Assembly: GCA_964016885.1 (NCBI GenBank)
Contig: CAXHJY010000657.1
Location: 1-51,120, forward strand
DNA from: Eledone cirrhosa
Taxonomy: Eukaryota
DNA length: 51,120 nt
Direction of reading: 5' to 3'
A program made the translations under genes and the position numbers. Under the pieces are notes generated by a model that made no database searches, had not been told where the DNA came from, and worked only from the letters and a program-made list of their open reading frames with translations. Below, in pieces: positions 1 to 51,120 of this stretch; the stretch's first letter is position 1, and every line of letters starts with the position of its first letter.

Positions 1-2043
1 ACAATCTGAAATACTGTCAGCAGCAACACATCAACTTGACTGCCATTTCATCACTAGAGATTAAAAAACATAACCTCCAAAACAACATAATGTCCCTCAT
101 CAACAATCAGAGAAGAGCTGAAGAGGCCTGGGCCATTGAGAAGATCAAACTCAATCCCAAAGTGTTCTTTTCATTTGCAAAAAAACACAAAATCACTGGC
201 TCTACTGTTGGCCCTCTAATTGATGAAAATGGCACTCTTCAAGACAATGCTAAAACTATGGGTGAGATACTGCAGAAACAATACTGCTCTGTTTTCAGCA
301 ATCCTGATATGGCCGATCTGGGCTGTATCGGCGATGTTACTCCCCATTACACCTTATCGGACATAACGTTTGGCGCCCCTGATGTCTTGGCGGCAATAAA
401 GGAAATCAAGCATAATTCAGCAGTAGGTCCCGATAGGTTCCCTGCTTGTGTCTTGAAGGCGTGTCAACACCAACTTGCTTCTCCTCTTGCCAATCTGTGG
501 CGGAACTCACTGGATGCTGGATATGTGCCAGAAAACCTTCTATCCCAGTCTGTTGTCCCAGTTTTCAAAAAGGGAAACAAATCCCTTGCCGTGAATTACC
601 GTCCAATCTCACTCACCTCTCATATCATTAAGGTATTTGAGCGAGTGGTGAGATCGCGAATGACCCACTTCCTTGAGAGTAACAATATGCTGAACTCCAA
701 CCAGCATGGATTCCGTAATGGAAGGGATTGCCTGACGCAACTACTGCATCACTTTGATGACATTTTGAGAGCCTTGGGAGAGGGTTCCAACACTGATGTT
801 ATCTACCTTGATTTCAGCAAGGCCTTTGACAGGGTTGATCATAACATTCTACTGAGAAAGCTGTCCAATATTGGTGTCACTGGAAAGCTGCTGCAGTGGA
901 TCAAGAGCTTCCTGTCAAACAGAACCCAACATGTTGTAGTTGAGGGAGTCAAATCAAGCCCAGCCAAAGTCAGTAGTGGAGTCCCACAAGGCACTGTGTT
1001 GGGCCCACTTCTCTTCATCATCTATATTAATGACATCACTGACATCATCAAACACAGCAACATTAAATTTTTCGCTGATGATTCCAAGCTCCAAAAGGTC
1101 ATCAATGGCGTGGATGACCGGATAAGCCTTCAGTCAGACCTACTGGCTGTTACCCAATGGGCAGAAAAGAACAACATGTTACTGAACGAAGACAAATTCG
1201 AACTGATCCACTTTGGAAAAGAGGATGCTCTGAAACTCCGTACTCCCTTCCCTCCGGGGAAACTCTCGTGGCATCTAACAACATCAGAGACTTGGGAGTA
1301 ACCGTGGACAGCAACATAAGCTGGACCACGCATATAAGCAGCAAAGTTGACATGGCCCGCAGAATGTGTTCCTGGATCCTCAGAACCTTCCAGTCGAGAG
1401 ATTCCCGCACCATTATCCTTCTCTTCTCTACTTTCGCCCGACCACACCTTGAATACTGTTGTCCACTGTGGTCTCCCCACACGAAACAAAGTATCATGAA
1501 ACTTGAAGCTCCTCAAAGGGCAATCACGAAAAAGATAGATGGCATGTCAGACCTTGACTACTGGGGTCGATTGGAAAACCTGAAACTTTACTCACTCCAA
1601 CGTCGCCGTGAGCGTTATATTATCTGCATGATGTGGAAAATGTTCCATCATCACTGCCCAAATGATGTTGGCATCGCCTTCAAGATACACCCAAGGCTTG
1701 GGCCCCGTGCTATCCGTCCCATTCAAAATCTAAATCGCAACTCATAACAACAATACGGCACAATTATTTCACCTCAATCGGCCCTGCTCTCTTCAACATC
1801 ACACCAGGACACGTCAAAACAGAAACTGACCACACAAAATTCAAGAAGTCTTTGGACAAATTCCTCCAAGTAATCCCGGACAAACCACCCACACCCGGAT
1901 ATGTCTCCGCAAACAGTAATTCTGTTCTCGAATGGGCCATGGTGCCCAAATTCTGAATTGAAAGACTTCGCCAGGTGGTGCTATTAAGTTAGACATGGCC
2001 TGGGCCAATACTGGCCAAAACATTTCAAAGTTATTCAAAGTTA
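1..2043 (+). mobile_element. Non-LTR retrotransposon (CR1/Jockey-group LINE, family A copy 1): RT domain and 3' end, frameshifted, continues off the left edge
   Basis: ORFs 36-1301 and 1157-1747 carry RT motifs [37 protein letters not shown] and the CR1-type C-terminus RPHLEYCCPLWSPH...LYSLQRRRERY. Frameshifts near 1240 and 1728. Ends in (TTCAAAGTTA)2 running into (TA)n. Confidence 0.93.
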
Positions 2044-6562
<4,519 letters not shown>

Positions 6563-6592
6563 ATATATATATATATATGTATATGTATATAT

Positions 6593-6626
<34 letters not shown>

Positions 6627-6736
6627 ATGTACATATATGTATATATATATATATATATATGTACATATATATATATATATATATGTACATATATGTATAT
6701 ATATATATGTATATATATATGTATATATATATATAT

Positions 6737-7090
6737 GGGCCCCGTGCTATCCGTCCCATTCAAAAATCTAAATCGCAACTCATAATAAGAATACGGCACA
6801 ATTATTTCACCTCAATCGGCCCTGCTCTCTTCAACATCACACCAGGACACGTCAAAACAGAAACTGACAACACAAAATTCAAGAAGTCTTTGGACAAATT
6901 CCTCCAAGTAATCCGGACAAACCACCCACACCCGGATATGTCTCCGCAAACAGTAATTCTCTTCTCGAATGGGCCATGGTGCCCAAATCCTGAATTGAAA
7001 GACTTCGCCAGGTGGTGCTATTAAGTTAGACATGGCCTGGGCCAATACTGGCCAAAACATTTCAAAGTTATTCAAAGTTATTCAAAGTTA
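6737..7090 (+). mobile_element. Heavily 5'-truncated copy of LINE family A (3' 350 bp)
   Basis: Nearly identical to ~1700-2043. Tail (TTCAAAGTTA)3. Embedded in (TA)n. Confidence 0.93.
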
Positions 7091-12411
<5,321 letters not shown>

Positions 12412-12415
<4 letters not shown>

Positions 12416-12830
12416 TATAAGATCAAAAGATGGTTAAAGGAGTTCCATGTATTTTATTATGCGCATTTCAAAAACAAACATCATCATGCAATAATATTTG
12501 TGTTTTCACCAGATAAAATAGGAGAACATGATATGGAGGCTAAAAAACACTTGTGGATAGTGCAGTTTTAAATCAACATGTTGATTTAAAACTGCACTAT
12601 CCACAAGTGTTTTTAAGCCTCCATATCATGTTCTCCTGTTTTATCTGATGAAAACACAAATATTATTGCATGATGATGTTTGTTTTTGAAATGCGCATAA
12701 TAAAATACATGGAACTCCTTTAACCATCTTTTGATCTTATATTATGCATACTCCAGTGCTACAAACTGTAGAGTGCTTCTTATCCGATATCTGCATTGCT
12801 TTATTGTACTACAATAAAACTCACCTCCTA
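12412..12830 (+). mobile_element. Fold-back (palindromic) Penelope-type pLTR insertion with hammerhead and 3' tail
   Basis: Spacer-less palindrome 12412-12745 (167-bp arms, centre AACA|TGTT at 12578/12579, a few mismatches). Unique tail 12746-12830. (TA)n on both sides. Confidence 0.8.
12637..12707 (+). ncRNA. Minimal type I hammerhead ribozyme
   Basis: Stem I TGTTTTAT/ATAAAATA; CTGATGA 12645-12651; long stem II hairpin; GAAA 12688-12691; palindromic stem III ATGCGCAT; cleavage triplet AUA. Confidence 0.85.
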
Positions 12831-12882
12831 CATATATATACATATATATATATATATGTATATATATGTATATATATGTATA

Positions 12883-12933
<51 letters not shown>

Positions 12934-12948
12934 GTATATATATGTATA

Positions 12949-12981
<33 letters not shown>

Positions 12982-12996
12982 GTATATATATGTATA

Positions 12997-13029
<33 letters not shown>

Positions 13030-13042
13030 GTATATATATGTA

Positions 13043-13109
<67 letters not shown>

Positions 13110-13158
13110 GTATATATATGTATATATATATATATATGTATATATGTATATATATGTA

Positions 13159-13209
<51 letters not shown>

Positions 13210-13442
13210 GTATATATATGTATATATATGTATATATATATATATATATACATATAAATATATATGTATATATATATGTATGTATATATATGTATATATA
13301 TGTATATATATATATATATACATATAAATATATATGTATATATATATGTATGTATATATATGTATATATATATGTATATATATATGTATATATATATGTA
13401 TCTATATATGTATGTATATATATGTATATATATATGTATATA

Positions 13443-13482
<40 letters not shown>

Positions 13483-13483
<1 letters not shown>

Positions 13484-16190
13484 AACTTTCATAACTTTGA
13501 TAGTTTTCGGCCAGTATTGGCCCAGGCCATGTCTAACTTTATAGCACCACCTGGAGAAGTCTTACAAATCAGTGTTTGGGCACCATGGCTCACTCGAGCA
13601 AAGAGTTATTGTTTACGGAGCATATCCGGGTGCAGGAGGCTTATCCGGTATTTCTTGAAGGAATTTATCCAAAGACTTCTTGAATTTGATGGATTTTGTC
13701 TGCTTTGATGTGTTTTGGTGTAATGTTAAATAGTGCAGGGCCAATTGAGGTAAAATAATTGTGCCGTATTGTTGTCATGTGATGCGCGTGGGATTTTTGT
13801 CGTGGGCGGATAGCATGGGGCCCAAGCCTTGTGTGTACACTAAAAGTGATGCCAACATCATTTGGGATAAGCTGATGGAATATTTTCCACATCATACAGA
13901 TAATGTAGCGCTCACGGCGACGTTGAAGACAATAAAGTTTGAGCTTTTCTAATCGACCCCAATAGTCAAGGCCTGTCATGCCAACTATCTTTTTTGTAAT
14001 TGACCTTTGGGTTGCTTCAACTTTCATGATACTTTGTTTCGTGTGGGGTGACCACAGTGGGCAACAGCATTCAAGGTGGGGTCGGGCAAAAGTGGAGAAG
14101 AGAAGGACAACAGTGTGGATATCTCTCGACTGGAAAGTTCTGAGAATCCAGCAACATATTCTGCGGGCCATATCAACTTTGCTGTTTATATGAGTGGCCT
14201 AGCTTATATTGTTGTCCACAATTACTCCCAGGTTTCTGATGGTATTGAAGCCACTAGAGTTTCACCCGAAGGAAGAGAGTATGGTAGTTTCAGGGCATCC
14301 TTTTTTCCAAAGTGAATTAGTTCAAATTTATCCTCATTCAACAGCATATTATTCATATCTGTCCATTGGATGACAGCCAGTAGGTCTGACTGAAGGCAAG
14401 TCCTGTCACCCACCTCATTGATGACTCTTTGGAGCTTGGAATCATCTGCGAAGATTCTGATGTTGCTGTGTTTGATGATGTCAGTAATGTCATTAATGTA
14501 GATGATGAAAAGAAGTGGGCCCAACACAGTGCCTTATGGGACGCCACTGCTGACTTTAGCAGGGCTTGATTTTACTCCTTCGACTACAAGTTGCTGGGTT
14601 CTGCCTGTCAGGAAACATTTGATCCACTGTAATAACCTTCCAAAGACACCAACATTGGATAGTTTTTTCAGTAGAATCTTATGATCAGCCCTGTCGAAGG
14701 CCTTGCTGAAATCATGGTAGATGACATCAGTGTTGGAGCCCTCTCCCAAGGCTCTCAAAACATCTCCAAAGTGATGCAGGAGCTGCGTTAGGCAGTCCCT
14801 TCCATTACGGAACCCATATTGGTTGGAGTTCAGCAGGCCGTTGCTTTCAAGAAAGTGGGTTATTCGTGATCTCACCACCCTCTCAAATACCTTGATAATA
14901 TGAGAGGTGAATGAGATCGTACGGTAGTTCACTACAAGGGACTTATTTCTCTTTTTGAAGACTGGGACGAAAGTTTTCAGGGATATAGCCAGTGTCCAGT
15001 GTGTTCCTCCACAGATTAGCAAGAGGAGTTGCAAGTTGGTGTCGACACACCTTCAGGATACAAGCAGGGAACATGTCGGGGCCAACTGCTGAATTGTGTT
15101 TAATTTCGTTTATTGCCGCTAAGACATCAGGGGCGCCAAACGTTATGTCTGATATAGTGTGTTGGGGGTTAATATCACTGATACGGCCCAAATCGGCTAT
15201 ATCAGCGTTGCTGAAAACAGCAGTATTGTTTCTGCAGTATCTCGCCCATGGTTTTGGCATTGTCCTGGAGTGTGCCATTTTCATCAACTAGGAGGCCAAC
15301 AGTGCAGACGGTGACCTTGTGTTTTTTAGCGAATGAGAAGAACACTTTGGGGTTGAGTTTGATTTTCTCAATGGCCCACCTCTCTTCAGCTATTCTCTTG
15401 TTATTGATGATGGTCATCATGCATTGCTGGAGGTTATATTTATTTGACTCAAGCAGGGTGATAGCCATTGAATGTGTGTGTTGCTGTTGGCAGTATTTTA
15501 GTGTGTTAATTTTTTTGTTTGTTCTTTTTATTTTTCTGATAATTGTTTTTCTGATTTGGGGGATACTGCACTTAGTTTTGTTCACAGGTTTTGGTGGGGT
15601 GTGTTTTGTACATATATTTGTGACAGTGTCTACAAAGATCTGCCAAGATGTTTTGATGTTGGTGGAAGTGTGTGCGTGTGTAAAAGACCAATCGACATGT
15701 GATAGTTCGTTCATAATTGCATCAGTTGGTCCATGTTATCAAATGGGTGGGCGGAGAGAGGACTCTGGGATTGGCTTTCGGCTGGTGGAATCTCAGCTTA
15801 CAAAGAACCATGTCATGGTCTGAGAGAAGGGTTTTTTCTACTGTAATATTATGTATAGTGTTAGTGTGGTTACTAAACACTAGATCCAGAATGTTCTTCT
15901 GGTTGCTTGTTGGTGCAAGGACAAGTTGTGACAAGAAAAACTCATTCATGAAGTCAAGAAGTGACTCGACAGCCTCTTTGTCAGTGGTTGTGGCTGTGGA
16001 GCCTGGTTTCAAACTACATGTACACCCATCGACACAGGGTAGATTAAAGTCTCCCATCAAAAGTATGTTGTTAGAATGGCACTGTTTGATAAAGCATTTA
16101 ATACTGTTGCGGCATTCTTTGAAACAGATTATGGGTGTTTGTGGCGGCCTATAGAGCCCACCTAATGTGAGGTCATTGGCTTTATTGTGC
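13483..16190 (-). mobile_element. Diverged, 5'-truncated LINE of family A with partial AP-endonuclease and RT; multiple frameshifts
   Basis: Minus-strand ORFs: GLYRPP...LMGDFNLP...ILDLVFSN...SDHDMV (APE, 15722-16192). RT fragments 14534-15034, 14222-14527 and 13665-14171 are homologous to 36-1747. Similar AAAGTTA tail. Confidence 0.92.
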
Positions 16191-16311
16191 ATATATATAT
16201 ATATATTATATACGCATATATATATATGTATATATATATATATACATATATATATATGTCTGCCTTTCCAAGTCTTTCTCCCTAAGAAATTTACCTTTTA
16301 TATATATATGC

Positions 16312-16347
<36 letters not shown>

Positions 16348-16352
16348 TATAT

Positions 16353-16391
<39 letters not shown>

Positions 16392-16396
16392 TATAT

Positions 16397-16435
<39 letters not shown>

Positions 16436-16471
16436 TATATATATATATATATATATCATATATATATATAT

Positions 16472-16512
<41 letters not shown>

Positions 16513-16588
16513 TATATATATATATATATCATATATATATATATGTATATATATGCGTATATATATATATATATATGTATATATATGC

Positions 16589-16646
<58 letters not shown>

Positions 16647-16785
16647 GCGTATATATATGTATATATATATATATATATATGTATGTATATATGCGTATAT
16701 ATATATATATATATGTATATATATGCGTATATATATATATATGTATATATATGCGTATATATATATATATGTATATATATGCGTG

Positions 16786-16816
<31 letters not shown>

Positions 16817-16939
16817 GCCTATATATATATATATATATATATATGCCTATATATATATATATATATATATATGCCTATATATATATATATATATATATAT
16901 GCCTATATATATATATATATATATATATGCCTATATATA

Positions 16940-16985
<46 letters not shown>

Positions 16986-17039
16986 TATATATATATATAT
17001 ATATATGCGTATATATATATATATATATATATATATGCG

Positions 17040-17103
<64 letters not shown>

Positions 17104-17105
17104 TA

Positions 17106-17136
<31 letters not shown>

Positions 17137-17219
17137 GCGTATATATATATATATATATATATATGCGTATATATGTATATATATATATATATGCGTATAT
17201 ATGTATATATATATATATA

Positions 17220-17262
<43 letters not shown>

Positions 17263-17283
17263 GCATATATAAGTATATATGCA
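16191..17283. repeat. (TA)n array with blocks of TC, GCG and GCC interruptions
   Basis: Direct reading. Confidence 0.95.
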
Positions 17284-17405
17284 TATTAATTAAATAAGCA
17301 TAGTTGAGTAAATTAAACTGACCTTTGAGAGAAAATGATGGCACTTCTTCCCGATAAATTTAAAAGTCGAAATGAAACCCGTAAAACGGTCCTAATATTT
17401 TCTGT

Positions 17406-17467
<62 letters not shown>

Positions 17468-17599
17468 GGTGGGTGGGGGAGGGGAGATGGTGCATGTGTG
17501 TGAGTGTATATATATATATATGTGTGTGTGTGTGTCTTTTCATGCGCTTCTCTTTCGCAGCGTGACGAAATTTGTGGGGATGAGAAAGTCGAATATATC

Positions 17600-17760
17600 G
17601 ACCCAAGTTTTTGACTGTTACTTTATTTTAACAACCCAGGAAGGTTGAAAGACAAAGTTGACTGCATTGAGATTTAAATTCAGTATGTAAAAAGCATGAA
17701 CAAATGCCACAAAACATTTTACCCAACGCTCTAATGGTTCTGTGAATCCAGCGCCCTTAA
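17600..17760 (-). mobile_element. Old diverged SINE copy (same family as 28388-28569)
   Basis: Degenerate match: TACTTTATTTTAACAACCCAGGAAGGTTGAAAGACAAAGTTGAC...ATTTAAATTCAG. Confidence 0.6.
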
Positions 17761-17801
17761 CTGTAGTAACTATAAGAAATTCCTTTAAGGACAGACGATG
17801 G

Positions 17802-17856
17802 ATATTCCTTCTCTGAAGAGAATCTAACTAGACTAGAAACTGATCAGATGGAATAT
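17802..17856 (+). ncRNA. Degenerate type I hammerhead motif
   Basis: ATATTCCTTCT-CTGAAGA-gaatctaactagacta-GAAA-ctga-TC-AGATGGAATAT. Core and stem I intact; stems II and III eroded. Confidence 0.55.
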
Positions 17857-18147
17857 ATTTTTGACTGCTCACGGAGCAGTATGGCTATATATGTACGTTG
17901 TTTAAAAAAGCCTCAATTATATACAATAAGTATATGAGCATGTGTTTTTGTGTGTTTGTGTTTTGGTTTTAATTTTGCTTTACCAAGTTTTCTTCTTCCT
18001 GCTTTCAGTCTTTACACTGCGTCCATGTTTGGGCAACGCTTTGATTTATTCGATCCTGTTGACCCCAGAACTATTTTTTCAAAGAACTGATCAGTTTCAA
18101 GCCATAAACAGAGAAAGAGATAGCAATATAAACATAGGCATGGAGAT

Positions 18148-18172
18148 ACACACACACACACACACTCACACA

Positions 18173-18240
<68 letters not shown>
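18148..18240. repeat. (CA)n microsatellite
   Basis: Direct reading. Confidence 0.97.
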
Positions 18241-18241
<1 letters not shown>

Positions 18242-18603
18242 CTAAATATACCCATATGTGTATATAGATATATATGGTGGGCTTCTTTGATTTCCGTCTC
18301 TCAGATTCCACTGACAGAGTATTGATCAATCCGAGGTATTAAACCAAGATTTGTCCAAGATACCGCGCAACGAGACTGAGACCAGAACCACGTGTTTATG
18401 AACCACTCGCCTTAACAGCAAAACTATATCTGCGCTTATATATATATATGTGGGTGTGTATGTGTGTGTGAGTATATATAAATGTCATATGAGTGTAACA
18501 AGCGCACACTTTAAAAAATATGCATGTTTCATAGATATTTTTGGTAAGGCCAGTTACTCTCAATTACCAGAACTTGTACATGCGTCATGTAATTCCTGAT
18601 AAA

Positions 18604-18669
<66 letters not shown>

Positions 18670-18706
18670 AATTAAGAATGAATAACCAGTTTAGACTTAT
18701 AACTTT

Positions 18707-18796
18707 TACTCTACGAACGTTTCAATGTAGGACAGCCGGCTGTACCTCAATATATATACTGAGCCTTAGGCTGCTGCTCTACATCCTTCAGGAGTA
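18707..18796 (-). ncRNA. Hammerhead-like motif with extended stem II and one core deviation
   Basis: Minus strand: TACTC-CTGAAGG-ATGTAG...CTACAT-T-GAAA-CGTTCG-TA-GAGTA. Lies in a ~320-bp island (18667-18988) between pure (TA)n tracts. Confidence 0.65.
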
Positions 18797-18987
18797 TAAA
18801 TTGTGTTACAAGCATCCAAATACAAACATGCAAGAAGTGACATCATAATACAGATTATACGCATGGTATAAAAAAAACACCATGCCAAGCGTTATTACAT
18901 TTAAAAGCGACACAAGGTGTCAACATTGAGCTTCTATAATCTTTACTAGGACATATATTGGTAAATTCCAATATAACCTAACATATG

Positions 18988-19038
<51 letters not shown>

Positions 19039-19039
<1 letters not shown>

Positions 19040-19869
19040 TTCCTCTTTCTTCCTCTCTCTTCACTATTTTTTCTTTTCTTTCCCTCATGGCCTTTTGATC
19101 GATAAAAGGCTTTGGGCGCGCTGCTGATCGATTATGATGTTCTGTTTTAAGCGCCGAAACATCTACGATTGCAGTTAACAGCTGATGAAGGGTTTCTTCT
19201 CTTGTTTACGTCCATATTACTATCTTACATTTTGTTTACAGTAACCACACAGCCGGCTACGTTTCTTGTAATTTTGTATTTACTGCTGTTTTGGTCGATT
19301 TGTGGTCCCATCGCGTTTTATATCGACTCTCCCTCTCCCTTTTTTCTCTCTCTCGTTCTCTCTCTCTCCATCTGCTCGTTTTCGGCCGTGTTTCACATAT
19401 GTCGTAAAACGCTTTTGGATTATCTCTCTTTCCCCCTCTCACTTCCGGTTTCTCTGCCTCTCTCTCTCTCTCTACTCACTCTGCTGAGATCGCACAGAAA
19501 AACATCGCTCCGCAGTTATTGACCACAAGACTTAAGTCTAATCGGTTCGTTGTAACTTATTCCATTTTTTCCTAGGTTACTCACTTGCATGTGCCATTGT
19601 CCTATGACCCTCCTCCATTCGGTTTGTTTACTTCGTTTTTTCCTCTTTCTTCCTCTCTCTTCACTATTCTTTTCTTTTCTTTCCCTCGTGGCTTTTTGAT
19701 CGATAAAAGGCTACGGGCGCGCTGCTGATCGATTTCGATGTCCTGTTTTAAGAGCCGAAACATCTATGATCACAGTTAACAGCTGATGAAGGGTTTCTTC
19801 TCTTGTTTACGTCCATATTACTATCTTACACTTTGTTTACAGTAAACACACAGCCCGCTACGTTTCTTG

Positions 19870-19874
<5 letters not shown>
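19039..19874. repeat. Partial tandem element: ~235-bp direct repeats (19039-19273, 19639-19874) around a 365-bp core
   Basis: The repeats align at offset ~600. Each contains GCCGAAAC and CTGATGAAGG. (TA)n flanks. Confidence 0.85.
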
Positions 19875-19906
<32 letters not shown>

Positions 19907-19911
<5 letters not shown>

Positions 19912-20724
19912 TTAGTATATCTACTAACATATGCGTACAGATGTACGCTAATGCTAGCAAATACACAGGTTATGTCATAGAACCTAGGTGGTTCAATGCA
20001 GGAGGATGCAGAACAATAATATAAAAGACGTAAAATAAGAAAATTTAAAAAAATTTAAAAAATTAACTTACTTACTAAAATTTTCACTCCAACTAATTAG
20101 TTTCTGCAATGGGATAAAGACAGTTACGTAATCGAACTGTCGAGAATTCATTGCGTCATCAGGGAGTCTATTCTCAGCTGAGTCTCCAGGCAATGCGCGG
20201 ACACTGGGGACTCATATAAAAATAATAATAATTCGGTAGATGGAACAGCTAGCGGGGACTAGATTCCATGCACTGAAAAGCACGCTGTCTCTGATCAAAT
20301 GGCAAATTCTAAAGAATCAATCACGTGACACTGAGGCTAGTCGGTAGGAGTGGGATGGTAAGATGACAGAAGCCTACTATCACACCAATAAATTAGTAAT
20401 GGTTTTGGCAGGTTTGCTGGACAAATAAGTAATTTGGAGATAAATATAGAGAATTTAGTATATCTACTAACATATGCGTACAGATGTACGCTAATGCTAG
20501 CAAATACACAGGTTATGTCATAGTACCTAGGTGGTTCAATGCAGGAGGATGCAGAACAATAATATAAAAGATGTAAAATAAGAAAATTTTAAAAAATTTA
20601 AAAAATTAACTTACTTACTAAAATGTTCACTCCAACTAATTAGTCTCTGCAATGGGATAAAGACAGTTACGTAATCGAACGGTCGAGACTTCATTGCGTC
20701 ATCAGGGAGTTTTCTTATTTTACG

Positions 20725-20733
<9 letters not shown>
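19907..20733 (-). mobile_element. Retrozyme/pLTR-like element: two 261-bp direct repeats each carrying a hammerhead, plus a short inverted stub
   Basis: Repeats 19907-20167 and 20450-20710 (period 543). Stub 20711-20733 is the reverse complement of ~20020-20043. (TA)n on both sides. Confidence 0.8.
20086..20167 (-). ncRNA. Type I hammerhead ribozyme
   Basis: Minus strand: ACTCC-CTGATGA-cGCAATG...CATTGCa-GAAA-CTAATTAG-TT-GGAGT. Stem III palindrome ACTAATTAGT. The second copy (20629-20710) has GAGA instead of GAAA. Confidence 0.8.
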
Positions 20734-20768
<35 letters not shown>

Positions 20769-20770
<2 letters not shown>

Positions 20771-20918
20771 CGAAGGAATTGTGGTAAGGAACCAGATGGA
20801 CCATAACGCACCAAAGTACTCAATACTTGGTGTAGTAGAGTGGGTAATAGGAACTAGTATGACCCCGACGGCAGAGCTCAAGCCGTGTCGATGTCTATTT
20901 CTGGACAGAAATAGCCGT
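20769..20918 (-). mobile_element. Short repeat family P (pLTR-like 3' end with hammerhead 3' half) and a small 5' fold-back
   Basis: Homologous to 22497-22633 and 30635-30732. Ends in the CTATTTCTG-GA-CAGAAATAG inversion. Confidence 0.75.
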
Positions 20919-20927
20919 ATATATATG

Positions 20928-20998
<71 letters not shown>

Positions 20999-21031
20999 TG
21001 GAAAATGTGTGAGATCCTTGGTACAGTTAGG

Positions 21032-21207
21032 TATATTTGAAAAAAAGGAAACGAATGACTTCACTTGTAGTGTTAAAAATTTTATGATTTAATGTTATAA
21101 TATTATAATATTATGAGTTGGTAGATCCAGTCTATAATATTATAACATTAAATCATACATTTTTTAACACTACAAGTGAAGTAATTCTTTTCCTTTTTTT
21201 TTTTCAA

Positions 21208-21212
<5 letters not shown>
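21032..21212. repeat. Inverted repeat, ~76-80-bp arms with a 25-bp spacer
   Basis: 21032-21107 is the reverse complement of 21133-21212 with a few mismatches. Confidence 0.85.
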
Positions 21213-21238
<26 letters not shown>

Positions 21239-21319
21239 ATATATATTCTTTTTTTCCGGCTATTTCAAGTGTTAAACTTATATATTCCTTCAATGTAATG
21301 TCGTTTGCTTTGTTATTTC

Positions 21320-21399
<80 letters not shown>

Positions 21400-21401
<2 letters not shown>

Positions 21402-21757
21402 GTTATGTGTATTATTGGTTGTGTAAAACGGTACAATAAATTTTTGTTAGCAATATTAAGTTCTCCACGCTTTTGTATATCTCCAATTCCATTTATGGGA
21501 ACAGCTAGATGATGTAAAACGGAGTATTAGTATCAAAATGAAGATCCGAAGGGAAGGTATATGAGGGAATAAACTCTGTGAGTGAACATCGCTAATTTTC
21601 TCCCTCATATCAAGGATTTGAAGACAATTCATTTTCACCTGACAAGATCAGTGATAATCGATCAGGGCTTCACGATCGATCTATCTCTTATTGAAACATG
21701 TGAAGTGATTAAAATAATTGGAAATTTATACCTTGCCTTCGGATCTTCATTTTGATA
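21400..21757. mobile_element. Inverted pLTR-like insertion with a decayed hammerhead
   Basis: Arms 21531-21561 and 21727-21757. Between them, TTCAC-CTGACAA...GAAACATGT on the + strand. A minus-strand tail begins ATACTCC. Confidence 0.55.
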
Positions 21758-21779
21758 TATATATATATATATATATATA

Positions 21780-22431
21780 CTAAATTAAGATAGATTAAAA
21801 GAATTCAATCAGAATCGAAATTGTGGGTGTCATTCCTTAACGGAATGCACCATATCGCCCGGAAAATAAACTCTAGGACTTTGTAGGTACGAGCATTTTA
21901 TAATAATAACTAGGAATTGATCAACATATATATAAATAAATATAAACATGAAAAATCACAGGAGATAATTTTTACAAGCGTGTAACCACGCATGGCTAGT
22001 AGGTAACAAATGAATAAAGTTAACTAGAACTTCAAAAATATATACCTTTTAATGATTAATCTTCCCTGTATATATTTCATTAAAAAAATATATTTCACCA
22101 AATTAATCAGATGGTAAGTCACGGAAAGTGGATATTATTGGATTATCAACAAGGAAGAACAATATCAAGCGATCCATGTTTACACTTCGAGTCAAAATCT
22201 TAAACTGGCCGTTACCACGTGTTGATATTACACATCACAGCGGCTTCGTTTCAGTAGCGTGAATAGGTATTCGACAACTAGAAATAGCAGTCAATTCCCT
22301 TCAAGTTAACTTTATTTATTTGTTACCTACTAGCCATGCGTGGTTACACGCTTGTAAAAATTATTTCCTGTGATTTTTCATGTTTATATTTATTTATATA
22401 TATGTTGATCAATTCCTAGTTATTATTATAT
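21780..22431. repeat. Inverted repeat, ~128-bp arms (21899-22027, 22304-22431) with a ~275-bp spacer and a left-side tail
   Basis: Arm complementarity read directly. Minus-strand tail TGCTC-N17-GAGT. Confidence 0.8.
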
Positions 22432-22631
22432 AGGAACGAGTAGGACCCTGACGGCTGAGCTCAAGCCGTTTCGACGGCTAATTCTGGACTAATTATGTCC
22501 AGAATTAGCCGTCGAAACGGCTTGAGCTCAGCCGTCGGGGTCCTACTCGTTCCTATTACCCACTCTACTACCCTAAGTATTAAGTACTTTGGTGCGTTAT
22601 GGTCCATCTATTTCCTTACCACAGTTCCTTC

Positions 22632-22635
<4 letters not shown>
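22429..22635 (+). mobile_element. Family P copy with a 60-bp 5' fold-back
   Basis: Palindrome 22429-22555. The right arm contains GAAACGGC-ttgagctca-GCCGTC (hammerhead stem III + GUC), followed by the tail. Confidence 0.8.
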
Positions 22636-22660
<25 letters not shown>

Positions 22661-22662
<2 letters not shown>

Positions 22663-22727
22663 ACGAAGGAAGTGTGGTAAAGAACCATGTGGACCATAAC
22701 GCACCAGAGTACTCAATACTTTGGGTA
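22661..22727 (-). mobile_element. Family P tail fragment
   Basis: Reverse complement of the family P tail. Confidence 0.75.
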
Positions 22728-22769
22728 AACTTAAGAAAATTAACAAACAGAGGAGAATTAACATCGAAC

Positions 22770-25700
22770 GAAAACGGCAGAATGAAAAGAAAACAATTTG
22801 TTTAGGGGAAACAATACGCCTTCAATATAAGTTAAATCGGTTTTCCCGCATCCCGGTCCGCGCGGGATGCCCCTCATCGTCACCAGTTCGTATTGGATCT
22901 ACAGTCAATACACGCAACAGAGACATGAGGGGCAATCTTGGAAGACCGAGCAAATGATGTTGAACGTATCTGAAAGGTGACCGATCACTCTCACTACAGA
23001 GCAGATGTCGCTGTGCATGGCAACGACCAACCTTCTGAAAACGGGCCCAAAGCCAGCCTCCCTGAGTATTGATGGTCGACCCTATCAAATGATTACGCTT
23101 GATCTAAATTGGTCAGGCCCTCACCGGTGCCAAGTTCCTTAGCTACCCTCTCCACGATGTATCGCATGAGGTGAAGGTTGCCGTAGATTGATCTGTTTGG
23201 AATCGCGCATGTCTGCGCCTCTCGCACCAGTGTCCCAACGATAAACGCCAACCTTGGCCACAATTTTTAATTCTGTAATCAGCAGAGTTATGGGCCTGAA
23301 AATATCTACGTTGTGCCCCTTGTTCGGGTCCTTTCTCAGCAGCGCATCCGATCCTTGGCTCACAGAACTGGGAATTCTCCCGTTCTTGCTGTCAGTTGCA
23401 GTAGCCGTCTGCCAAGATATCACCGAACAAGTCTGGCATGTCTACGTAAAGCTGGTAGGGCAGATAATCCAAATAAAGCGATTCACCCCTCACGCAGCCA
23501 GTCATTGTTTCCTGTATCTCAGCGGCATTTATCGACTTTTCACAACACTGCCTCCGTCTCCGAGAGCCTAGGAGCCATTGAGGTAGTGATTGAAGTCCAT
23601 TCCGCATACTGGCCCACCAGTGCTTCCGAAATGTTGAGTGAAATGCTGCTGTAAGGCCGCACACATCTACTTGGGATCGACTAATATGCACTCGTCGTCA
23701 TGCGCCAAAGACCGGATCGTGGATATGTTCCTACGCCGCGCTTCTACCACCCGGGCCCATTCAACGGCTTTCGTCCCCTCGTGTCTTATAATACACACGC
23801 AGTGTCTTATAGTGATAACGCACCTTCGTGCTTAATGTTGAAGAATTTGTCGAGGGCCAATCTCGCCGCTTGAACGTCGGTCGCGATGCCTTTTCTGAGC
23901 GACCCCTCTAGTTTTCTAAGTAGTTCTCTCTGTTGTCTATTCCGTTCTATCATTATAGCCTTGCTAAACCTAACGCATTCTACTTTAATTTCCCTTATCA
24001 GTGCGAACCACCATTTGCTGTTGACGACTGCCCCCGTCAACGCCCGCTCAACTAATTCACTGCTACGGTCTCTATAGGCTTTGAGACCCTGGAGCGTGGT
24101 GTTCAGTTTCCGGTATCTGGGTCCCTGTCTATAAGACCTATCTTGAACTTTGGACAGTCTATGCTATACCTATCAATTTCTGACAAAGGACCCTACCTAC
24201 ATACGATCTTTATGACCCAATGCGGTTTGTTCATGACCACATTAACACATTCGGGAAATCCAGTTAGTAACTGTCAGACAACTGAAAACGTCTGAGCAGG
24301 TTTGCGTGGCTATTACACCCTCCTCCTCTATCTGCTAGTCCCACACAGTCCCAGTCTGCATCCAAGATCTCGTTCCAGTCGCCCACTAACATTAAAAAGC
24401 GTGACGTTTCAAGAACGGTCTCCAGGTGCCAGAATAATTCAGGCCATCCTGCCTCTGCGAGGGCGTAGACGACCACTAGCCTGAAAGAAGGGCTTTCTCC
24501 GCTGGTCACCTCCAGCACCATCAACTTACATTCTGTGTCCAAGATGATGGCCCGAATCTCGTGATCCGGACCTCTCAAAAACATCAGTGCCACACCCCCT
24601 CCTCCGATCCCGGACGGCTTGGAGATTCGTTACACCTCGTTTCCGCCGAAAATGGGTGCGAATAGCGGTGCCTGGATGATTCATGTCTCGTTGACGGCCA
24701 CCACATCTAAGTGCAGCGACCCGAGCAGGTGACCCCAGGCTACCTGCCTTTCCGCTTTCTATTCTGAGTAAGGCCATTTTGAAAAAGATTAGGAAATGGT
24801 GGGGAAGACCACTTACCACTGTTCTGTGGTTTCTCCGCCCTTCTGGCTGGTTGTGGCCCTCTCTGCATTGATGTCTTTGTATATCCTTCTGGAGAGGGTT
24901 TACGGAAATCTATATCATTGGGAAATAATTTTCCTTTTAAAATAGTGTATGTTTTTTGTGGGTGTTGTGAAGGAGGAATCACCCTTCCTCCACAGGACTA
25001 AAATAAGTGGTCTTTCCCACCGTTTCCTACAATTGTTCAACATGGCTTTACTCAGAATAGGAAGCGTAAATGCACGTGGCCTGGGATCGTCATGAAAGCG
25101 GCATGTGAATGTTTGGACTGTTGTGTCATTTTTCTTTGTGATGCTGGTGTTGTGCTGGATGTAGTGCAATAATAGTTTTTTTGTTCGGGATTAACGCCGT
25201 GAAATGCTTTGCAGTTTTGTAGTTTTGTTGTGTTTGCATTTCTTGTGGTTGCGCATTTCTTTCTGTTTGGCTTGTTGTTGGTGTTTGTTGTGATACTGGA
25301 GATGGTAGTGTTGGAGCTGATGGTGGTGATGGTGTTCGTGTTTGTGGTGGTGTTTGTGTTTGTGGCGATGTATGTGTTTGTGGCGTTGTTGGTGTTTATG
25401 GCAGTGGTGTCGTTCATGTCTTAACTTTTTTCTTTTTGTTTGTTTTGTCCCATTTTTTTGAGGGCGAGGAAAGAGAGATCTTTCTTTTTTTAATTTTTGA
25501 CGGTTTTCCACCCCTCCTCATCGTCACAATCCATCTCTAGGTGTGCGATGCCGTTGCTGTTATCGTTGTTGCTGCTGCTGTTGTTGTTGGTCGAGCCAGT
25601 AAGAGAAGTGGCGAAGGTACGAGATGTGACTTAGGTTTTTTTGCCAAATGCTGAGAGCAGAAGGTCTTTATGTGGGTTTATGTAGGTCATGGTGTGATGT

Positions 25701-26530
25701 AGGTCTTTTAGCCAACACATGTCCTAAAGCCTTTTGTATCTGGGACTCCGACTCCCGCTCCAACCGGCGTGTTTTGGCGTTAATTCTAGGGTATGTCACC
25801 GTACATAACCATTCGTTGTTCGATAATATCAGATGGAGAAGTAAGGCTGACCCTGTGTCCATTTTTATTTTTATATTCGCCTGGCCTCATCCATTTTCTC
25901 GTGGATCACTATGATCGTTTCATTTTTGTTCGCAGCCTTCGCAAAAAAAGCGTTTGGTATTGCGCTGCTGTTGCTGTCGTTGTTATTCTTATTGTTGCTG
26001 TTGTTCCTGTTGTTGTTATTGATGTTCATGACATTGTTATTGCCATTTGCGTTGTCGTTCTTGTCTGTGTTACTTTTATTTTTTATGTTTGCTTCTGTTA
26101 TATTTATTGTTGCATAGTTATTGATATTGTTGTTCAACTTGTCCTTACTGTTATCGTTGTCTATGTTCTTATTTTTTTGTGTTCTCGTGGTTGTCTGTGT
26201 TGGTTTTAATTTTGTTGTTGTTATGGTGGTGGTGGTGGTGGTGGTGGAGGTGAGGGTGCTTGCCGGCATTGTGGTAGTGGTGAAGGTGGCGTTCGCATCG
26301 GGAAATATTGGGAAATGTTGAAAATCTAATTTGTTAGCAGTTGCTGCACGAGATAAATTTTGGTTTATCGTTGTTGTTATTGTCAGCGATGCTGTCTGTA
26401 GTGTTGGCAATGGTAGCAGCATTCATGATGGTGGTGGTGGGTGCGGTGTCAACGTTTGAACCGTTGCTACATGACAGCTTGCTTAACTTTGTGGGGATAG
26501 ATTCTGCCCATATTTTTTGACAAACACATT
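22770..26530 (-). mobile_element. Decayed Tx1/L1-group LINE (low-complexity ORF1 region, APE and N-terminal RT of ORF2), 3'-truncated
   Basis: Minus-strand fragments MALLRI (ORF2 start), LMLVGDWNEILD, WWFALIREIK...FSK, FRPITLLITELKIVAK and a degenerate DRVDHQY. Many stops and frameshifts. N/T-rich upstream ORF remnants. Confidence 0.75.
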
Positions 26531-27361
26531 TTTATTGAAAGAATAAAGTTCAAATATTATGGAATGTCCTTTTTCGAGAGCAATATATATATATATGAAT
26601 GTATCACACATTTTCCACAACTAACAATTCAAAACAACTTAAAAGCAACAAAGCTTCTAGAGCCGATATCAATACGTCCGTCGAAAACGAAAAACAAAAT
26701 AATAATGATAATAATAATAGTAATGATAATATTAATAATGTTGTTGTTTTTATTACTATGAACAAGATGGCAACGACTAGCAATCGCAATGTTATTATAG
26801 GTGTGTGTGTGTGTGTGATTATGACCGTAATGATATTGGTGATGGTGATAGTAGTTCTGTATGGGTGTGGGGTGGAACATAAAGTTGGGAGTAGGAAGAG
26901 GAGAGGATAGAAGTATATTTTTCTTGTTTGTTGTTTCATCGAAGAAATGGCGATGCGTTGACGAAAAGTGATGGAAGAGCTTAGTGAAGTGAAAAGCAGA
27001 ATTTGAAGACCATGTGCAGAATCAATTAGCCTTGACAAGAAATGGAAGTGAACCGCTAAGAGAAAAAAAAATGAAATACATAAATATAAATAAGTGTTTT
27101 TAATAAAATAAATCAAACCAAACGAAATAATATAAATAAAAACGATAGACATATATTTACAAAAAAAAGCAAAAAAAAAAGCAATATGTGAATAAAATAT
27201 ACCAAAAATATTTAAAAAATCATAATGATAACAAATAGAATTACTTTCCATCTATCCATCTATCCCAAATATATATATAAGTTCTAGAAATGCATGCACC
27301 ATATGGAGTTTTGGAGCAAAGGTCGGTGTCAAGCAAGCATATGGTGATTATACATCGAGTG

Positions 27362-27402
<41 letters not shown>

Positions 27403-27455
27403 CTACACGTACGCGTATATGTTCATGTACATATATATATATATATGTGTGTATG

Positions 27456-27529
<74 letters not shown>

Positions 27530-28230
27530 CACATAAAGAAAAAAGTATATATATAGATACATATGTTTATATGTGTATGCATGCGTGTATATATGTATCG
27601 TATATGTATGTATATATTAGCTGTAGGACTAACACAAGGAGATTCAGATTAGCGACGTATATGAAAGCATATACAATATGTTTATGTATAATAAACATAC
27701 TTATGTCTCACTGGGGTTATTTGAAAAATTTATCATTTACAAAAACATTATACATAAGCTTTCAGCTTATTTTGCTTCAGCAACGAGTGAATAAACGTCA
27801 CTGAAGATAGATAAAGATCCTGAAATACTAGCATTTAAAGTTCTCTCACGGTTCCTTATGTAACTGAAACATGATCACATCTCAAAACTACAAAGGTGGT
27901 GGTATTTCATTGCATCAGATTTACATGATACTCCAATCACTCCAACGAAAGGTCCACTATCTTTCTCCCAAATGTTATTATATACATATGCATAAGCATA
28001 TATACATACACACTATTGGATGGCCGCTGACTCTTCTGCCCTTTGTCGAGCAACAGTTTATATCAGGTTACATGTTGCCAAGAGTACTTAAGTGTGATCT
28101 AGCACACACAGACACTCACACAGACACACACACTCACACTCACATACACACCAACGTGCGCATACACGCAAACACACTTTGGCTAACCAGTAAAAGAAGT
28201 ACACAATACCATAGTAATGCCTAATCTTAT

Positions 28231-28376
28231 ATATAATTGTTTCTACTTTAGGTACAAGGCCAGCAATTATCCAGTACATTACTGGTACTTTATTTTATCG
28301 ATTCCGTAAGGATGAAAGGCAAAGTTAACCTCGGCCGGATTTGAACTCAGATCGCATAGGGACGTAACTATGCTGG
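28231..28376 (-). mobile_element. 5'-truncated tRNA-derived SINE (Nin/Deu-like core)
   Basis: Homologous to 28388-28569. Confidence 0.85.
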
Positions 28377-28387
28377 CCTAATATAAT

Positions 28388-28569
28388 TGTTTCTACTTTA
28401 GGCACAAGGCCAGCAATTACCCAGTGCATTACTAGTACTTTATTTTATCGACCCCGTAAGGATGAAAGGCAAAGTCAACCTCGGCGGGATTTGAACTCAG
28501 ATCGTAAAGGGACGTAACTATGCTGGAAAGCATGGCGTCCGACCCTCTACCGATACTGCCAATCCACCA
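28388..28569 (-). mobile_element. Full-length tRNA-derived SINE with a 15-bp target-site duplication
   Basis: A-box-like TGGCAGTATCGG, B box GAGTTCAAATCCC, core GCCTTTCATCCTTACGGGGTCGATAAAATAAAGTAC. CTGGCCTAATATAAT at both 28373-28387 and 28570-28584. Confidence 0.88.
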
Positions 28570-28619
28570 CTGGCCTAATATAATGATTGGAGAACTGCGA
28601 GACTGTGTCGAGTTTATTA

Positions 28620-28800
28620 TTGCCAGTATCGGTAGAGGGTCGGACACCATGCTTTCCAGCATAGTTACGTCCCTTTACGGTCTGAGTTCAAATCACGCCG
28701 AGGTTAACTTTGCCTTTCATCCTTACGGGGTTGATAAAATAAAGTACCAGTAATGTACTGGGTAATTTGCTGGCCTTGTGCCAAAAGTAGAAACAATTAT
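28620..28800 (+). mobile_element. tRNA-derived SINE, same family, opposite orientation
   Basis: Same B box, core and tail GTAGAAACAATTAT. Confidence 0.88.
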
Positions 28801-29891
28801 TTTACATACGTGAAATAAGTTTGATTATTTTGAATAAATCAAGAATGAATATTATGTAATTTATCTTCTCAATTTCTAGAGCTCTTGGTTAAACATATAT
28901 AATGCTAGCTGTAATACCCGGGAAATGTGGGGTTATTCGCAGTTCCCAGAGTGCTCCTAAAAATGCTAGCGACCCTGGGTGCCCATACTGGATTTTCAAT
29001 CGCAATCTTTACTAGGTGTGTTTATGGCAGATCAGTTTTTTGTGTGGAACTATCAATAGCTGTTTAAGTCATAAGTCATTCTTCCATCCAGCTTTCTTCA
29101 TTCAGAGTGAATAAGCCGGGAAGTTTGAGCTCGAAGAGTATCGAACTTATTCAACAAACTTATGTATAAGAATAGCAAACTTACTGCCATGGCGCTCAAG
29201 AACAAACACAGAACAATTGAAGAAGTCATCGTAATTATTGAAGAAATTATAACCGAGTAGGCATATTCAGGTACTAATCAAGCACCCTGTATTTCCCCGT
29301 TTGTAAAGCCCTTCGTATAACTGTAGCAATTCAATAAAACCATTCCCCCTATAGTAGACATAACCCGAGAAAAAACACCATAATGAGTCGGATAAACAAT
29401 CTGAAGCGATGGCCCTAAAGAGGTCCTTGTAACGTTCACTATTGCAAAGTGTCAATAATGGGAGAGAAGTTACATCTTAATTCGGGTTAATATTCCCACG
29501 ATCCGACATCGGAATATCAACAAAATAAACTCTGCTCTCAAAGACGACATGTTACAATTAACATGCCGGGAGTACGAATATTCGTCAACATACGATTTGG
29601 GTTTTCTTCTTCAGACTAAACTCACAGTAAGCCAACTTCCAGGTCATTGATCATCTTTTGTAACACCTTTTTGTAACTTACCACCGATTCCTGCAGTTGA
29701 CCTTAATGTGACCTAAGCGCTTGCACGTGTTCAGAATCCATATCAGTGGATGTGATAAGTATATACATATATAGAGAGAGAGGTAGAAGTGATAACAATT
29801 GTTCTCGGTATGGTGAACTAACTGTTGTGTTACCACTTATATATATATATATATATAAATTAATAAAATAATGAATAAACAAAGATTTATC

Positions 29892-29931
<40 letters not shown>

Positions 29932-29953
29932 TACACGGGTGTGTATAGAAGAT

Positions 29954-30344
29954 TATATTAATAAAAGGAATTCCAACTTTGTCTGATTTACTCGTTTTAT
30001 TTACAATCCTTTAAAATTTATAATGGTATTAGAATGAAATAGTATGGTAGAATATTAAATTCTAAGTGTTAATTGAACAAGTACGTTCATGCTTTCGCAA
30101 TCTTTAGGTTCATATTGTGTGGTGACAGTCAAGTTTGCAATTTTCAACAGTTGAAAATTGCAAACTTGACTGTCACCACAAAATATGAACCTGAAGATTG
30201 CGAAAGCATGAACGTACTTGTTCAATTAACACTTAATATTTAATATTCTACCATACTATTTCATTCTAATACCATTATAAATTTTAAAGGATTGTAAATA
30301 AAACGAGTAAATCAGACAAAGTTGGAATTCCTTTTATTAATATA
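29954..30344. mobile_element. ~390-bp near-perfect palindrome with a hammerhead-like motif in each arm
   Basis: Centre CAAC-A-GTTG at 30149. Right arm 30186-30224: TGAAC-CTGAAGA-tTGC GAAA GCAt-GAAc-GTAC-TT-GTTCA. Left arm core reads CTAAAGA. Confidence 0.78.
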
Positions 30345-30368
30345 TATATATATATATATATGTATAAA

Positions 30369-30411
<43 letters not shown>

Positions 30412-30414
30412 AAA

Positions 30415-30449
<35 letters not shown>

Positions 30450-30454
30450 ACTCT

Positions 30455-30493
<39 letters not shown>

Positions 30494-30616
30494 ATATATA
30501 TATGTATACTCTTATATATATATATATATATATATGTATACTCTTATATATATATATATATATATATGTATACACTTATATATATATATATATATCTATA
30601 TATATATATATATATA

Positions 30617-30732
30617 GGAGTAAGTAAGACCCCTGGGGTCTTACTTACTCCTATTACCCACTCTACTACCCTAAGTATTGAGTACTTTGGTGCGTTATGG
30701 TCCACCTGGTTCCTTACCACTTTTCCCTCGCT
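30617..30732 (+). mobile_element. Family P copy with a ~17-19-bp 5' fold-back
   Basis: GGAGTAAGTAAGACCCC-T-GGGGTCTTACTTACTCC followed by the family P tail. (TA)n flanks. Confidence 0.8.
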
Positions 30733-30749
30733 ATATATATATGTATACA

Positions 30750-30792
<43 letters not shown>

Positions 30793-30795
30793 ACA

Positions 30796-30834
<39 letters not shown>

Positions 30835-31083
30835 TTATATATATATATATGTATATATACACACTTTAGTTAATATTTTTAATTATCGTGTGTCTACTCT
30901 GCCTTTCATAGGTTATAGATTCCATACACTGGTGGTTTTTCCCTGTTTTATTGATAGCGCACTATATCTCTCTCTAGTGTGTTGCCTTTTCAACATATTG
31001 TATTTTAAAGGGCTCGGGATTTCTTCTCCTTTGAGCACATTATTGACAGGGAATAGCGATAGTCTATGGCTCCGTTAATTTAT

Positions 31084-31130
<47 letters not shown>

Positions 31131-31478
31131 GACATCTGTTCAGTCATCAACCAAAATTAGATTGTCGTATGCTTGATTTGAAATTTCTTTATGTATATTT
31201 CTAATAAGTTGTTGCCTCGTTTTGGAGGAGGAAGGGAAGTAATGAGGGTAGGGTTTAATATACAGTAGTAGTATCCCCTCTTTCTCACTGAAACGTTTTC
31301 TCTTTCCTCCTCCATTGTAAAGATGTCCCCAGGAGCTCCATTATTGATTTTTATTGAAATCCAATCCTGTTTCTGAATATCAATTTAACGTGTGTAAAGT
31401 TTCATTAGGATCGGATCACTGGTGTAGGCGCCAACTGCTTATACATAGACAGACAGAAATTGCCATTTATATAGTAGA

Positions 31479-34400
31479 TAAAAGAGAGATGCTTCTTGGT
31501 TGGTTGGTTGGTTTAATCACGCGAAAATTACACACACACGTACATAGATACACACACATCTAAAGAGGGGGGGGGGTGAGATGCAAAGAGAGAATGAGAT
31601 AGGCCGTTATACAGAGAGAGGTACAATTAAAGTGTTAGATATTCAGATAGAGAGAATGGCAATGAATGCTGGTTTATACACACACACACGTGTGTGCGTG
31701 TGTTTGTGTATAAAGACAGAGACAGAGAGCGAGATCATCGCATTCTTGATTGTTTCGCGGCCAGCGTCTCTAATTAGTAAGTCAGAGGGGGAGATAGATA
31801 GAGAGAGGGAGAGAGAGAAAGAGTGTGTGTGTGAAGGAAACAGACATAGAGACTAAAAGAGAGGAAGAGTTACAACTCTATGCTTTACAGGAAAAGTGGG
31901 GACGAAATTAACTGTTAACAGAGAAAGTGTAAGATAGACGCTGTATGTTTGTTTCTGTGTGCGTCAATGAAGATGTGTGTTTGTGTGTGCGTCCCACAAT
32001 AGATCAAACTATCAATAAGTTTTTCGTGTTACACCAGTCATTGAAAGTTAAGTGATACTAACTACAACACAACACAAAAAATTGATACTACGGTGTATAT
32101 TAATTTAGCATTTTGAGGATAGTGTCATATTATTATTGACCTAATTCAGACGACAGAGTGTCAACCTATTCCCTAAGGCTGCTATTTACATTTATTTCTA
32201 TTTTTTATATTGTTTTGTACTTTGTGTTGTTTTATTCTGTGATAGTTTCCAAGAAAATTAATTTCATGTCACAAAAACACCACTCATCTATTGCTGTAGT
32301 TACAATGTCCGCCAAACGGTTGAAATCTTCAAACGAAAGAGAAACTCAGAGACGAGAAACAGAAAGATTAAGACAAGAAAGACGATCGCAACTTTCTGAA
32401 TGTAAACATAACTCGAGAAGGGAAACAGAAAGATTAAAGCAAAAAGAAAGACGATCGCAACTTTCTGAAAGATCATACTCACTATTGTTATTTCACAATA
32501 TGCTACCATTTAATCGACAGTTTACTCCCCTAACCTAATGAGGTTTATTTTGGGTCAACAAAGAACAAGAAGCTACTCAACGATGCAGAAATAGTTCCGG
32601 TGGTCTTCAGCTATAAGTTATGAGCAGTCTGAAAAATATGCTTCATGAAAACCATCATTACATAAAAGTATTCAAATTTGCCTTAGAAACAATAAGGCAA
32701 GCCCCATGTATAAAATTACTATTAGACCTGACAAAAAAAACCAGCAAAATAACACAAAAGACGTTGCAACAAACCACTGGAAGACGAAGTGGCTGTACTG
32801 ATGATCAATGAACAACATAAATCCAGAGACATCATTATACAGGAGAGATCTGGCCAATTACGATGAATTGCAGAGACATAGAGTATACTACACTCTTCAG
32901 TATCCTTTGATTTTTTCGAAGGTCAGGATGGATACCATTTCGCATTAAGAAAAGTAAACAACAATACAAGCGAGGAAACTAATAAATCGGTCAGTTGCGA
33001 AAACTTTTAAACATTTCACTCCATGGTAAGAGATTGCTTCAACCATATCCTAAGAATGGGAAGACTTACAAGCCAATTAATGGTTGATGTTTTTGCCATG
33101 ATTGAATCTGAGCGGTTGACATTCATTAAAAACAACCAAGCTAAATTTAGAGCAGGGTAATACATCCATTTGAGAGACACTATTATAGCTGATAGAATAA
33201 ACCCTTCCCGTGTTGGTAAGTCAGTCATTCTTCCATCTAGCTTCATAGGCAGTCCATGCTATATGGCTGAGCGCACACAAGATGCCATGGCATACGTAAG
33301 AAAATTTGGTTGTCCAGATCTTTCCATTACATTTACATGCAATCCTACATGGCCAGAAATTCAAAATGAATTGTTTAACTCCAATATGCAAAATATAGAC
33401 ATGACATCATTCCCAGAGTTTTTAATGAGAAACAAAAGATCTTGATGCGGCTGCTAAAAGATGGACTAATCTTTGGCGAACCAAGATGTGGCTTAACACT
33501 ACTGAATGACAAAAAGGAGGTCTTCCTCATTCCCATATGCTAATTTGGTGTTCAGACCACATTCACTCAGATCAAATTGATAAAATCATAAGCGCCGAAT
33601 TGCCCGTTACTGACGAATACCCAGAACTATTTTCCATTATCTCAAAACAAATTATACATGGTCCATGTGGCAGTATCAACTCTAAGTGTGTGTGCATGGG
33701 AAGTAACAAATGTGCAAAAAGATACCCAAGGCTTTTCAACAAGAAACTGTAACTGATGATGACTGATATCCTCAATACAGACGAAGCCCTCATTGTGGTG
33801 GAAAAACTGCAATTATCAAGATACGTGGTCAAGACATTCAGGTTGGTAACAATTAGGTTGTTCCCTATAATCCCCTCCCCTGCAAAATCCTTGATGCTCA
33901 CATCAATAGTGAGTACAGCGCATCAGGAAAATCAATTAAGTATGTTTGTAAATATGTCAACAAACGTAGTGATATGGCAACTTTTACTATTGGTGGTGAT
34001 AACCAATTGAATGAAGTTAAAAGATATCTAACAGGGAGACATATTTCTAGCAATGAAGCCATATGGAGAATCGTTGGTTTTGACATACACAATAGACACC
34101 CAGTGGTAGTGAATCCTGCTGTCCATTTGGAAAATGGTCAGAGGGTATATTACACCGAAGAAAATTCACAATTGATTGCTGCGTCTCCTCCGGTCACAGC
34201 GCTCACTGCTTTTTAAAAGCTTTTTGAGAAGTTGCCTTTGCTAAATCCGGGATTTATGATGAGTTTCTCACATTGCTTACATGAAATAAAAAGAAATGGC
34301 TATCAATACATCAACGCAAGTGGCACAATAGGAAGAGTTTACACGGTCCATCCTAGACATAGGGAATGTTTCCATTTCAGATTACTCCTTCACACTGTTA

Positions 34401-35776
34401 GAGGGCCAACATCATTTGAAAATATCAAAATTGTACATGGAACTCTCTGTGCAACGTATAGTGAAGCATGTAAATTACTTTGCCTACTTGAAGACGGGGA
34501 ATATTGGAAAAAGACATTGGAATAGGCAGCTGCTACACAAATGTCTAAAAAGATTCGACAGCTCTTCACTGTAATGCTCACTACGTGCAATATTTCAGAT
34601 CCCTTGAGTCTCTGGGAAAGCTATAGGAAAGACTTATCGGAAGATATATTGCACAGGATCAAATTTCACAACACTGGCATTAATGTAGATGTTTCTCCCC
34701 CTATCTATAATGAAGCCCTTTCAGAAATTAACAACCACCAGAGAGAAATTGGCTGGTCCCTTAAAGATTGCCGTTTACCAGAACCTGAGGACACAGTTGC
34801 ATACTCTATTGCACAGGATATATTAAAGGAGATGAATTATGACATCAACAAGCTTACACAATATGTCAATGAAAATGAAGAAAAGCTGATTGAAGATCAA
34901 ATTGCTTATGAAAAAATATTGACCAGTATCGCCCAGAATGAAGGAGGCCTTTACTTTTTGGATATTCCAGGAGGAACTGGTAAAACTAATTGATCAAGTA
35001 TTTCCAAATGTTGCCTCAAATTATATCAATCAATTATAGCTGTTTGAGCGAGCAATTTTAGCGCAAATAAATAATATGGTAAATCAGATCAATCAATGCC
35101 TACGGGATACGCTCCCAGGAGAAGTTCATACACATGTCTCCATTGACAAGATTTAAAAGGATGACGAAGCTGTTAATTATCCTACAGAGTTCCTTAATAG
35201 CTTGGAACTTCCTGGACTTCCTGCACACAAATTAACGCTAAAGATTGCAACTTCCATCACCTGGACCCACCACCTCTATGCAATGGCACGTGCTTAACAG
35301 TGAGGCGGATGATGAAACATCTCCTAGAGGTCACTATTCTTGGAGACAACCATCAAGGCGAAAATGCATTTATTCCAAAGATTCCGCTTATCCCTTCGTC
35401 TATCGAGCTGCCATTCAAATTCTCAAGACTTCAATTCCCCATTAAAGCCAGTTTTGCTATGCTCATATATAGAGCTCAGGATCAGAGTCTCAAAGTTGTA
35501 GGATTGTATCTGAGCGAATCAGTTTTTACTCATGGACAGTTAAATGCTGGTTGTTCACGAGTGGAAACATCTAGAAATCTTCATATACTATGCATGAATG
35601 GTAAAACAAAGAATCTGGTGTATCTGGGAGTTTTTTTTAATACTTTTTTGTCACACGTACACCACGGTATCGCCTCATACTGTAAACTAGACAAGGCATC
35701 AAATACAGTCGTTTTCTCTTCTACCTGTCTTCTCTTATTAACTGTTTACCCGGGCGAAGTCGGGTAACTCATCTAG
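31479..35776 (+). mobile_element. Decayed autonomous Helitron (Rep/PIF1-like helicase pseudogene)
   Basis: Fragments ILPSSFIGSP...QDAMAYVRKFGCPDLSITFTCNPTWPEI, GLPHSH, IHGPCG, AVHLENGQRVY, FRLLLHTVRGPTSFE, GGTGKT, RLQFPIKASFAM. 3' hairpin TACCCGGGCGAAGTCGGGTA then CTAG|T at 35773-35777. 5' boundary approximate. Confidence 0.9.
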
Positions 35777-36124
35777 TCTTATATATAATGTATTGCTTAA
35801 TACAAGTTTCACTTCTATTAGAACTTTCAAATGTCAACTTCCGGTAGCTATATATCATTATATATAAACGTTTCTATTTCCATCGTTATATTATAAACGT
35901 TTATATACATCCATCGGTATAACATAACGTTTATATTTCCGTCGCTAATTTCATTTTCTCTTTTTCCGTTTTAACATATACTAACAGAATGGCCCGGCGT
36001 TGCTCGGGATTTGCTCTAGGGTTCTTGTATATGATATATATTTATCCTTATCATGCCTCGTGAAATAAATACGTTTGTTTATATTTTGTTATTGTGTATG
36101 CAAAAATATCTGTACACGAATATA

Positions 36125-36202
<78 letters not shown>

Positions 36203-36418
36203 GTAGGATAACGATAAATCGTTAAAAGCAATCCGATAAGAGTCTATGAAAACTATTTATTATGGACAGTTTAAGCGTACGGTGCTGTGTGACTCCACAA
36301 GAATTTTACGTTGGTGACGATTTTATGACTTCGCTTGTATCCCTATGTAAATATATCTTGGAGTAATAAAAAAGTGAAGAATAACATGCTTGACAGTATA
36401 AACAAGGAAATTTATTTA

Positions 36419-36525
36419 CAGTCTTACAATTGTTTCCATGATAGAATTGTCTATAAATTGCTAAATACTGGAGACAGTATAACTCAATTTACAAACATCT
36501 AAGTCAATCATTTCATCAGAGACTA
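36419..36525 (-). ncRNA. Type I hammerhead ribozyme (left arm)
   Basis: Reverse-complement copy of 36608-36714 with an intact core. Confidence 0.8.
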
Positions 36526-36607
36526 TTAAGAAATATAAAATATATGCGTAACGGTAAACTTAAATTTTTTTAAGTTTACCGTTACGCATATATTTTATAT
36601 TTCTTAA

Positions 36608-36714
36608 TAGTCTCTGATGAAATGATTGACTTAGTATAACTCAATTTACAAACATCTGTCTCCAGTATTTAGCAATTTATAGACAATTCTATCATGGAAA
36701 CAATTGTAAGACTG
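36608..36714 (+). ncRNA. Type I hammerhead ribozyme with enlarged stem II
   Basis: AGTCT-CTGATGA(36614-36620)-aATGAT...ATCATg-GAAA(36697-36700)-CAATTG-TA-AGACT. Stem III palindrome ACAATTGT; GUA triplet. Confidence 0.83.
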
Positions 36715-36758
36715 TAAATAAGTTTCCTTGTTTGTACTGTCAACCATGTTATTCTTCA

Positions 36759-36807
<49 letters not shown>

Positions 36808-38026
36808 AGTACAGAGAAGTGCGGAATACCCCGGCCTCAGGATGGTGTCTACATTTTGTGCTTCAAAAAGAAATTCGTCGTACATTACCAGGGTTTTTTT
36901 CCGTGCGAAGAAAATCAATACTTTATCGCGAAATAAATACTTTTGTTATTGTGTATGCACACATATCTGTACACGAATATATATATATTAAAATAGCAGA
37001 TTAAAGTTTAAGCAAAGAATTGCTGCTTTCACCCTTAACGGATCTTCTGAAACTAAAACAAAAAAATCAATCTGTGAACGCAGATGTAAATATTTCGAAA
37101 AACGTTGCAACCGAAGAAACACAGGTAGACGATACTTTGGTTCGTGAAGATGATGTACTCTGGCATAAGAATATATATATATATATACACACACACTGAT
37201 CGCGTCATAATGACGTAATGCAGACAGTCAGGCATACAGACAGATATTATAAGGGCGCGACGTTATATCTATGTATCTATCTAAAAAGAGAAAGACTAAG
37301 AATTATAGACAGAGATCTCTAAATCGCCTAATGCAGTGCTTAGGGCATTGAAAATTTGAAATTGTTTTTGCTCAAAACACGCGCGGGACCATAAGTATTA
37401 CATGTGTAAAGTTTGAAAAAACTCGGTTGGGTGGTTCTCGAGTTTTAGTGATTGGACAGACAGACAGACAAACAGACATTCTCTGTTTTAGTAATATAGA
37501 TATTTAACTCTCTTTTTCTCCTCTTTCGTTTTAACATATATTTACTTCTAGGATTTAGCCCCGGGGATAACATATATATTTATATATACATGAGAGTCAG
37601 TTGCGTATAATATCAATATGTACACTACATATGCCAGCAGGAAAACGCCCGAGGGGCAGTTCTTCTGCTAGTATTTTATAATGTTTAATCGAGTAGTAGC
37701 CTGCTACTCTGGATCTTCCCGAAATGATCGGTTGCGTAGACATACACTTGACTATCCCTTCACATATCCACAACCAAAGCACCAATTTTTATTTTTCTCC
37801 ACACCGATTTACTTACACACCTATATACGTACATACATACACATACACGCAGACACACATACGCACATGTGTCTGTGTGTGTGCATGCGTACGTTTGTGT
37901 GTATGTGTGTACTAGATTGTGAGCCATCTTGTATCTATGTGAAACGTAAACAGAAATAACAAAGCAAACGCCACTGTACAATGAAGAAATATATTACTTT
38001 AGCGCTTGAAATAATAGGAAAAGAGG

Positions 38027-38062
38027 GTCCAAGTTTCGGACACTAGTCCTTCACCAGAAGAT
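38027..38062 (-). ncRNA. Decayed minimal hammerhead
   Basis: Minus strand CTGGTGA-a-GGAC-tagt-GTCC-GAAAC. Core A6>G; stems I and III poor. Confidence 0.45.
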
Positions 38063-38407
38063 AGAATGATGAAATAGAAAGATAGAGAATGAGAAGAGGA
38101 AGGAACGGAAAACTTGAGAAAAAAACATGCGTATTCATTCAGCCATTTACATTAAAACATGATTACACGACGACCAATTTGTGCTAGATTTCTTTGGAAA
38201 CTGGTAATTTGAGCATGTATGTGCTTTGATATCTAACTCCCTACTCCTTCACCCCCCCCCCTCTCTCTATCTTCCTCTCAAACACAAACAATTTTGACAA
38301 GACGTATCCACTCTCAACATGGTCACTGCTAGAACAGTAACTTTCTTTAACTATCTATAACAATCTATATGTATCTATCTATATTTGGAAAATAGAAAAA
38401 CATCCAG

Positions 38408-38469
<62 letters not shown>

Positions 38470-38479
38470 GTCTGTTTCT

Positions 38480-38551
<72 letters not shown>
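38408..38551. repeat. (TATC)n + (TC)n compound microsatellite
   Basis: Direct reading. Confidence 0.97.
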
Positions 38552-38554
<3 letters not shown>

Positions 38555-38928
38555 ATATATATATATGATATGTCTTTTCGTTAACTTCTGTTACACTCAT
38601 CTCACTCACACACGCATCCCACAATCTCTTTCCATCCCTGCTACTAACACTCTCCCACTTTTCTGCCTACACTTCTTTCACTCCCTCCTTCCCTCTCTGT
38701 AATACCGTCATCCTCCTTAATTCTGTGTCTGAGTCCAAAGCTGTCAGTTCTGCCAGTCTGCTGTCAACTTTAGTTGACGTCCCTGCCACATTGTTTATGT
38801 AGCTGGCGGTGACAATGCTTTACTATAACTCTCTATTTCTTTTTCTCTTAACCTGTGTTTATACGTCTCTTATACATGCAGCCATGCATATATGTTTATG
38901 AACCCCCACCACACCCTCACTCACATGA

Positions 38929-38959
<31 letters not shown>

Positions 38960-39003
38960 TGTATGTATGTATGTATGTATGTATGTATGTATGTATGTAT
39001 GTA
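38929..39003. repeat. (TATG)n microsatellite
   Basis: Direct reading. Confidence 0.97.
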
Positions 39004-39068
39004 TATACATAATATATACCAGTATGTGTATATTTATCCACACGTAATTATACATATAATATATTTCA

Positions 39069-39080
39069 ATGTATATATGC

Positions 39081-39141
<61 letters not shown>

Positions 39142-39175
39142 TATATACATATATATATATATATATATATACATC

Positions 39176-39243
<68 letters not shown>

Positions 39244-39302
39244 CATCTATATATATATATATATATATATACATCTATATACATATATATATATATATAT
39301 AC

Positions 39303-39353
<51 letters not shown>

Positions 39354-39438
39354 CATATATATATACATATATATATACATATATATATACATATATATAT
39401 ATACATATATATATATACATATATATATACATATATAC

Positions 39439-39473
<35 letters not shown>

Positions 39474-39482
39474 CATATATAC

Positions 39483-39575
<93 letters not shown>

Positions 39576-39642
39576 CATATATATATACATATATATACAT
39601 ATATATATATATATACATATATATACATATATATATATATAT

Positions 39643-39680
<38 letters not shown>

Positions 39681-39990
39681 ATATATATATATATGTATAT
39701 ATATGTGTATATATATATATATGTATATATATGTATATATATATATATATGTATATATATGTATATATATGTATATATATATGTGTATATATATATATAT
39801 GTATATATATGTATATATATATGTGTATATATGTATATATATATGTGTATATATATATATATGTATATATATATGTATATATATATATGTATATATGTAT
39901 ATATATATAAGGGAGAGAATTGGGAGTGTGTAACACTCCACTTATCAAATAGATACAACTTTGTTGTTAATTGTATATATATATATATAC

Positions 39991-40040
<50 letters not shown>

Positions 40041-40065
40041 GTATACATATATATATGTATATATG

Positions 40066-40114
<49 letters not shown>

Positions 40115-40175
40115 GTATATATATATATACATATATATATGTATATATATATATATATATACATATATATATGTA

Positions 40176-40208
<33 letters not shown>

Positions 40209-40321
40209 GTATATATATATGTATATATGTATATATATATATATATATATACATATATATATGTATATATATATGTATATATATATACAAATATATATGT
40301 ATATATATATGTATATATGTA

Positions 40322-40354
<33 letters not shown>

Positions 40355-40388
40355 GTATATATATATGTATATATATATACATATATAC

Positions 40389-40445
<57 letters not shown>

Positions 40446-40446
40446 T
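39069..40446. repeat. Interrupted (TA)n arrays with a 65-bp unique island at 39909-39973
   Basis: Direct reading. Confidence 0.95.
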
Positions 40447-40447
40447 C

Positions 40448-40624
40448 GGTGAATTGGTAGTATCGGTAGAGGGTTGGACGCCATGCTTTCTAGCATAGTT
40501 ACGTCCCTTTACAGTCTGAGTTCAAATCCCGCCGAGGTTAACTTTGCCTTTCATCCTTACGGGGTCGATAAAATAAAGTACCAGTAATGTACTGGTTAAT
40601 TGCTGGCCTTGTGCCAAATGTAGA

Positions 40625-40630
<6 letters not shown>
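40448..40630 (+). mobile_element. Full-length tRNA-derived SINE in (TA)n
   Basis: Same family as 28388-28569, with B box GAGTTCAAATCCC. Confidence 0.9.
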
Positions 40631-43989
<3,359 letters not shown>

Positions 43990-44605
43990 TCAGGTAACAT
44001 GTATCCCAGTACAACCTGTCTCATGGTCGGGTCGTTGGCGACTAAACTGGCAACCCCACCAAGGTTTCTTGTTGAGGAGGGTGACTTTGGACATCCTGCT
44101 GGACTAAAAACAAAACCTGTCAAAGGGCAAAGGAGCTCTTAAGAGTCAATGGCCATCCAAAATCACCGGGAGAGATGACCCCTTTAGCCTTAGTCAAGGC
44201 AGAATTCTAGGAGAAGGAAAACTCTGATATAACACCTGCAACCCTGATGGTATCCAATGATGTTGACTTGTTCTTCTTTTTGGTAAATAGCATCTTGGTT
44301 AAGAGAGTGGGACTGGCTTTGTGCAGTGCCTTTGCTCACTATAAAAGCTTCACGGCACAGGCATTGCTTTATATCTGGAGATCTCTCTGCACTTGTCCTC
44401 ACATGGGCCCAGCACTATGTGTCAATAATTGTCCTACCATGGGCCTAGCACTATGTGTCAATAATTGTCACAGGTGTAGTGTTTGTACCAGAGATTTCAA
44501 GTCGCTGGCTGGACTAAAAAGTCACACTCGTTCAGCGCTTCGGTAGGGGTTATCCTACATGGATGTAAAGTAGTGGCCGTACTCGAAAACGAGTTGGCAG
44601 CCACC
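43990..44605 (+). mobile_element. Non-autonomous RTE-like bipartite element, copy 1
   Basis: 5' part resembles RTE 5' UTRs (GGAGAAGGAAAACTCTGA). 3' part encodes [19 protein letters not shown], an RTE-type C-terminal zinc-finger remnant. Ends in the hairpin GTGGC...ACTCG-AAAA-CGAGT...GCCAC. Near-identical to 50145-50781. Confidence 0.65.
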
Positions 44606-44617
44606 ATATATATATAT

Positions 44618-44771
<154 letters not shown>

Positions 44772-44773
44772 GT

Positions 44774-44903
<130 letters not shown>

Positions 44904-44957
44904 GTATATGTATATATATATATGTATGTGTATATATATATATGTATATGTATATAT

Positions 44958-45003
<46 letters not shown>

Positions 45004-45007
45004 GTAT

Positions 45008-45121
<114 letters not shown>

Positions 45122-45170
45122 GTATATACAATATTAAATAAATGGAAAACTATATTTATAAAACCATATT

Positions 45171-45236
45171 TATTTCATTATATATATTTCGGGGATATCA
45201 TATTAACAATATGCTATGCCTTCATCAGACAAAATA
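45171..45236 (-). ncRNA. Type I hammerhead ribozyme (left arm)
   Basis: Reverse complement of 45405-45470. Confidence 0.82.
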
Positions 45237-45404
45237 CAATATAAACAGTTTTATAGATAAATATATTCGACATACCGTAATAAACATCAACTTCATTTGA
45301 AGAGGTTTACTCTAGAGGTTTACTGCTAGAGTAAACCTCTTCAAATGAAGTTGATGTTTATTACGGTATGTCGAATATATTTATCTATAAAACTGTTTAT
45401 ATTG

Positions 45405-45470
45405 TATTTTGTCTGATGAAGGCATAGCATATTGTTAATATGATATCCCCGAAATATATATAATGAAATA
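45405..45470 (+). ncRNA. Type I hammerhead ribozyme
   Basis: TATTTTGT-CTGATGA(45413-45419)-stem II-GAAA(45451-45454)-TATATA-TA-ATGAAATA. Stem III palindrome ATATATAT. Confidence 0.82.
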
Positions 45471-45612
45471 AATATGGTTTTATAAATATAGTTTTCCATT
45501 TATTTAATATTGTAAATATACTCCAAATATTTGTCGAGTGCTTTTATATCAGTTATAAATATTTACTAGTTGTAACCCAACAATTTTAAATATAATTTTA
45601 CATGTATATATG

Positions 45613-45679
<67 letters not shown>

Positions 45680-45696
45680 GTATATGTATATATATG

Positions 45697-45729
<33 letters not shown>

Positions 45730-45730
45730 G

Positions 45731-45765
<35 letters not shown>

Positions 45766-45776
45766 GTATATATATG

Positions 45777-45917
<141 letters not shown>

Positions 45918-45929
45918 GTATATATATGT

Positions 45930-45960
<31 letters not shown>

Positions 45961-45999
45961 ATATTAAATAAATGGAAACTATAATTATAAAACCATATT

Positions 46000-46065
46000 T
46001 ATTTCATTATATATATTTCAGGGTTAACATATAAACAATATGCTATGCCTTCCTCAGACAAAATA
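46000..46065 (-). ncRNA. Type I hammerhead ribozyme in the Penelope 3' pLTR, same sense as the ORF
   Basis: Minus strand: TATTTTGT-CTGAGGA-AGG...CCT-GAAA-TATATA-TA-ATGAAATA. Confidence 0.85.
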
Positions 46066-46904
46066 CAATATAAACAGTTTTATAGATAAATAGATTCGAC
46101 ATACCGTACTAACATCTACTTGCATTTGAGAAGGTTAATTTGGTTGTGACAAAATTGTACACAGAGAGAAAGAAAGAGGGAGAGAAGGAAAGAGAGAAAA
46201 AGAGAGAAAAAAGAACGAAAGACAGAAAACGAAGAAAAAGAAAAAGAAGAAATGCATGGAACAAAATAGAGAGATGGAAAGATAGATAAAGAGAAGAACT
46301 TCATGTAAAGAAACAGAAAGAGATATATATATATAGAGAGAGAGGAAGTAGAGATAGATACATATATAGAAAGCTAGGTAGTGGAACGACTGTTGAATAA
46401 CGTATCAATGATACATTTATTTGTTTATTTATTTATTTAGCTCTAGTATTAATGTAAGGGAGATGTATGGAGGGAAAACCAGCTGTTAAATAGGGAGAGA
46501 AAAAATATAGAGAGAGAAAAAAGAGAGAGAGAAAATTCAAAAACATCCAGACACTAGCGAGGCGTACAAACCTCTGTTTTAATGTAGAGGTATTAGTAAT
46601 TACAAAACCAGCCTCTGCATTGTAAATATCAGTATTCCTGAATGAGATATGTATCCACAATGTGTGAAAATTAATGATCTTATGTTTAGTTTTTTTAAAA
46701 ATTCATATGTTTATGTGATAATTACAAACATCTATGTGAATGTACATGCTCAATTCTGCAAACCCTAAGTTCACGGAAAGTATTCTCAATGCGGTATAAA
46801 AATTCAAGTATACATATATGTGTATATAGAGTCAATATTACTATTTCTATCTCTACTCTACAAGATTATCTATCAAGCAAAGATAGAGCAGATTTCAATA
46901 TACT

Positions 46905-46968
46905 AATAAAAATAAAAATAAAAATAAAAATAAAAATAAAAATAAAAATAAAAATAAAAAATAAAAAT
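46905..46968. repeat. (AAAAAT)n hexanucleotide repeat inside the Penelope 3' UTR
   Basis: Direct reading. Confidence 0.95.
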
Positions 46969-49041
46969 ATATCGGAAGCAAAACTAAACTAAAATAACAA
47001 TAATAATAATAAGTAATAATAAAATAGAAAACAAAGAAATATTACGAAAGAGTATTACATTTCAAAAATATTACATATTAAAAAAAAATTTACATATTAA
47101 AAATATTAAAAATAAAAAATTAGGAAATACTACAGTAATAAAAATAAAATAAACCACAAAGATCAACCCTTCAAAATTAATTGATAATATATTGCCAAGT
47201 TCATTATAAACATCAGAGTCGAAAAACAGATAAAGCCAAAAATTATCTATCAAATCGCATCTAGCAAAGATCATTTCAAAAAGTATAGGATGCCCAATTT
47301 GGTCTACATGTGTTCTTATATTTAATATAGAAGTTTATCTAGTGTAACGTTTATTCGAAATATTTGGAGCATCAACTTTTAGGATAGTTTAATTTTTCAT
47401 GAAGAATGTTTAAATAAATAAAATAAAAATAAAAAGAGTAAAAAGAGAATCAAAGATTTATCGGCTAGTTACCCATATAATTATAAATCAAACTAAATAT
47501 ACTACATTTTAAATTTAAATTTATATTTAAACGTTGAGTTTAATCTATGTTTGCAACAACTGAATAAATTTGTCCGTAGATTAAGGGAATTTTTAGATTT
47601 TAGTATAAAGAATATCTCCTCTGCGCAGAGGTCACATGTCTCAGAGGATGAATTAAAAGGAATCCCTCTTGAGACTATATTCCAAGCCGTCGAATATCTA
47701 ACGTTATCTAGCTTAAGTTGCCATAGTACGCCTGATAGTGCCGTTGAAGATTTTTTACTTGGATCTGTGAAAGAATTCTTGTGGTTATTATAGCGAAGTT
47801 TAAATTCTGTCGATGTGGAACCGACGTAGTTAAAAGAATTAGAGTCAGTATTAACATTACAATTGTATACTATATTTTTAACTAAGCAGTTGTTATTTAA
47901 CGGACATTTAGATCTATCTCTACAGTTACATTTGTTAACTTGTATATTATTTATGCTGTTATCACTAGGTTTTAAGTTCCTATTATTTATTCTATTGATA
48001 TTTTGTGCTAAATTTTTGGTGGATGAGTAGGTTAATTTAATTGTATGTCTATTGAAAATTGAGTGATATCTATGTGTTCTAGGGAAGCGATTATCAAGAG
48101 CTTTAAAAAATAGTTTAGCGATGTGGGTTTTAATGTTTAGTGAGAAAGGGGGGGCAAACCAAATTATGTTCCTAGTTCTATTTCTTTTTTGGCCTTTGGA
48201 ATTATTGTAATGCTTTCTATTATAGTTGTTAAGGATGTTGCCGTAATTAAAAAAAGTTGTTACTTTGTTTAGTTTGTCTATCACTATCTATGTACACAAT
48301 CTTATCAGCATATCCTGCTCTAGCTAATGCTTCATTGTAGTATTGGGCTTTTTCGTCGAAAATCTTTCTATTCGACGAGATCCTAGAGATACGTTTTTGG
48401 ACAGAGTTTACTATAGTGTTTTTGACAGATCTGGGACATAGTTTAAGTTTTCATTCAACTTGTGAAAAGGATAGTGAAGACATGTGTTGAGATTTAATGT
48501 TATATCTAGGAAATTGACTATTCTATGGTTGTTTTCAATTTCTATTTTAAGATTAAAGTAATTAAAAAATTGTGTAATTTGTTTACATTTTCTATTTAGT
48601 TCAGAGTTATTATAATCAATAAGTAAAAGCATGTCGTCTCTATATAAACCTCCGGTAGTACCGGGTATTTTCCTATGTAGCGAATTGATTAAAAATAAAC
48701 CCACAAGGTCAGTTACCTGGGCTGAGTCGGATGATCCCATAGTAATGTCACAATTGCTATCTCTATCTGATCTGGTCCATAGTTGGTCATTAAATTCTAT
48801 CAAAGTTTTCCTAGCCGATAATATAATATGCATTTCATTGCTAGTTAGGTCAGTATGTTTGAATGCGTAATTTAGTGCCTTATTTAGTAGATTAGGGGTA
48901 ATAGAAGAATAATAGTTAGCTATATCAAGTTGAATAAACTTATTGTTATATTTAATTTGCTTAAACCACTCAACGACTTCTCCAGTTCCCTTCCACAAGC
49001 TCAGGTTAGATAAACAATCCAAGTTCTTAATTTGCCGTATC

Positions 49042-50140
<1,099 letters not shown>

Positions 50141-50144
50141 TTAT

Positions 50145-50781
50145 GTCAGGTCACCAGTTGGTGCTACTGGTAACATGTATCCCAGTACAACCTGTCTCAT
50201 GGTCGGGTCGTTGGCGACTAAACTGGCAACCCCACCAAGGTTTCTTGGTGAGGAGGGTGACTTTGGACATCCTGCAGGACTAAAAACAAAACCTGTCAAA
50301 GGGCAAAGGAGCTCTTAAGAGTCAATGGCCATCCAAAATCACCGGGAGAGATGACCCCTTTAGCCTTAGTCAAGGCAGAATTCTAGGAGAAGGAAAACTC
50401 TGATATAACACCTGCAACCCTGATGGTATCCAATGATGTTGACTTGTTCTTCTTTTTGGTAAATAGCATCTTGGTTAAGAGAGTGGGACTGGCTTTGTGC
50501 AGTGCCTTTGCTCACTATAAAAGCTTCACGGCACAGGCATTGCTTTATATCTGGAGATCTCTCTGCACTTGTCCTCACATGGGCCCAGCACTATGTGTCA
50601 ATAATTGTCCTACCATGGGCCTAGCACTATGTGTCAATGATTGTCACAGGTGTAGTGTTTGTACCAGAGGTTTCAAGTCGCTGGCTGGACTAAAAAGTCA
50701 CACTCGTTCAGCGCTTCGGTAGGGGTTATCCTACATGGATGTAAAGTAGTGGCCGTACTCGAAAACGAGTTGGCAGCCACC
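50145..50781 (+). mobile_element. Non-autonomous RTE-like bipartite element, copy 2
   Basis: About 4 substitutions relative to copy 1, plus an extra 20-bp hairpin at the 5' end. Confidence 0.65.
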
Positions 50782-50846
50782 ATATATGTATGTATTTATA
50801 TATGTATGTGTGTATATGTGTATGTATGTATATATGTATGTATATG

Positions 50847-50878
<32 letters not shown>

Positions 50879-50896
50879 TATATGTATGTATGTATG

Positions 50897-50930
<34 letters not shown>

Positions 50931-51120
50931 TATGTGTATGTATGTGTGTATGTATGTATATGTGTGTATGTATATATGTGTATGTATATGTATATGTATG
51001 TATATGTATATATATGTATATATATATATATGTATGTGTGTATGTATGTATATATATATATGTATATATATATGTATGTATGTATGTGTATGTATGTATA
51101 TGTGTATGTATGTATATATG
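50782..51120. repeat. (TATG)n/(TA)n/(TG)n compound microsatellite
   Basis: Direct reading. Confidence 0.97.

Follow-up and report, generated by a model that had tools for sequence, protein, structure and literature searches.

Positions 12412-12830 of a 51,120-nt stretch of Eledone cirrhosa DNA (hereafter the window) raise two questions: what kind of unit is built as a palindrome without a loop and with a tail on one side only, and how was its mirror arm made? The two arms (12412-12578 and 12579-12745) measure 167 bp each, meet with a loop of 0 nt, and differ at three pairs of bases (12542A/12615A, 12519T/12638G, and 12509C/12648A). The tail is 85 nt long (12746-12830) and is found on the right arm only. 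The original prediction had read this layout from the letters, and the loop-less 167-bp arms, the CTGATGA of the right arm, the CTGGTGA of the left arm (change at 12509), the 85-nt tail, and the (TA)n ends were all borne out. The features are listed below, where pLTR denotes a putative end module of Penelope-like element (PLE) type.

7089 to 13484, no strand: (TA)n-type microsatellite array, the target, which contains the insertion
12412 to 12578, minus strand: inverted, tail-less PLE-type end module (pLTR), whose head is at the centre and whose 3' end passes into (TA)n where the proximal fixed end lies
12450 to 12520, minus strand: hammerhead motif of the mirror arm, its core (12512-12506) reading CTGGTGA through A6 to G at 12509, predicted cut after 12458
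12570 to 12587, no strand: head-to-head junction, where the heads overlap on AT (12578-12579); sister copies have an extra AT or ATAT
12579 to 12745, plus strand: end module (pLTR) in direct orientation, between the fixed head and the proximal fixed end
12637 to 12707, plus strand: minimal hammerhead motif of type I, its stem III palindromic and loop-less, with cleavage predicted after 12699
12746 to 12830, plus strand: tail, on one arm only, with TACTCCA at 12749, ending in (TA)n at the distal fixed end

The array around the insertion is 6.4 kb long, and both ends of the unit pass into the repeat. Both flanks are TA-type repeat, and no target-site duplication (TSD) is readable there. When the 419 nt of 12412-12830 are folded as RNA, a single hairpin of -276 kcal/mol is predicted (z -40), which none of 100 shuffles equals; the tail and the head fold no better than their shuffles (z -1.1 to +1.0). 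The unit carries no attached open reading frame (ORF), and a 29-codon open frame across the tail was judged to be due to chance. Variant units within the array are strand-biased (410 G versus 152 C on the plus strand), and the other long TA arrays in the window show a positive GC skew like that of this array. LINE-type RT fragments occupy 1-2034, 4484-6309, 6743-7081, and 13493-16180, several of them ending beside the longest TA arrays, and a 10-bp tandem repeat (7061-7091) is located at a junction between a LINE fragment and a TA array. A 608-bp island is duplicated at 43993-44600 and 50169-50776 (99.3%), each copy following a long TA array and containing a 36-bp internal tandem repeat. A SINE-like repeat of tRNA type, which we take to resemble octopus SINEs, recurs in tandem and inverted copies at 28231-28804 and 40454-40617, and the broken ORFs at 33857-35767 presumably resemble a Helitron Rep/PIF1 helicase.

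Each arm contains a hammerhead motif. The right-arm motif, on the plus strand, begins with stem I TGTTTTAT (12637-12644) and CTGATGA (12645-12651), followed by a 36-nt stem II hairpin, GAAA (12688-12691), the loop-less palindromic stem III TGCGCA, the predicted cut site after 12699, and the stem I partner ATAAAATA, which gives a stem I of 8 bp. This motif reads away from the centre of the palindrome, and the left-arm motif has the same layout on the minus strand with the CTGGTGA core (A6 to G at 12509). A descriptor search found five exact-core motifs in the window, and 40 random versions of the 32,892 unmasked bases gave a mean of 0 and a maximum of 0 such matches. No match was found by Rfam at the gathering score in the whole window; 46 weak matches (E up to 10) were hairpin-driven, with no hammerhead family among them, and those from the hairpin include miRNA-type ones. 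Base pair 10.1-11.1 is A-U here and usually G-C. Judged by sequence, this lowers the case for ribozyme activity and leaves the motif assignment as it is. One motif is on the plus strand and the other on the minus strand, so they are never part of one transcript, and a cis hammerhead dimer formed by the two arms is ruled out.

The original prediction contrasted an intact core in the tailed arm with an inactivated core in the mirror arm, words that we would apply to the motif only. A6 of the hammerhead core is required for cleavage. Our literature search on a change of A6 to G found no test of it, and the accessible text of PMC2632901 deals with a loop position. The contrast proved to carry no signal. 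The change is found in less than 3% of the family, one of three random mismatches falls among the 12 core bases with a probability of 0.20, and neither core is altered in the sister palindrome at 45127-45514, so selective inactivation of one core was rejected. No family variant reaches 3% at 12648, which makes the core change at 12509 private; we read it as a private mutation rather than a family feature, with no functional meaning.

The features of the unit coincide with those of PLE insertions: a minimal type I hammerhead with a small palindromic helix III in the end module, an inverted copy placed head to head at the 5' end with a palindrome at the junction, a tail at one end between two fixed 3' ends, and an AT-rich or (TA)n target. 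According to the accessible text of the papers cited, the inverted pLTR of PLE insertions adjoins the 5' end, palindromes mark the head-to-head junctions, and a tail may be present (PMC3846280), and PLEs target (TA)n or other microsatellites, by which TSDs are hidden (PMC8557442). Minimal hammerheads with a palindromic helix III are located in PLE pLTRs, and opposite-strand pairs of them, 100-700 bp apart, are tied to truncated PLEs in Schistosoma (PMC4209133). We conclude that the palindrome is, with high probability, an ORF-less insertion unit of a Penelope-like retrotransposon. Its arrangement (inverted pLTR, pLTR, and tail) is a known PLE arrangement, and this family is a new member. The original prediction was right in taking the unit to be retro-derived and hammerhead-bearing, and made no mention of Penelope.

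Other copies of the unit were sought in public sequence runs. The stretch is wholly or partly present in 20 of the 24 listed runs (15 studies), with at least half of its words in five; no RNA run is listed among them. Positions 12555-12836 were aligned to four runs, of which X1 gave 3,403 contigs and X4 gave five; runs X18-X21 and X24, with small word shares, were left out, and the Hi-C raw-read runs X22 and X23, with 0 reads placed, carry no weight either way. The family is highly abundant in this short form. As X1 contains 75% of the sampled words, the exact locus is probably absent from it. Summed contig depth is not copy number, and depth across a perfect palindrome is undercounted, so that the depths give no ranking of the junction classes. 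No match to a 24-base pattern taken from the head was found in metagenome, prokaryote-genome, or viral contigs.

In X1, contigs end into (TA)n behind 12745 (22 contigs), 12742 (13), 12732 (40), and 12833 (11), from which it follows that the outer ends of this unit, the tail-less one of the mirror arm as well as that of the tail, recur in the family. Unlike sequence stands upstream of 12578 in 16 contigs of X1 and one of X4, so the centre of the palindrome is the natural head of the family. In one X4 contig (record 9), 207 nt of non-mirror sequence precede the head and form a 6-bp palindrome with it; this sequence may be the upstream sequence of the parent element. The centre is crossed in mirror form with AT added in nine contigs (depth 11,980 of 21,161) and with ATAT added in three. 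At least 19 distinct joints leave the inverted head; in 11 of those tallied the partner arm begins within the arm, in seven within the tail, and in one at the head. Each joint is one contig (depth 8-160), and one further joint, from 12604, is omitted from this tally. Among the joints listed, the partner start is between 55 and 235 nt away from the head and never closer, though nearer ones may be hidden. All 12 joints whose letters are shown read CAACAT-AT. The fixed outer ends, the fixed head, and the variable partner starts indicate that the junction is built anew, and the expectation that outer ends would be fixed while junctions vary was thereby confirmed in the family contigs. Because no contig spans the whole stretch, the arm that bears the tail is not visible at the truncated junctions.

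These contigs bear on two rival explanations of the palindrome. The first is a fold-back artefact of assembly or library preparation, to which the absence of any record spanning the stretch in the runs compared, and the 75% word share of X1, lend some colour. It is very improbable: the arms differ at three sites, the place where the mirror arm stops is a biological end and the tail is missing from that arm, the 12 public-run contigs pass through this centre with an additional AT or ATAT, and the arms of older units in the window have diverged (91% and 82%). The arm differences had already led the original prediction away from a simple assembly fold-back, and the contigs across the centre agree with this. 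The second is a DNA transposon of MITE or foldback type, inserted at TA and bounded by very long terminal inverted repeats (TIRs); this would match the long inverted repeats and the TA flanks. The tail on one side, the variable and asymmetric junctions, the hammerhead, and the single-armed copies with unlike 5' flanks are not those of such an element, and no constant palindromic unit is found. The family contigs largely refute this reading, which we regard as scarcely credible, and here too the original prediction, which had treated the unit as something other than a MITE, stands. Units of this kind are readily mis-annotated as MITEs or miRNA hairpins.

Self-comparison of the window and a scan for palindrome centres found three further hammerhead-type palindromes, at 29954-30344, 36380-36753, and 45127-45514. 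In all four the tail is on one side only, measuring 83, 26, 171, and 84 nt up to where the first TA-type run begins, and TA-rich repeats stand at the ends. TACTCCA is found at most 7 nt from the arm end in three of the four, so that the motif at the start of the tail here (12749) is common to two other families in the window, families that can otherwise barely be aligned; the chance of this in the two other families is about 1e-6 for a motif picked after the fact. The sister palindrome (45127-45600 with its flank) has identical arms of 189 nt, both cores intact, an 84-nt tail with TACTCCA, and a 10-nt loop that repeats nearby bases. The unit at 36200-36760 is an older palindrome (91%) with a 171-nt left tail and, by eye, a hammerhead with a very long stem II; a 22-nt micro-inversion in one of its arms (about 36635-36656) is a sign of template switching from arm to arm. 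The unit at 29928-30344 has 195-bp arms with four mismatches, a 1-nt loop, a 26-nt tail, and a core that looks by eye like a degenerate hammerhead, with GAAC for GAAA.

Further units of similar build are found in the window. A solo copy without a mirror arm (45958-46136, minus strand) is 92% like the 45127 unit, contains the hammerhead module, lacks the tail, and stops at the same proximal end as the mirror arm of its family. A short family (22430-22727, 20780-20914, and 30621-30735) is variably truncated and shares a 78-nt 3' part ending in (TA)n; one member has 63-bp head-to-head arms and another a 15-bp palindromic head. By descriptor, no hammerhead was found in the short look-alike units at 22430-22556 (78-nt tail) and 21040-21200. 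A decayed palindrome (82%) with a one-sided tail lies at 21001-21205, and a 131-bp inverted pair (98%) with a 270-nt spacer at 21899-22430. A 245-bp direct repeat (19923-20167 and 20466-20710, 97%) is possibly a partial tandem pLTR, and its first copy contains a hammerhead motif with a palindromic stem III on the minus strand (20162-20091).

A candidate coding sequence is present in the same window as a broken ORF of PLE type (49040-47502, minus strand), in which we take the RT and GIY-YIG motifs to be those of PLEs. Pfam assigned no family to either piece of this ORF. Its look-alikes in the Atlas (0.96-0.98), some with GIY-YIG (60% and 35% of members), serve as a lead only. The solo module at 45958-46136 lies on the same strand ~1.36 kb downstream, a spacing that recalls the spacer between the ORF and the 3' pLTR of rotifer Pen1 (PMC3846280). 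When the palindrome unit was compared by blastn with the DNA that follows the ORF, no match was found, and this result, like the lack of an ORF attached to the unit, counts against the explanation favoured below.

Turning to the mirror arm, we lean slightly towards a second cDNA, primed on the other strand of the target and joined end to end with the first. The RNA of the PLE would start at a fixed head ~120 nt upstream of the hammerhead cut site and would have two reverse-transcription start sites downstream, at 12745 and at about 12830. The PLE protein would presumably nick both strands of the (TA)n target, with one cDNA made per nick; the distal start would give the tailed arm and the proximal start the tail-less arm. 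Both cDNAs would reach the head of the RNA, and their self-complementary AT or ATAT 3' ends would then be joined and filled in, giving a spacer-less head-to-head palindrome with a tail on one side. The three arm mismatches would be later mutations or differences between templates. A PLE protein has been reported to cut and extend both target strands in vitro, with AT-rich DNA preferred, and to start at two RNA sites whose spacing equals the tail (PMC11167929). The two-cDNA route would rely only on activities shown in vitro and fits the zero-loop centre, for which it would account. The solo copy, which stops at the proximal end without any mirror arm, shows that this end arises without fold-back. 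The literature searched on Penelope twin priming and inverted copies held nothing on a two-cDNA step, which we therefore infer.

The bases at which the arms differ or agree point in both directions. At 12615, 99.8% of the family has T, as in the left arm. The family is split at 12638 (77% G, 23% A), and each arm has a different one of these two alleles, a weak hint in the sequence of two templates. At 12621 (mirror 12536) a C stands in both arms, as against T in 99.99% of the X1 family depth and in X4. This shared C is a sign of a single template that was copied two times, of a variant of the lineage, or of conversion between the arms at a later date, and it counts against two cDNAs, being what fold-back predicts.

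Fold-back is the origin that the original prediction proposed: the first cDNA would reach the head of the RNA, prime itself, and be copied back, with the second strand cut or stopping at the boundary of pLTR and tail. We hold it to be possible, short of probable. Self-priming has been proposed for PLE head-to-head junctions (PMC3846280), to which this idea stands close, and resolution by the endonuclease has been proposed for PLEs (PMC8557442). The head-to-head polarity fits priming on the antisense strand, the sister palindrome (45127-45514) shows no difference between its arms along 189 nt, and one arm is complete in 19 of the 19 head joints listed, although the stretch that was aligned favours the detection of such joints. 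Against this, only 0-1 base pairs would be available for priming at a loop-less centre, the two arms carry different bases at a position that varies within the family, and an extra, precise cut is required at 12745, while ends of this type come about as primary ones, as the solo copy demonstrates. The partner starts, none of which lies closer than 55 nt among the joints listed, also speak against fold-back, with the reservation that fold-backs with short loops could be hidden by the way the contigs were aligned. The proposal of the original prediction thus keeps its nearness to the published idea and leaves unexplained the stop of the mirror arm at a second fixed 3' end, the priming of the zero-loop centre, and the same end in the mirror-less solo copy.

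Host repair offers another route, in which a single short PLE copy was later duplicated in inverted orientation by break repair in the fragile (TA)n array, through a hairpin-capped end or a template switch. The site within 6.4 kb of TA repeat would suit such an event, and the micro-inversion at about 36635-36656 shows that template switching between arms occurs. Repair by the host would not respect the fixed proximal end and the head of the family at many loci and in several families, and we consider this origin improbable.

The two-cDNA route can be elaborated further, at the cost of confidence: the stubs may possibly be by-products of a capped PLE RNA with two start sites just downstream of its 5' end and of a protein pair that joins two cDNAs at a (TA)n break. 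The base that follows CAACAT-AT in the 12 junctions is C in six, G in three, T in two, and A in one; C after the last templated base has a P of about 0.007 at 16% C, and one of these cases is also explained by the partner arm. In this small sample, the excess of C would fit copying of the 5' cap. The inserts at three of the 12 junctions repeat the terminal few bases of the head, which under the capped-RNA reading would be re-copying of the RNA end, a telomerase-like reiteration. If this reading is true, several abundant families that share TACTCCA form a natural library for the study of how PLE inverted ends and tails are formed.

A read-through transcript of the locus would, according to the predicted fold, form a 167-bp duplex in which the sole sense hammerhead is buried. 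As the original prediction proposed, such a duplex might be a source of endo-siRNA or a substrate of ADAR, and the DNA might extrude a cruciform. In octopus, abundant perfect hairpins of 170-190 bp could feed A-to-I editing if they are transcribed. The single locus is ordinary, being one of many PLE stubs of an architecture in print since 2013-2014. The formation of PLE inverted ends and tails is stated to be unresolved in the accessible text of PMC8557442 and PMC11167929, and the value of the present case lies in the family, whose fixed, countable ends and many independent junctions could separate fold-back from the joining of two cDNAs.

Among known systems, the family was not found by name in the literature searched, and supplements of the cited papers may picture the same short units. 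In its accessible text, an octopus repeat annotation lists Penelope families and has 0 occurrences of 'hammerhead' or 'palindrom' (PMC13282606). Naiads are described as being without canonical hammerheads in the accessible part of PMC8557442, and the canonical-type hammerhead here argues against the Naiad clade. Non-LTR retrozymes are likewise short, non-coding, and PLE-related with a type I hammerhead; they are arranged head to tail in tandem, whereas the unit here is head to head and ends away from the cut site (bioRxiv 10.64898/2026.07.22.740005). A tandem retrozyme was rejected, as no direct repeat of the unit is found within the window and the arrangement is head to head.

The hammerheads of PLE pLTRs (PMC4209133) have the same CUGANGA/GAAA core, long helix II, small palindromic helix III, and extra base after A9 as the motifs here, which form a pair ~130 bp apart on opposite strands. 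The G10.1-C11.1 pair is highly conserved in them, in contrast to the A-U pair found here with a helix I of 8 bp, and the Schistosoma minimal motif is described in the accessible text of that paper as showing no cleavage as a monomer. PAc, a Poseidon PLE of Anolis (PMC11167929), has the same two fixed 3' ends bounding a tail downstream of the hammerhead, and AT-rich targets. PAc is autonomous and tandem with its starts mapped in vitro, whereas the starts here are deduced from genomic ends; no clear AC-rich stem loop was seen in the folds of the unit, which were no better than those of shuffles. Hammerhead cleavage was dispensable in vitro for the PLE protein, and cleavage by the PAc hammerhead needed the protein, according to the same source. 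Head-to-head insertions of endonuclease-positive PLEs (PMC3846280, PMC8557442) have published tails of 30-40 nt, compared with 85 nt here, and unlike them the unit here is ORF-less and very abundant, with both arms at one fixed head. They share with it the inverted 5' copy, the palindrome at the junction, the tail at one end, and the microsatellite target that hides TSDs.
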